From Candidatus Moanibacter sp. (GTDB taxonomy: Bacteria; Verrucomicrobiota; Verrucomicrobiia; Opitutales; UBA2987), in contig CBDCEW010000105.1 of assembly GCA_965215885.1 (NCBI GenBank), positions 367,549 to 431,548 on the forward strand: 64,000 bases of DNA. Direction: 5' to 3'. Positions 1 through 64,000 of the stretch are shown piece after piece (the stretch's first letter is position 1; each line of letters opens with the position of its first letter). A program made the translations under genes and the position numbers. Below the pieces are notes generated by a model that was not told where the DNA came from, searched no databases, and saw nothing but the letters and a program-made list of their open reading frames with translations.

Positions 1-77
1 TCTTGCGTGTTCTTGGTAAGGAGAGAACGTTGACCCGAGTACGAAAATTCTTGCAGAACTATGGAGAAATTCACTGA
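1..77 (+). CDS. 3' end of a gene cut by the window edge, probably glutamyl-tRNA synthetase
   Basis: Frame starting at nt 3 reads LRVLGKERTLTRVRKFLQNYGEIH*, resembling the GltX C-terminus (LGkerxlxRl); lies directly upstream of glnS. Confidence 0.5.
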   Translation, partial: LRVLGKERTLTRVRKFLQNYGEIH

Positions 78-142
78 TCTGCATCTCATCCGATATTTGA
101 CCGCATTCGCGCCAGATAATTCCAAATAATGTTGAATCCAGT

Positions 143-1876
143 ATGACTTCTGAAGAATCCGGAGTGCCAAAGCATTTTATCAGACAGGCTGTTTCTGATG
201 ATATGGAGAGTGGCCGTTGGAATGGTCGCGTGGTGACACGTTTCCCGCCGGAGCCGAATGGGCATCTCCATATCGGGCATGCCAAGTCGGTCTGTCTCAA
301 TTTTGGGATTGCCCGAGAGTTCGGAGGCACCTGCCATTTGCGTTTCGATGACACGAATCCGGAAAAGGAGGAAGCCGGCTTTGTCGAGGGGATTAAGGAA
401 GATATCCGTTGGCTGGGATGGAATTGGGGTGAGCACCTCTATTTCGCTTCGGATTATTTCGACACGCTGGCCAAATTTGCCATTCAGTTGATCGAAGCGG
501 GAAAGGCATATGTCTGCGATCTCAGTAGTGAAGATATCCGAAAATATCGCGGCACTTTGACAGAGCCGGGGCGGAACAGTCCCTACCGGAACCGAACGAT
601 TGAGGAGAATCTCGATCTGTTCGGGCGCATGAAAGATGGCGAATTTGAGGAAGGGGCTCGGGTCCTGAGAGCAAAGATCGATATGTCGGCGCCCAACCTG
701 AATATGAGGGATCCCGTGGTGTATCGGATCATCAAAATTCCTCACCACAGGACCGGGGATAGTTGGCACATATATCCGATGTATGATTTCGCCCATGGGC
801 AGTCGGATTCGATCGAGCAGGTAACCCATTCGCTCTGTACGATGGAGTTTGAAGACCATCGCCCGCTGTATGACTGGTTCCTCGATGCGCTCGAGATTTA
901 CCACCCGCAACAGATCGAATTCGCCCGACTCAATCTGAGCCATACGCTCCTGTACAAAAGGATGCTTTCGAGGCTTGTTGCTGAAGGTCATGTTGCGGGC
1001 TGGGACGATCCGCGTATGCCGACGCTTGCCGGGATGCGTCGCCGGGGCTATACTCCGGAAGCAATCAGAGAATTCTGCGAGCGGGTCGGAGTAGCCAGGC
1101 GAGACAACGTGGTCGATTTTGCGCTTCTCGAGCATTGCCTTCGGGAGGACTTGAACAAACGAGCCCTTCGTGTGATGGGCGTTCTACATCCGTTGAAGTT
1201 AGTGATCGATAACTATCCCGAGGATCTGATGGAGGAACTTGATGCCGTCAACAATCCGGAGGACCCGGCCGCAGGAACGCGCAAAGTGCCGTTTTCTCGC
1301 AACCTGTATATTGAGCGAGATGATTTCAGAGAGGAGGCTCCGCGAAAGTACTATCGCCTCGCTCCCGGAAGAGAAGTGCGGCTACGCTACGGCTACTACG
1401 TTACCTGCACGGGAGTGAATAAAGACGGGGAGACCGGGGAAGTAACCGAACTGCGCTGCACTTATGATCCGAAGACACGTGGCGGACATTCGCCCGACGG
1501 CCGAAAGGTAAAGGCGACGATTCATTGGGTGTCTGCCGCACATGCGATCGAGGCGGAGGCGCGGCTCTATAGTCGACTGTTTTCCAGTGAAAAACCCCAC
1601 CAGGCCTCAGACGGGAAAGACTTTATCTCGAATCTGAATCCCGATTCGCTGGAAGTTGCCAGATGCTTTGTTGAGCCGAGCCTGGCCGGGGCGCAGGGAG
1701 GTGGCATCTATCAGTTTGAGAGGCTGGGATACTTCTGCGTCGATACGATCGACTCAAACGAGGAACGACTCGTTTTCAACCGGACGGTGACTTTGCGCGA
1801 CTCCTGGTCGAAGATTGCAAGGAAACAGAGGAATCTTTCGGACGCATCTCCGTCGGAATCTCAATCCATCACCTAA
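143..1876 (+). CDS. glnS: Glutaminyl-tRNA synthetase
   Basis: [17 protein letters not shown] (HIGH motif), [37 protein letters not shown]. Confidence 0.97.
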
Positions 1877-1930
1877 AAATCCGTACCTCAAGGGAGTTTC
1901 TAAAGCTGGTTTCGGCAGAATCCTAGTCCT

Positions 1931-2416
1931 ATGACATCTCCTGCAAAGGTTCTATTTCTTGGTCTGGATGCCGCCGACAAGGACTTGATCTTTCGATGGT
2001 GCGAAGACGGGTTTCTTCCAAATATCGAAGCGTTTCGAAAAGAGAGCCTCTGGGGGCTTACGGCGAATCCTCCCGGTCTCTATACGGGCGCCGTCTGGCC
2101 TTCTTTTTACACTGGCGTTTCACCGGCGCGGCATGGCCGGTATTTCCACACTCAGCTCAGACGAGGGACCTATAAGACCTATGACTTTCGGATCACCGAT
2201 CTCAAGTGCGAACCTTTTTGGGACACATTGAGTCGAGCTGGTCTTCGTCTTTCCATAATTGACGTTCCCAAAGGCCCGCCGTCCAAGAAGCTGTGTGGAA
2301 TTCAGATCTGCGACTGGGGCACGCATGATCCCGAATTCTCGTCGCCGCGATTCTTCCCGCCCTCTCTCGCTTCTGAAGTGACTTCACGCTTCGGCAAGGA
2401 TCCTGTTGGGCGGTGC
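1931..2416 (+). pseudogene. N-terminal fragment of an alkaline-phosphatase-superfamily (nucleotide pyrophosphatase/phosphodiesterase) protein
   Basis: VLFLGLDAAD...LPNI...WPSFYTGVSPARHG...PFWDTLS motifs; recognisable sequence stops at about aa 162, where it meets an opposite-strand gene fragment. Confidence 0.75.
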
Positions 2417-2417
2417 T

Positions 2418-2639
2418 TGCCGCTTCCATTCCTTGATGCACGGGAAGTTCGATTACCTTTAAGGCGAGATCGGAAAAATCGGAAAGTAATGAGCGTGTAG
2501 TTTCGTCTGGACCGTCCTGAACTACTATAATTTCGATGTTGTTGATATTCTGTATCGTGATGCTTGCGATCGCCCGCATGAGGAGTTGCGGCCGATTGCG
2601 GGTCGGTATAACGACGCTCACGCTGGGAACTGCTGTCAT
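2418..2639 (-). pseudogene. N-terminal fragment of a family 2 glycosyltransferase
   Basis: VSVVIPTRNRPQLLMRAIASI..Q...IEIIVVQDGPDETT...QG.AA; truncated just before the expected AARN.G motif. Confidence 0.8.
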
Positions 2640-2720
2640 TCCTTGTCTTCGGGTTTTGCTGTTGAATAGGATGCTCGATTATGCATTCCTGTAAAATTGA
2701 AAAATCTGAAAGGCGAAATT

Positions 2721-4133
2721 ATGGTTAAGACACTGTTCGAAAAAGTCTGGGAGCGCCATATTGTCAGAGAACTGTCCAACGGTGAGTATCAGCTGTTTAT
2801 TGGTACACACCTTGTCCACGAAGTAACCAGCCCCCAGGCCTTCGGCATGTTGCATGAGATGGGTCTGGGGGTGCCTTTTCCTCACCGAACCTTTGCCACG
2901 GTCGATCATATTGTTCCCACGGATGATACTAAAGAACCTTTCAGTGACGCTGTGGCTGATGAGATGTTGCGCTACTTGCGACGAAACTGCGAGGAATACG
3001 GAATAACCTTTTTCGATCTGCATTCGGGAAGGCAGGGGATAGTACATGTTATCGGGCCCGAGCTGGGGATTACACAACCGGCTACGATGATCGCATGTGG
3101 AGACTCACATACTTCGACCCATGGCGCCTTTGGTGCGATTGCCTTCGGAATCGGGACATCACAGGTTCGCGATGTATTGGCTACACAGACACTGGCGATG
3201 GACAAGCTGAAAGTCCGCCGCGTCAATGTGGACGGCCAGCTTAGTCCAGGTGTTTACGCTAAGGATGTTATTCTGCATATTATCAGAAAACTTGGTGTTA
3301 ACGGAGGTATCGGGTTTGCCTATGAGTACGGTGGCGAGGTGTTTGACCGCTTCTCAATGGATGAGCGTATGACGGTGTGCAATATGTCGATTGAAGGGGG
3401 TGCGCGTTGTGGATATGTGAACCCCGATGATAAGACGTTTGATTATTTGAAGGGGCGTCCCTTTTGTCCCTCGGGTAATAAATGGGAAGAGGCCGTTCGC
3501 GATTGGCGCGAAATGGCGTCAGATCCCAATTGCCGATACGATGATGTGGCGACGTTCCGAGCGGAGGATATCGGACCGACCGTCACTTGGGGTCTCAACC
3601 CGGGGCAAGCTATCTTTATTGACGAAGAGGTTCCTTTTCCGGAGGAATTTCCCGAAGGGGAGAGAGCCAACGTCGAGGAAGCGCTGACCCACATGAAGCT
3701 CGCTTCGGGAAAGCCGATTAAGGGGACACCGATCGATGTCGCCTTTATCGGCAGCTGTACCAATAGCCGGCTCTCCGATCTCCAGGAGGCTGCACGCTTC
3801 GTGAAAGGGCGAAGGGTAGCGCCTGGAGTAAAGGCTCTTGTTGTTCCAGGCTCAAGTGGAGTCAGTGCACTTGCGGAGGAAATGGGAATTGCGGAGACAT
3901 TCCGTGAGGCCGGATTTGAATGGCGTGGCGCCGGATGCTCGATGTGCCTGGGAATGAATCCGGATAAGTTGGTGATGGACCAGCTCTGTGCGAGTTCGAG
4001 CAACCGAAATTTTAAGGGAAGACAGGGTAGCCCTTCGGGGCGCACTGTGTTGATGAGTCCGCTTATGGTGGCGGCGGCGGCAGTGGCCGGTGAAATCAGT
4101 GACGCACGCGAAGTGTTCGACGTCGCAAGTTAG
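2721..4133 (+). CDS. leuC: 3-isopropylmalate dehydratase large subunit
   Basis: [55 protein letters not shown] at 2721. Confidence 0.97.
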
Positions 4134-4171
4134 TCGGATTCCTGAACGAAACTTTGCACTCCAATTCATAA

Positions 4172-4783
4172 ATGGCGCTAGAGAAAATCACCCAGATTAC
4201 CGGAAATGGTGTATACGTTCCGGGCGATGATATCGATACGGACCGAATCATTCCGGCTCGGTATCTCAGGTGCATCACTTTCGATGGCCTGGGCGAGTAT
4301 GCTTTTTGCGATGAGAGGAAGGGTAAGGATGGCAGCGACACATCGCACCCGCTGAACGATGAGCGCTTTGTTGGCGCTACCATTCTCCTGTGTGGCTCCA
4401 ATTTTGGGTGTGGGAGTTCCAGAGAGCACGCGCCCCAGTCTCTTTTCCGCCACGGTTTTCGGATTATTATTGGCGTCAGTTTTGCGGAGATTTTCTTTGG
4501 TAATTCCATCAAATTGGGCATGCCCTGTCTAACGGCGCCTCGTGATGAAATTGAAATTCTGGCTTCGGCGATCGAGAGTGATCCGAAACTGCGCGTAACC
4601 GTCGATGTTGGCAGCGGCAATGTCTCTTACAGCGACCACACGTTTCGTGGTGAATTACCCGAGGGAGCGCGAAACAGTCTCCTTGAGGGAAGGTGGGATC
4701 CCATTGCTGAGCTCTTGGAGGGGAGGGAACTTACGGATCGAGTTGCTTCGACCCTATCCTATGTTGCTGATAAAGCGACCTGA
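4172..4783 (+). CDS. leuD: 3-isopropylmalate dehydratase small subunit
   Basis: DIDTDRIIPARYL, NFGCGSSREHAP, SFAEIFFGN; follows leuC. Confidence 0.96.
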   Translation: MALEKITQITGNGVYVPGDDIDTDRIIPARYLRCITFDGLGEYAFCDERKGKDGSDTSHPLNDERFVGATILLCGSNFGCGSSREHAPQSLFRHGFRIIIGVSFAEIFFGNSIKLGMPCLTAPRDEIEILASAIESDPKLRVTVDVGSGNVSYSDHTFRGELPEGARNSLLEGRWDPIAELLEGRELTDRVASTLSYVADKAT

Positions 4784-4803
4784 CCGGTCGATTGGTATGA
4801 GAC

Positions 4804-5376
4804 ATGATCAACCTGGTTGAAGGGGCGGGAGTATTCATCTGGCCGCTGGGGATATGCTCATTCCTGGCGGTTTTTATTATTGTGGAACGGCTCATCGCCC
4901 TCAGACCAAGCAGAGTAATCCCCAGGGAACTGATAGAGAGCTTTATCGAAGGAGAGATTCCTGAAACCGTGAATGAATCCGTCGGTGGAAGGATTCTGGA
5001 GTTTTACTCCCGGCACGATCGCGATCCTGAGCAGCTCAAAGCCTTTGCACGTCTCGAAGTTTCGCGGATGGAACGCGGATTGTTCATTCTGGAAATCGTC
5101 ATCAGCGCGGCTCCCCTAATTGGACTGTTGGGCACTGTTACCGGGCTGATCAAGGTCTTCGCCAATATCTCCCCTGAGACGGGAATGCCTGACCCCGCTT
5201 CTTTCATCGAAGGAATTGCCCTCGCTCTTACTACCACCATGATCGGTCTCTCGATTGCTATTCCGGCTCTTGTCGGAAATAGCTTTTTGATTCGACGTGT
5301 CGATACTCTCGCCGCCCGCCTCGATGTGGGGGTAGAGAGACTGATCGATCTTAGAAAAATCAATACCGAAGCATGA
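4804..5376 (+). CDS. MotA/TolQ/ExbB proton channel family protein
   Basis: APLIGLLGTVTGLI..F and GIALALTTT.IGL.IAIPA motifs. Confidence 0.9.
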   Translation: MINLVEGAGVFIWPLGICSFLAVFIIVERLIALRPSRVIPRELIESFIEGEIPETVNESVGGRILEFYSRHDRDPEQLKAFARLEVSRMERGLFILEIVISAAPLIGLLGTVTGLIKVFANISPETGMPDPASFIEGIALALTTTMIGLSIAIPALVGNSFLIRRVDTLAARLDVGVERLIDLRKINTEA

Positions 5377-5771
5377 GTCTGGTCGACAGACCCCGTCGAA
5401 GGAGAGTGGAAATCAATATTGTTCCGCTTGTCGATGTCCTCACCGTCCTGATTTTCTTTTTTCTTGTCTCTATGCAGTTTCGTAATGTCACCACGCTCAA
5501 CCTGATTCTACCGAAAATAGAAACGGCAGGTAGAAACAGGGTCGTTGAACAATTGGAGATTGCCGTGGATGCCGAGGGAAATCTTTACCATGGAGGTACC
5601 CCCGTTACAAAAGAGAAACTCGAGGCCGCTGTCAGATTTCAGGCTGAGGTCGATAGAGACATTCCAGTCCTGGTTTTAGCCGACGAGGAGACTTATCTAA
5701 AGAATGTTACTTTTATTATGGACACGTGCCGCGCCGCCGGTCTTGAGAAAATCCGGCTCCAATCCCGCTAG
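5373..5771 (+). CDS. ExbD/TolR biopolymer transport protein
   Basis: INIVPLVDVLTVLIFFFLV, VLVLAD; ATGA overlap with the upstream gene. Confidence 0.9.
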   Translation: MSLVDRPRRRRVEINIVPLVDVLTVLIFFFLVSMQFRNVTTLNLILPKIETAGRNRVVEQLEIAVDAEGNLYHGGTPVTKEKLEAAVRFQAEVDRDIPVLVLADEETYLKNVTFIMDTCRAAGLEKIRLQSR

Positions 5772-5956
5772 CCCGGACATTTCACACACTTCGTAGTGAG
5801 ACTGTCCCGGCGCGCCGGGACTGCGTATCAGTGCCTTTCCGCAGCACGGCGGGCGACAGCGTGTTGAAACCCTCTGAGGTCGCCGGACAAGGGAAGGCTT
5901 TGAGACGCAGTGACATCCGCGGTCGTAGCAGAAGATTTGTGAAATGTTCGGGCTAG
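5768..5956. mobile_element. CTAG-bounded miniature inverted-repeat element (MITE-like)
   Basis: ctagcccggacatttcaca (5768) is inverted by tgtgaaatgttcgggctag (ends 5956) with 1 mismatch; inner inverted repeat actgcgtatcagtgcctttcc / ggaaggctttgagacgcagt. Confidence 0.75.
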
Positions 5957-6030
5957 GAATCTGTCGGAGTTAGCTTTTGGAATGAATCCGAGTAACTCCT
6001 CCGAAAGAGGCATAGAGTCCGACGGGTTAG
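5953..6030. repeat. CTAG-GAATCTGTCGGA family miniature element carrying the GAGTAACTCnTCCGAAAGAGG core
   Basis: ctaggaatctgtcgga...gagtaactcctccgaaagaggcatagagtccgacgggttag; shares its CTAG with the preceding element. Confidence 0.7.
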
Positions 6031-6066
6031 TACCCGTAGAGGTAAGTCCGCCGCCATCCAGTCCCG

Positions 6067-7260
6067 TCAGGGTAGGGCGTAGGAAAATTCCACAACCGGA
6101 TCGACATCGGCATCGTAGTCGACACCGTCGAGGCCGAATCCAAAGAGGCGCAGGAATTCGCTCTGATAGCCCGCGTAATCCGACATTTCATCGAGATTTT
6201 CGGAATTGACCTGATGCCAGTATTCCTTGGCCGCTCTTTGCACATCTTCCCGCATCTCCAGATCGTCGATGCGAATGCGTCCGTTGGCATCAAGTTTGGG
6301 ACCACCTGCCGTATAGAGATGATCGTGAAAGAGACGATATATCTGCTCGGTGCATCCCTCGTTGATACCCTTTTCTTTCATTACTTTGAGCAGAATCGAC
6401 ATATAGAGGGGTACGACCGGGATAGCCGAACTGGCATGGGTCACTACGCCTTTATTGATAGATACGAATGCCCTGCCGTTTCCGTTTAGCATCCCATTTA
6501 TCCTTCCAGCGGATTCCTCGAGATGCTCTTTGGCCAACCCGATTGTCCCATTTTTGTAAATTGGCCAGGTAACCTCCGGTCCAACGTAAGAATAAGCCAC
6601 CGTCGTGCACCCATTCGCGAGGACACCCGCTTTGACGAGGGCTTCGACCCACATCTCCCAATCCTCGCCTCCCATTACGCCCAGTGTACCGCGAATCTCT
6701 TCTTCCATCGCGGGTTGTGTGGTTACCTCCCTGATCTCCTTTCGATCCGTGTCCAGACTCTTGCTTGTAAAGGGATTTCCTACCGGTTTCAGCGCCGACT
6801 TGAGCACTTCTCCGGTCTTTGGATGTGTCCTTCTCGGTGCCGCCAGACAATGAATAAGGAGGTCGATCGATCCGAGATCCTCTTTAATCGTTTCAACCGC
6901 CTTATTTTTTATCTCGTCGGAGAAAGCATCTCCCACAACGCTTTTTGCGTAAATTCCCTCCTGATGGGCGGAGCGCTCAAATGCTACGGAATTGTACCAT
7001 CCCGGGGAGGCAGTTCTTCCCCTTTCCGATGGCCTCTCAAGAAAGACGCCGAATGTGGCCCCGCCGCAACCGAACGCGCTCACAATTCGAGTGGACAGTC
7101 CGTATCCGGTCGATGCCCCGATGATGAGGGCTTTTTTCGGGCCCCCGCTGATTGAGCCAGCCGACTTCACGGCGGCAATCTGCTCGTTCACATTCGCCGC
7201 ACATCCGGCTGGATGCGCGGTGACACAAATGAATCCTCTGATTCGCGGCTTTATGATCAT
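6067..7260 (-). CDS. fabV: Enoyl-ACP reductase FabV / trans-2-enoyl-CoA reductase
   Basis: MIIKPRIRGFIC..AHP.GC, IGASTGYGL, GDAFSDE, MGGEDW, catalytic Y...Y........K (YSYVGPEVTWPIYKNGTIGLAK), FLRLFGFG. Confidence 0.93.
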   Translation of the reverse strand: MIIKPRIRGFICVTAHPAGCAANVNEQIAAVKSAGSISGGPKKALIIGASTGYGLSTRIVSAFGCGGATFGVFLERPSERGRTASPGWYNSVAFERSAHQEGIYAKSVVGDAFSDEIKNKAVETIKEDLGSIDLLIHCLAAPRRTHPKTGEVLKSALKPVGNPFTSKSLDTDRKEIREVTTQPAMEEEIRGTLGVMGGEDWEMWVEALVKAGVLANGCTTVAYSYVGPEVTWPIYKNGTIGLAKEHLEESAGRINGMLNGNGRAFVSINKGVVTHASSAIPVVPLYMSILLKVMKEKGINEGCTEQIYRLFHDHLYTAGGPKLDANGRIRIDDLEMREDVQRAAKEYWHQVNSENLDEMSDYAGYQSEFLRLFGFGLDGVDYDADVDPVVEFSYALP

Positions 7261-7433
7261 TATGCCTTCAATCTGTGGGATTTACAGTGAGGCGTAAACT
7301 CGAAATAGCTTGCTTCGAGCTGATTATCACTTTGTTTTCTCAATAGTTGGGCCCTTGGGATAGAGGACTCTTCCATATCCGGGAGCCCAAGTTGTCTTTT
7401 CGAGTCTAGCAACCCCTTTTTGAAAGTTATCGG

Positions 7434-8732
7434 ATGAATCCTCTGAGGTGGAAATTGCATTGGCAGATACTGTCGGCGCTCGGATTGGCGCTCATTATTT
7501 CGGTGATTGTTAAAGGGGCCTCGCTCGAGGGGAGCGGGTTTGCGGCGGGTCTGCTATCGACATGCGAATTTCTGGGCAGGTTCTTCATGAATGCGTTGAA
7601 GATGATCGTGGTGCCGTTGATCGTCTCCTCGATAATCTGTGGCATCATGGGTCTCGGGTCGGAGCGCAGTTTCGGGCGTATGGGCATCAAAGTACTGCTT
7701 TACTACACAGTCACAGGTTTCCTGGCAATTGTGGTCGGTCTGCTTATGGTCAACACGGTCAGGCCTGGGGTCGTGGAACGGGAACTGGCGGAGCAAATCC
7801 TCGGTCAGGCGCAGCATCCCGAGGAGTTCATGCACAAGGTCGAAGGCAGGGGCTCAACCGACATTGTGAATATCTTTTTGCGGATGGTTCCACCCAACAT
7901 CATTGCGGCAGCTACCGATAACGGCCAGCTCCTGGGGTTAATCACATTCAGTCTATTCTTTGGATTCTTCATCAGCAAGCTTCCAGAAAAGCTGAGGGAT
8001 TTTCAGCAAAGTCTGTGGGAGAGCGTGCAACAGGTGATGATGATGCTGACCGATCTCATAATCCGATTCGCCCCGTTTGGTGTGTTTGGTCTGGTGACCC
8101 CGATACTGATACGGACTGGGTTCAGCGCATTCGAGCCGCTACTGTGGTTCTTCTTAACTGTTCTGGCGGGACTGGCCTTTCACATTTTCGTCAGCCTCGC
8201 GATCCTCTTGAAATTTGTCGGAAACGTTAGCCCCTTGCAGCACTACCGGGCGATGGCCCCTGTTCTTCTGACCGCTTTCTCCACCGCCTCGTCGGCTTCG
8301 ACACTACCTGTGACAATGGAGACGGTAGAGAAGAATGCGGGGGTGTCCGACCGGACGGCCAGTTTTACGCTACCTCTTGGAGCGACCGTGAATATGGATG
8401 GCACGGCGCTCTATGAATGCGTAGTAGTAATATTTATCGCCCAGATATATGGCGTTCTGCAGGGATTCGAGATAGGAATCGCGACTCAGTTTACAGTCCT
8501 TCTGCTGGCGCTTTTGACTTCGGTTGGGGTGGCTGGAATTCCGGCGGCGAGTCTGGTGGCGATCACCGTAATTCTGGGGGTTGTCGGGCTGCCCCTCGAG
8601 GCGGTGGGCTTGGTCTGGGTGACGGATCGCGTACTCGACATGTGCCGTACCTCGGTAAATGTTTTCAGCGACACGTGTGGGGCCGTAATCATCGGGAAAT
8701 CAGAGGGGGAAAAGTCGATTTATTCGGGCTGA
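7434..8732 (+). CDS. Dicarboxylate/amino acid:cation symporter (GltP/DctA family)
   Basis: [40 protein letters not shown]. Confidence 0.93.
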
Positions 8733-8820
8733 GACCGACCGTCTTCCGTCGTTTGTAAAGGCAGGCCGGGGAATTCGAACGGCCATCGACCGAACTTTCG
8801 GATTGATTGAGGGATGCACG

Positions 8821-10851
8821 ATGGAATTTAAGCTCCAAGCCGATTTCGTGCCAACCGGTGACCAACCGGAGGCCCTTGAAGAGTTGGTAGGCTCGGTGGA
8901 AAGAGGAAACCGGTACCAGACACTATTGGGAGTAACCGGGTCGGGCAAGACGTTCACGATGGCCAACGTGATTGAACGTTTGCAGCGACCGACCCTGGTA
9001 ATTTCGCACAATAAAACCCTTGCGGCTCAGCTATATTCCGAGTTCCGAAACTATTTCCCCGGCAATGCGGTGGAATATTTCGTGAGTTACTATGATTATT
9101 ACCAGCCGGAAGCGTATATTCCGCAGACCGATACCTATATCGAGAAAGATTCCTCGATAAACGATGAGATCGAGCGCCTCCGCATTTCGGCAACGAGTGC
9201 CCTGATCAGCCGGCGCGATGTCATCGTGGTAGCAAGTGTTTCATGCATATATGGCCTGGGGTCTCCGGAAGACTTCCGCGAGATGATGATTCCGCTACGG
9301 GTAGGCGAGGAGATAGGGCGAGATGAATTGCTGCGCCGGATGGTAGAAAATCTATATGAGCGCAACGATGTGAAGTTCTCCCGCGGACACTTCCGGGTTC
9401 GGGGGGAAATCGTCGATATATTTCCCGCCTATATGGAAAGTGCGATTCGATTGGAGTTCTGGGGTGATGAAATTGAGTCGATTCGCGAATTGGATCCACT
9501 GACCGGAAATACGGGTAACAAATTTGAAGCCTTTCAACTCTACCCGGCCAATCAGTTCATCACGCCAAAACGCAGAGTGGAAAAGGCCTTGGACTGCATC
9601 CGCGAAGAGCTCGATGAACGTGTCTTGGAGTTTGAAAAGAATGAGCGATTGTTGGAAGCCCAGCGTATTCGCATGCGTACGGAATACGATCTCGAAATGC
9701 TGCGAGAGATGGGTTTCTGCAGTGGCATAGAGAATTACTCGCGCCACTTGTCCGGAAGAAGGCCCGGTGAGCGCCCGTGGTGCCTGATTGATTTTTTCCC
9801 TGAGGACTTTCTCTTAATCATCGACGAAAGTCATGCTACGGTGCCGCAGATCGGGGCGATGTATCGGGGGGATCGCTCGCGAAAGGAGAAGCTGGTGGAA
9901 TTTGGATTTCGCTTGCCGAGCGCCTTGGACAACCGGCCCCTTAAGGCGGAGGAATTCCACGAGCTCACGGGGGTGACGATCTTTGCTTCAGCGACTCCCG
10001 CGGAGTATGAATTGAAGACGTCCAGTGTTATTGCTGAGCAGGTCATTCGGCCGACGGGACTGTTGGACCCACTAATGGAAGTTCGTCCCGCGCAAGGGCA
10101 GGTGGAGGACCTCATAGGGGAAGCGCGCAGAGCGGTGGCGGAAGGGGAGCGCGTTCTGGTGACGACTTTGACCAAGCGAATGGCGGAGGACCTTACACAC
10201 TACTTGAGGGAACGGGAAGTTCGGGTGGAATATCTACATAGCGATATTGATGTGATTGAACGCATTGAGATCCTGCGAAATCTGAGAAGGGGCGACTTTG
10301 ATGTCCTCGTCGGGATTAATCTCCTTCGTGAAGGGTTGGATCTTCCCGAAGTTGCCCTGGTAGCGATTCTGGATGCCGACAAAGAGGGATTTTTGCGAAG
10401 TTTAACGAGCTTGATCCAGACTGCGGGCCGGGCGGCAAGGCATGAAAAGGGACGAGTAATACTATATGCCGATGTGATGACGGAGTCTCTTAAGTCGACC
10501 CTGAGAATCACGGACAACCGACGCAACAAGCAGATTATTTACAATCGTGAACATGGAATAACCCCAAAGGGGGTGAAAAGGGCGGTACAAGCCAGTCTGC
10601 ATTATCATGACCGCAACGAAGATATCGATCCCGTCACCGTCTCTGAAGCGAGAGGGGATGAAGATGTGGCTGCCGTTATTGTGGAACTTGAGTCGGAAAT
10701 GTTGGAAGCCGCAAACGGCCTCGAATTCGAGCGGGCTGCTCTATTGCGGGACCAGATCGACGCTCTAAGGCGAGGCGACTTTGGGAAGACCGGTTCTCCC
10801 GCAAGAGGGAAGAGGAGAAGCTATGGTAGAGCTCGTTATCGGCGTAGGTGA
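8821..10851 (+). CDS. uvrB: Excinuclease ABC subunit B
   Basis: [46 protein letters not shown]-terminal UVR ([11 protein letters not shown]); ATG at 8821. Confidence 0.98.
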
Positions 10852-10863
10852 GGGGCGAGTCGG

Positions 10864-11109
10864 TCACCCAACTTCACTTCCCACAGGAAGTTGACCGGGT
10901 TTGAGAAACGTCTTAATAAGCTCCCCTTCACCACAGACGGTTACACCCGGGAATCTTTTGTGCCACTTTTCATCGGGTACATTCGGCTCGGAGTCGAGCC
11001 AGTCTGCAAGTAAACCCAATTGGTCTGCCGGGATTTCTCGCTCCTTGATGCGATCGAGCAAATGGGTGAGCAAGGCGCGAGGAATGTTGTGGCGGCGGAC
11101 CTTAGGCAT
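10864..11109 (-). CDS. Small hypothetical protein (81 aa), candidate toxin
   Basis: MPKVRRHNIP...HLLDRI...WHKRF...VCGEGELIKTFL; ATG at 11109 overlaps the upstream stop. Confidence 0.6.
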   Translation of the reverse strand: MPKVRRHNIPRALLTHLLDRIKEREIPADQLGLLADWLDSEPNVPDEKWHKRFPGVTVCGEGELIKTFLKPGQLPVGSEVG

Positions 11110-11323
11110 CGTCCCCGGTCCCGTAGAACCCACGGACGATCGCCTCGCGAACTACGGCAGCTTCCCTCGCGTCACTGCACTTCGTCATCTGCTCCGCCAG
11201 CGCCGACAGTTCGTCACTTGTCAGCCTGCGTTCGGCGTCCAGCTTATACGCGAAGCGAATCACCTCTGCCTGTTCTTCCGGAGGCAGCCTTTGAATCTCT
11301 GCGATGATCTGCGTCAACGTCAT
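11102..11323 (-). CDS. Small helical protein (73 aa), candidate antitoxin
   Basis: MTLTQIIAEIQRLPPEEQAEV resembles addiction-module antitoxin N-termini; coupled to the downstream small ORF. Confidence 0.6.
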   Translation of the reverse strand: MTLTQIIAEIQRLPPEEQAEVIRFAYKLDAERRLTSDELSALAEQMTKCSDAREAAVVREAIVRGFYGTGDDA

Positions 11324-11333
11324 AGTAATTCAT

Positions 11334-11363
11334 ATCTTACCTGACACACAAGCTTTGCGTCAA
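11334..11363 (-). promoter_or_regulatory. Putative sigma70 promoter with overlapping palindromic operator
   Basis: Minus strand TTGACG-18 nt-TAAGAT, 10 nt before the ATG; imperfect palindrome tgacacacaagctttgcgtca (11342-11362) spans the spacer and -35. Confidence 0.5.
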
Positions 11364-11453
11364 GCTCGCAGCACCTGACCACTTGGAGAGATGTCTCCGC
11401 AGCCCTGAATCCTGACACCCTAAGCCTATAGAACAACAGTCGAAAGCGAAAAG

Positions 11454-12329
11454 TCAGCCTTGGTAGATCGTGAAAAGAGCTTCCGCGATGGAGGAGGGAG
11501 TTTCCGCGACTGCGATATCAGCCTTGCGTAGAGCCTTTATCTTCGCCTCCGCCGTGCCGCTTCCACCGGATACTATTGCTCCCGCATGACCCATGCGGCG
11601 TCCTGGAGGGGCGGTCATGCCCGCGATAAATGCCGCCACCGGTTTTCGCACAGATTCCTTGATGAATTGCGCGGCTTCCTCTTCAGCGGTACCGCCGATT
11701 TCACCGATCATGATAATCGCTTCGGTATCGGGATCTGCGTTGAATGCTTTTACGGCGTCAAGGTGAGTTGTCCCTACGACCGGATCCCCGCCGATACCGA
11801 TACAGGTGCTCTGCCCGTGACCACGGGAAGTGAGTTGCCAAACAGCTTCATAAGTCAGTGTACCCGAGCGAGATATGACCCCAACTTTTCCGGGTTTGTG
11901 GATATATCCGGGCATGATGCCCATTTTACATGCTCCCGGTGTAATGATACCGGGGCAGTTGGGACCGATGAGCCGGGAATTGCTTTGCCCCAACTTCGCT
12001 TTCACGGCAGTCATATCGCGGACCGGGATTCCTTCGGTTATGCAAACGATGAGTTCGATTCCCGAGTCGATCGCTTCGAGGATTGAATCAGCGGCGAAGG
12101 GAGGCGGCACAAAGATGAGTGAAGCGTTTGCCTGCTCCATGGCAACCGCATCACTGACACTGTCGAAGACGGGCACCTTGTCTTCAAACTTCTGCCCGCC
12201 TTTTCCTGGAGTGACACCGGCAACAATCGTAGGGGCGTATTCCATACATTGGTGCGCATGAAAGCCTCCCGCCTTGCCGGTAATGCCTTGGACGACGATT
12301 CTTGTTTCTCTATTTACAAAGATGCTCAT
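11454..12329 (-). CDS. sucD: Succinyl-CoA synthetase alpha subunit
   Basis: [41 protein letters not shown] (phospho-His). Confidence 0.98.
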
Positions 12330-12358
12330 GGGAGGGGTCCTCCTACTCCCGCTCAGCG

Positions 12359-13939
12359 CATACGCGTAAACCTTATTTTCGCAACTTAGTCAGATTCAAA
12401 GACTTGCGAGGTATTTTGCGGCGGAGTATGAGGGTGTCTCTATCCTCGAGGTTCCACTCCATTTGTTCGCCCTTTTCTATTTGCTTCGTTTCGACCACAG
12501 CGGTGAGGAAATTCGCAGTTGAGCGAGTGCATTTTGGCCGGGTTATCTTCTCTACTTTTACCGTCTACCCCATTTTTTTTCACTTTGGCAGCATTTTATA
12601 CTGTACATTCATTCATATATAGGATTTATCCTTCGGATGCAAAGTATAAAAAAAGCTGATTGTATCCGTCAAACCTTCCGTAAGTTGAACCTCACAGCCC
12701 TCGCTAAACAGAGTGGTTTTAGAGAGAGGAAATCGCGCAAGATCTCCCCTCTGAACTTTGTTTTGGCTTTGCTGGCGATGGCTTCTAAGGGGGCCTTGTC
12801 CCTTGGCAAAGAAGCCGAGCTTATTGGATTCTTAGCCAACCGCACCATTTCCAGACAAGCGGTCCAAAAGTGCGCCAAAAAAGCCACCGCTTTTATGACC
12901 TTAGTGCTCCTGAGGCTTTTAGAACTTAAAGCTTATGGGCCTGTGGGCAGAGCTGTTCCAAATTGCATGAGGAGCTTTGAACGGGTTCTCATTGCCGACA
13001 GCACCGATTGGCTTGCCTAAGGTCCCTGGCCCCCTTCTTCCCCGGAGGTCCAATCAGACAGGCTCCAAACAGGCTCAACTGAAGATTCAGGCCTATTACG
13101 ATCTGCGCAATGAATCCTTCGTTGACTTCAGCCTCAGTAGCTTCCGAAAAAACGATCAGGCTGCTTCCAAAGACATTCTGCTCTCGCTCAACCCAACGAC
13201 TTGATCCTGCGCGACTTAGGCTATTTTGTCCTCGATGTCTTTAAGCAACTCGATCAGCGCGGCTGCCTTTGTGAGTCGTTTGACCGGCACTTGCCTTTTA
13301 GCCAACGAAGGCGATGAAGAGCTCGATCTACGCAAACTTTTACGTGGCCAAAAGCTTCTCGATATGCCCGTTCGGGTGGGTAAAAAAGCCAAGCTTCCGG
13401 TTCGTCTGATCGCCGTCAAACTCCCTCAGAAGGTGGCCCATAAACGCCGCCGCGAGCATAGACAAAACCGCGACAATAGACTTCGATATACCAGCCGCAC
13501 CATTCCTTCTCGGTTTCCAAATCTTTATTACCAACCTCCATCAGAAAGACTTTAGCCCTAAGCAGATTCTGAGCTTTTACGGGCTTCGCTGGCGCATCCT
13601 TTAAGGCCTTTAAGCAACATCTTAATCCGCAGGTCAGACTACTCCCTACCAGGTTGAGCTTCTTATCTACGCCCGTCTCATCCTCATTACCCACTTACTC
13701 AACTTCGTCTATGGTCCCCTTAGACACTATTCGAATACCAGTTTGTCCTCTCCTCTGAGTATCCTTAAATTCTCCTACTGGTTTGGCTTCTTTGCTCCCT
13801 ACTTCTTCATCCTCTCTCACCTTCCCAAAGATCAGATCATCCCCCGATGGCTCAAACAAATCCCCAAACACTGCACCTATGAAAAGCGTTCTCGTCTTGA
13901 TTTCCTCTCTTGTTTCTTCTCCTTAGGTTAACGCAAATG
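12359..13939 (+). mobile_element. Decayed IS4-family-like insertion sequence
   Basis: Ends CATACGCGTAAACCT / AGGTTAACGCAAATG (imperfect IR); flanking 9-bp direct repeat cgctcagcg / cgcgcagcg; internal transposase fragments. Confidence 0.8.
12637..13931 (+). pseudogene. IS4-family DDE transposase, several frameshifts
   Basis: Fragments LAKQSGFRERKSRKI, VLIADST, LKIQ, D..LRDLGYF (across a frameshift at ~13200), PVRLIAVKLP...RRR and Y..RW lie in different frames. Confidence 0.8.
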
Positions 13940-13979
13940 CGCGCAGCGGGAGTAGGACGATGTATGAGTGTGAGAATTG

Positions 13980-15167
13980 CTAGGCATTTCTGGCGAGGGC
14001 GACGATCCTTTCGGCCGCCTCGCTTAAGCTGTCCACAGAAGTGATGGTTAATCCACTTTCGGCGAGAAGAGTCTTTCCTTGATCGACGTGTGTGCCTTCG
14101 AGACGTACAACAAGGGGAACTGAGATTTTGACTGCGTTGGCGGCCGCGATAATTCCTTTTGCAATGATATCACAGTGCATGATACCGCCGAAAATGTTTA
14201 CGAGGATGCCCTTCACTTTGGGGTCACTAAGTATGATTTCAAATGCCTTGGTGACTTGCTTTTCATCTGCACTGCCGCCGACATCCAGGAAATTTGCCGG
14301 ATTTCCGCCAAAGTGTTTTATGATATCCATAGTAGCCATGGCGAGACCCGCTCCGTTTACCAGGCAAGCGATGTTTCCATCAAGGGCGATATAGCTGAGG
14401 GAATATTTCGAGGCCTCGATTTCTTTGGGGTCTTCTTCATTGAGGTCGCGCAGCTCCACAATATCAGGGTGCCGGTAAAGCGCGTTTTCGTCGAAACTGA
14501 CCTTCGCATCGAGCGCCTCAATGTCTCCCTCTCGGGTCGTAATGAGGGGGTTGATCTCAACCATTGAGGCGTCTTTTTCGCAAAACAACCGATGGAGAGC
14601 CTGAAGGATCACAACCATTTGCTTGAAGACGCTTCCCGCAAACCCCAATCCGAAAGCTACCTTGCGAGCCTGGAAAGGTTGGAGGCCCATGACGGGGTCG
14701 ATGAAGACTTTAACGATCTTTTCCGGAGACTCTTGGGCGACTTTTTCGATTTCGACTCCGCCTTCCGTAGACGCGATAATAACAGGTTGAGAAGTGGCTC
14801 GATCGAGCAATATTGCCAGGTAGTACTCCTTTTCAATCTGGCTGACCGCGTTGAAATACACCGTCTGGACCTTCCTCCCCGACGGTCCGGTCTGGTGAGT
14901 AACGAGAGTATTCCCGAGCATGCGGCGGGCACTGGCAAGGGCTTCTCCATGGGAAGGAGCTACGACTACGCCCCCCTTAACCCCGTCCACAAAGGTCCCT
15001 TTCCCTCTACCGCCGGCGTGAATTTGGGCTTTGACGACGACCGGTCCATCGGCGAATTCCTGAAGGGCGGTTTCGAAGTCTTCTTCACTTCGGACGGCGA
15101 TTCCCTTCGGTACCGGGATACCGTAATCTTGAAAGAGCTGTTTTGCCTGATATTCGTGTATATTCAC
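13980..15167 (-). CDS. sucC: Succinyl-CoA synthetase beta subunit
   Basis: [46 protein letters not shown]. Confidence 0.98.
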
Positions 15168-15168
15168 T

Positions 15169-15268
15169 CTAGGAATCTGTCGGTCTTAGCATTTCTAACT
15201 CTAGCAGCCTGTCGGAATGAAAACGAGTAATATCTTCGAAAGAGGCATAAAGTCCGACAGGCTGCTAG
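15169..15268. repeat. Partial GAATCTGTCGG element plus a complete 68-bp CTAGCAGCCTGTCGGA...TCCGACAGGCTGCTAG element
   Basis: Three CTAG sites (15169, 15201, 15265); near-identical 68-bp copy at 35479-35546; the last CTAG contains the rph stop. Confidence 0.8.
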
Positions 15269-16041
15269 GTTAAAACCTCGATATCTCCAGTTTCAGCACT
15301 TTTCGAAACGGGGGTTACGATGTTGTTCTGCATTTCGGTAATCTCCGATATTCCTTTCCGGGCGAGAGAAAGGATAGATTCGAGCTGTCTTTGAGAGAAT
15401 GTTCCCTCTTCGCCGGATCCTTGAAGTTCGACAAACTCCAGGCTACCGCTCATAACGACATTGAAATCGACGGATGCGACCTTGTCTTCGGCATAGTTGA
15501 GGTCGAGGATTTCAGTGCCGTCGCAGATCCCGACACTGACCGCGGCTATTGAGTCGAGGAATGGATTTTCTTTGAGTGCTCCTGAGCGGATCAGGTTGTC
15601 GACTGCCAATCTTGCCGCTACGTAGGCACCGGTGATAGAGACGGTGCGCGTCCCTCCGTCGGCTTGGAGGACATCGCAGTCTAACCAAAGTGTAGATGCC
15701 GGGAGTTTCCTAAGATCTGCGACGGCGCGCAACGATCTACCGATCAACCGCTGAATTTCAATTGTTCTTCCGTCAATTTTTCCGCGTGTGCTGTCACGGG
15801 CCTTCCTATACAGTGTGCTGTATGGCAGCATCGAGTATTCCGCTGTAATCCATCCTCCATTGACGCCTTGCTGAGTCATCCACCTGGGAACCCTCTTTTC
15901 AAAGGTGACGGCGCAGATCACCCTTGTATTTCCAAAGCTCGCGAGTACTGCTCCGGCGGCGTAGGGGGCGATACCGGTCTCGAATTTAACATTGCGGAGT
16001 TCGCCGGTCTTGCGGCAATCAAGTCGTTGAAACTCGCTCAT
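15265..16041 (-). CDS. rph: Ribonuclease PH
   Basis: GWITAEYSMLP, GRTIEIQRLIGRSLRA, DCDVLQADGGTRT, LDLNYAED. Confidence 0.96.
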   Translation of the reverse strand: MSEFQRLDCRKTGELRNVKFETGIAPYAAGAVLASFGNTRVICAVTFEKRVPRWMTQQGVNGGWITAEYSMLPYSTLYRKARDSTRGKIDGRTIEIQRLIGRSLRAVADLRKLPASTLWLDCDVLQADGGTRTVSITGAYVAARLAVDNLIRSGALKENPFLDSIAAVSVGICDGTEILDLNYAEDKVASVDFNVVMSGSLEFVELQGSGEEGTFSQRQLESILSLARKGISEITEMQNNIVTPVSKSAETGDIEVLT

Positions 16042-18149
16042 GTATAGTTGGAAGCTGTAATGGCCTGTTGCAGATCTTCGGCATCATTGGTGCCGGCGGG
16101 AGGAAGTTCCCTATTCTTTTCGGGAGGTGGATCTGTCCATTTCCCTTCGTTCACAATTAGTTTGATCAGCTCGTCAACCGCTTTCGCCTCCGGGATATGA
16201 TAATCCACACAATTTTTCCCAACATAAAGATTCACTTTTCCCGGAGCGCCTCCCACATATCCGAAATCGGCGTCCGCCATCTCTCCCGGGCCGTTAACGA
16301 TACAACCCATCACCGCGATGGTGACCCCTTTTAGGTGATTTGTCCTCTCCCTGATTTGCTGAGTTGTCGACTGCAAGTCGAAGAGTGTCCTTCCACAACT
16401 GGGGCAGGCGACGTATTCGGTTTTAGTGATACGAGCACGAGAACCTTGCAATATGTTGTATGCGAGAGCGGTGGCGCGATCCAGGGCCGGTTCTGTTTCA
16501 ACACTGACGAGGTCTCCGATACCGTCGCATATCAGACTTCCGGTCAATGTACCCGCCTCGAGCAGGCGATTTCCAAAATAATCCTTATAGTCGATGGAAT
16601 TGAGGCGGGTATTCCTTATCCAGATGGGCGCGTCGAATTGCTCTTTATTCAGAATTTGTGCGAGTTGGCGATAAGTTCCCAAGGGGTGGGTATGCTGGAA
16701 TGGCTCTGAGCAGGTAAAGAGGAAGTTGACAGATTTCAGCCGCCTAATTACCGGGGCGAGTGTCCGTAATGCTTCCAATTCGCAATCGAGCGCCAGAACA
16801 AGCCCCTTCTCTTCGGCAAGAGAAGCGAACCGGGCGAGTTCATCGGCTTCGTTGGCGGCGAATTTGCGTAAGATAACCCAACCATTCTCGCATTCCCAGT
16901 CAAATTGGCGCAGAACCTCTGCATCGATTCCGCTGTTCAGATTCAATACGAAAAACCTTATGGACTTGCTCAGCGCCCTTACGAGGGCGGCCAATTCCGG
17001 CAGGGAATCGCAATCGTGGAGATCGACCATTAATCCTTCAATTCTCGATTCCCGCAGGCGTGTATGCGTGCGACGGACTTCCCCGATAATGGCTTCACGC
17101 TCTTTAAGAGGATGCCCTGTTTGAACAATAACGCGAGGAGGTTCTCTTGATGAGATTGCACAATCTGGTCCCAGCACTACCTCATCAATTGATCTCCGGT
17201 CGAAACTGAAAGGGTCCAGGTCATCATGTTCGTATGGGGAAATGGTAATTTCCTCGTGTAATTGCCAGAGCTTCATGGCTTTATCGGCCAGTTCTTCCGC
17301 TACGGGGATCTCATTTACCGAATCTTCAGTCAGAGAGACACGGATGGTGTCTCCCAATCCGTCAAAAAGGAGACTGCCAATCCCAATGGTACTTTTTATG
17401 CGCGCATCATCGCCGTCACCCGCTTCCGTTACGCCGAGGTGTAATGGATAGTCCATCCCCTCACTTTCCATCCTCGAGACGGCCAATCGGTAAGCCTGAA
17501 TCATGACCTTCGGATTGGAGGCTTTCATGGAAAGGATGATATCTCTGAAGCCGTGAGATTCGGCGATGCGAATGAACTCGAGAGCGCATTCGACCATACC
17601 GAGAGGGGTGTCCCCGTACCGATTCATGATTCTATCTGAGAGTGATCCGTGGTTTGTGCCTATGCGCATGGATCTTCCCAGCTTCTTGCACCGTTTCACG
17701 ATGGGAGAAAATGCCTCGTAGAGCCGATCCAGTTCGGCATTGTATTGATCATCCGAGTACTCTCGGATATCGAACCGCTTTCGATCCGCATAGTTTCCCG
17801 GGTTGATGCGGACCTTTTCGACATGATTCGCTGCTTCCATGGCGACATTCGGGAGAAAATGGATATCGGCGACCAGCGGGACTTCTATTTTGGCCTCTCG
17901 CACCCTGGCGCTTATATCGTGCAAAGCCTTGGCTGCGGTAATATTTTGCGCCGTGATGCGGACGATTTCACAACCGGCTTCAACGAGAGCGAAGGTCTGC
18001 TTGACAGTGGCATCGATATCCTGGGTAGGAGTAGTGGTCATGGACTGGATGCGGATGGGATTGGAACCACCCACACCGACGTTTCCTACCATGACCTCTC
18101 TAGTCTGGCGTCGCTTGGCAATGTAGCGGGATTGGCAATATGGAGACAT
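16038..18149 (-). CDS. ispG: HMB-PP synthase IspG, long three-domain form
   Basis: PIRIQSMTTT, VADIHF, RINPGN, RIGTNHGSLSDRI, HLGVTEAG, CPSCGRT, IAVMGCIVNGPGE. Confidence 0.97.
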   Translation of the reverse strand: MSPYCQSRYIAKRRQTREVMVGNVGVGGSNPIRIQSMTTTPTQDIDATVKQTFALVEAGCEIVRITAQNITAAKALHDISARVREAKIEVPLVADIHFLPNVAMEAANHVEKVRINPGNYADRKRFDIREYSDDQYNAELDRLYEAFSPIVKRCKKLGRSMRIGTNHGSLSDRIMNRYGDTPLGMVECALEFIRIAESHGFRDIILSMKASNPKVMIQAYRLAVSRMESEGMDYPLHLGVTEAGDGDDARIKSTIGIGSLLFDGLGDTIRVSLTEDSVNEIPVAEELADKAMKLWQLHEEITISPYEHDDLDPFSFDRRSIDEVVLGPDCAISSREPPRVIVQTGHPLKEREAIIGEVRRTHTRLRESRIEGLMVDLHDCDSLPELAALVRALSKSIRFFVLNLNSGIDAEVLRQFDWECENGWVILRKFAANEADELARFASLAEEKGLVLALDCELEALRTLAPVIRRLKSVNFLFTCSEPFQHTHPLGTYRQLAQILNKEQFDAPIWIRNTRLNSIDYKDYFGNRLLEAGTLTGSLICDGIGDLVSVETEPALDRATALAYNILQGSRARITKTEYVACPSCGRTLFDLQSTTQQIRERTNHLKGVTIAVMGCIVNGPGEMADADFGYVGGAPGKVNLYVGKNCVDYHIPEAKAVDELIKLIVNEGKWTDPPPEKNRELPPAGTNDAEDLQQAITASNYT

Positions 18150-18150
18150 G

Positions 18151-19974
18151 TCACTCCTCGGTCGAAGGGCTCGAGTGGAAAACCGGTTGGATATAGAGCG
18201 CCTTTTGCAGTTCGTATTGCTTATCGGTTTGGGTGTCGCCCTGCCAACGCCTGACGTCGAAAAAGCTTACGTATATCATAAGGGAGAAGAGCAGGATCAT
18301 GAATACACCCTGTGTGGCGGCAATGAGGTTCGGAGGTAGGGCTTTCCCTCTCAGTTTGGCCAGCGTAGCGAAAGCTATGTGTCCTCCGTCGAGGACGGGT
18401 ATAGGCAGGAGGTTGATAATCGCGAGATTGATATTAAGGAGGCAAATAAACCAGAGGACGTGGCGAATGTCGATTTTGGAAAGCTGGTTGATTACGCGAA
18501 TTATTCCAGGTGGGCCGCTCAGATGGCGAATGCTGATATCGGACTTCGTACTGATCAGGCTTCCGAGAACCTGAAACGTGGTTGAGACAATTCCACGAAA
18601 CTGTCGCAGGGGGTCGAGATGTACGACCATTTGCCGGCTTCGAAATTCCGCCCCGATCATCGGCCTCTCTAGAGAGGGGGTCAAATATGCTTTGGCAGTT
18701 CCCAGGATCGGCACAATCTCCGACTCTCCATCGCTCGTCACGGAGATGCTTAGAGTGCCGTTCGGTTGATCATTAATCGCCGAAATCCAATTCTGCAGCG
18801 AGGTCACGGGTAAACCGTTTACACTTTCAAGGGTATCCCCCATATCGAGCCCTCCGAAAACGAAACCGGTAGGATCTTTCAATCCGTGGATGGTCAGAGT
18901 GGAAGTCGAACTGAAATCGGCCGGATCTTCTCCCGAATCGGAATTATATATCGGCTGGACGGTAAGTTCCGCTTCACGATTCTGATCTCTGATTTCAAGT
19001 TTGCCGAGCGGTTTCGTAAACGCCACCGTTTGAGCTGAAAGTTCGAAGTCCAGAACTTGAGAATCGCGCCGAATGTTCAATGTAAAGGGCTCGGGACCAA
19101 CTTTCCCCAGAAAATCGATCAGACTGGCAAGTGAATAGAGTTTTTCGCCATCAACCGCGAGTACGGTATCATCAACCCTCAAGCCGGCGTTTTCAGCGGG
19201 GGAGTGCTCTTCGACACTCCTTACAATAAGAGAATGGGAGGGACGGATCCCCACCAGTCTGATGCGTTCACCGGAAACGGGATTGATTTCGGTGAGGCGT
19301 GGAAATACTTCGATTTCGACTATATTGTCATCGCGCTCAATCGTAAAGACAGCACTTGGATTTCCTTCCGCATCTCTACCCGATCCGGTAATCAATGTAT
19401 GTGTTAATTCGGGAAAGTTAGAGACCTTTCTGCCGTCGATCTTCAAAATTTTGTCTCCGGGTTTCAGGCCGGCGGCGTAGGCCGGAGCCTCCACTTCCGT
19501 CTCCCCATCGATTGTCAGAGTCTTACTTACGTAGCCTATGACTGTTGTTTGCGCCTCTTCGCTGGACGGCTGGCCAAAGGCCCAAAGGATGCAAGCGATG
19601 AAGAAGGCGAATAGAACGTTAAATACGGCTCCCATAACCGCTACAATTACTTTATCGCGGTAGCTAATGGGGGGGAGCGGCTCCTCCTCGGAAGCTTCCT
19701 GCCCTCCTTCGATTGCGCCCATATCCGCTAGCTGAGGAAGCGCTACGTAGCCGCCGAAAGGAATGGCGGATAATCGATAATCGACTCCATCTCTCTTCCA
19801 GGAGAGGATCTTCGGCCCAAAACCAATGGAAAATCGCTCGATCTTAAGTCCTCTTTTCCTGGCGGCCAGGAAATGTCCTAATTCGTGGACAAAGATGGAA
19901 CCACCAAAGAGGACAATGATAAGAAATATCGACCAGGTGTTGGAAAAGAGAATGTTAATCAGTTGAGGATCCAT
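18151..19974 (-). CDS. rseP: RIP metalloprotease RseP with several PDZ domains
   Basis: HELGH, FSIGFGP, NLLPIPVLDGGH; position after dxr. Confidence 0.93.
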   Translation of the reverse strand: MDPQLINILFSNTWSIFLIIVLFGGSIFVHELGHFLAARKRGLKIERFSIGFGPKILSWKRDGVDYRLSAIPFGGYVALPQLADMGAIEGGQEASEEEPLPPISYRDKVIVAVMGAVFNVLFAFFIACILWAFGQPSSEEAQTTVIGYVSKTLTIDGETEVEAPAYAAGLKPGDKILKIDGRKVSNFPELTHTLITGSGRDAEGNPSAVFTIERDDNIVEIEVFPRLTEINPVSGERIRLVGIRPSHSLIVRSVEEHSPAENAGLRVDDTVLAVDGEKLYSLASLIDFLGKVGPEPFTLNIRRDSQVLDFELSAQTVAFTKPLGKLEIRDQNREAELTVQPIYNSDSGEDPADFSSTSTLTIHGLKDPTGFVFGGLDMGDTLESVNGLPVTSLQNWISAINDQPNGTLSISVTSDGESEIVPILGTAKAYLTPSLERPMIGAEFRSRQMVVHLDPLRQFRGIVSTTFQVLGSLISTKSDISIRHLSGPPGIIRVINQLSKIDIRHVLWFICLLNINLAIINLLPIPVLDGGHIAFATLAKLRGKALPPNLIAATQGVFMILLFSLMIYVSFFDVRRWQGDTQTDKQYELQKALYIQPVFHSSPSTEE

Positions 19975-21133
19975 GAGACGGGATGGTACTCTCCGCGATT
20001 TCCCGCGCGGAAGAATCTGCTTCCATTATGAAATCTAGGGACGGCGGATCAACGTTTGAAATTTTGGAGAGTGTCTCCGCAATAACCGCACTGATTGCCG
20101 GATAACCGATACGAAAGTCCAAGAAAGCAGAAACGGCAACTTCATTAGCAGCATTAAATGTGGTTGGCGCAATACCGCCCGCTTCGAGGGCCTCGCGCGC
20201 GAGCCGAAGACAAGGGAACCGTTCCATTGAGGGTGGTTCAAATTCCAGCTTCCAGTATTCAGCAAAATCCAACGATTCTTCAACACCCGTTGTGCGATGT
20301 GGATACATGAGCGCATTCTGAATGGCGAAGGTCATGGATGGAGGGGACAATTGAGCGAGGATAGAACCGTCAACATACTCGACCATTGAATGTATAATGC
20401 TCTGAGGGTGAACCACGACGTCGATCTGATCCGACTCAAGCCCGAAGAGCCATCTCGCTTCAATGAGTTCCAATCCCTTATTGGCCATGGTGGAAGAATC
20501 AACCGTGATTTTTGTGCCCATCGACCAGTTCGGGTGCCGAACCGCATCCTTGGGCTTCACATTGTTCATTTGTTCTCTGGTGTATTCGCGAAAGGGTCCG
20601 CCTGATGCCGTAAGGATGATACGTTTGACCTCATTCCTTTCTCCGCCTTGCAGGCACTGAAAAATGGCATTGTGTTCACTATCTACAGGTAGGATACTGA
20701 CTCCATTCTCCTGCGCCGCCGCGGTGACGAATTTTCCGGCCATGACGAGGACTTCCTTGCTGGCCAGAGCGATATCCTTGCCCGAGCGGATTGCGGCAAG
20801 GCTTGGTTCCAGACCGGTGGTTCCGACAATGCCGATCACTACGATGTCGGCATCAGGCATCGATGCTAATTTCGTCAGGCCATCCAATCCCGGCAATGGT
20901 TCAACGCCACTTCCCAGGCAACCCGAAGCTTTCGCCTTTTGGCAGGCTGACTCGTCGAATATGGCGACATTTCCGAGGTCAAATTCCCGGGCGATTTTTC
21001 CGAGTTTTTCATAGCGTGAATTTCCCGCGATGCCGACCAGTTCAAGGTGGTCGGAATTCGCCCTGATCACCTTCAGAGTATTCTCACCTATAGAGCCGGT
21101 AGCTCCTAACAGAACGATTCGCTTACGCTTCAT
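19955..21133 (-). CDS. dxr: 1-deoxy-D-xylulose 5-phosphate reductoisomerase
   Basis: LGATGSIG, PVDSEHNAIFQ, LTASGGPF, HPNWSMG.KITVDS, NAANEVAV. Confidence 0.97.
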   Translation of the reverse strand: MKRKRIVLLGATGSIGENTLKVIRANSDHLELVGIAGNSRYEKLGKIAREFDLGNVAIFDESACQKAKASGCLGSGVEPLPGLDGLTKLASMPDADIVVIGIVGTTGLEPSLAAIRSGKDIALASKEVLVMAGKFVTAAAQENGVSILPVDSEHNAIFQCLQGGERNEVKRIILTASGGPFREYTREQMNNVKPKDAVRHPNWSMGTKITVDSSTMANKGLELIEARWLFGLESDQIDVVVHPQSIIHSMVEYVDGSILAQLSPPSMTFAIQNALMYPHRTTGVEESLDFAEYWKLEFEPPSMERFPCLRLAREALEAGGIAPTTFNAANEVAVSAFLDFRIGYPAISAVIAETLSKISNVDPPSLDFIMEADSSAREIAESTIPSHGSSTD

Positions 21134-21139
21134 GGCGCG

Positions 21140-21955
21140 TTAATCAATAACGATATATTTGAGAATCAGGTAGCCTAGAGGGCTGCAGAAAAGAATGCTG
21201 TCGACAAGATCCAGAGCGCCCCCGATACCGGGGATCAGTCTGGCCGAGTCCTTTTGCCCGGATAGACGTTTTATGATCGATTCGACCAGATCGGAGAGAA
21301 TGGCGACAGCGGAGAGGGGAATGACGGCAACAACCGCTTTCCATAGATTGAACGATGGCGGCAAATAGAGCCGAAAGGCCCAGACAAAGAGAGCAGTTAC
21401 GACGGCCGCCAGGAGTAGGCCGCCGATGGCCCCTTCCCAAGTCTTATGGGGACTCACCGCGCTGGCAAGTTTGTGTCGGCCGATCATGGAACCGACCAGA
21501 AGACCTCCGACATCCGTAAACTTTGCTGCCACGATTATCCACACTGCAAGGAGTACTCCAGCTTGTTCGGAAACGGGAAGGTGGTGGAGGGTCAGAATGA
21601 GAAATTTCAGAAGGAATGGCACATAGAGGATGCCGAAGAGGGTAGCTATTGCTCGAGAAAAGGCATTAAGCTTATTCCCTGCCGCCAAAACCATACCGCA
21701 GGAGAGGAGGATTGCGAGAAATAATATCGGGACTTCGGGTGTATAGTAGGCGGAAATAACGACCAGGACTCCGATAAACAGGCCTGTTCTTCGATTTGAG
21801 GGGTGACCGAATCTATGGAGAAGCGAGTAAAGTTCGTTCTGTGAGAATAACGTGAGTAATACGACCAAAATTAGTCCGGCCAAACGGCCAAAGAGCACTA
21901 ACGATAGGATGATGATAGCCCAGAGGCCTGTCGTGCTTAAGAATCGTTGAATCAC
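21140..21955 (-). CDS. cdsA: Phosphatidate cytidylyltransferase
   Basis: SPHKTWEG, DLVESIIKR...KDS..IPGIGGALD.VDS. Confidence 0.92.
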   Translation of the reverse strand: MIQRFLSTTGLWAIIILSLVLFGRLAGLILVVLLTLFSQNELYSLLHRFGHPSNRRTGLFIGVLVVISAYYTPEVPILFLAILLSCGMVLAAGNKLNAFSRAIATLFGILYVPFLLKFLILTLHHLPVSEQAGVLLAVWIIVAAKFTDVGGLLVGSMIGRHKLASAVSPHKTWEGAIGGLLLAAVVTALFVWAFRLYLPPSFNLWKAVVAVIPLSAVAILSDLVESIIKRLSGQKDSARLIPGIGGALDLVDSILFCSPLGYLILKYIVID

Positions 21956-22743
21956 CGATTGAGGATAGGCTCAGAGTGAGGCCGCCTGACCTGTTCCCCT
22001 GTTTTCCCGAAGCGGCGTTCCCTCTGCTTATAACACTCGATCGCGTCGTAAAAATCCTCGGGTCCGAATTCCGGCCAGAATTTCGGAGTGAAATAAAACT
22101 CGGAATAGGCTCCCTGAAGGAGGAGGAAATTACTCAGTCTCGATTCACCCGATGTCCGTATGATCAGGTCTGGATCCGGAATGTCATGAGTGTAGAGAAA
22201 GCGACTGAATTCTTTCCAGTCCAGCGTATCAGGATCTACTCTACCTTCAATCCGAGCTCTGGCGTAGGCCTTGACAGCATCGACGATTTCGGTGCGGGCT
22301 CCATAATTCAAAGCGAGCACAAAAGTCCAGTTATTGTAATGGGCAGTTGCCTGAACTGTTTCCTGAAGTATACGTTGGACTCTTCCCGGCAGTTCTCCAA
22401 TCCGTCCGATGACCTTTAGACGGATGTTATTCTTATGCAGCTCTTCCACCTGGCTGGCCAAAAAATGTTCGAGCAGCTCCATGAGCAGACCGACCTCTTC
22501 CTCGGGGCGATTCCAATTTTCGACCGAGAAAGCGTAGACCGTGAGGTAATGAATTCCGGATTCTCCCGCGCAGCGAACAATTCTCCTCACATTTTCCACA
22601 CCTTGTCTGTGACCTTCGTTTCGTGGTAGACCACGCTTCAGCGCCCACCGTCCATTTCCATCCATAATGATGGCGACATGAGTGGGCGTCTTTCCAGAAG
22701 CAAGATTTTCGTCTTCTTTCACAGTTACATCTTTACCTGACAT
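21952..22743 (-). CDS. uppS: Undecaprenyl diphosphate synthase (isoprenyl transferase)
   Basis: HVAIIMDGNGRWA, YAFSVENW.RP, DPDLIIRTSGESRLSNFLL, RERRFG. Confidence 0.96.
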   Translation of the reverse strand: MSGKDVTVKEDENLASGKTPTHVAIIMDGNGRWALKRGLPRNEGHRQGVENVRRIVRCAGESGIHYLTVYAFSVENWNRPEEEVGLLMELLEHFLASQVEELHKNNIRLKVIGRIGELPGRVQRILQETVQATAHYNNWTFVLALNYGARTEIVDAVKAYARARIEGRVDPDTLDWKEFSRFLYTHDIPDPDLIIRTSGESRLSNFLLLQGAYSEFYFTPKFWPEFGPEDFYDAIECYKQRERRFGKTGEQVRRPHSEPILNR

Positions 22744-22784
22744 AAGTATTGAAAAAATCTAAAAAGGCAAAATCAAAAGCTAGG

Positions 22785-22889
22785 CTAGGAATCTGTCGGA
22801 CTTCGCTTTGCGATATTGCGGTGCGCTGGATCTATCCGGGTCACAGCATTCGTGGTTCGCGGTCGATTCCATCACCGACATCTTCCTAA
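22785..22889. repeat. Degenerate CTAG-GAATCTGTCGGA miniature element
   Basis: ctaggaatctgtcggact left end; degenerate right end ccgacatcttcctaa. Confidence 0.55.
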
Positions 22890-23279
22890 ACCGTTCTGCC
22901 CGGGACAGATACGTGTTTAGCGTGATGCCTTCGATTACCGGCTGCCCCGGTCTTGTGCCCATAATTACGAAATTGGGTTGGAGAACCCAAAGTAAATGTT
23001 ATTCAGGCACTTGCAAGATTCTATTGATTACATAGTATGCCAGAATGGAGTTTCAACGATTGTTGTGTGTGGGTTCGTTAGAGGTAGAGAGCTTTTCCTG
23101 CAGGTTTGTTTTCAGTTAGAAACTTGTTGAGTATTAATCAGTTACAAAAGCGCTTTGAACGGGGAGTTGATTTCTGGTGGCAATTGAGTAGAAGCGAAGG
23201 GAGCTGGAGAAAGTTGGTATTGGCATTGTATGTAAAATAGAGTTTGCAGTTTTGCCTCCTTTCCATACTGTGCCGGTGC

Positions 23280-23981
23280 ATGCAAGAAGAGCTTTCGCGT
23301 AAAGAGAGGGAGGTGGTCGAAGCGGTACGGCGGGATCGGGTAAGCACGGTGTGGAGGCTGATGAAGGAGCAGAGGGTGTCGCGGCGAACGGTCTATCGGG
23401 CTTTGCAAAAATATGGCCATTACTCCAGTTACAATGCCAATTGTGGCTACCTGAGCTTGAAAGACATTCCGCGCTTTGACGGGGCCGGTTTGTGGCGTTT
23501 TCGCAAGGGGCGCTTTTCGCGCCACGGCACCTTGGAGGAGACCGTGGAGGCGGTGGTGGGAGCTTCGCTTTGCGGCTACACGGTGGCTGAGTTGGAGACC
23601 CTCCTTGGGGTACGGGTGCACAACCCCATAAGCGTGCTTTGTAGAAAGAAGCGGTTGAGTCGATACTATGAAGGGCGTCACTGCGTGTATGTCTCGGCCG
23701 GGGAACAGGGCGGGGCCGAACAGAAAAAGCGGCGGCAAGGGCGAAGAACAGCGGCACAAGTTCAGGCAGGGGACCCCGGGGGCGCTTTGCAGGCAGCTCC
23801 CGAAGGGCTCGAAACGATGGTCGTGATCGCTTTGCTGGTCGCCTGTATCGGCCATCCCGAGGCCGGGGTCAAGGAGCTTGTCGAGCTTATGCAAGAGCAG
23901 GGAGTAGAGCTGAGCGGGGAGCAAATTGAGCGGGTGATGGCGTTTTACTCGCTCAAAAAAAAACCGGACCGATCGCGGTAG
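23280..23981 (+). CDS. Transposon ORF1, predicted tandem helix-turn-helix DNA-binding protein
   Basis: VSRRTVYRAL and YTVAELETLLG HTH-like segments; ends in an A9 run (KKK) just before ORF2. Confidence 0.65.
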   Translation: MQEELSRKEREVVEAVRRDRVSTVWRLMKEQRVSRRTVYRALQKYGHYSSYNANCGYLSLKDIPRFDGAGLWRFRKGRFSRHGTLEETVEAVVGASLCGYTVAELETLLGVRVHNPISVLCRKKRLSRYYEGRHCVYVSAGEQGGAEQKKRRQGRRTAAQVQAGDPGGALQAAPEGLETMVVIALLVACIGHPEAGVKELVELMQEQGVELSGEQIERVMAFYSLKKKPDRSR

Positions 23982-23998
23982 CGGAGCTGTTACATGAT

Positions 23999-25816
23999 TT
24001 GCGGGCAGAGGCTGAACGGGCCCTGCAAACGGTGGGGGCTGTGCCTGCGCAAACGAGTTATCGCTTCGATGCCCGGGAGGACGAAGAGGGTCCTTCAGAG
24101 GTGCGCAAGACCCTGCGCCGCAAGGTGGTCAGTTTCTCCTATGGATGCTTCCAGGCGGTGGAAGTTGTGCGCGAGCAGGGGCAAGGGAGCCACCGCAACA
24201 GCTACCGTTCTGCTCGCCTGGAACAGATCGTGCCCTCGCATAGTCGCTACGCTTACGATCTGATTGCCTATGTGGGCAAGCGATGTTTGTGCGAAAGCGC
24301 CACCCTCAAAGAGGTGCACAGGGAACTGCGCGAGGGCCCGGGGCAGCTGCAGATTGCTCAAAGCAGCCTCTATGAGATGCAGCAGAAGTTTCTTTTTTAT
24401 CTGGGTCGGCTGCACGCCGCGGCCGCTCCGGTGCTTAAAGATTACCTGAGCGCTCGCCCTTGCCTGCGCTGGCTGGTGGATGGGACCGTGGAACCGCAGA
24501 CGCCGGTTTTCTTCGCTGTTCAGGAAGCCGACGAAGGGATCCTTTTGGGCAGCTGGAAAATGCCTTCCGAACAGAGCGAAACGATCAGTGGCTGTTTTGC
24601 CCGGGCGGCCCGGGCTTTTGGCCAACCCCACCATGTCTATCATGATTTAAGCGCTCAGATCAGCAAGGCCTGCGAGAGCGAAACCTTCCAGGCCCCCCAT
24701 GGCGTCTGCCATTATCATTTCGCCCGCAATGTGGGCGAACAGCTTTATCGAAAACCCCAGCAGATGCTCAACGGGCGCTTGCGGCAATTGAAGCTCATGG
24801 AGCGCATGCGCGAGCAACGCAAACACATCACCGCAAAGCTCCGTGACGCCCTCCGTGAAAAACACGCCCTCGTCCTGGCCGATTTGCTCACCGCCAAAGC
24901 GCTCGCAGTGCCCTTCGATCCCACCCTTGCACGGGAACTGCTCATGGCCCTGCAATTGTGGATTTTGGATTATCCCTGCGACGGTCACCGCCAGGGCTTT
25001 CCCTTCGATCCTTACCTGCTTTATTGGCATCGGCGGGTCGTGCGCGCCCATGCCGCCCTGGAGCAGTGGCTTGCCCGCGCTCCTGCCAGTTGCTCTGTTC
25101 TGCGAAGCTTCTTTCATCTTTCGACCGGGTTGAAGCAGTATCTGGCTGATGCCCTCGTCATCGAAGCCGCTACTATCTATGAAAACGCTTTTTGCATTTT
25201 CAGCGCTTTGCGCGATGCCCTTTGGCTCAGCGCCAGCGGCCCCTGCCCTTTAAGCGACCCTTATCTGTTGCAAGCAGGACAAGCCGCTGAGCTCACCGAG
25301 GCTCTCCAGTTGCTGCGTGCCCAATATCGCCAAAAAGGCGCCTCCCTGACCAACCCCTCGAAAGCCAAACTCTACCGCACCGTGGTCACTCATCTGGACA
25401 AATACTGGCAGCGGCTGCTTCCCCCACCGGCCCATCCAGACAGCGTACGCACGACCAATGAGCTGGAAGGCACCTGGCGCACCTCCAAGCGCAAACGCCG
25501 TCAAACCCACGGGCGCAAAAATCTGACGCGCGACTTTGAAGCGCTCCCCGAAGAATACATGCTCCTGGCCAACTTACACAATCCCCGCTATGTGGAGCTG
25601 GTTTTAGGCAGTATCGATAATCTGCCCCAAAAGCTTGCCCAGGCTGCACAGAAAGCACCCCCCTTCAGTCACTGGCGGGCGAACAGAAAAACCCTCGCCG
25701 TGGGTCGATTGCCCAAAAAGCTCCTGCGAAAAGAAAACTTCCTTGAGGAACTCTTCGAAGTCTGTAATCGCCAGGATCAATCCTTAAACCCGCAACCCCA
25801 TCGGATTGCCTCCTGA
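23999..25816 (+). CDS. Transposon ORF2, putative DDE transposase with a large helical insertion
   Basis: WLVDGT (D1), YHDLS (D2), CHYHF (CxxH), RTTNELEG (E); this spacing is typical of Mutator/IS256-like enzymes; only a TTG start, and the frame is open back to the A9 run. Confidence 0.75.
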   Translation: MRAEAERALQTVGAVPAQTSYRFDAREDEEGPSEVRKTLRRKVVSFSYGCFQAVEVVREQGQGSHRNSYRSARLEQIVPSHSRYAYDLIAYVGKRCLCESATLKEVHRELREGPGQLQIAQSSLYEMQQKFLFYLGRLHAAAAPVLKDYLSARPCLRWLVDGTVEPQTPVFFAVQEADEGILLGSWKMPSEQSETISGCFARAARAFGQPHHVYHDLSAQISKACESETFQAPHGVCHYHFARNVGEQLYRKPQQMLNGRLRQLKLMERMREQRKHITAKLRDALREKHALVLADLLTAKALAVPFDPTLARELLMALQLWILDYPCDGHRQGFPFDPYLLYWHRRVVRAHAALEQWLARAPASCSVLRSFFHLSTGLKQYLADALVIEAATIYENAFCIFSALRDALWLSASGPCPLSDPYLLQAGQAAELTEALQLLRAQYRQKGASLTNPSKAKLYRTVVTHLDKYWQRLLPPPAHPDSVRTTNELEGTWRTSKRKRRQTHGRKNLTRDFEALPEEYMLLANLHNPRYVELVLGSIDNLPQKLAQAAQKAPPFSHWRANRKTLAVGRLPKKLLRKENFLEELFEVCNRQDQSLNPQPHRIAS

Positions 25817-26000
25817 CAACGACTCCAGTGCCCTCCCTCTGCTCCCCATTTTCTTCATGCTCTAACCAGAGAACTCCACGCAATTTGCGTGCCAACCGAA
25901 ATTCAGAACGATGGGCACAAGACCGGGGCAGCCAGCAATCAAAGGCTCACTAAACACGTACCGCGATTTGCCATCCAGGCTCCTAGACCGCATTCTCAGT

Positions 26001-26426
26001 TCATTCCAGCATATTGACGCGGCGTTCATGCCGACCGCCATGGAAAGGGGTAGCGAGCCAAAGACGAACGATCTCCAGAGCAGTATCCATATCAATCATA
26101 CGCTGTCCAATAGAGAGCATGTTGGCATCGTTGTGCTCACGCGAAAGTCTAGCCGTTTCAAGATTCCAACAGAGAGCACATCGAATCCCATTCACCTTGT
26201 TTGCGCACATCGCTTCACCATTTCCCGATCCGCCGAGAACGATACCGCGTTCGCAGCGTCCTTCCGCAACTGCTTGAGCGGCGGGACGAATGAAGAGAGG
26301 ATAATCCACCGAATTGTCGCTCTCTGTTCCAAAATCCTCCACTTCATGGCCCAATTTGAAAAGGAGCGTCTTTATGGCCTCCTTGTATTGGTATCCCGCG
26401 TGGTCTGTCCCCAGTGAGATTTTCAT
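26001..26426 (-). CDS. rpiB: Ribose-5-phosphate isomerase B
   Basis: GTDHAG, SVDYP, GGSGNGE..ANKV.GIR, REHNDAN, F.GGRH.RRV. Confidence 0.95.
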   Translation of the reverse strand: MKISLGTDHAGYQYKEAIKTLLFKLGHEVEDFGTESDNSVDYPLFIRPAAQAVAEGRCERGIVLGGSGNGEAMCANKVNGIRCALCWNLETARLSREHNDANMLSIGQRMIDMDTALEIVRLWLATPFHGGRHERRVNMLE

Positions 26427-26679
26427 GGAAAGTGATCGCTAATTTGAGCCTGTTCGAAAAGGGTAAACGTCCTCTGTTGTGAGCGCTTTGGGAGTCCCGC
26501 CCAGCGGGACAATGCGGATCTGCTCGGAACAACCTGTAAACGAGGTTTTCCTATTCCGGGCCTCGACTGTCAATACGGTACCATGGTTACGCACGGAATC
26601 ATCCAAGAATAACCTTCGAATTGCCAGATCTGAAGAAATCGGCAAGCATTCATTCCTTTTCCGGGATAGATTGCGGCTA

Positions 26680-27846
26680 ATGATGCTACTCCATCGCTAT
26701 ATTTTCACATCAGTGTTGTTCTCAAGCGTTGCCGCAGTTGGCCTTTTCGTATTTGTCCTTCTCACGGGAAACGCCTTGAGGGATATAATCGGTTTACTGG
26801 CGGCCGGCCGTCTCTCCTGGAGCATGTTTTTCGAGCTCTTGCTGCTTCTTGTTCCCTATGTGTTCTCCTATGCGATGCCTCTGGGGATCTTGACGGGCAT
26901 CCTGATCGTGTTGGGCCGCTTATCTGCCCAGCGCGAGATTGTTGCGCTGAAATCGGCCGGTTTATCCATCTGGCACCTTGCCGCTCCGATATTTGCGATC
27001 GCTTTGATCGGCGTTGTTGTTTCCTCCTTCATTAACAATTACTACGCGCCCAACGCCAAGATCCGCTATCGAACGATGCTATTAAATGTTGTCAGGGAAG
27101 ATCCTTTGCGTTTCGTGCGGGTCGGCGCCCCCATACACGAGTTTACCGGTTATGTTCTCTACGTAGGAAGCAAAGCGGGAAATTCCTTGGAGGATTTCTG
27201 GATTTGGGAACTCGATGAAAATCATCGGGCGACAAAACTCTTAAGAGCCCAAAGGGGGGAGTTTGCTTACGATGAAGACTCCGACGCTCTCGTCCTTACT
27301 CTGCGGGAAGGGTTCTCAGAACTTCGCAACCAACGAAATCCAGATGATCTTAGCAGAGTGGGGTTCACCGCATCATTCAAGGAAGCGCGCATTCGCCTCC
27401 CGCTCGATCACATTCTCGGAAAGAGGCGCGCATATACGAGCCTCTCGGCCCTTAACCTGGGCGCTCTTTTGCGAAGGAAATCTGAGTATTCCCCTGACAT
27501 AGAGCAGTTCGATCACCTCCCCGAATCGAAGGATGGGCAGCGGTCCAGATTGGTCGAAGAGAGAGTCCGGGTGCAGTTTCAGATACAGAGAAACTTTGCC
27601 ATGGCATTTTCGATCATTTCCCTCGCATTTATTGGTGTTCCTCTCGGTATCAGGGTAGGGCGCCGGGAGACGTATGCCAATCTCGCCCTCGCGCTCTTTC
27701 TTGCCCTTGCCTATTACTTCCTGATAATTGCAGTGGGATGGTTCGAAAAGCAACCGGCGTTCCGACCGGATCTGCTTGTCTGGTTGCCTAATTTTGTCTT
27801 CCAGGGGTGTGGTCTCTGGATGATCGTGAGGGCGAATCGGGTTTAG
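26680..27846 (+). CDS. LptF/LptG family LPS export permease
   Basis: LLHRYIF, GRLSAQREIVALKSAGLS, VPLGI, WLPN; ATG at 26680. Confidence 0.9.
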   Translation: MMLLHRYIFTSVLFSSVAAVGLFVFVLLTGNALRDIIGLLAAGRLSWSMFFELLLLLVPYVFSYAMPLGILTGILIVLGRLSAQREIVALKSAGLSIWHLAAPIFAIALIGVVVSSFINNYYAPNAKIRYRTMLLNVVREDPLRFVRVGAPIHEFTGYVLYVGSKAGNSLEDFWIWELDENHRATKLLRAQRGEFAYDEDSDALVLTLREGFSELRNQRNPDDLSRVGFTASFKEARIRLPLDHILGKRRAYTSLSALNLGALLRRKSEYSPDIEQFDHLPESKDGQRSRLVEERVRVQFQIQRNFAMAFSIISLAFIGVPLGIRVGRRETYANLALALFLALAYYFLIIAVGWFEKQPAFRPDLLVWLPNFVFQGCGLWMIVRANRV

Positions 27847-27921
27847 CTTCTTGACCCGGTCTGTCGGGTCAGATATCCTCTGGTGCAATACTGAAACTGC
27901 TTCTACTTTGATTGTTTCTCT

Positions 27922-30900
27922 ATGAATTTGTTAGTGGGCTTGGTGTCGAAATTTCCGAAAGCAAAGGAAGAATCACCGGGGGTTTTCGTGCGAATTTTTA
28001 TCCGAACCTTATTGTTCGGCTCTATTGGAGTTTTCTGGCTGTTCTCTTCCGGTTATTCCCAGGTCACGAGCACTTGGGAGTGGAAACAGGATGGCAGTGT
28101 CATTCCATGCCAGCCAAGTGATCCCAATCCGGCTGCGAGCATCGTTTGGACAGATACCCCGGAATGGCAAAAAGACGAAATCATGGGTCCGTCGCCATGA
28201 TTCAACATTGACCCGCCTCAGGTTATCTTGCAGCCCGGGAACTGGTCGACCGTTCTCTACCCGGACAACGCCAGAGGCGGCGGCGATTACAATGTCGTCA
28301 TCAGCTCCGGTCCGGAGCCGGTCCTCCTGGATACGGCGGAAATCAATCAGCTTACTGTGTCAGCTCCTCTCCAACTCGGATTCAGGGGACAGCTGACGAT
28401 CGCCGGTGGATTGGGGGAAAATACCAGTACCATAAGGCTGAACGACACATCGGGATCTTCGGGTCAACCTCCCGGCGCTGATACATCCCGCCTGCGATTC
28501 AGCGCGGACGCTCAGCTAATGGGAGCGACATCGGGACAGATTCAATTCGTCTCGCCCAATTTCAACGTGATCGAGTCGACTGCTCCTGGAATAACGCTGA
28601 CGATTGATTCTAATCAATCTATTGTCACGACTCCGGGAGGCGGTACCGCCTCCGGTAATAAGGGAGAGATTGGGATCGATCTGATCAATAACGGCCTCAT
28701 TCATGCCGACAATGGAACGATCCTGGTCAGTTCCAGCACGGTAACGAACAATGCGACATTAAGCGCGACCAACTCCGCCAACCTCGATATCTCGACCGGA
28801 AACTTCGACAACAGCAACGGTCAGATTACCGTTGATGCCACAAGCGGAGGGGAATTTATGAACAGTTCCATCTCGGGGGGAAATATTACTATTTCGGGCT
28901 CCGTCTTTTTTAACGCCTCCACCTTCTCCAATCTGAACATAGACGGAGGCGGGACGGTTACAATATTTAACCCCTCTTCCTTTAACAGCGTGGAACTGGA
29001 TTTGGGCCAAATCAATGTGAACACGAATCTGACTATCTCGGGAGAGACCGGCAACAACTCTTTGTTAATTTTGATTTCTGCCAGTCTGAAAATCGAAGGC
29101 AATGTGGACTTGTCGGGAATGGGCCGGATCGAGTTCAACACAGGCGGCGGAAACGGTATTTCGGGCAGCGGCGCCGGGCCTAACGTATTGAATATCGGAT
29201 CCGATCAGACCATCACGACAGATGGGGACGGGACCTTCGGTCCGATCGATGTCGACTTCGTTAATGAGGGGCAGATATTCGCCGATGGGGACGGGAGCCG
29301 GATTAATTTTGGCAATAACACGAATTCGACAAACAATGGTACCATCGCCGTGATCAATGGGGCGGATCTCGATTTTTTTATTACTTTGGATAATTCGAAC
29401 GGGCAGATCAGCGTGGATGCGACAAGCACAGCCGAGTTGGGAGGCACTATTATGGGAGGAAACGTCACTCTCGACGCGGGTGTTTTCTTCAACGCAGTCA
29501 CATTTGAGGGGGTGAATATGAACGGAAGTGGAACCGCGACCGTATTTAACGGTTCGCGCATTGACGGTGGGGCGTTGAGCCTTGGAGGCGTGTCCATTTC
29601 CAACCAACCGCTCACCCTAGGCGGCGCTCTGGTTAATAATGCGACCATCGCGCTCAGCGATCCATCTGCAGCGCCGGGTGGTGCGTCGCTTTTGGTAGAC
29701 GGTGCGGTAAGCCTCGGTGGTAACGGCCGGGTTGAGTTTTCAACTGCGCACTCCAACTCCATCGGGATCGCCGCGAATCCGGCGACGGATATCCTTACAG
29801 TCGAGGCAAATCAGACTATCGCGACTACAGCCGGCTCGAGCGGATTTATAAATCTAATGGTGATCAACAACGGAATTATCGAAGCCGATGGGGGCACCAT
29901 AACGTTCAGCAATGCGTTGACCAACCCGGGGCTTTTTCGGGCGCAGAATGGAGGCACCATAACCCAGCAGGCGGATATCGACAATACGGGAGGGACCATC
30001 TCAATATTGCCGGGGAGTACTTTCAATCTGGGCAGTGGCACGGAGATTGTCGGCGGCCTCATCGACGGCGGTGGATTCATGGGATTTATCGGTGACGGAA
30101 TCGTTATCTTCGATGGGGAGGGTATGGAGATTCGCGACGTAACGATTCAAATGAACACGCGGCAAACGATTGAGCCGAAGGGAATCATTACCAATAACGC
30201 CACAATCCTTCTCAATGACACGAATTTGGGGTGTGGTCAGTTCTTCAGCGAGGCTTCAAATATATACTTCAGAGAATCTGTTACAATAAACGGGACCGGG
30301 GAAATTGTCTTCAACACTTCTGAGTGCAATCAGTTTGTTGACTTGGTTGCCGGCATCTCATTCACCAACAGCGGCGGGCATACCTTAAGCGTACCGGAGG
30401 GCAATTACGGTCTCATCCGGATCGGTATGATCAACGAAGGGCAGATAAAGGTCGAAGGAGAACTGGAATTCTCGTGCTTCAACTTGACCAACGCGGCCGG
30501 TGGGAGCATCACGGGGAGCGGCATCTTGGATCTGCAGGGTGGAACCTTAATAAGCAGCGGTGATTTCGCGCCGGGAGATTCTGCCGGGACACTGAATATT
30601 CAGGGCACCTATACGCAGGATGCATCCGGATCGCTTTCGATCGAGATCGGCGGTTTAACAGCCGGCGGTAACTATGACCAATTGGCAGTTACGAACATTG
30701 CGAACCTAGACGGTACTTTGGATATTTCCCTCATTGACGAATTTACCCCCAGCGAAGGGCAGGTCTTTACAGTCCTGACTGCTTCGTCCGTGAGCCAGAC
30801 GTTTTCCAACATCCATCAGCCTCCTGATATGCCAAACGACCTGTTTTTCAGGGTAACTTACCTGGCAAGTTCGGTTACTTTGACGGTGGTTAAGATAAAT

Positions 30901-31315
30901 ATCTACAGTCTTTGGGTTGAGGCCAGGTTCCAACCGTCGGAACAGTCTGACGCCAACATAAGCGGGTTTGACAAGGACCCGGATGGAGACGGGCTGGCAA
31001 ATCTTCTCGAATACGCCTTTGTCCTCGATCCCAATTCCCCAAACGGCCGACCGATCGAGGTCGGCACAGCGGCGGAGGGAAATGATACTCTTTTTACGAT
31101 TACCTTTCCCTTTCCATCGGACTCGGGGAATACCGATCTGATACTGGACGTGGAAAGTTCAACGACTCTCCAAACGGCCAGCTTGGTCAACCGTAGGCTT
31201 TAACACCGAAACGCCGGTGCCCCAGGGAAATGGAATCGACCTCGTGACCGTGAAAGTGACTGTTCCGATTGGAGTTGGGCCGACATTTTATCGGCTTGTC
31301 CTCCAAATCGATTGA
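27922..31315 (+). pseudogene. Large secreted Gly/Asn/Thr-rich beta-helix adhesin-like protein with an in-frame TGA and a 1-nt insertion
   Basis: Signal-peptide-like segment in 27922..28200 is in frame with 28228..31203 across TGA 28198-28200; N.G.I.A..G repeats; autotransporter-passenger-like APGDSAGTL...YDQL.V; DPDGDGLANLLEYAF; true C-terminus WSTVG...TFYRLVLQID* lies in the +1 frame after ~31183. Confidence 0.8.
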
Positions 31316-31316
31316 T

Positions 31317-31382
31317 CTAGCAATCTGTCGGGCGTATTCCGCCTATTCCGTGAAATGGGCGGAATACGCCCGACAGATTCCT
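31317..31382. repeat. Hairpin of the CTAG-AATCTGTCGG family (may also act as a terminator)
   Basis: aatctgtcgggcgtattccgcctatt / aaatgggcggaatacgcccgacagatt long stem. Confidence 0.75.
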
Positions 31383-31438
31383 TCGAAGTTGTAATCTGAG
31401 AATATCTCCCCTATTTATTGCGCAGATTGAACTGAGAA

Positions 31439-34400
31439 ATGTATCTGAAGAATCTGCGGATAAACGGCTTTAAGAGCTTCGCTGATGCCACCCAGATTGC
31501 CTTGGAGCCGGGTGTTACCACGGTGGTCGGACCCAACGGCTGCGGTAAGAGCAACATCGCCGACGCAATTCGTTGGGTATTGGGCGAACAGAGTGCGAAA
31601 TCGCTGCGTGCCGGCCTCATGCAGGATGTCATTTTCCAGGGTGCGGAAACGCGAAAACCGGTGAATCTGTGTGAAGTGTCTCTCCTCTTCAGCGACTGTG
31701 AAAGTGAACTTGGAACCGCTTATAATGAAGTGGAGATTACGCGCCGCGTATCCCGGGATGGTGCCAGTGATTATTTCCTAAACGGTAAAAGTTGTCGGTT
31801 GAAAGATATTAATAGCCTTTTTCTTGATACTGGTGTCGGGCGCGTCTCCTACTCCTTTATGGTTCAAGGCCAGATCGATCAGATTCTCTCCACCAATCCC
31901 GCGGAACGCCGGACGATATTCGAAGAGGCGGCGGGCATCTCCAAATACAAGGCACAACGGCGTGAAGCATTGAATAAACTCAACCTCGTGGACACGAATC
32001 TTGCGCGAGTCACCGATGTAATGGAAGAATTGTCGCGGCAAATCGGATCCCTTCGAAGGCAGGCCGGCAAGGCACTGCGTTTTCAGCGTATAAAGAAGCG
32101 ATTAACGCATCTGGATCTTGCACTGAACGCCAGCAAGTTTAGCGAATTGAGCGAGACGGTAGACTCGGTAGAAGAGGAGGCGGTAACGCTCCGAAAGCAG
32201 TCGGTAGCTCTCACTAAGGTCCTGATCGGACGCGAAGAGGGACTGAATGCAAAGAGAGAGGATCGCAGTGTGCTCTATGAGTCGTTGAGAAGTTCTCAAC
32301 AGACAGTTTTTGATCTACGATCGGAAAAGGAGCAGGCGGAGAATAAGGCCGAGTTTTCCGAGATTCGCGGTAGAGATCTCAGTGAAAGGATCGCCGATCT
32401 GAAGGTGGAGATTTCAGTTTTTGGAAAACAGAAAGATACGCTTGTTGAACAGGCTGAAGGGGACTCTCGTGACAAAGAGAAACAGCTCAGTGTGGTAGGT
32501 AATTCTGATGACGTCTATAAGGAGCGAAGTGAACAACTCGACGTCGTGCAAAGGAAAATTTCGGAAGCGGCGAGTGAAATCCAGCAACAAAGACAGGATA
32601 TCCTGGTGACGGAGAGCAAGGTCACCCGATTGCGTTCCGAATGCACGACTTTGGAGATCGACCAGAAGACTTATCAGGTTCGCCACTCCAAGATCAGCGA
32701 AGAGATCTTTGTCTCCAAGAATGACTGCATTGAATTGGAGAAGGGTTTGAAGGCCATCCAAGAAGCCTTGAAAACTCGGCTTAAGGATAAGGAAAAGGAA
32801 GAGGCGGGCTTGGAGAAACTTCAGAAGGATTTGGGCACCCTCAAGGAGGAGTTTCGCAGCCTCCAGACTGAAATCCTGGAAGTTGATCGTAAACTGGCTC
32901 AGGAGACGGCGCAGTTGAGTATTCTCGAGGAACTCAAGGAGAAGTTGGAAGGTTTCAGCGATGGTGCGAAAGCGATTCTGCGCGGTGAGCTGAAGGAAAC
33001 CCTGGAGAAGGATTCCTTTCGTGTCCTGACCAAGAATCTCCTGATCGAGAGTGGGTATACCAAAGCTATGATCGGCTTGTTGGGATCGGCCGTCGACGCC
33101 ATTATATTGGATGATCCAGGTAGGGTGATTTCGGTCACGGATCAGTTGGAAGCGCGGAAGCTGGGAAGGGCCTGCCTTCAGGTAGAAGCGCCGCCGAGGA
33201 CGTTCAGTAGCAGGAAGGACCATCCGGAATCGTTGCGGCGCGCGGAAGATGTGGTGGGCACGAATGAACCGAAGCTGGAACGATTTCTGAGTAATCTGTT
33301 GAGCGACTGCTACTTCTGTGAAACGCTGGCGGACTTCCTCGAGTTCTGGCGAGAAAATCCCACTTTCGAGTTTCTCTTTGTCGCCACGCGCAACGGTGAA
33401 CTTGTTGACCGCCGTGGTCTGATATACAGTGGGCATAAGCGGGGAGAGTCCGGCACCTATCTCGAACGCGAGTCTGAGATTAAGACGCTCCGGCGGAATA
33501 GTGCGGACAACGAGCAGAAACTTACCAACTTGCGCAAGAAAGACGACAAGCTCCTTGTTCGACTCGATAAGGCCGAGAATGATCTGGAAGTTAAGCGAAA
33601 GACTATTCTCGAGATTGCCCAGGAGCTCTCTACTGCGAGAGGACAGGAGCTCGTAGCGAAGGAAAATCTGGAGCAGGATAAGCGTAGGATGGCGGAAGGG
33701 GAAAAAGAGCTGAGCGCCCTCGAGAAAAGCAAGGAGAAGTCTGAAAAATCGTTGACTGATTCCCAGGGGCAACTGCAGGACGCGGAGTCAGAATTGGAGC
33801 AATATAAACTTGGCGTCGGGGAGATCGAGAAGAAGCTCGAAAAGTTCAGAGAGGAACGTGAGATCAATAGGGATAAGGTCTCCGATGTGCGCATTGAACT
33901 CGCCGAAAAACGTCAGCAGCTTGAGACTATCGATCGGGGGCTTGGAGAAATTGAAAGACAGACTGCAGAGTTGGATCAGCTGATACTGAAGCGTAATCAG
34001 GAAGTCGATACCTTACATGAACAGATAGAGGGCTTGGAGGAAGAGTCGAAAGAACAAAAAAATAGGGCAGCGGAAATTGAAAAAACCCTAAAAGTGACGA
34101 GTGAAACCTTGGAAAGAGATCGCACGCGTTTACTCGATACCGAACGCGAAATAAAGGAGCTCGAAGAGTCCCTCGCCACCCAGCGTGAAGAACACCACAA
34201 CGTAGAATCCGAGCTCAATCGGCACGAAGTTCAATTGGCCAGACAATCGTCGGAGCTGAATTTTCTCATCGAGGAAGTGCGTCGAGAGTATGACGTCGAT
34301 CTCAGATCTATCGACTGGAAACGGGAGTTGTGGTTAGCCGGCGATCGCCTTGTGGAGAGGGTCAAACTTGATATGGATAGCGAATCCGCTTTCGAGGAGG

Positions 34401-35149
34401 CGGAAGAGGACGATCGTGGGGAACCGGACGAAGCCGACTTGAAAGGGCTGGAAAACACGAGGTGGGAGGATGTATCTAAGGAAGTCGAGGCGCTGCGTGA
34501 GCGAATTAGCTCGATGGGCCCCGTAAATCTCATTGCAATCCAGGAATACAAGGAATTGAAGGAGCGGCATGAATTTCTCAACGCGCAAAGCGATGATTTG
34601 TGGAATTCGAAGGAACAGCTATTGTCCGCCATCGATGAGATTAACCGCACCTCCGAGCAGCTTTTTAAGGATACCTTTGACCAGGTAAGAAAGAATTTCG
34701 CCTATACATTCGATACTCTTTTCGGTGGTGGGATATCCGATCTTGTGCTTATCGATAGCGAAGACGTTCTGGAGTCCGGGATCGATATCATCGCGCGACC
34801 TCCGGGCACACGTCTGAAAAATTTGGCGCTTCTAAGTGGAGGCCAGAAAACCATGACCGCGGTGGCCCTCTTGTTCGCGATCTATATGGTCAAGCCCAGC
34901 CCGTTTTGCATGCTCGATGAACTTGATGCTCCTTTGGATGATGCCAATATTGGACGGTTCGTGAAGATGCTGCTGCAATTTACGAAATACTCCCAATTTG
35001 TCATTATAACACATAATAAACGCACAATAGCATCTTCCACCTCGATCTTTGGTGTCACTATGCAGGAGAAAGGTGTATCCAAAATGGTTTCCATGCGCTT
35101 CAACAGGGCCTCTGGAAAACCGGAAGAGTTGGCCGAAGTCCCTGGCTAG
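31439..35149 (+). CDS. smc: Chromosome segregation protein SMC
   Basis: GFKSFAD, GPNGCGKSN, coiled coils with a hinge, LSGGQK, LDELDAPLD, ITHN. Confidence 0.97.
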   Translation: MYLKNLRINGFKSFADATQIALEPGVTTVVGPNGCGKSNIADAIRWVLGEQSAKSLRAGLMQDVIFQGAETRKPVNLCEVSLLFSDCESELGTAYNEVEITRRVSRDGASDYFLNGKSCRLKDINSLFLDTGVGRVSYSFMVQGQIDQILSTNPAERRTIFEEAAGISKYKAQRREALNKLNLVDTNLARVTDVMEELSRQIGSLRRQAGKALRFQRIKKRLTHLDLALNASKFSELSETVDSVEEEAVTLRKQSVALTKVLIGREEGLNAKREDRSVLYESLRSSQQTVFDLRSEKEQAENKAEFSEIRGRDLSERIADLKVEISVFGKQKDTLVEQAEGDSRDKEKQLSVVGNSDDVYKERSEQLDVVQRKISEAASEIQQQRQDILVTESKVTRLRSECTTLEIDQKTYQVRHSKISEEIFVSKNDCIELEKGLKAIQEALKTRLKDKEKEEAGLEKLQKDLGTLKEEFRSLQTEILEVDRKLAQETAQLSILEELKEKLEGFSDGAKAILRGELKETLEKDSFRVLTKNLLIESGYTKAMIGLLGSAVDAIILDDPGRVISVTDQLEARKLGRACLQVEAPPRTFSSRKDHPESLRRAEDVVGTNEPKLERFLSNLLSDCYFCETLADFLEFWRENPTFEFLFVATRNGELVDRRGLIYSGHKRGESGTYLERESEIKTLRRNSADNEQKLTNLRKKDDKLLVRLDKAENDLEVKRKTILEIAQELSTARGQELVAKENLEQDKRRMAEGEKELSALEKSKEKSEKSLTDSQGQLQDAESELEQYKLGVGEIEKKLEKFREEREINRDKVSDVRIELAEKRQQLETIDRGLGEIERQTAELDQLILKRNQEVDTLHEQIEGLEEESKEQKNRAAEIEKTLKVTSETLERDRTRLLDTEREIKELEESLATQREEHHNVESELNRHEVQLARQSSELNFLIEEVRREYDVDLRSIDWKRELWLAGDRLVERVKLDMDSESAFEEAEEDDRGEPDEADLKGLENTRWEDVSKEVEALRERISSMGPVNLIAIQEYKELKERHEFLNAQSDDLWNSKEQLLSAIDEINRTSEQLFKDTFDQVRKNFAYTFDTLFGGGISDLVLIDSEDVLESGIDIIARPPGTRLKNLALLSGGQKTMTAVALLFAIYMVKPSPFCMLDELDAPLDDANIGRFVKMLLQFTKYSQFVIITHNKRTIASSTSIFGVTMQEKGVSKMVSMRFNRASGKPEELAEVPG

Positions 35150-35300
35150 GAATCTGTCGGACTCTGACCGTGTTTAGCGAGATTGCTTATGGTCTTAGAG
35201 TTCTTGCAGATTTATTCGCTGTTCGGGGTCCCCTTGCTTCGAGCATCGAACTAAGGCATTCGCCGTCACGCTAAACACGGTCAGAGTCCGACAGATTCCT
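35146..35300. mobile_element. MITE with a ~32-bp perfect IR combining two end types
   Basis: aggaatctgtcggactctgaccgtgtttagcg ... cgctaaacacggtcagagtccgacagattcct; the left CTAG contains the smc stop. Confidence 0.8.
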
Positions 35301-35303
35301 TGG

Positions 35304-35474
35304 AAGAAAATGAACCTGAGATTTGAGACATATTGTCATATCTATTGCGTATTCGACCACGAATCTAATGATGCAATATTGTGAATTTGGGGTTGATCAT
35401 ATCAAAGTGGCTTGTAGCAAAACCGGTGTGCAATGATTCGTCCTCTTATCCACAAATCTCAGGTTCATTTTCTT
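35304..35474. mobile_element. MITE-like element with a 22-bp perfect IR
   Basis: aagaaaatgaacctgagatttg (35304-35325) / caaatctcaggttcattttctt (35453-35474). Confidence 0.7.
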
Positions 35475-35478
35475 GTTT

Positions 35479-35546
35479 CTAGCAACCTGTCGGAAGGAAA
35501 CCGAGTAACTCTTCCGAAAGAGGCATAAAGTCCGACAGGCTGCTAG
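35479..35546. repeat. 68-bp CTAG-bounded hairpin element
   Basis: Near-identical to 15201-15268. Confidence 0.8.
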
Positions 35547-35604
35547 CCCTTCAGTCTCCAGTACGGTAGCCGACTTATCATATTGAAGAGAAGCGAGTCG
35601 CGTC

Positions 35605-38154
35605 ATGCTGGCTTCGAATGGCTATTATTCGAAGGGAGCAGGATTACTCCGCGAGATGCCTGAAAAGATAAAGGAGTGGCGTAGCTACTTTTCCCGAAAG
35701 AACCCAGGTTCCTACGGCAGGGATACGAATATAACAGTGAGTGAATCGACTTTCAGTAGCTCTTGCTCCGCGCTGGCGAGCGAGGTGAAATCCCTTAGAG
35801 AGAACGAGCTTCGTTTTAGATTAGCGTTCGAAGGTGGAGATTTGGGACTTTGGGATTGGGACATTCCATCCGGGAAAGTGATTTTCAACCAACGATGGGT
35901 GGATCACCTCGGTTACGATTTCGACGAGATTATCGCCAGCATCAAGGGTTGGGAAAGTCTCGTTCATCCGGATGATGTCAAGTCAGTACTGGAAGTTCTG
36001 ACTCGTCACCTCGAGGGTAAGAGACCCTTCTATGAGTCTGAACACCGCATGTTGTCCAAGTTCGGGGAGTGGAAGTGGTTTCACGAGAGGGGAAAGGTTG
36101 TGGAAAAAGACCGGGAAGGGAATCCTGTCCGCGTCGCCGGCACTCACCGGGATATTACAGGTCGCAAGGAAATGGAGGAGTCAATGCGTCGGCTTTCCCT
36201 CGTCGCCAGCAGGACAAATACCGGCGTTATTATCGCGGATGCCGAAGGTCGAGTGGAATGGGTAAATTACGCGTTCGAGAAAATCTCCGGTTACGAACTC
36301 TTTGATCTCCAGGGCAAGGCGCCCGGGGAGTTACTTGAGGGCTCCGAAAGTGACCACACTGCTATCGAACAAATTGTAAGTGCCGTTAACGAGGGTAGAG
36401 AATTCCATGCTGAAGTTCTCAATAGTCACAAGTCCGGAAGGGCCTATTGGATGGATATCGATGCCACTCCAATATTTGATCATCGAGGAAACCTGATCCA
36501 GTTTATACTCATCGTAATCGATATCACGGAACGCAAGGAAGCGGAATCGGCCATGCTCAAGGCGAAGGAAGCGGCCGAGGCGGCTAATCGGGCGAAGAGC
36601 GATTTCTTAGCTAATATGAGCCATGAGATTCGAACCCCCATGAATGGCGTTGTCGGAATGACCAGTCTCCTTCTGGATACTTCCTTGTCGGATGAGCAAC
36701 GGGACTTCGTCGAGACTATTCGAACAAGCAACGAAGCTCTCCTGAACATCATCAACGATATCCTCGATTTCTCAAAAATCGAGTCCGGGAAACTCGATCT
36801 GGAAAGGGTCCCCTTTGGCCTGACTATCTGCATCGAAGAGACGCTGGAACTCTTTACCGCCAAAGCGGCTGAGAAGAATCTGGAGTTGCTCTACCTGATC
36901 GACAGTCAAGTTCCCGATAATCTGATCGGAGATCCAACTCGCCTGAGACAGATTCTCGTGAACCTCGTTGGAAATGCCCTCAAATTTACTGATGAGGGGG
37001 AGATTTTTGTGACAGTCGCTTCCCAGTCGCGTGGCGACAGTGCGGCAGCTTTGAAGTTTTCCGTGCGCGATACAGGTATCGGGATACCAGAGGATCGGCA
37101 GACCAGCCTGTTTGACTCTTTTACACAGGTCGATTCGTCGACGACGCGGCGCTATGGCGGGACCGGATTGGGTCTGGCTATCTGCAAACGCCTGTGCGAG
37201 ATGATGAATGGCGAGATTGGGGTGAAAAGCGAGCCGGGAAAAGGTTCAGAATTTCTCTTTAGGTTGACATTGGACGTCGACGAGGGCCGATCGCCCGCGA
37301 CCCTAGTCGAAAACGTTCTCAAAGGGAAGCGTGCTCTTATCGTGGACGACAATCGGGCAAATCGTCGCATTCTGTCCCATCTTGTTGAAAAGTGGGGAAT
37401 GGTGGCTGTCGAAGCTGCGTCCGGTGCGGAGGCATTGAGTCTATTCTCAGATGATGAGACCCTTGCCGTCGTGATCCTCGACTACCACATGCCGGAGATG
37501 GATGGGGTAACTGTGGCGGAGAAGATCAGGAAGTCATCAAGGGGGCGCGAACTGCCTATCGTAATGTTGGCGTCGATTGTCGATCTGAAAGTACTCGAGA
37601 ATCGAGACCCTCTCAACTTCTCCGCATTTATCACAAAGCCTATCAAGCAGCTCATCTTGAGAGATACTCTTAAGCGAATTTTTCTGCCCGCGGATGTCTC
37701 ATTGCGGTCCTTACGAAATTCCGCTTCACCATTTGCAGAGTTTGAGGCTCCGCAAAGACCTGTTCGAATACTTCTCGCTGAAGACAATCCGGTAAATCAG
37801 AAAGTGACTCTCTTGCTGCTGAAGCGGCTCGGCTATCGGGTCGATCTTGCTGCCGATGGTGTGGAGGCTGTTCACGCCCTCCGACGCGAGCCCTACGAGG
37901 TTGTTCTCATGGATATGCAGATGCCGGAAATGGACGGGATAGCGGCAACAGAGGAGATTCGTCGCCTGCTCCCCGAAAAAGCTCAACCGCATATCATTGC
38001 TCTCACGGCTAACGCCACTGTAGAAGATCGAAAGGCATGTGAGAGAGCCGGGATGAATGCATATATCAGCAAACCCATCCGCATCGAGACATTGGCTAAC
38101 GCGCTGAAACAGGTTCAGGCCGAGAAGGTTGGGAGAATTGCTTATCCCGATTAG
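35605..38154 (+). CDS. Cytoplasmic hybrid sensor histidine kinase (2 PAS, HisKA, HATPase, 2 receiver domains)
   Basis: GLWDWD...VHPDD PAS/PAC, FLANMSHEIRTPMNG, GDPTRLRQIL.NLVGNA.KFT, GGTGLGL, two REC domains; start codon uncertain. Confidence 0.93.
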   Translation: MLASNGYYSKGAGLLREMPEKIKEWRSYFSRKNPGSYGRDTNITVSESTFSSSCSALASEVKSLRENELRFRLAFEGGDLGLWDWDIPSGKVIFNQRWVDHLGYDFDEIIASIKGWESLVHPDDVKSVLEVLTRHLEGKRPFYESEHRMLSKFGEWKWFHERGKVVEKDREGNPVRVAGTHRDITGRKEMEESMRRLSLVASRTNTGVIIADAEGRVEWVNYAFEKISGYELFDLQGKAPGELLEGSESDHTAIEQIVSAVNEGREFHAEVLNSHKSGRAYWMDIDATPIFDHRGNLIQFILIVIDITERKEAESAMLKAKEAAEAANRAKSDFLANMSHEIRTPMNGVVGMTSLLLDTSLSDEQRDFVETIRTSNEALLNIINDILDFSKIESGKLDLERVPFGLTICIEETLELFTAKAAEKNLELLYLIDSQVPDNLIGDPTRLRQILVNLVGNALKFTDEGEIFVTVASQSRGDSAAALKFSVRDTGIGIPEDRQTSLFDSFTQVDSSTTRRYGGTGLGLAICKRLCEMMNGEIGVKSEPGKGSEFLFRLTLDVDEGRSPATLVENVLKGKRALIVDDNRANRRILSHLVEKWGMVAVEAASGAEALSLFSDDETLAVVILDYHMPEMDGVTVAEKIRKSSRGRELPIVMLASIVDLKVLENRDPLNFSAFITKPIKQLILRDTLKRIFLPADVSLRSLRNSASPFAEFEAPQRPVRILLAEDNPVNQKVTLLLLKRLGYRVDLAADGVEAVHALRREPYEVVLMDMQMPEMDGIAATEEIRRLLPEKAQPHIIALTANATVEDRKACERAGMNAYISKPIRIETLANALKQVQAEKVGRIAYPD

Positions 38155-38175
38155 TCTGAAACTTTAAGGTTCATG

Positions 38176-38195
38176 CCCTTCGACTGGCTCAGGGT
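38176..38195. repeat. CCCTTCGAC...GCTCAGGG short REP-like repeat
   Basis: cccttcgactggctcagggt; second copy cccttcgactccgctcagggc at ~58104-58124. Confidence 0.55.
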
Positions 38196-38247
38196 TTTCA
38201 ACGGGGTTGCGGGCTGTTCGTCCTCGTTCTTGAATATTCGCGAAGAT

Positions 38248-38312
38248 CGAAAAGCTTCCGCTTTCCGCTACACACTTCGATTCGGAATGTAGCGGAAAGC
38301 GGAAGCTTTTCG
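38248..38312. repeat. GTAG-type REP doublet hairpin
   Basis: cgaaaagcttccgctttccgctac...gtagcggaaagcggaagcttttcg; second copy at 49819-49888. Confidence 0.8.
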
Positions 38313-38509
38313 TCCTGCAACTGCTTCAAGTTTCAACCCTGGTCGATCCGGCAAACCATAACGCGCCTGCGGCCGTACTGGCTTGGAAATTGCCCCTCCC
38401 GTCACATTGGATTAATGACGCCCGGGCAAAAGGAGATTTTCGAGTGGATTTTCTGTTCGGAGAGGAGAGAGTCGGAAGGACACTCGAGGAACATGAATTC
38501 GACAGTAAG

Positions 38510-39091
38510 ATGGCAAAATTATATTTTTACTACTCTTCCATGAACGCCGGAAAGTCGACTACACTCCTGCAGTCGAGTTTCAACTACCGGGAGCGGGGGA
38601 TGAATACCGTAATATTCACCCCTGATGTTGATGATCGTTATGGCGTCGCTGAGATTGTCTCCAGAATTGGTCTTCAAGCCGGCGCGCGGAGTTTCTCCGA
38701 TTCGGATAATTTGATAACCATCGTTACGGAGGCGCTTCAGCACAAACGGCTTCACTGTGTCCTCGTCGACGAAGCTCACTTCGTAAAGAAACACCACGTC
38801 TTTGAGATGGGAGAAATCGCCGATAAACTCGGCATCCCGGTTTTAGCTTACGGATTACGGACTGATTTTCGAGGGGAGTTGTTTGAGGGGAGCCAGTACC
38901 TGCTCGCCTGGGCGGATAACCTCATCGAGCTCAAATCCATCTGCCAGTGCGGGGCGAAAGCGACCATGGTTATTCGAATAGATGAAGACGGAAAGACAGT
39001 CAAAGAAGGGGCCCAGATTGAGGTCGGCGGTAACGATCGCTACGTATCGATGTGCCGGAAATGCTATAGGGAAAAGTTCTTTGAATCTTAA
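38510..39091 (+). CDS. tdk: Thymidine kinase
   Basis: MAKLYFYYSSMNAGKST.LLQ, VDEAHF, YGLRTDFRG.LF.GS, C.CG, GGNDRY...CRKC. Confidence 0.96.
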   Translation: MAKLYFYYSSMNAGKSTTLLQSSFNYRERGMNTVIFTPDVDDRYGVAEIVSRIGLQAGARSFSDSDNLITIVTEALQHKRLHCVLVDEAHFVKKHHVFEMGEIADKLGIPVLAYGLRTDFRGELFEGSQYLLAWADNLIELKSICQCGAKATMVIRIDEDGKTVKEGAQIEVGGNDRYVSMCRKCYREKFFES

Positions 39092-39482
39092 CCACGGATT
39101 ACATGCCATAAGGCATTGATGCTAAACTCGATAGAAGAGAGACCACGGATTTCACGGATGGACACGGATAAGAAAAACCATCCGAAGCATTGGCAATGTT
39201 TCGCCAAAGCCTTGTGACGGCAAAACTCTAAAAAGGAAGGCATCGAGTCGAAGGTTCGCACGTTTCTGCAGCCGCCCTTTCCCACAATCTAAACTCCCAT
39301 CCGTGTCCATCAGCTGAAATCCGCGGTTTCTCTTCCTCTTCGCGCACTTTTGGTTGCGGCTTCGCTGCTCCAGGAAATCCGTGGTTACTCTTCCCTCCTC
39401 GAGTTGCTTTGGTTGCGGCTTCGCTGCGCTAGTTCATCCGTGGTCAATTCATATCCGTTGCTTTCTGGCTGCGTTGTGCGCC
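39091..39482. repeat. Cluster of ACCACGGAT/ATCCGTGG and TTGGTTGCGGCTTCGCTGC degenerate repeats
   Basis: accacggatttcacggatggacacggat is inverted by atccgtgtccatcagctgaaatccgcggt; three ~55-60-bp degenerate units follow. Confidence 0.65.
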
Positions 39483-39495
39483 TGGCTCTCGTCTC

Positions 39496-42400
39496 TCACT
39501 TGGCTTGCAAAATCGCCGAAGGTACTACCTCTTCCGCAAATTTCTCTGATTCCTGCCGTCGAAACCTCGCTACGAGGTCATCGAATAGCGTGTAGACAAC
39601 CGGAACTACGAAAAGGGTCAGCAAGGTCGCAGTAGCCAATCCACCGACCGCGACGATTCCGAGGGGCCGCCTGCTCTCCGCACCGGCTCCAAATCCGATG
39701 GCGATGGGAAGAATTCCCGCGATCGTAGAAAAGCTGGTCATGAGGATCGGTCGCAGCCGTATCAGGCCCGCGGAAATGATTGCTTCGCGAGAATCTCTTC
39801 CTTTTGCCATCTGCTGATTGGCGAATTCCACCAGGAGAATCGCGTTTTTCGTTGCGAGGGCGATCAGAAGAATGAATCCAATCTGGCTGAAAAGGTTGAT
39901 ATTCATCGAAGGTATCCTCGGCACTATTTTAGAGAGAAAATTCATCCATGGGGTAGGGTCCGTTCCGAAGTTCACCATATTATAAAGAATGGTTCCGAAG
40001 AGGTTGACGTAATTGAGAAGCCAGAGTGCGCCAAATGCGCCAATCGCCGCCAGAGGAATTGTCATCATAACGGTGAGTGGGTGGACGAGGCTTTCAAACT
40101 GTGACGCGAGAACCATGTAAACGACGATGAGGGCAATGACTATGACAAAATAGATGTCTCTTCCCGATTCGCGGAGACCCTCCGCCTGACCCGCCCACTC
40201 GTAGCGAAAGCCGGATGGGAGAGTCTCCTGGATGATTGTTTCGGTCTTCTCCATAATCGTGCCCAGGGGCATATTCACAGGTGTTCCGGATATAGTCATG
40301 GAACGATAACGGTTGTAATGGTAAATGGAATTCGGACCTCCCTTCGTTTCCAGGCTCACGATATTGCTCAATTGAGTGAGTTGACCGACGTTATTGCGAA
40401 CATAGAGGCGTTCCACGGCCGACGGCGTGAGGCGCGATTCGCGGTCCAGTTGGACGATGACGTCGTACTCTTTTCCGGCCCTCTTTATCTTACTCAGATC
40501 CAGTCCACCAAAAAGGATCTGCAGGGTCTGAGAGATCTCTTCAATCGATACTCCCAGAGAGGCGGCGCGATCGCGCGCAATATTGATATGAAGCTCCGGC
40601 TTATTCAGCTCGAAGTTCGGCCGCAGATTGGCCAGGAATCCTTCCTCTCGAAATCGATTTGTGATTTCCTGGCCTACGCGATGCAATTCATCGAAATCCT
40701 GATGTTGGAGGACGAGCTGAAAGGGTTGCCCAAAGCCGCCTCCGATTGCTCTGGGAATGTTTGGGAAAGCGATGGCGCCCTCCACTTCATTGAAGAATCG
40801 TGCGCCCACTCCGAAGGGGCCGTTAACGATATCCTACACGGATCGATCCCTTTCATCGGCAAAGTCGACAAACATGATACCCAGGTTGGAGAGCCCGGGT
40901 CCGCCCCAAGGCATTGCAACGGCCGAAAAGTAACCCGACACCTCCGGATACTCGCTTATGATCCCCTCCATCTGACGAACCATACGGTCCGTGTATTCGC
41001 TCGTAGCCCCTTCCGGTGCGAAAGCCATGCAGAAGAGTGTCCCTTTGTCTTCTTCGGGGAGGAAGTCGCGTTCCAATTGTTGGTAGAGAGTGTAACTCAG
41101 GCCCACCGTTGATAGACACAGAACCACTATTGCGAAGCGGTGGTGCAATGCCCCCCGAAGGAGACGTTCGTATCCTGAACTGGTCTTCCGGAGGAGCCTT
41201 TCAAAGAAACTGGATACCTCTCCTTGTCTCGTGCGGGCGGTTTGTTTGAGGAGCCTTGAGGCGACCATCGGGGTGAGCTGAGCGACAGGGCAATAAATGA
41301 GGAGATAATAACAGAGCCGGCTAAGGCGATCGCGAATTCGATAAAAAGACGGCCCGTGAGGGAAGTCTGCAGTGCCATGGGCAGAAAAACCGCCACCAAT
41401 GCCAGGGTTGTCGCAATGACCGCAAACACTATCTCTCGCATCCCCTGGATTGCGGCGGCAATCGGACGCATTCCGTTTTCGATGTGACGGTATATGTTCT
41501 CCAGGACGACAATCGAATCATCGACCACTACGCCTATCGTGAGTACAAGGGCCATCATCGTCACAATGTTGATCGAGAAATCGAGGAGGGAGAGGAGAGC
41601 AAATGTGCCGACAATCGCGACCGGTATGCTGATGGCTGGAATAAACGTGGCGCGAAGGTTGCGAAGAAAGACGAAGATCGTAAATATCACGAGGAGGAAG
41701 GCGATTCCCAGAGTCATCCAAACTTCCTTTATCGCTTTCCGAATGTAGACGCGCTCGTCATACGCGTAATGATAATCGACTCCTTCCGGGAGCAGCTGCT
41801 CGAGACGCCTCATCTCGGCCTCTATTCCATTGGCGACATCGATGGTATTCGCTTTGGCCTGTTTTATTATACCAATCCCGACGGATGGTTTCGAGGAGTA
41901 GCGGGCCACTGTGCGCTCGTCTTCAACGCCCACTTCGGCACGGCCGATATCCCGCAGGCGCACGAGATTGGTTCCTTTTTCCAGGATTACCATGCGGTCA
42001 AATTCCTCCGGTGATTTAAGTTCGCCCATGGTCTGTATGGCCAACTCTCGCTCGCGGTTCTCCACTTTCCCACTGGGAAGTTCGATATTCTGTCGCCTCA
42101 GGGCATCGCCCACGTCCAGGACAGTGATTCCGCGTGCTGCCATCTTCTCCGAGTCCAGCCAAAGGCGCATTGCGTATCGTTTGTTCCCGCCGAGGATGAC
42201 TGAACTGACTCCCCTTACCGTTTGCAGCGGGTCCTTGAGATTGTTCTCCGCGAAATCCGAGAGCTCGATTGACGAGAAATCCTCGCCGAAGAGCGATACC
42301 CACATGAAGGGGCGGGCATCGCCGTCTTGCTTGGCGATAACCGGTTCCTCGATATCGTCTGGGAGCCGCCCTCGAATGCGGGCCACGCGGTCTCGAACAT

Positions 42401-42719
42401 CCTGTGCCGAGAGGTCGATGTCTCGAGAGAGACTGAATTCCACCGAAATGCTGCTGACCTGCTCACGGCTCGTGCTCGTGATGGTCTTTATCCCTTCTAT
42501 CGTGTTGATCGCCTCTTCCAGTTTCTCCGTAACTTCTGTTTCCACGACCGCCGCGTTTGCTCCTCGAAAGACAGTCAGGATGTTGACGATCGGAGGATCG
42601 ACGTTGGGGAGTTCACGCACCGGTAAACGGCTTAACCCGATGAGCCCAAAGAGGATTAACGCCAGACTCATCATCGATGCCAGAACCGGCCGTTTGATGC
42701 ATATCTCAGGAAGTTTCAT
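39496..42719 (-). pseudogene. AcrB/AcrD/AcrF-family RND permease, disrupted
   Basis: IKRPV, GVVVDDSIVVLENI, KNAILLVEFA, RLRPILMT; broken by a 5-bp duplication (tgagctgagc 41274-41283) and an in-frame TAG (40834-40836). Confidence 0.9.
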
Positions 42720-42727
42720 TCCCAATC

Positions 42728-43819
42728 TTAATTGGCCTCCCCAGCTTCTTTTCCGAGAGGATTGACGGGTGCGCCGGGCCCGAGCTTTTGATGTCCTTCA
42801 GTAATCACTCTGTCTCCGACATTCAGCCCTTCGAGTATTTCGACTTCGCCGTCGAGTCGAAGACCCGCTGTCACCCTGTTCATGTGTGCCGTGTTGTCCT
42901 CTGCAACAGACATTACAAACGATTGGTCAGCCTGCACTATCAGTGCGCTCTCCGGTATGACCATGGCATGTTCTCTGATCTCCAGAAGCAGCGACAGGTT
43001 TCCAAACATACCGGGCTTTAAACGCCTACGCCTATTCTCGACATTGGCTCGTACCAGTACATTGCGGGTGGATTCATCGACCTAAGGCGAGATAAAATAA
43101 ACTTTACCCGTGAAGGATTCATCTGCATAGGCCGCCACCCTGATGTTTATTTCCTGATCGACTTGAAGTACTCCGATAAACCTCTCCGGAACCTGAAAAT
43201 CCGCTTTTATCGAATCGATATTTACTAGAACAGTCAGTATCTGACCCGGTTGGATAAACTGGCCTGGACTAACCCTGCGCAGGCCGATCACCCCGTCAAA
43301 TGGCGCCGCTATAAATGCGTCCTGTAGTTCCCTTTTCCGCAGTTCAAGAGTTGCCGCGCCGGCTTCGTATTCACTAACCGACTGGTCGTAGGACTGCTCC
43401 GAAATAGTATTCGTATCGAGCAGATTTCTACTCCGAGAGCGGTTTGTTTCGGCGAGTCTGAAATTGGCCTCTGCCACGGCCACCCGCGCCATCAACTTGC
43501 TGTCGTCGAGTTCGATAAGGGGCTGGCCCTTCTTCACCCAATCGCCCTCCTGGAAGTAAATACCGCTGATGACTCCATTGATTTCGCTTTCCAGTTCGAC
43601 TTTTTCGTTAGGTGACAGGGAACCCACCAGATCGATATTTTTCGATACGGATTTCTTCTCGACCGGGGCAACAATCACGTTCACAGGGCGCCTCTGTGTC
43701 TGCTCTTCGTCCGGTGCACGATTGCATCCGCTGAAAATGATTTGAAGAAACGCCAGTGCAACAACTGCTCGGATCGGAGATTTTCTTAAGCCTTTACGGC
43801 TCCTAACTGAAAAGTTCAT
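42728..43819 (-). pseudogene. RND periplasmic adaptor (MFP) with an in-frame stop
   Basis: EGDWVKKGQPL, APFDGVIG; reads FISP*VDESTRNVLVRA...LKPGMFG in a single frame across TAG 43082-43084. Confidence 0.9.
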
Positions 43820-44022
43820 TATCTACTCTCTGGAATATCCGCCGTCGCTTTTCAAGCTATGGCGTGACAAGCTGGTAAATGGAACATAGGGAGAGTGAAA
43901 GGACATGTTCATCTTTCATTCCATTTTTCCAGAATTCGATTTCGATCCCGATGGTGTCTCCTGGTAAATAGTCTCGAATAGTTTTGATTGTTAAGGTCAG
44001 TACTAGCGACTAGGATTAGCCA

Positions 44023-44718
44023 ATGGCAACGCGATTTGTAGTGTTCCTCCTTTTCAGTCCACTCTTGCTGCACGGGCAGCTGCAGATTGGAGTGATAACT
44101 TTGTCCGGTGTAAAAGGTAGAGTTGAGATACTCTATGAAGGGCAGGCCCTCCGCGCAAAGAATGGCATGCAGGTGGCGGAAGGAGTGACCGTTCGAACTC
44201 ACCCAAGAGCTCGGGTAATCATGTTGATGGCTAATGGCACTGGAATAATACTTCTGGGTGAATCGCAACTGGTCGTGAATGCGTTTAAGATTCTCCCCTT
44301 TAATCCTTCTTCGCACGACCTTGCCTCCTTGAAATGGGAACCGAGCCTTTCCCACAGCGAGTTGAAGTTGGACTATGGTGAGCTCGTCTGCGAAATTAAG
44401 GTTCTCGACGAAAATTCGAGCTTTGCCATAACCGCGCCTGTCGGCTCATTGCGGCCTCTTCCCAATCGATACCGGTTTAAGACCTCTTTTCTTATCCGAA
44501 TGAGAAAGAGCGTTCCGACGATTGCCGTATGGAAAGGAAAAATCGAACTCGCCACCACCGGTCAAGAGCCACGGGCCGTGCCCGGTGACAGTCACGTTTT
44601 CTTCGATGGGCAAGAGGGACCAGTCGTCGCGCATGGCCTGGAGTGGAGCTATGTGCGCATGTTTGAAGAGCGCCTGAAGCGCATTTACGACAGACAGAAA
44701 AAGGTTCGTTTCAAGTAA
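44023..44718 (+). CDS. Secreted FecR-domain-like protein
   Basis: Signal peptide; V.G.V...G..VRT....V.L...NGT.I.LGE.S.L, L.YGEL, F.I.AP.G pattern. Confidence 0.6.
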   Translation: MATRFVVFLLFSPLLLHGQLQIGVITLSGVKGRVEILYEGQALRAKNGMQVAEGVTVRTHPRARVIMLMANGTGIILLGESQLVVNAFKILPFNPSSHDLASLKWEPSLSHSELKLDYGELVCEIKVLDENSSFAITAPVGSLRPLPNRYRFKTSFLIRMRKSVPTIAVWKGKIELATTGQEPRAVPGDSHVFFDGQEGPVVAHGLEWSYVRMFEERLKRIYDRQKKVRFK

Positions 44719-44742
44719 GGCCGAGGGTTTTTTTGAAGGAAT

Positions 44743-46140
44743 ATGAAGAAAAGGGAGAGCTTGACACAGCCGGCGGATCTGGAAGAGCCGCCATATCCTG
44801 CCCCGAGATACGCCTGGTATGTCGTGGGAGTCCTGATGACTTTCTATATACTCTCCTTTGTAGACCGTCAGATCATCGGCCTCTTGGTCGAGCCGATGAA
44901 GACCGATCTGGTGCTGTCGGATATCCAAATGAGTCTTCTGGGAGGCCTGAGTTTTGTCATATTCTACACACTGTTCGGTATACCCATGGGGCGTCTGGCA
45001 GATCGGCGGAGTCGTCGCGGGCTTATTGCAGCAGGAGTAGCGATCTGGAGCCTGATGACGTCCCTATGCGGATTCGCGAGCAGATTCTGGCAATTGCTGA
45101 TCTTGCGCATGGGGGTAGGGGTGGGTGAAGCGACGCTTTCGCCTGCGGCATTTTCTTTGATTGCCGACTACTTTCCAAAGGAGAAGCGAGCCACGGCGTT
45201 GAGTGTCTATTCCATGGGCATCTATTTTGGGTCGGGCCTGGCTTTCACGGGAGGTGCGATTCTGCTGAAGTGGGCGGATGGGATCATTGAGGGGCGAGGA
45301 GGAGAGCCGCTTCCTGTTGTGGGTATGATTCAGCCCTGGCAGATCGTGCTGCTTGCGGTGGGTCTGCCGGGTTTGTTTCTGACTGCGCTCCTCTTGACGG
45401 TGAGGGAACCGGTTCGGCGCGGAACTATCCTGCGGGATAAAGAAAGACCTGAAGGAAAGATCTCAAGCATACCCGTAGGTGAAGTATTGAAATACCTGAA
45501 AATGAACTGGAGGACCGTGGCATGCCATAACTTAGGGGTGGCCTGCCTATCGTTAGCAGCTTATTCAGGTGGATTCTGGGACGCGGCGTTTCTGGAGAGA
45601 ATTCACGATTGGAAGCCGCAGGAGAGTGGAATCTGGTATGGGCTCGTTACAATGGCGGCCGGCGCGTCGGGTGTCTTGTGCGGTGGGCGGTTGGCGGACT
45701 TTCTTACGGCGAGGGCGATAAAAAGCGCTAACATGCTGGCGATTCTTATTGCCGCGGTAATCTGGCTCCCTTTTGGAATCGGATATCCGCTCATGCCGAA
45801 CGTCGGATTGACTTTGTGCATGCTTTTCCCAACTCTTTTTACCGCCGCGATGCCCTTCGGTTGCGCCGCCGCCGCGATCCAGGAGATGATGCCACCTCAA
45901 ATGCGGGGCCAGGGTTCGGCGCTGTATCTCTTTGCGATCAATATCATCGGATTGGGAATCGGACCCCTGGCGGTGGCATTCATGACGGAGCGTGTCTTTC
46001 AGGATTTGGAAAAGGTCAATTACTCCCTGGTGATTGTCGGTGGATTTGGTCATATCCTTGCGGCAATTTTTCTTTGGATGTCCTTGAGACCGTACAAGGA
46101 GAGTATTGCACAGGCGAGGACGTGGCGACCGGAAACCTGA
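44743..46140 (+). CDS. MFS transporter (spinster-like)
   Basis: SFVDRQI, GRLADRRSRR motif A, RMGVGVGEA..SPAA.SLIADYFP. Confidence 0.92.
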   Translation: MKKRESLTQPADLEEPPYPAPRYAWYVVGVLMTFYILSFVDRQIIGLLVEPMKTDLVLSDIQMSLLGGLSFVIFYTLFGIPMGRLADRRSRRGLIAAGVAIWSLMTSLCGFASRFWQLLILRMGVGVGEATLSPAAFSLIADYFPKEKRATALSVYSMGIYFGSGLAFTGGAILLKWADGIIEGRGGEPLPVVGMIQPWQIVLLAVGLPGLFLTALLLTVREPVRRGTILRDKERPEGKISSIPVGEVLKYLKMNWRTVACHNLGVACLSLAAYSGGFWDAAFLERIHDWKPQESGIWYGLVTMAAGASGVLCGGRLADFLTARAIKSANMLAILIAAVIWLPFGIGYPLMPNVGLTLCMLFPTLFTAAMPFGCAAAAIQEMMPPQMRGQGSALYLFAINIIGLGIGPLAVAFMTERVFQDLEKVNYSLVIVGGFGHILAAIFLWMSLRPYKESIAQARTWRPET

Positions 46141-46270
46141 GCCCGCTTTTTGTGGCCTTCCAGCAGCACAGCAACGGGAAGTGCATCTTGCCGCAATAAT
46201 CTCATCGGAAAGCTAAATCCGACAGATTTCCAGGTCGAAGATTGACACAGGAGCCATCACTGGGAGATTC

Positions 46271-47248
46271 ATGAGCCCGATGCATAAGCTCTGGTTTGAT
46301 TTTCCCCTTATGGAAAAAACAATGGCGATGATCGCCCGTGAGTTTGAGCCCATTGGTCCCATACAGGTCCCTGACCCGAACGATTCTTTGACGTGTGTCG
46401 AGGAGGCCGACTTCGCTCTTGTCGGCTCATTCTTTCCGGGGCGCGAGCAGAAGACCTATGATCGTGCCAAACTGCTCAAGGCTGTAATCCGTAGCGGAAT
46501 CGGCTACGATAATGTCGACATCGATCTTGCCGCAAAAAATGGTGTGTGTGCCCTGAACACGCCCGATGCCCCGACGGAAGCGACGGCGGAATTGACGATC
46601 ACGCTTTTGCTGGGACTGGCCCGTCCTATTCTTAGAGGGAACAGGAAACTTCTATCGGGTGAGTGGCCACGTCCGAAAAGAGGATTCGAACTGGCAGGCA
46701 AAACTCTCGGATTGGTCGGTTTGGGACGCATCGGGACGCGCGTAGCGGAACTTGCCAATGCCTTTCGAATGCGTGTGATTTTCTACGATCCGTTTGTGGA
46801 TTCCTGCCGTGCCGAGGCGCTCGATGTAGAACGAGTCGAGCGTTTAGAGCAGCTCTACATGGAATCGGATTTTGTATCACTGCATTTACCTCTGTCGCCC
46901 GAGACTCGTGGATTGATTAATCGGGAGACTTTTGCGCAGATGAAGGATGGCGCTTACCTGGTGAACGTCTCTCGCGGCCCCATTGTTAATGAGACCGACC
47001 TCTATCAAGCCCTGAAAGACGGGCAGATCGCGGGCGCCGGTCTCGATGTCTGGGACCCGGAACCACCGGCGCCTGATAATCCGCTCTTTGCATTGGAAAA
47101 TGTCTTCGCGACTCCCCATATGGGAGGGCAGAGTATAGAGATGCATTTGCGAGCCATAACGACGGCGATCGATGACATCAGGCAAATTCTGCGCGGCGAA
47201 CGGCCCGCCAACCTCCTCAACCCTGAAGTATGGGATCACCGAAGATAG
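46271..47248 (+). CDS. D-isomer-specific 2-hydroxyacid dehydrogenase (SerA-like, no ACT domain)
   Basis: GIGYDNVD, GKTLGLVGLGRIG, NVSRG, GAGLDVWDPEP, TPHMGG. Confidence 0.9.
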   Translation: MSPMHKLWFDFPLMEKTMAMIAREFEPIGPIQVPDPNDSLTCVEEADFALVGSFFPGREQKTYDRAKLLKAVIRSGIGYDNVDIDLAAKNGVCALNTPDAPTEATAELTITLLLGLARPILRGNRKLLSGEWPRPKRGFELAGKTLGLVGLGRIGTRVAELANAFRMRVIFYDPFVDSCRAEALDVERVERLEQLYMESDFVSLHLPLSPETRGLINRETFAQMKDGAYLVNVSRGPIVNETDLYQALKDGQIAGAGLDVWDPEPPAPDNPLFALENVFATPHMGGQSIEMHLRAITTAIDDIRQILRGERPANLLNPEVWDHRR

Positions 47249-47630
47249 GGAATAACCTTTTTCGCAAACAGTTCCATATTTTGCGCAGTCAACTCCCGAT
47301 CCAGGGTGCCGAACTGCAAGAGACATGGAAGCAGACTGAAACCGAGATCTTTCTCATAGGTACTCAATTTATCTCTTCCTGCGGCCATATTGACTGTAAA
47401 GGAGTTTTATTGAATAGCTCCCTTACGAGGGCCTGATCGAACAGCCTTTTACGAGATTCTTGTACGATTATGGGGTTGGGAATTGGTCGGAAACAAAGTC
47501 CGACGGGCGCTTAACGGTAAATGGATTAAGTCGGTATGATTTTCGGCCGTATAATCCTGCTGATTGAGTGGCTCTACAGCAGAACAGTGACACAGTCGCC
47601 CGATGCGCGAAAGTCTAAGGACTAAGGTGT

Positions 47631-48473
47631 ATGCAACAGGAAAATGTCAGTGAAATTAAGATACCACCGCTGCCGACAGTGTCTTTTCAGGTGATCAGGT
47701 ATAACCTTGAACATCCTGAATCCGGCGTTGCCGATATGGAGCGCATCGTATCGCCCGATAAGGGTATCTGTACCGATTTACTGCGAGTGTCCAACTCTGC
47801 TTTTTACGGGCATCGCGGCCAGATGGCCAGCCTCAGCGATGCCATAAGTCTACTCGGGTTGAAGACTGTAAAGAATCTGATCATTCTTCTATTCAGCAAG
47901 AATCTGAGTGGAGGGATAAAAAGCGGCTATCTGAAACGATATGTTAATGAATATCCGGTAATCTCGGCACTTACGGCTATGGAACTCTCTGATCCGCTGG
48001 GTCTTCCCGAGGAAAAGGACAATGGCTTTGTCTCCGGATTGCTTCACAAAATTGGAATGACATTCATAGCCCTGGAGGATGGTGAGGCTTATGAATCTCT
48101 CATCAGGAAAGCGGAAGAGCGTCATGAGAAAATTCAATATGTTGAACGGGAATACTTCGGTCTCGACCATGTCAGCCTAACCGAAGAAGCTTTTAAGCAT
48201 TGGAACCTGCCACCAGAACTCCAGGACGTTGCTCATGATGTGGAATTTCCCATTGGTGAAATTGGATCAGTCTCCAATCTGGTGCGCCTTACCTCTCTTG
48301 CCAGCTTGGTAACGAAGCGCTTTCTGAATCTGGGCTTTTCTGAAGCGGATGAGTGCAAGTTGTCTGGGATCTTTTCCTTTTTTAATGCGAGCGAGGTGCA
48401 GGATCGCGTCAATCTGGAATTCTTCGAAGCGATTAAAGAACATCCCTTTTATACTCAAGCAACGTCCTCCTAG
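47631..48473 (+). CDS. HDOD domain protein
   Basis: IPPLP, D......LLRVSNSAFYG, SL.DAI.LLG..TV, GLLHKIG, E...FGLDH....F..WNLP. Confidence 0.88.
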   Translation: MQQENVSEIKIPPLPTVSFQVIRYNLEHPESGVADMERIVSPDKGICTDLLRVSNSAFYGHRGQMASLSDAISLLGLKTVKNLIILLFSKNLSGGIKSGYLKRYVNEYPVISALTAMELSDPLGLPEEKDNGFVSGLLHKIGMTFIALEDGEAYESLIRKAEERHEKIQYVEREYFGLDHVSLTEEAFKHWNLPPELQDVAHDVEFPIGEIGSVSNLVRLTSLASLVTKRFLNLGFSEADECKLSGIFSFFNASEVQDRVNLEFFEAIKEHPFYTQATSS

Positions 48474-48642
48474 CAGCCTTATAGTTGGAATTAATACCTC
48501 TAATCGGAAGAGTTACTCAGTATCATTCCAACTATAAGGCTGCTAGGAATCTGTCGGTCTCATCTTCTTTGGGATCTATATCTTTCACCAGAAAATCCGT
48601 ACTTCAGGGATGTTTAGAAATCTAAGTCCGACAGATTCCTAG
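48470..48642. repeat. Two stacked CTAG-bounded elements
   Basis: ctagcagccttatagttggaat...attccaactataaggctgctag (48470-48546), then ctaggaatctgtcgg...ccgacagattcctag (48543-48642); the first CTAG contains the HDOD stop; the right half resembles 1876-1926. Confidence 0.8.
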
Positions 48643-48662
48643 GAGTTTCCGACCTATAAGAC

Positions 48663-49763
48663 ATGGAAAAAAGCAGGGTATTCCTCCTCGAAGACGAAGG
48701 GGAGAACAGAGATAAGGTCGAGCATTTCCTCGGAATGTGTGGTTTTGAAGTGTTCTGTTTTGACGACGGGATCGATATCGAAAAGCGAATTCAGGACAGC
48801 TCTCCTCATCTCATTCTCCTTGATCTGTTTCTAAGTAAGGCTCCCGGTTTGGCCTTACTTAAGAAAATAAGAGAGCTGCCGCAGACGCGCGATCTACCGA
48901 TTCTCATGCTGTCGAGCGATAATTCTGAGGAAACCTGCATATTGACACTCTCCAGCGGCGCTGACGAATTCCTCCCACGTCCCATTCGCATGGCCGAACT
49001 CTCCCTGAGAGTCCAAAACGCTTTGGATTTGGCACGGTATCGAGAGGAGTTGGTAAATTTGAACGCGAAGCTGGAGAAGGAGAAAAATCGCCTTCGAAAG
49101 TATTTCTCTGAGGATCTCGTGGAAAAGATTCTCAGTGAGGAGATCTCCACTGAATTGGGCGGTATCAATGTGAGGGCATCGATCTTGTTTCTGGATATCA
49201 GGAATTCTACTCACCTCTCCGAAACTCTCGGAGCGCAGCGTTTCGCCAGCTTGATCAGCATGCTTTTCAGCGACTTGATGGAGGAGATTTTCAAGAACGA
49301 GGGATCCGTCAATAAGCTCCTCGGTGATGGAATCCTGGCCACTTTCGGTTGTCCGCAGCCGACCGAAAATGATACTTTTAATGCCGTAAGGACTGCCCTG
49401 GATATGGCTGCATATATCGATTCTTTCAATCAGGTTAGACCGGATTACTTGAAAGAACCAATCGGCATCGGCATCGGTATCGCGACTGGAAAGGTGTTTG
49501 CAGGCAATATCGGGTCAGTCCGGCGCATCGAATATGCCGTCATGGGTGATCCGGTGAATATCGCGAGCCGCTTGGAGGCGCTGACTAAGAGTCTTGGCGG
49601 CAACATTATCATTGATTCCTCCACTCGCAACGCATTGATGGACAGGATCGCTGCAAGTGAACCCGTGATTCAGCATATCGCGGGAATCGAGGATGAGGTG
49701 AAAGTCTATATTGTTGATGATCTTTATGCCGAATCGTTGGAACCGGAGATGGTGGGCGTCTAA
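48663..49763 (+). CDS. Receiver-domain class III adenylate/guanylate cyclase
   Basis: N-terminal REC, coiled coil, FLDIRNST, NKLLGDGILA.FG, GNIGS..R.EY..MGDPVN.ASRLE. Confidence 0.92.
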   Translation: MEKSRVFLLEDEGENRDKVEHFLGMCGFEVFCFDDGIDIEKRIQDSSPHLILLDLFLSKAPGLALLKKIRELPQTRDLPILMLSSDNSEETCILTLSSGADEFLPRPIRMAELSLRVQNALDLARYREELVNLNAKLEKEKNRLRKYFSEDLVEKILSEEISTELGGINVRASILFLDIRNSTHLSETLGAQRFASLISMLFSDLMEEIFKNEGSVNKLLGDGILATFGCPQPTENDTFNAVRTALDMAAYIDSFNQVRPDYLKEPIGIGIGIATGKVFAGNIGSVRRIEYAVMGDPVNIASRLEALTKSLGGNIIIDSSTRNALMDRIAASEPVIQHIAGIEDEVKVYIVDDLYAESLEPEMVGV

Positions 49764-49779
49764 AGGGCACTCCCCGGCA

Positions 49780-50057
49780 CGCCGGGACTACACCCTCCGA
49801 TCGGGAAACGTAGTAGAGGACGAAAAGCTCCCGCTTTCCGCTACACACTTCGATCGGAAAACGTAGCGGAAAGCGGGAGCTTTTCGTCTTCGCGAATCTC
49901 CGAGGACAAGAACTATGTCTACCCACCCCAAACCCCTCCCAGGAGGGGATCCGGTCACTGGGGAGCTCAATGATTAAGTTCCCCTACCGGGAGGGGATCT
50001 TTTCGCTTCGGGGCTCGTTTATTAGGTTCCCCTCCTGGGAGGGGACAGGGGTGGGTT
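49780..50057. repeat. REP cluster: GTAG doublet plus CCCCTCCCAGGAGGGG family
   Basis: Hairpin at 49819-49888; acccaccccaaacccctcccaggagggga (49921) is inverted by tcccctcctgggaggggacaggggtgggt (to ~50056); internal variant at 49980-49997. Confidence 0.75.
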
Positions 50058-50137
50058 TCTTCAAAGTCAGGTTCCATCCGAATTCAACGTTAGCACATCG
50101 CCCGGATAACCGCTTTGTCGTAGGGCCGAGTTTTTGC

Positions 50138-51871
50138 TCATGTTCGAAGGAATTCCCCGGCTTTGAGACGTCGATTGTAATCCTTCAGGGCGTTAACGGC
50201 CAAGTGCCCCAAAGCCAAAACGATGGGTAGGTTTGCCCAAAGCATGGCTCCGGTACTCAAATCGATGATCGAAATAATCTGCCCGGTTCCGTCCACTCCC
50301 GCGGCGCCGTATGTTATTCCGACGAGGAATGCGATCTTGTAAAAAAGGATACCCTTATCTCCGAATAAGTAGACTATGCCCTGCTCTCCGTAGTAGGCCC
50401 AGGTGATCATTGTTGAAAGTGCGAAGAGCCAGGCAGCCAATGTGACAAGCCATTTTCCCAGGCCGGGATATTCTCTATCAAAGGCGTGTGCCGTGAGATT
50501 AGCCCCTCCGTATTCGCGGTGCACTCCTTTATTAATCAGCTCTATATGAATCGGATTGCGCGTCCATCCGCTGCTTTTTAAGACAATGGGTTTCCATTCA
50601 ATACGAAGCGGTCTGGCCGCCTCGTCGCTGCGGTTGTCGGAAACTTCGACTACTTCGCCCACAACCCGAATGACGCTCCTTCCGCTCTGCTTTTGGGTAG
50701 CGTCAGCGACCTGGGCGAGGAGGAAGAACTCTGTTCCCCGGTTCCATTGATCGAAACGGGATTCAGGCAAGTCGGAGATTTCGTTCGAAGCTTGCACGTT
50801 CCAGGTTGCTGACTCTGAGGAGGGGTCTTTTTCGAGTCTAATTTTCGAACGAAAGTCGCCGATTGCGGAACGATTCCAAGTGCCGGTCGACAATATGACC
50901 ATCGCGGTAAGCGTGCAGATGCAGAGAGTATCGATAAAAGGGCCGATTCCACCCACGATGCCTTCCCGTGCAGGCTCATTTGTTTTTGCCGCGGCATGCG
51001 CGATTGGGGCTGAACCCTGACCTGCCTCGTTGGAATAGAGGGCGCGTTTCATGCCCTGCATGAAAGCAAACCCCATACTTCCTCCTAAGAACGCACCCGT
51101 CGCTTCGATTGGTTGAAAGGCACTTGAAACGACGAGGACAATGAGACCAGGGATCTCCTTCACGTGGATGGCGAGGATGGCGAGCGAAGCGAGAATATAT
51201 AGGGCGCACATAAAAGGCACGAGCTTTGCCGCCACATGTCCGATTCTCTTAATACCTCCGATTATTACAAGCCCGACAAGAAGGGCCATGATGATGCCCG
51301 AACCGATCCTGGGCATACCGAAGTAGCCTTCAGTCAGGTTTGCGACGTTCCATGATTGAAACATGCAGGCTCCGGTGAGAGCGGAGTTTATGAGCGTTAC
51401 ACAAAACAAGACGGCGAGGATTTTCCCTAACAATTTCCAGTGTCCACCCTTGCTCCCCAGAACTTTGTCCACTACCCACATAGCGCCTCCGTGAGGATTG
51501 TCGGGATCGTCCGTGTTTCGATACATCATCGCCAGAGTGATTTCGATGGTCTTCAACGCCATGCCGGAGAATCCCACAACCCACATCCAGAAAAGAGCGC
51601 CAGGCCCACCGATTCCGATAGCGAGAGCCACACCTCCGATATTGCCTAGTCCAACAGTTCCCGAGAGAGCCGCGGAGAGGGCTTGGAAATGGTTGATCGC
51701 CCCGGGATCATCAGGCCGGTCATAGATCCCCCTTATCACCGCCACGCCGTGAGTCATTGCGGCGTACTGCGTGAACCGTGTCCATATCGTGAACAGTACC
51801 CCTCCCGCGAAAAGAAACCAGGGAGTCCACGGTCCCCAGAGAATGTTAACGATCGATTCGAGAATTTCCAT
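50138..51871 (-). CDS. Alanine/glycine:cation symporter (AGCS) family protein
   Basis: FQAL.AALSGTVGLGNIGGVA, GGPGALFWMW, RALYSNEAGQGSAPIAHAAA, PFIDTL.ICT. Confidence 0.93.
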   Translation of the reverse strand: MEILESIVNILWGPWTPWFLFAGGVLFTIWTRFTQYAAMTHGVAVIRGIYDRPDDPGAINHFQALSAALSGTVGLGNIGGVALAIGIGGPGALFWMWVVGFSGMALKTIEITLAMMYRNTDDPDNPHGGAMWVVDKVLGSKGGHWKLLGKILAVLFCVTLINSALTGACMFQSWNVANLTEGYFGMPRIGSGIIMALLVGLVIIGGIKRIGHVAAKLVPFMCALYILASLAILAIHVKEIPGLIVLVVSSAFQPIEATGAFLGGSMGFAFMQGMKRALYSNEAGQGSAPIAHAAAKTNEPAREGIVGGIGPFIDTLCICTLTAMVILSTGTWNRSAIGDFRSKIRLEKDPSSESATWNVQASNEISDLPESRFDQWNRGTEFFLLAQVADATQKQSGRSVIRVVGEVVEVSDNRSDEAARPLRIEWKPIVLKSSGWTRNPIHIELINKGVHREYGGANLTAHAFDREYPGLGKWLVTLAAWLFALSTMITWAYYGEQGIVYLFGDKGILFYKIAFLVGITYGAAGVDGTGQIISIIDLSTGAMLWANLPIVLALGHLAVNALKDYNRRLKAGEFLRT

Positions 51872-51890
51872 TAATCACAAGCCGTCCCGT

Positions 51891-52152
51891 TAGCCCGCTT
51901 TTGCTTGCCCGCTCTGCCGTAGTATCTGTTTAGCGTGCCTTCGATTGCTGGCTGCCCCGGTCTTGTGCCGGGGTGGCGCGCGTTCCCTGCTATAAACCGT
52001 GTGCGCCTACCAACCCCTCCGGCAGGGGCGAAAAAGGACCGGTGGACCGGTGGGCATATTGTAGCCTGCGCCACCCCGGCACAAGACCGGGGCGCTCAGA
52101 CAGCTCGACAGGTAGGTGCCGTAGGGAAGAGCGGGCAAGCAAAAGCGGGCTA
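51891..52152. mobile_element. Non-autonomous MITE (51923-52114) related to the 22.9-kb transposon, nested inside a 25-bp hairpin
   Basis: tatctgtttagcgtgccttcgattgctggctgccccggtcttgtgcc matches the TIR; outer IR tagcccgcttttgcttgcccgctct; tgccgtag occurs on both sides. Confidence 0.8.
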
Positions 52153-52219
52153 GTGGAGCAATCGGCAAAGTTAAAGTTTTGAGGGCGGAGTCCGATATCT
52201 CATCGGGAGTAGATCTGTC

Positions 52220-53083
52220 ATGGAATTTCAATTAAGTGGCCTCGCTTCCGGTTTCGATTGGCTTACGATGGTTGATCGGATAACGGAGATCAACCGCATT
52301 CCTCAGAACCGTCTCGTCGCGGAACAGTCAATCTTGTCGAGTCAGCTTTCCTCCCTCGATAACCTCAAGAGTAAACTGGAGGATTTGGAAGACGCTTCCG
52401 AAGTTTTGAACAGCGGGTCTGTCTTTTTCGGTCGCTCGGCAAGCGTATCCGATTCCGATGCGGGAATCTTGACTGCTTCGGTAAAGGCGGAGACACAGAT
52501 CGGTACATATTCGTTTGTGATCAGCCAGTTGGCCTCTCAGACGCGTCGAAACGGTTCCAGTGACGTGGCCGCACCGATTAGTAGCACCAGTGACGTCAGC
52601 GGTGTGACGCTCTCTGCAATGAATATCGCCACTCCTGTCACGGCCGGAAAATTCAGCGTCAACGGCGCTCAGGTGACTGTCGCCACGAGCGATTCTCTGC
52701 AGGATGTATTCGATGCAATTTCCACCGCTACGAGTGGCGTGGTAACCGCTTCCTACGATCCCGCTCAGGATCGAGTAGTTTTGAGCAGCGCATCGGAGAT
52801 CATTCTGGGAAGCCCCAACGACACTTCCAATTTTCTGAGCGCGATGCAGCTCTTCAGCAATGGAGCCGGCAGTGTGAGTAGCCTCTCCAGTTTGGGCACT
52901 GTCAATATTAACACCTCACTGTCAAACGCCGGTTTGAGCGCTTCAATAACGAATGTCGACGGAAGCGGAAACGGCACGTTTACCATAAACGGAGAAAGCA
53001 TCGCTTTCAATATAAACAACGACAGCGTTCGTGATATTATCGAGCGAGTGGCCGCTTCCGACGCGGCTGTTACTTTGAACTAT
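52220..53083 (+). pseudogene. fliD: Flagellar filament cap protein, 5' part truncated by ISL3
   Basis: QLSGLASGFDW..MVD, G.YSFVISQLA; frame runs into the IS end at 53084. Confidence 0.82.
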
Positions 53084-54566
53084 GCCTCGTCAGCAGAATC
53101 TGTGGGTTATTTCGGGTTCAGGCAAGTCGCCCATGGTATGAAATAGGGCGATCTTAAGCACTTCGAAGCTCTTAAAGCCGTATGCTTTTCTGATAGTGAG
53201 ATTTATATTGCGGTTAAAGCCCTCCACAATGCCGCAGGAAAAGGCCTTTTTGGCCCGAAACCAGTTGAGGATGAGCGGCTCGTGTTTGCGCACCGAGCGC
53301 ACGAACCTTTTGATCGGTTTGAGGCGCGAACGCATGGCGCGCGTGCACCATTTTTTCAGATACCATTGGGCCCAGTAGGGACTTTTATAATGCCACAAGA
53401 GCTGAAAGCTCTCCTTTAGTAGATAGGCCCGCACGCTCTTCAGATCGTATTGGAGCACCTCCTTGAGGCGGATCTGTTGGGTGGGGGTGAGATTTTGCGG
53501 ATTTTTCAAGAAACAGTATTTGCTTTTGACCAGCACGTTGATGTAGCCGTCCCGTTGCAATCGCCTGGCTTCCGCAGCACGAATCTCATTGAGGGCCTTG
53601 TTCAGGTTGGCTACCAAGTGGAAGCGATCGAGGATGTGCAGCGCCTGGGGTGCCTTTTTCTTGATCACTTTGAGGTAAGGCTTCCACAGATCCGAGCAGA
53701 CGTAGAGGATCTGGCTGCTCTTTTGCGCTCCCAATTCCCAGAAAAAACGCAAGAGCGATTTTACGTTGCGCTTATTGAATACGCCCAATAGCCGCCGCCG
53801 CCCCTCGTCAAGCTGGTAGACCACGGTGAGATAGTGATGGCCTCGATGATACTGCACCTCATCGACTCCGATCGCCTCAATCCCGCTCATATCGCGCCGT
53901 TTGAGCCCCCAACGCACCATCGCCTCGACCGACTCGAAGACGTTGCGCCAGTTCGTGCGAAAAACCCTTGCCGTCTCTTCCCAGCTCAAGCGCCTCGCCC
54001 ACTGGGCCAGAAACCATTGCATTGGCCAACTCAGATGACTCTTGCCCTTGGCCCAGGGCACCTCTTCGACCTTCACCCCGCACCGCCGGCAATTGACCCG
54101 CCGCATGCGGTAACGAAAATACACCTTCATCCCCCACAAGGGCACAAATTCAAAATGCCTCGCCTCGCTCATGTGGTCGTAGCCGCTGGCCGTCCGGCCA
54201 CACCCCGAACAGCACACCCGACTATTCTTGCGCGGCTCAATCTGCACCACAATCGCCTCCTCCGATTTCACCATTTCCATACTCGCCTTTGCGTAAACAA
54301 AGCTCTTGAGCCAATAGCACCGATTCAGTAGCGTTTTGATGAGCACTGGGTCCTCCGTGTTCAGGATGTATTTTCGGTACTACTTTCATCCTCGGAACGG
54401 CCCGGTGCTTCAACCTTTCAATCCCATATGCAAAGAAAACACCGACCAGCCCCTCCGGCTGTGGAGGAGCGGGATTCAGGGCAGCGCCCTGACTTCTCCT
54501 TGTGCTCACCGACTCTATTTCCTCTTGTAAGCGACGTTACCCACCCACAGATTCTGCTGTAGACCC
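53084..54566 (-). mobile_element. ISL3-family insertion sequence
   Basis: IRs gcctcgtcagcagaatctgtgggt / acccacagattctgctgtagaccc; no matching target duplication. Confidence 0.9.
53090..54346 (-). CDS. ISL3-family transposase (apparently intact)
   Basis: C..CG zinc finger, RRVNC..CG, IGVDE, CSDLW.PY, DRFHLV, VEGFN. Confidence 0.93.
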   Translation of the reverse strand: MLIKTLLNRCYWLKSFVYAKASMEMVKSEEAIVVQIEPRKNSRVCCSGCGRTASGYDHMSEARHFEFVPLWGMKVYFRYRMRRVNCRRCGVKVEEVPWAKGKSHLSWPMQWFLAQWARRLSWEETARVFRTNWRNVFESVEAMVRWGLKRRDMSGIEAIGVDEVQYHRGHHYLTVVYQLDEGRRRLLGVFNKRNVKSLLRFFWELGAQKSSQILYVCSDLWKPYLKVIKKKAPQALHILDRFHLVANLNKALNEIRAAEARRLQRDGYINVLVKSKYCFLKNPQNLTPTQQIRLKEVLQYDLKSVRAYLLKESFQLLWHYKSPYWAQWYLKKWCTRAMRSRLKPIKRFVRSVRKHEPLILNWFRAKKAFSCGIVEGFNRNINLTIRKAYGFKSFEVLKIALFHTMGDLPEPEITHRFC

Positions 54567-54820
54567 AAATTTTTAAGAAGGAGCCTTCCGAACGCCATAT
54601 CATATTGCCACCCGTTGCCGTGGCGGGACGTCTTCAAGAACGTTTTGTGTGGGTTTATGACGAGGGGTCTCAAGCGGTGAGTCGACGCACTGTCACCCTT
54701 GGTGATTTAACCTCTTCAGGGCTTGAAATCGTTAGTGGAGTGGATCCGGCTGAGCGAATTGTGATTCGCGGTGTTCATCGCCTGGAAGAGGGTATGAAGG
54801 TCCGGTTGCTGGATGAGTGA
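54567..54820 (+). pseudogene. C-terminal remnant of an RND adaptor (MFP)
   Basis: ILPPVAV...FVWVYD...RRTVTLG...EIVSG...ERIVIRGVHRLEEGMKVR; 5' part replaced by ISL3; TGATG overlap with the RND gene. Confidence 0.8.
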
Positions 54821-57800
54821 TGAACGTTGCCGAGTTTTGCCTTCGTAACAACGCAACTACCTTCGTCGGCGTCGTATTGCTCGTATTAGCCGGGGTGCTT
54901 TCCTTTATTCGGCTCCCTAAGGGGGAGAATCCCGATTTTACGGTCCGCACGGCCATTATCATTACACAGTTTCCAGGCGCCTCACCGCTAAAAGTGGAAG
55001 AACTGGTAACCGACAAGCTGGAAGAGAAGGTGCGGGAACTCGCTGACGCAGAAAAGGTTAAATCGCAGTCGCTCGCCGGTGTGTCGATTATAACTGTTGA
55101 ACTCTATGAGAGTACACCCGTGGAAAGGGTGCGGCCGACCTGGAATAAACTGCGCAATAAGGTCGAGGAAGTTGCTCCCACACTGCCCGCCGGAAGCCGC
55201 CCGCCCGCTGTAAACGATGATTTTGGCGATGTTTTCGGCATGGTCCTCGCTTTGCGCAGCGACGGATTCAGCTATCGTGAGATGAAGGATGAAGCCGACG
55301 ATCTGCGCGATCGTCTTTTAAAGATCGTCGGCGTTGCCAAAGTGGATCTATACGGGACCCAGGAGGAACGGATATTCGTCGAGTTCTCCAATGCCCTCCT
55401 TGCGGAACGCGATGTGTCACCATTTCTTCTAGCCGGTGTGATCGATTCGCAGAATATCGTCCAGCCTAGCGGGGACGCCTTGACCGGCCGGGAGCGAATA
55501 CTGATTGAGTCGAGTGGTGAATACGACTCTCTGAGCGATATACGGAAGACATCGTTTCGGGCTCCGGGAAGTGATGAGGCAATAACGCTTGGGGACCTTA
55601 CAACTGTATCACGAGCTTTTGTCGATCCCCCTCAGAGCCTGGTTACGTTTGACGGTGAACCGAGCATTGTTCTGGCCGTGAACATGGCGGTGGGCGGCAA
55701 CATTCTCGAAATAGGTAAGCGGGTTTTGGAGGAGGTCGAAACGTTAAGGCTGGAACTTCCAATCGGTTTGGATCTGGAAGTGATCATGTGGGAGCCGAAA
55801 TTCGTTGGGAGAAAGATCGGCGACTTTATGGGAAACCTAGCCCAGGCCTTCGCTTTTGTCTTTGTCGTTATGCTGGCGACTACGGGTTTGCGTACAGGCC
55901 TTATCGCTTCGCTTCTCATCCCGCTGGCTATCCTTATGTGCTTTGTCATCATGCCGGCGTTCGACGTCATGATTCAGCAGATTTCCATTGCGTCGCTCAT
56001 CATCGCGCTGGGAATCATGGTCGATAACGGCGTAGTGGTGAGCGAAAACATACTTGTGCGATTGGCCCGCGGAGAGGATCGAAAAGAAGCCATGAGCGGC
56101 TCCGTATCAGAGCTTTGGAAACCCCTCCTGGCAGCTTCATTGACGACGATCTGGGCCTTCCTTCCGATCGCCACGGCAAAGTCGAACGTGGGAGAATTTT
56201 GCCTTTCGCTCTTTCAGGTAATTGCGATTACTCTCGTATGCTCATGGATCCTCTCCATCACTGTCGTGCCCATACTCTGTTACTATTTCCTCAAGGTGAA
56301 AGTGGAGAAGGAGACCTACACGGGTTTCTTTTATCGAAATTATCGGAGTCTCCTATTGTTCAGCCTGCGTAACCGCGCTGCCACCATAATCTTTACGATC
56401 GGTCTTACAGGTGTGGGGATTTTCCTGTTCGGATATGTAAAGAAGATCTTTTTCCCTCCGAATGAGAGGGAGATATTCCTTATCGACGCCTGGACACCCT
56501 ACGGGTCGGATATTCGCACTACCAGTGACAGCGCGGGCCAGTTGGAACGATTTTTGCGTGCACAGGATGAAGTTTTGCAAGTGACGACTTTTGCCGGAAA
56601 CGGCGGCCCTCGCTGGAATCTCTCGCAGCAGATCGAACAGAGCAATCCGGCCTACGCATTTATGCTGGTTGAGACGCGAGATATCCCCAGCGTGGACGAA
56701 GCGATCGAGAAAACGCGGATATTCGCTGAGGAGTGGATGCCGGATTGCCGGGTCATCTTGAAAAAGCTGGAGAATGGACCGCCGGTCGGAGCGCCCATCC
56801 AGATTCGTCTCTCCGCTGAAGATATTCCCACCCTCTATCGTCTTCGGGACCGGTTCGTGGAGATATTAAAGGATACTCCGGGCGTGATTAACGTGGGCGA
56901 CAATTGGGGCGAATGGACGAAGAAACTCGAAGTGAAGATCAATCAGGATAAAGTGCGGTTGGCCGGCCTTACAAGTGAAGATGTAGCGCTCTCGCTCCAG
57001 ACCCAGATTTCCGGGCTGAGAGTGAGTGATTTTCGTGAAGGCGATGAGATAATACCGATTGTGGTGCGTTCCGTGGACTCTTATCGGAGAGATCTGGGGC
57101 GGCTTGAAGGCATGAATGTGTATTCCGCTACGACGGCGCGCAGTGTTCCGCTCCTGCAGGTGGCGAAGCCTGAGCTTACCTGGCAGCCTCCCAACATTCG
57201 GCGCGAGAATGGTAGCAGGACGATTACGGTAAAGGGCTATCTCCTTCCGGATTACTTTGCTACGGAGGCACTCGCCTCCTTGAAACCCCGCCTCGATGCC
57301 ATTGTTGATTCAGAAGATAGGAGATCTGGATACAATTACGAATTTGGAGGAGAAGCTGAAAAGAGCGCCAAGTCACAGGCGTCGATTGCGGCCGGGTTTC
57401 CCTTTGCCATGGGACTGCTATTTTTGACTCTCGTCTCGATGTTTAATTCCGTTTTGCGTCCGATCATTATCGGTATTACAATCATTCCGGCGATTTTTGG
57501 GATCGCAATCGGGCTGCTAATCACGAACGCGGCATTCGGATTCATGGCCATGCTTGGAGCTCTCAGTCTCATGGGTATCATTGTGAATAACGCTATTATC
57601 ATGATCGACAGCATCGAGGGTCTGAGAGGTCGCGGATTGGAAGATTCCAATGCCGTCGTAGTTGCTGCCCTTTCGCGCATGCGTCCGATTCTGACTACAG
57701 CGACGACAACAGTTATCGGACTCATCCCCCTTTCTCTCCAGGGAGGGGAAATGTGGCGGCCCATGGCCAACGTGATCATCTTCGGCCTCGCATTCTCGAC

Positions 57801-57930
57801 CATTCTTACTCTGGCTCTGTGTCCGGTCCTGTATTCCCTCTTCTTCCGGATCGGCTTTAAGAGTTACGTATGGAATCCTGAGATTCTGAAAGTGACAGCG
57901 AATGGAAAGATAGCGGGCAATGGGCAGTGA
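54820..57930 (+). CDS. AcrB/AcrD/AcrF-family RND permease (intact)
   Basis: ENPDFTVR, PGASP..VEELVT, IIALGIMVDNGVVV.EN, GIIVNNAI, RMRPILTT. Confidence 0.93.
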   Translation: MNVAEFCLRNNATTFVGVVLLVLAGVLSFIRLPKGENPDFTVRTAIIITQFPGASPLKVEELVTDKLEEKVRELADAEKVKSQSLAGVSIITVELYESTPVERVRPTWNKLRNKVEEVAPTLPAGSRPPAVNDDFGDVFGMVLALRSDGFSYREMKDEADDLRDRLLKIVGVAKVDLYGTQEERIFVEFSNALLAERDVSPFLLAGVIDSQNIVQPSGDALTGRERILIESSGEYDSLSDIRKTSFRAPGSDEAITLGDLTTVSRAFVDPPQSLVTFDGEPSIVLAVNMAVGGNILEIGKRVLEEVETLRLELPIGLDLEVIMWEPKFVGRKIGDFMGNLAQAFAFVFVVMLATTGLRTGLIASLLIPLAILMCFVIMPAFDVMIQQISIASLIIALGIMVDNGVVVSENILVRLARGEDRKEAMSGSVSELWKPLLAASLTTIWAFLPIATAKSNVGEFCLSLFQVIAITLVCSWILSITVVPILCYYFLKVKVEKETYTGFFYRNYRSLLLFSLRNRAATIIFTIGLTGVGIFLFGYVKKIFFPPNEREIFLIDAWTPYGSDIRTTSDSAGQLERFLRAQDEVLQVTTFAGNGGPRWNLSQQIEQSNPAYAFMLVETRDIPSVDEAIEKTRIFAEEWMPDCRVILKKLENGPPVGAPIQIRLSAEDIPTLYRLRDRFVEILKDTPGVINVGDNWGEWTKKLEVKINQDKVRLAGLTSEDVALSLQTQISGLRVSDFREGDEIIPIVVRSVDSYRRDLGRLEGMNVYSATTARSVPLLQVAKPELTWQPPNIRRENGSRTITVKGYLLPDYFATEALASLKPRLDAIVDSEDRRSGYNYEFGGEAEKSAKSQASIAAGFPFAMGLLFLTLVSMFNSVLRPIIIGITIIPAIFGIAIGLLITNAAFGFMAMLGALSLMGIIVNNAIIMIDSIEGLRGRGLEDSNAVVVAALSRMRPILTTATTTVIGLIPLSLQGGEMWRPMANVIIFGLAFSTILTLALCPVLYSLFFRIGFKSYVWNPEILKVTANGKIAGNGQ

Positions 57931-58041
57931 TTAGTAAACAGTGGGAGGGAGTGGAGCCGCTGCTGTACGGCAGCGTGAGCAGTGTACAGTGAGCGTGACA
58001 GATCGACACGTTACCGAATCAGTGTGAATACCCGCGAGGGC

Positions 58042-58147
58042 ATGTAGGACCGCCCTCGGGCGGGATTATTCCGGATCGATTTCTCTGCCCGCCTCATCCC
58101 GCGCCCTTCGACTCCGCTCAGGGCCTTCGGCGAGCGCGGTCCAACAT
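58042..58147. repeat. Degenerate GTAG-type REP doublet with a CCCTTCGAC...CTCAGGG repeat nested inside
   Basis: atgtaggaccgccctcg ... cgagcgcggtccaacat. Confidence 0.5.
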
Positions 58148-58168
58148 CCTGGCGGTCGTATATGCGGC

Positions 58169-58205
58169 TTGACAATTCTGATCATATATATATAACTATA
58201 GTCAT
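58169..58205 (+). promoter_or_regulatory. Putative sigma70 promoter/operator of the Phd-VapC operon
   Basis: TTGACA (58169) -16 nt- TATAAC; AT-rich tgatcatata...tatagtca dyad overlaps it. Confidence 0.6.
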
Positions 58206-58247
58206 AAATTTTAGATCGTATTTTGTAACTTACTGGTTACAGGTGAC

Positions 58248-58478
58248 ATGAAAACGGTACAGGCTGGAAAGTTTAAGGCGCAGTGCCTTGCCTTGATTGA
58301 TGAAGTAGCCCAGAGCAATGAGGCATTGGTTATCACCAAACATGGCAAGCCTGTGGCGAAATTGCTACCTTACGACAGTGAGAGAGACGGGACAGACGCC
58401 TCACTAAAAGGAGTTGCGACATATATCGGAGACATCATTTCTCCTATCGATGACGATTGGGAGGCGGCTACAGAGTGA
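58248..58478 (+). CDS. Phd/YefM family antitoxin
   Basis: AGKFKAQCLALIDEV...LVITKHGKPVAKL. Confidence 0.93.
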   Translation: MKTVQAGKFKAQCLALIDEVAQSNEALVITKHGKPVAKLLPYDSERDGTDASLKGVATYIGDIISPIDDDWEAATE

Positions 58479-58864
58479 TCGCTCTCGACACGCATATCTG
58501 GTTCTACTTCGTCAATGATGGACCGGAGGATTTATCACCTCAAGCGCAGAAAGCCATTAATGATAGCGAAGTCCTAGGCGTTAGCATTATTTCCTGCTGG
58601 GAAATTGCTATGCTCGTTGCAAAAGAGCGACTTCGGTTGAGTATCGATGTTCAGGACTGGATCACTCGAGCTTTGAGTTACAAGGGAATCAAGTTGCTGG
58701 AGTTAACTCCCGAGATTGCTGTTCTGGCGACCCGATTGCCAGGTGAATTCCATAAGGATCCAGCCGACCGAATTATTGTCGCCTCATGTTTGAAGCTGGG
58801 GGTCGCGCTCCTTACCCTCGACCAGAACATCAAGAAATGGGGACATATACAAACGATCTGGTAA
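58475..58864 (+). CDS. VapC PIN-domain toxin
   Basis: LDTHIW, S.ISCWEI, HKDPADRII.A, LLT.D; GTGA overlap with the antitoxin. Confidence 0.93.
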   Translation: MIALDTHIWFYFVNDGPEDLSPQAQKAINDSEVLGVSIISCWEIAMLVAKERLRLSIDVQDWITRALSYKGIKLLELTPEIAVLATRLPGEFHKDPADRIIVASCLKLGVALLTLDQNIKKWGHIQTIW

Positions 58865-58933
58865 GAACTCGAAAAAGGGATGCCCGCTAAAAACGCGAAA
58901 AAGCGCGAAAGTGGGAAAGGGAATGGAAGTGTG

Positions 58934-59028
58934 GACTACGATTACGACTACGCGCTTCGAGTGTGCCCGCAGCCAATCTTAAGCGTAGTCATAATCGTAA
59001 TCGAAAATCGAATCTGTCGTCGTAATCT
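58934..59028. repeat. Hexamer-type GACTAC/GATTAC repeats and their inverted copies
   Basis: gactacgattacgactacgc ... gcgtagtcataatcgtaatcg. Confidence 0.5.
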
Positions 59029-59111
59029 TTGTCGAAATATCGTTAGTCGGTGATCGACGTTTTCGTAGAAATGCTTTGGTTAGCGGTGACCCCACCTGAT
59101 TCCTTTAGCCC

Positions 59112-59846
59112 TTACAACCGAGAAAATTCCCAAAACACCCTGATCCCCATTTCCATGTACTTTTCGCGAATTTCTCCACTCGTGGGAATAGCATAGCAGA
59201 GCGGAACGCCGATGTCCTTGACCTGTTCGACAACATTACGGATGCAATCGTCCGCCGTTCTGAAGGGGTATCCGGGATGGCGCTCCAAACTGAATTGCAG
59301 ATCGTTGGGACCAAACGCCAGGTAATCAACACCAGTTTTCTGAGCGAATTTCCCCGCCCGAGTAATCGCTTCCACCGACTCAAGTTGAAGAGCGAGGACT
59401 CCGAAGTTGTTCCACCATTCGGCATATTGCAGTCGGTCGAGAGGGGTTTCGAAAGCTTTCAGACCGGCTCGGGCCTGGCCGCCCCAGCTTCGGCGGCCGA
59501 GCGTGCCGTAATAGAAGTACTCAATCGCCTCATCAACGGATGATTCTTCCATCACCTCTGGGACCATGACGGAAGACAATCCAAAATCGCAGTAGCGGCC
59601 AACCATATAGGTATACCGCGTGTGCGGGATCCGCATCTGCGCCGGCATCCCCAATTCCTCAGTCATGGCGCAGAAGGCGACGAGCTTTTCTTCGGAAAAT
59701 GGAGTATGCTGGCCGTCAATATAGATTGCGTCGTAGGAGCCGAGGGCCAGCGAATCCTCCAGTTCGGTGCGTTCCGTGTCGATGGAAGTGTGAAGGAGAA
59801 CGACCGTTTCGCCGCTCTTGAGACGTTCTTTGAATGTTTCGCTCAT
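59112..59846 (-). CDS. HpcH/HpaI aldolase family protein
   Basis: YIDGQH, G.SSVMVP.V, G.RSWG, QLESVEA, AFGPNDL; ATG at 59846. Confidence 0.85.
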   Translation of the reverse strand: MSETFKERLKSGETVVLLHTSIDTERTELEDSLALGSYDAIYIDGQHTPFSEEKLVAFCAMTEELGMPAQMRIPHTRYTYMVGRYCDFGLSSVMVPEVMEESSVDEAIEYFYYGTLGRRSWGGQARAGLKAFETPLDRLQYAEWWNNFGVLALQLESVEAITRAGKFAQKTGVDYLAFGPNDLQFSLERHPGYPFRTADDCIRNVVEQVKDIGVPLCYAIPTSGEIREKYMEMGIRVFWEFSRL

Positions 59847-60012
59847 GATAGTGTAGAATTCTGGATTTCCTCGCTGCCTACTTCGCACCTTCTCTTCGAT
59901 TCATATCTTGGGAGCCGGGATATTGGTTGAATCGTATGCCGATAGCAAGCGATTCGGTTGGATTGAGAGGACGCTGATCTGGCAATTCCAGATTTCGTGC
60001 TGTTCGTCGACG

Positions 60013-60081
60013 ATCGGCCATGCGGGGATGGCCTCCTACAGAATTGAAAACCTTGTAGGAGGCCATCCCCGCATGGCCGAT
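60013..60081. repeat. REP doublet downstream of the RAYT
   Basis: atcggccatgcggggatggcctcctaca-13 nt-tgtaggaggccatccccgcatggccgat, perfect 28-bp stem. Confidence 0.9.
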
Positions 60082-60590
60082 GAATTCCTCCATCTTTCGT
60101 AACCAAGAAACGTTCGATCGAGACATTCTGCGTTACGGGGATGGGCGCTCGGCCACTCCCACTGACACGCCTTCTCGACTAGTCCTTTACGAACAGGATT
60201 CGCCTCGATATAGTTGATGATCCCCACTACGCTTTCATTTTCACGGACTTTGTGGTCGAAAAATCCTTCTTCCCACTGTATCGAACTTCCCTTTTGCCTG
60301 CTGGGAAAACTTGCTCGTCGGTTTATCCTTTGAACGGTTTCACCGAGACTTCGGCTCCCCGCAAGGGAATAGAGGCCATGCCAGTGATCTGGCATGGCGA
60401 CGAAGGCGTGGAGATAAATCTCGCCGTGACTGCGATGGTACTGTAGCGATTCCACAACGTCCGTCCTTTGGCTTGAGGTCAATTGAGTGTGTCTGGAAGG
60501 CAGACACTTTGTTATGAAGTATAGTCCAAAGGGAAGAGAGACGCGGCCCTTTCGTAGATTGGATTGGTGGGGAGGATCGTCGTTACTCAC
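60036..60590 (-). CDS. REP-associated tyrosine transposase (RAYT, HUH Y1 family)
   Basis: YFIT, AFVAMPDHWHG (HUH), WEEGFFDH.VR, YIEANPVRKGLV, W.WPS; flanked by REP doublets. Confidence 0.9.
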   Translation of the reverse strand: MSNDDPPHQSNLRKGRVSLPFGLYFITKCLPSRHTQLTSSQRTDVVESLQYHRSHGEIYLHAFVAMPDHWHGLYSLAGSRSLGETVQRINRRASFPSRQKGSSIQWEEGFFDHKVRENESVVGIINYIEANPVRKGLVEKACQWEWPSAHPRNAECLDRTFLGYERWRNSSAMRGWPPTRFSIL

Positions 60591-60637
60591 GGGCAGGAAA
60601 AGGTAGGTAGTCTATAACGGGTTACCACATGATTTGA

Positions 60638-60706
60638 ATCGGCCATGCGGGGATGGCCTCCTACAAGGTGGGCAAGTCTGTAGTAGGCCATCCCCGCATG
60701 GCCGAT
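60638..60706. repeat. REP doublet upstream of the RAYT
   Basis: Same REP pair as 60013-60081 (1 mismatch) with a different 13-nt spacer. Confidence 0.9.
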
Positions 60707-60715
60707 GAAATCAAC

Positions 60716-61375
60716 CTAGAGAAGGCCGTCGCGGGAGAGTCGATCGACGATCGCCGAACTTATGCTGGTGATGGCGTCCTCGACAGTGTCGGGGTTAAAT
60801 GCTTCGGATGAAGCTGTCCAAACCAGGCTTCCAGATTCGCCATCGTAGATGTTCGTCTCCAGATTCACCCTGATGACATCCTCGAGGAAACCGGGTGAAT
60901 GAGCGGCATCGTAAAAGCGTTCGTATTGATTGTAGAGACTGGTGTCCGCGGTCTGTGGCGCATCGAATTCGATCCTGGAAGAACCGGCTTCCTCCCCTTT
61001 ACCCGAAACGAACCTTGCGACAATCAGTGCGTTCAAAGCGAGATCTTTGATTTCCTGCTCCATCTCCACTTTTCCCGGCTTCTCGGCTCCCGGAAAGGCT
61101 TTATAGCTCGGAATCGATTTTATTCCCCGGCTATTAAGCTGATTGACCAACTCGTCTTCCAGAAACTGACGTTCTTTGGAATCCGCCGAGACGCCCATGA
61201 CCATTACCTTTTTCAGTGGTCCGCCCGGATACGCTTTATCGTGATACGAGACGTTGAGGCGGGTTGACGTACATGCAGCCAGGGTGAGAAGCAGAATCAC
61301 GCCGGTGATGCAGTAACCTGCTGTCATGGCGCCGGTTATGACGTCGCGGATGTTTGTTTTATTGCGAATGCGCAT
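60716..61375 (-). CDS. Hypothetical lipoprotein
   Basis: Lipobox LAAC; KKVMVMGV, LETNIYD...LVW.A.S; start codon uncertain. Confidence 0.75.
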   Translation of the reverse strand: MRIRNKTNIRDVITGAMTAGYCITGVILLLTLAACTSTRLNVSYHDKAYPGGPLKKVMVMGVSADSKERQFLEDELVNQLNSRGIKSIPSYKAFPGAEKPGKVEMEQEIKDLALNALIVARFVSGKGEEAGSSRIEFDAPQTADTSLYNQYERFYDAAHSPGFLEDVIRVNLETNIYDGESGSLVWTASSEAFNPDTVEDAITSISSAIVDRLSRDGLL

Positions 61376-61654
61376 TATGGCAAAAGGATAGTTAGGGGCA
61401 TGGGTCGAGGCAAGTATAATGGTATTGGAACCGACTCAGTCTCCGCGCTCTTGCTTTTCCGAACGGAGTTTGGCATCTTCAGGCCCATGAAAGCACTCTT
61501 TCGCGCCGGTCTCCACGGGTGTGCGCCCCTGACGCTCGAAAGTGATTTCCTATCAATACTTTGCATTTACATTTGACTCCTTTCCCGCTTATCTTGTGAG
61601 CGGGTTGATAGAGATGGAATCAATAAGCTACTACGTCAACTGCTACTTCTCAGG

Positions 61655-63596
61655 ATGAAACAAGAGCAGAAGTACGTGCCCGGCACGACCAGACTCGGGT
61701 TTATTGGCACGGTGAAAGTCTTGTGGCCCTACTTCCGCGCAAAGTTTACTGAGCAGGTCAAAGGCATCTGGTTCATTGTTTTTTATTTACTCTTTTTCCA
61801 GGCGGTAATCCTCAAGCTGCCGGTCGTTTTTGCGACAATGATCAGCGCCGGCTTCGCCATCGTTGTGCTCGGGCTTATGTTCTTTATCGAGGGCCTGCGC
61901 CTGGGGCTGATGCCATTCGGTGAAACGATTGGTGCCATTCTTCCCCGCAATTGTAAAATGTCCGTCATTCTCCTATTCTCCTTCCTGCTTGGGATTGGAG
62001 CTACCTTCGCCGGAGCCTGCCATCGCGGTTCTCAAGGCGGCGGGAGCCAGAGTGAAGCCCGATCAGGCGCCATTGCTCTATAGCCTCTTGAATGATTTTT
62101 CGACACAGCTGGTGTCGGTCGTGGGAATCGGTGTGGGCATTGCAGTGGGACTGGGAGTACTTCGGTTTTTCTATGGTTGGTCGCTTAAGGCATTTATTGT
62201 TCCTTGTGTACTCATCCTATCAGGGATGACATTGTTCGCGCATCACAATGAGGTACTGGCACCAATCATTGCCCTGGCATGGGACTGCGGCGCGGTTACG
62301 ACGGGGCCGGTAACGGTTCCACTGGTCCTTGCGCTGGGTATAGGCGTATGCCGAATTGTGGGCAACGCTGATACCAGCAATGCGGGATTTGGGATCGTTA
62401 CATTGGCGTCGCTTTTTCCCATCATGGCGGTCCTGTTGCTGGGCATGTTTCATTTCAGCAGAGGTGATTATTACGGAGCGCCCAATTACAAAGGGAAACC
62501 TACTCAAGTGGTCGAAGCGCCCACGAAAACGCCTCAGGACTCTTCGCCCATATCTCTACCGGAACCTGCGGCAAAGGAAGCGAAGTCGATGGGATTCAGC
62601 AAGGCCGAATTTGAACACTTTCAGGAGACAGGCGAACTGCCCGACGGGCGCCGCCTCGTCGTCGAAGGCGGCACCTATGTCTTTAAGGATGGCCGCATTA
62701 TCCAAAAGGGCGCATCGGTGATTATTGAAAAAACGGATGACATGATCGAAGTGCATGGAAAAGTAGAGAATTGGGACCCGCAAATGCACTTGTTGAACCA
62801 ATTGAAGGAATCGCTCTATGCCGCCTCTCGGGCCATTATACCTCTTTGTCTTTTTCTTTTGGGGACCCTCACCATCATCCTCCGAGAGAAGGTAACACAG
62901 GGAGATGAAATCCTGGTCGGCATTGCCTTTACTGTGTTGGGGATGACCCTCTTTGGCCTGGGCATCACACTGGGCCTCACACCCCTGGGAAGCCAGGTGG
63001 GCGGAAACATACCTGCAACTTTCGCCACCATTACTCCCTGGGGATTGGAAGGAACGCAAGGTCCGCTATACGGTACCGGGTTCGGTGGTAAGATGGTTGC
63101 GGTTATCTTTGCGTTCTTTCTCGGTTATGGAGCCACCTTGGCCGAACCGGCCCTGAACGCGCTTGGCGGAACCGTTGAGAAGATCACCGTAGGGTCCTTT
63201 AAGAAGAGCCTGCTCATGCAGTCGGTTGCCATAGGGGTAGGCTTTGGGATCGCGGCCGGGGTCCTGAAGATCGCCTACAATCTGCCCCTCGCCTGGCTTT
63301 TGCAGCCTCCCTACCTGGCTTTGCTTATTCTTACGCTGATATCCTCCGAGGATTTCGTTAATTTTGGCTGGGATAGCGCGGGGGTGACGACCGGTCCGAT
63401 TACCGTGCCTCTGGTGCTTGCCATGGGGTTGGGTATCGGCGGCAAGATACCGGGAGTCATCGATGGCTTTGGTGTGCTCGCGCTGGCATCGGTGGGGCCG
63501 ATCATTACGGTGCTCTCGGTCGGTTTGATGGTGCGTCGGGCAGCTCGGCGGCAGGCACAGGGAGAATCGGTCGAGGAGGAAACGGCTTATGCCTGA
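61655..63596 (+). pseudogene. DUF1538-type polytopic membrane protein (two fused halves) with a 1-nt frameshift
   Basis: GATFA|EPA split by an extra G at ~62011; repeated motifs AWDCGAVTTGPVTVP / GWDSAGVTTGPITVP and T.AEPA; could be a sequencing error. Confidence 0.75.
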
Positions 63597-64000
63597 TTTT
63601 CGGGAAGCGTCGGGATACTCCATTGTCAGCGCCATACTGCCGCGGCACACCAGTGCGGATGTGATTAAGAATGCGCTTCTCAGCGAGGGGTTTAACGCGC
63701 TCTCAATCAGTGCGCGAGGGACGCTCCTTAAGGATCGCTGGTACCAGTCGTTTCTGCCGGTATTTAATCCGGAACAGGTGGTTGTCGAAGTCGTAGTGCC
63801 CGATGAGGCGGTCAATGGTATAATGGAAAAGATCGTCAGCGCGGGAAAACTCAGCCTTTCGGGGGCTGGCGCAATCTACAGCGTACGCTGCCTCAACGTC
63901 ATGGTTTCAGAGCAGTATCCGCTTAGTACCTTGGATTCGGTAAGTAAGGATGGCAGAAAAACAATCATCAAAGTGAAGGAAAATCTGGTGGGGATATTCT
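63589..64000 (+). CDS. P-II-like regulatory protein (runs off the window end)
   Basis: MPDF...IVSAILP...SARG...PEQVVVEVVVPDEAVNGIMEKI...G.L...GAGAIYS; overlaps the DUF1538 stop. Confidence 0.7.
   Translation, partial: MPDFREASGYSIVSAILPRHTSADVIKNALLSEGFNALSISARGTLLKDRWYQSFLPVFNPEQVVVEVVVPDEAVNGIMEKIVSAGKLSLSGAGAIYSVRCLNVMVSEQYPLSTLDSVSKDGRKTIIKVKENLVGIF

Follow-up and report, generated by a model that had tools for sequence, protein, structure and literature searches.

The locus between positions 22910 and 25960 of the window, the whole analysed stretch of 64,000 nucleotides from Candidatus Moanibacter sp., raises the question of what kind of mobile element it carries. The initial annotation described a Mutator-like transposon with ~70-bp terminal inverted repeats (TIRs), an accessory helix-turn-helix (HTH) protein and no target duplication, possibly an undescribed group. 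The analysis presented here makes it likely that the element is an active insertion sequence (IS) of an unnamed family within the Mutator-like (IS256-related) DDE superfamily, acting by the whole of the mechanism proposed below.

The IS itself comprises 2,956 bp (22959..25914, forward strand), with boundaries shared by the genome's 33 left and 33 right ends, which are more than 99% identical to one another. It begins with a 23-bp left TIR starting with CCAT (22959..22981, forward strand) and ends with a 23-bp right TIR (25892..25914, reverse strand), at the point 25914 where the IS copies of the genome terminate. The two TIRs share 17 of 23 positions, and both match the family consensus. The left boundary, 22958/22959, is also the start point of public contigs from four sequencing runs, in which the IS has a depth of about 15–30 times that of the flanks. 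Exact 9-bp target duplications surround 12 of the 30 paired genome copies and four more differ by one base, while 13 carry unmatched 9-mers. No end-to-end IS joint, the sign of a circle, is listed in the public contigs; a joint of 22959 with 25914 in run X4 was rejected, its short side being only 20 letters long and perhaps derived from another copy of the miniature inverted-repeat element (MITE) discussed below. A scan of the left IS end of the window copy alone returned no promoter-like sites.

Both predicted open reading frames are borne out on the forward strand, and ORF2 (23999..25816, 605 aa) contains the catalytic part of the transposase. The motif residues D161 (LVDGT, 24479), D216 (YHDLS, 24644), C237/H240 (24707/24716) and E490 (TTNELE, 25466) are invariant in all 59 homologues, and the order D, D, CxxH, helical insert, E is seen both in these proteins and in the structural model, in agreement with the initially proposed Mutator/IS256-like layout. 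In the AlphaFold model (pLDDT 91) these residues lie on a strand, at a strand end, at a helix start and on a helix, a predicted placement that resembles an RNase H fold interrupted by a helical insert. The best match in a fold search was ISCth4 (Z 12.3, rmsd 7.1, 316 aligned residues); a sequence profile retrieved no solved structure, with one chance match at E 0.16. The insertion domain is about 240 aa long, and the spacing from the second aspartate (D2) to the glutamate is 274 aa here and 261–308 aa in 59 of 59 homologues, against 107 in ISCth4. The C/H motif follows D2 by 21–25 aa in the homologues and by 21 in ISCth4.

ORF1 (23280..23981, forward strand, 233 aa) comprises three HTH or winged-HTH modules at about residues 3–65, 80–145 and 170–232. 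Its model has a pLDDT of 87.8 and each module matches winged HTH structures at Z 7–8.4, with Pfam HTH matches below threshold. ORF1 is homologous to the N terminus of fused relatives 765–1065 aa long and is probably the N-terminal DNA-binding part of the transposase. Near its end lies a slippery A9 run (23955..23963, forward strand) from which the ORF2 frame (-1) is open. Among 34 genome copies the run is A8 in 16 and A9 in 18. A run of A7–A10 is present in 104 of 107 related loci, and in all 104 the ORF2 frame is open from it; the join is -1 in 87 loci, +1 in 19 and in frame in one. Natural fusions (P0026, P0055, P0064, P0111, P0129 and P0147) represent both clades. Most likely, ORF1 and ORF2 form one transposase of ~840 aa joined at the A-run, and the occurrence of joins in both directions, together with fused relatives, points to transcriptional slippage.

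It is doubtful that the join is instead made by ribosomal -1 frameshifting on A_AAA_AAA, with the +1 (A8-type) copies being dead mutants or sequencing errors. Such a mechanism would suit the predominance of -1 loci, 87 out of 107, and the presence of A_AAA_AAA in the common phases; other small indels do exist in some IS copies of the assembly. However, the +1 join persists in 18 of 92 dereplicated loci, the A8 form occurs in contigs of three of the four public runs and is the sole form shown in run X3, and the -1 sites show no enrichment of the ribosomal stimulators, a Shine–Dalgarno sequence or a downstream hairpin. According to a review, no IS with +1 ribosomal frameshifting has been identified and several use transcriptional realignment (PMC5009743). 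As a separate observation, folding is slightly stronger at the 18 +1 sites, with a mean z of -1.17 and five sites below -2.

The family comprises 792 clusters at 50% identity, with records in at least six phyla. Its members are annotated as hypothetical proteins, none of the 120 homologues listed being named a transposase, and annotation pipelines therefore miss the family as mobile DNA. A TIR consensus, derived from 135 unique family ends with C at position 1 in 99%, is common to relatives from several phyla. The family tree was a quick IQ-TREE run on 73 hand-chosen rows with no outgroup. Searches with ORF2 by itself gave no relative in the genome-contig collection, 40 related genomes or plasmids, and viral contigs searched with the family alignment yielded none either. 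Neither ORF2 nor 12 relatives reached the cut-off of any NCBIfam IS model, and a literature search covering few subscription journals returned no description of this family, ISNCY-type group names included. The suspicion of an undescribed group is thus supported, while three of the four arguments first given for its novelty, including the long TIR and the absent duplication, are not.

The following features of the Mutator-like superfamily (p-MULT), to which a circular copy-out/paste-in intermediate also belongs, are present: a DDE triad, an RNase H fold, a helical insert, a C/D(2)H motif, and 23-bp inverted repeats with terminal C and a 9-bp direct repeat. The p-MULT description gives 18–39-bp inverted repeats, terminal C, 8–9-bp direct repeats and a C/D(2)H motif 11–19 aa after D2 (PMC3942029). 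The helical insert between D2 and E, however, measures 99–138 aa in p-MULT 1–5 (PMC3942029), that is IS256, ISH6, ISLre2, ISKra4 and the Mycoplasma ICE, against the D2–E spacing of 261–308 aa in this family. With the IS256 model NF033543 (cut-off 150 bits) ORF2 scores 28 and 12 relatives at most 28.6; IS256 has a single ORF and no flank motif, whereas two frames are found in 106 of 107 loci here, along with a strong flank motif. The ISH6 model NF041731 gives at best E 1.2e-5 and 18.1 of 240 bits, and the family duplications are GC-rich, unlike the AT-rich ISH6 consensus AANATNTT. No ISLre2 or ISKra4 model is among the matches at E <= 0.01 for 59 members, the presence of these models in the library being unconfirmed. 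Resident IS66 copies have GTAA ends and 8-bp duplications, in contrast to the CCAT ends and 9-bp duplications of this element, and NF033517 gives at best 23.6 of 180 bits. The best ISL3 score (NF033550) is 25.2 of 180 bits, with one relative marginally over Pfam PF01610 (23.6 vs 23).

It is therefore unlikely, though the case has points in its favour, that the element is a divergent member of the IS256, ISH6, ISLre2, ISKra4/ISMich2, IS66, ISL3 or ISNCY group missed by profiles. Weak matches to the IS256 model occur in 26 of 59 homologues (best E 4.7e-11), two fused relatives pass Pfam MULE, one marginally passes Transposase_mut and DDE_Tnp_ISL3, the ends and duplications agree with p-MULT, a -1 frameshift is also known in ISMich2, and a score of 0.96 is reached by an ESM Atlas cluster (506 aa) that bears the name "ISNCY family transposase". 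Against this stand, besides the low IS256 score of ORF2 and the D2–E spacing, the values of at most 32.6 bits for 12 more relatives against any IS model and the description of IS256 insertion as lacking a flanking motif (PMC3942029). Searched across the genome, the family profile finds one other transposase-like ORF (E 2.5e-4) and none of 27 IS66 matches. The element probably represents a new IS family that is Mutator-like and targets hairpins, set apart from named families by profiles and descriptions; it is distinguished by the three HTH modules of ORF1, the great length of the insertion domain, probable two-way slippage and insertion at palindrome axes.

The view of ORF1 as an accessory partner finds less support. 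Separate production of ORF1, like IS66 TnpA/B, with ORF2 translated from its own start, would fit the TTG at 23999 that opens the 605-aa frame and the ~600-aa proteins reported by gene callers; it is nevertheless quite improbable given the A-run in nearly all loci, always followed by an open ORF2 frame, the fused relatives in both clades and the ragged N termini among called ORF2 proteins. ORF1 is probably not a separate gene.

The inverted repeat of 72/69 bp (22910–22981 and 25892–25960) that suggested ~70-bp TIRs is present, but only its inner 23 bp belong to the IS. The ~50 bp outside these consist of arms of the target MITE, which is also found empty, so the long TIR is mostly part of an unrelated MITE, an outcome that the initial annotation had itself named as speaking against its reading. 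The left flank (22909..22958, forward strand) is the outer arm of a target MITE, with half a palindrome at its end and the 9-mer GTCTTGTGC (22950–22958). The right flank (25915..25961, reverse strand) comes from another copy of the MITE, of which it is the outer arm, and its 9-mer GCACAAGAC (25915–25923) goes back to an oppositely oriented insertion. Three features, the 9-mer, the MITE 8-mer and synteny, match this flank to the left one of the copy on contig C92. An outer inverted repeat of 24 bp has one of its arms at 25975..25998 (forward strand) and the other on C92, outside the MITE there. The tsaD gene is 243 bp from the C92 copy, and in all three relatives fetched it adjoins rpiB or sits one gene away. 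No partner for the left flank was found; upstream of uppS, four relatives carry different genes, which made this partner untraceable.

The window copy indeed has no direct repeat around it, probably owing to its hybrid origin from two insertions, which would have occurred in opposite orientation in two MITE copies; the family nevertheless does make 9-bp duplications. Two similar MITE arms facing each other thus mimic a 70-bp TIR without duplication. The hybrid may have originated by recombination between the nearly identical copies or by an assembly mis-join; each explains the data. Movement of a 70-bp-TIR unit as one whole without target duplication, although inverted flanks also occur in several other genome copies and 7 of 51 family loci, is extremely unlikely, as the outer arms vary among copies and occur without the IS, copies in other flanks have just the inner 23 bp in common, the right flank pairs with the C92 locus, and other copies carry 9-bp duplications at the inner boundary.

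The target in this genome is a MITE of ~245 bp holding a 19-bp GC-rich palindrome, CCCCG-N9-CGGGG, and its apex is the position of 57 of 66 IS ends. A 14-base half-site matches with at most one mismatch at these 57 ends, against a fraction of 2.5e-5 of genome positions, and with at most two in 51 of 59 unique flanks; the remaining 9 of 66 ends have more than two. Eighteen MITE doublets are empty, and the outer arm seen in the left flank of the window copy recurs in empty MITEs. One empty MITE lies in the window (51922..52115) with two unoccupied palindromes (51955–51973 and 52074–52092), a near-perfect 8-bp flanking duplication and a DNA folding z of -6.8. Empty palindromes with a 7-base loop number 83, those of any other loop length at most 10 each. 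A loose target consensus fits 10,287 genome sites and a tighter one 428, yet almost every insertion falls into the hairpin class. Comparison of the copies shows insertion at the axis of the 19-bp palindrome, with a 9-bp duplication and 23-bp TIRs.

Several other origins and targeting modes were rejected. Targets are not generally intact IS200/IS605 ends, since Y1_Tnp genes accompany just 2 of the 86 ends scanned, a scan that covered 150 of the 160 candidate frames. For a RAYT partner of the MITE, a palindrome within 1.5 kb was found at one of 28 Y1_Tnp places checked (29 listed), a multicopy IS200-like gene whose other copies have none. The resident IS66 shares GTA- ends and 8-bp duplications with the MITE, yet the TIR letters differ. 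For RNA guidance, the longest match averaged 5.6 to the own target and 5.4 to swapped targets in 60 loci, and Rfam gave no match in this check of the element; on locus L006 all Rfam matches are under the gathering score and on the MITE hairpin. A non-coding end matching the target, as in IS110/IS1111-type elements, was not found.

Judged from their flanks, relatives from several phyla insert at palindrome axes. Exact 9-bp duplications surround 14 of 51 paired family loci and 9 of 18 with long flanks; many of the 37 pairs without one are short collapsed contigs, yet 9 of the 18 long ones lack it as well. Besides 9 bp, only one 4-base match was seen. Of 132 unique ends, 85 carry the motif C..CS at -14..-10. 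Flank complementarity exceeds that of shuffled flanks (-9:-1, 0.70 vs 0.35; -8:-2, 0.73 vs 0.40), except for the -7:-3 pair (0.42 vs 0.38, no significance), and persists with one end per cluster at 90, 70 and 60% identity (60, 24 and 12 clusters). The stem letters differ among hosts (G-C, A-T, C-G and G-T at the same position) with pairing kept. The target is a host-repeated palindrome in two of three hosts tested (28 copies in G343, 26 in G341), with only one other copy in the third. In the sister clade (two elements, eight ends) C..CS arms occur in 0 of 8, and this targeting is therefore not universal.

Tentatively, the transposase could read DNA shape over sequence: where a hairpin or cruciform with loose C-x-x-C-S arms is extruded, it would recognize the apex, either through its enlarged insertion domain or through one of its HTH modules. 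A single widespread family would then be guided to the REP or MITE palindromes present in each host. The same data are explained if a dimer simply prefers a palindromic sequence and this preference evolves along with the host.

In the proposed mechanism, RNA polymerase would slip on the A8/A9 run, so that a minority of transcripts encode the ~840-aa fusion of three HTH modules and catalytic domain; unslipped transcripts would yield ORF1 alone, which may act as a repressor, as in other two-ORF IS. A transposase dimer would bind the TIRs through the HTH modules, and movement may proceed by copy-out/paste-in via a circle, by analogy with ISCth4/IS256. The target would be read symmetrically, with C-x-x-C-S arms 5 bp outside the 9-bp staggered cut and self-complementary cut ends, and this reading would steer the element into intergenic REP-like or MITE hairpins.

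With this family the prokaryotic DDE enzymes gain one whose insertion domain reaches eukaryotic size, a comparison point between IS256 and hAT-type enzymes. The coexistence of A8 and A9 copies in one genome makes it a natural test of two-way slippage. Clade-wide insertion into repeated palindromes spares genes, and recognition by sequence or structure is testable with one enzyme; shape reading, if true, would be a structure-guided safe-harbour habit unreported for a Mutator-like enzyme in the literature examined. Repeat targeting combined with recombination also yields false long TIRs without duplications, which is a warning.

Of the known systems, IS256 (p-MULT 1), represented by ISCth4 TnpA (PDB 6xg8), shares an RNase H fold bearing the D, D and E residues, a helical insertion domain, the CxxH 21 residues after D2, TIRs ending in C and an 8–9-bp duplication. 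ISCth4, however, has one ORF of ~400 aa, a four-helix insert (residues 261–325), a D2–E spacing of 107 aa and A/T-rich unspecific targets, whereas the present element has ~840 aa in two frames, 274 aa from D2 to E, three HTH modules and GC-rich palindromic targets. The ISMich2 group of ISKra4 (p-MULT 4) likewise has a Mutator-like transposase in two ORFs with a conserved frameshift (PMC3942029), but its insert is 99–138 aa and only -1 is reported. The hAT transposase Hermes is the second-best fold (Z 11.2, rmsd 5.3, 326 aligned) and has a large helical insert with CxxH, but it is eukaryotic, 11% identical and different at the N terminus. Among IS targeting REPs, copies of ISRm22 (IS4), ISPsy8 and IS1397 (IS3) and ISPpu9/10 (IS110) also lie at the axis of repeated palindromes, and ISRm22 also has hybrid copies without matching duplications (PMC1525189). 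ISRm5, the sole IS256 member in that account, is located close to REPs but leaves them intact (PMC1525189). These REP-targeting IS are single elements of other families, whereas here the habit runs through a clade across phyla.

The window element is a real, recently amplified insertion sequence (IS), lying between genes taken to be uppS (left) and rpiB (right). The initial annotation assigned it positions 22910..25960 and described two open reading frames, the second with the motifs D, D, CxxH and E, all of which were found as reported: ORF1 (23280-23981, 233 aa) and ORF2 (23999-25816, 605 aa). A search of the host's own genome, G000 (6.36 Mb, 105 contigs), revealed about 30 copies with over 99% identity, and for many of them the alignment covers just bases 49 to 3006 of that unit; the common boundaries of the aligned copy ends are 22959 and 25914, giving an IS of 2,956 bp with terminal inverted repeats (TIRs) of 23 bp, identical at 17 positions. 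In total, 33 left and 33 right ends were counted. Contigs from four public runs (four studies), one of which may be the source sample itself, start at 22958/22959, with IS depth about 15-30 times that of the flanks, depth not being equal to copy number.

G000 is rich in recently expanded IS. It contains 27 IS66 matches and a multicopy IS200-like element whose frame spans 152 aa and whose right end carries a GC-rich hairpin (C2:12509 and eight further places). Several copies of the window IS are interrupted by an element of about 1.91 kb that encodes a 556-aa DDE_Tnp_1 transposase (locus L163 at G000:C99:135800-137850, C79, C96, C105:11097-13016, and C89, where two lie in tandem within the IS copy). 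The presence of identical flanks on different contigs (C10/C99, C10/C81, C30/C79, C81/C105) indicates that the assembly, with an estimated contamination of 5.5%, is in part redundant or mixed-strain sequence. The window also carries a 991-aa glycine/asparagine-rich ORF (28228-31203), presumably resembling an autotransporter passenger repeat protein.

The IS is flanked on each side by half of the palindromic sequence CCCCG-N9-CGGGG. Empty CCCCGG-N7-CCGGGG sites number 83 in G000, against at most 10 for every other loop length, and a 14-base half-site is present within one mismatch at 57 of the 66 IS ends (background within two mismatches, 2.5e-5 of genome positions). Most empty palindromes, including 18 empty doublets, are inverted pairs within an element of about 245 bp, here named MITE, which starts with TACGTGTTTAG and has its own decayed 8-bp duplication (in 14 of 22 short rows its two sides differ at no more than two positions; one row is a contig-edge artefact). 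Since the outer part of the "~70-bp TIR" initially annotated begins the MITE, and empty MITE copies exist (in the window, 51922-52115), that repeat, present as 72/69 bp, is not the element end: it consists of a MITE arm plus the true 23-bp TIR. The nesting order from outside is a hairpin, the MITE with its 8-bp duplication and the IS with a 9-bp duplication. At 51890-52153 a longer inverted repeat encloses the empty MITE in its loop, and the C92/window locus is arranged likewise. A second subfamily of about 245 bp (e.g., G000 C23:1244-1488 and C67:37583-37827) shares the GTACGTGTTTAGCG ends, lacks the target palindrome and has 8-bp duplications with at most two mismatches in 11 of 20 rows; its ends resemble those of IS66. 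No autonomous partner was found for the MITE or for this subfamily. Another palindromic repeat family, with arms ending in GATT, occupies 22 G000 sites (e.g., C98:148360, C80:24970). These repeats fit CCCCG-N9-CGGGG yet gave just about one IS end, indicating that loop or arm letters count too.

The initially reported lack of a target duplication holds for the window copy and not for the IS generally. A right end could be assigned to 30 of the left ends in G000; the 9-bp direct repeat is exact in 12 of these copies, one base off in four and two bases off in one; the window copy is among the 13 with non-matching 9-mers. Its left and right 9-mers stem from insertions of opposite orientation. The right flank agrees with the left flank of the C92 copy in the 9-mer, in the MITE 8-mer (two mismatches, the only match listed for that end) and in an inverted repeat of 24 bp with an arm beyond either MITE end. 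Moreover, tsaD adjoins rpiB or is one gene off in all three relatives fetched, its orthologue in G000 lies 243 bp from the C92 copy, and a long distance separates uppS from rpiB in four other genomes (G002, G032, G039, G337). Judging from these flanks and gene orders, the window copy is a hybrid of two insertions. It may have arisen by recombination within the cell or may be an artefact of assembly; none of the contigs from the four public runs spans the element. Hybrid copies without matching duplications are reported for ISRm22 (PMC1525189).

ORF1, initially regarded as accessory, is better explained as part of the transposase. The ORF2 frame is open upstream as far as an A9 run (23955-23963) within the end of ORF1. 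Among 120 related loci (sets of 116 and 4), 11 were truncated and two had no ORF1, which leaves 107 with both ORFs; a run of A7-A10 marks the junction in 104 of the 107, with the ORF2 frame open from it in all 104. Relative to ORF1, ORF2 lies in frame -1 at 87 loci, +1 at 19 and in frame at one (not dereplicated; 73, 18 and one fused after dereplication). Six database proteins of 765-1065 aa contain both parts, and G000 copies carry A8 (16) or A9 (18), the A8 form recurring in contigs from three of the four public runs. Ribosomal -1 frameshifting is possible at most copies; a review (PMC5009743) states that no IS using +1 ribosomal frameshifting was then known, and that slippage is efficient on runs of nine A. 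The conserved run, both frame forms, the fused proteins and the A8 and A9 copies together suggest that ORF1 and ORF2 form one protein joined by transcriptional slippage.

ORF2 is matched by 792 clusters at 50% identity, and related loci occur in records of Thermodesulfobacteriota, Planctomycetota, Pseudomonadota, Acidobacteriota, Chloroflexota and Spirochaetota. Among 300 genomes from the phylum of the host, just five had a match, one of them marginal, which suggests patchy, horizontal spread. Family elements measure 2.43-2.86 kb (51 pairs), with the TIR consensus C-N-A-T-c-g-TTCCGAAATT-y-GGTTGG (135 unique ends). Exact 9-bp duplications flank 14 of the 51 pairs (9/18 with long flanks, 5/33 with short), and seven have inverted flanks like the window copy. 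C..CS occurs at -14..-10 of the flanks in 85 of 132 ends, and complementarity between the ends of the duplicated 9-mer is about twice that of shuffles, persisting with one end per cluster. Of three rebuilt targets, the first has 28 repeats in G343 and none in four other genomes, the second 26 in G341 and two in G343, and the third one copy in its host and five in G343. Two elements of a sister clade have AT-rich flanks with C..CS arms in 0/8 (read by eye), which counts against the generality of palindrome targeting. One relative (L094) sits inside a glycoside hydrolase gene, so relatives use weak non-repeat sites too.

The long repeats, the lack of a duplication and the accessory reading frame of the initial annotation all find other explanations, yet its guess of an undescribed group stands for better reasons. 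ORF2 approached none of the NCBIfam IS models (IS256, 28 of 150 bits), and 12 relatives reached at most 32.6 bits. Three fused relatives marginally passed Pfam MULE, Transposase_mut or ISL3, and one passed DDE_Tnp_IS240, which supports the superfamily and no single family. None of the best 120 homologues listed bears a transposase name. No description of the family was found in a search of mainly open-access literature. The family is probably unnamed. Its habit of inserting into hairpin repeats is not itself new, since REP insertion is known for single elements of the IS3, IS4 and IS110 families, and one IS256 element is known near REPs (PMC1525189).

The ORF1 model comprises three helix-turn-helix modules, the middle one winged, whose structural matches (Z 7-8) indicate a common fold only. 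A zinc-ribbon-like cysteine pattern is present in 29 of 59 homologues and absent from the window's clade. The ORF2 model (pLDDT 91) best matches the IS256-family transposase ISCth4 (Z 12.3, rmsd 7.1, 316 aligned), followed by Hermes (Z 11.2) and retroviral integrases. The element probably works in an IS256-type manner; by the features tested, it is not an IS256-type member. The second D and the E are 261-308 aa apart in 59/59 homologues, whereas the catalytic residues of ISCth4 are D241 and E348 (PMC7780238), and inserts of the prokaryotic Mutator-like superfamily p-MULT measure 99-138 aa (PMC3942029).
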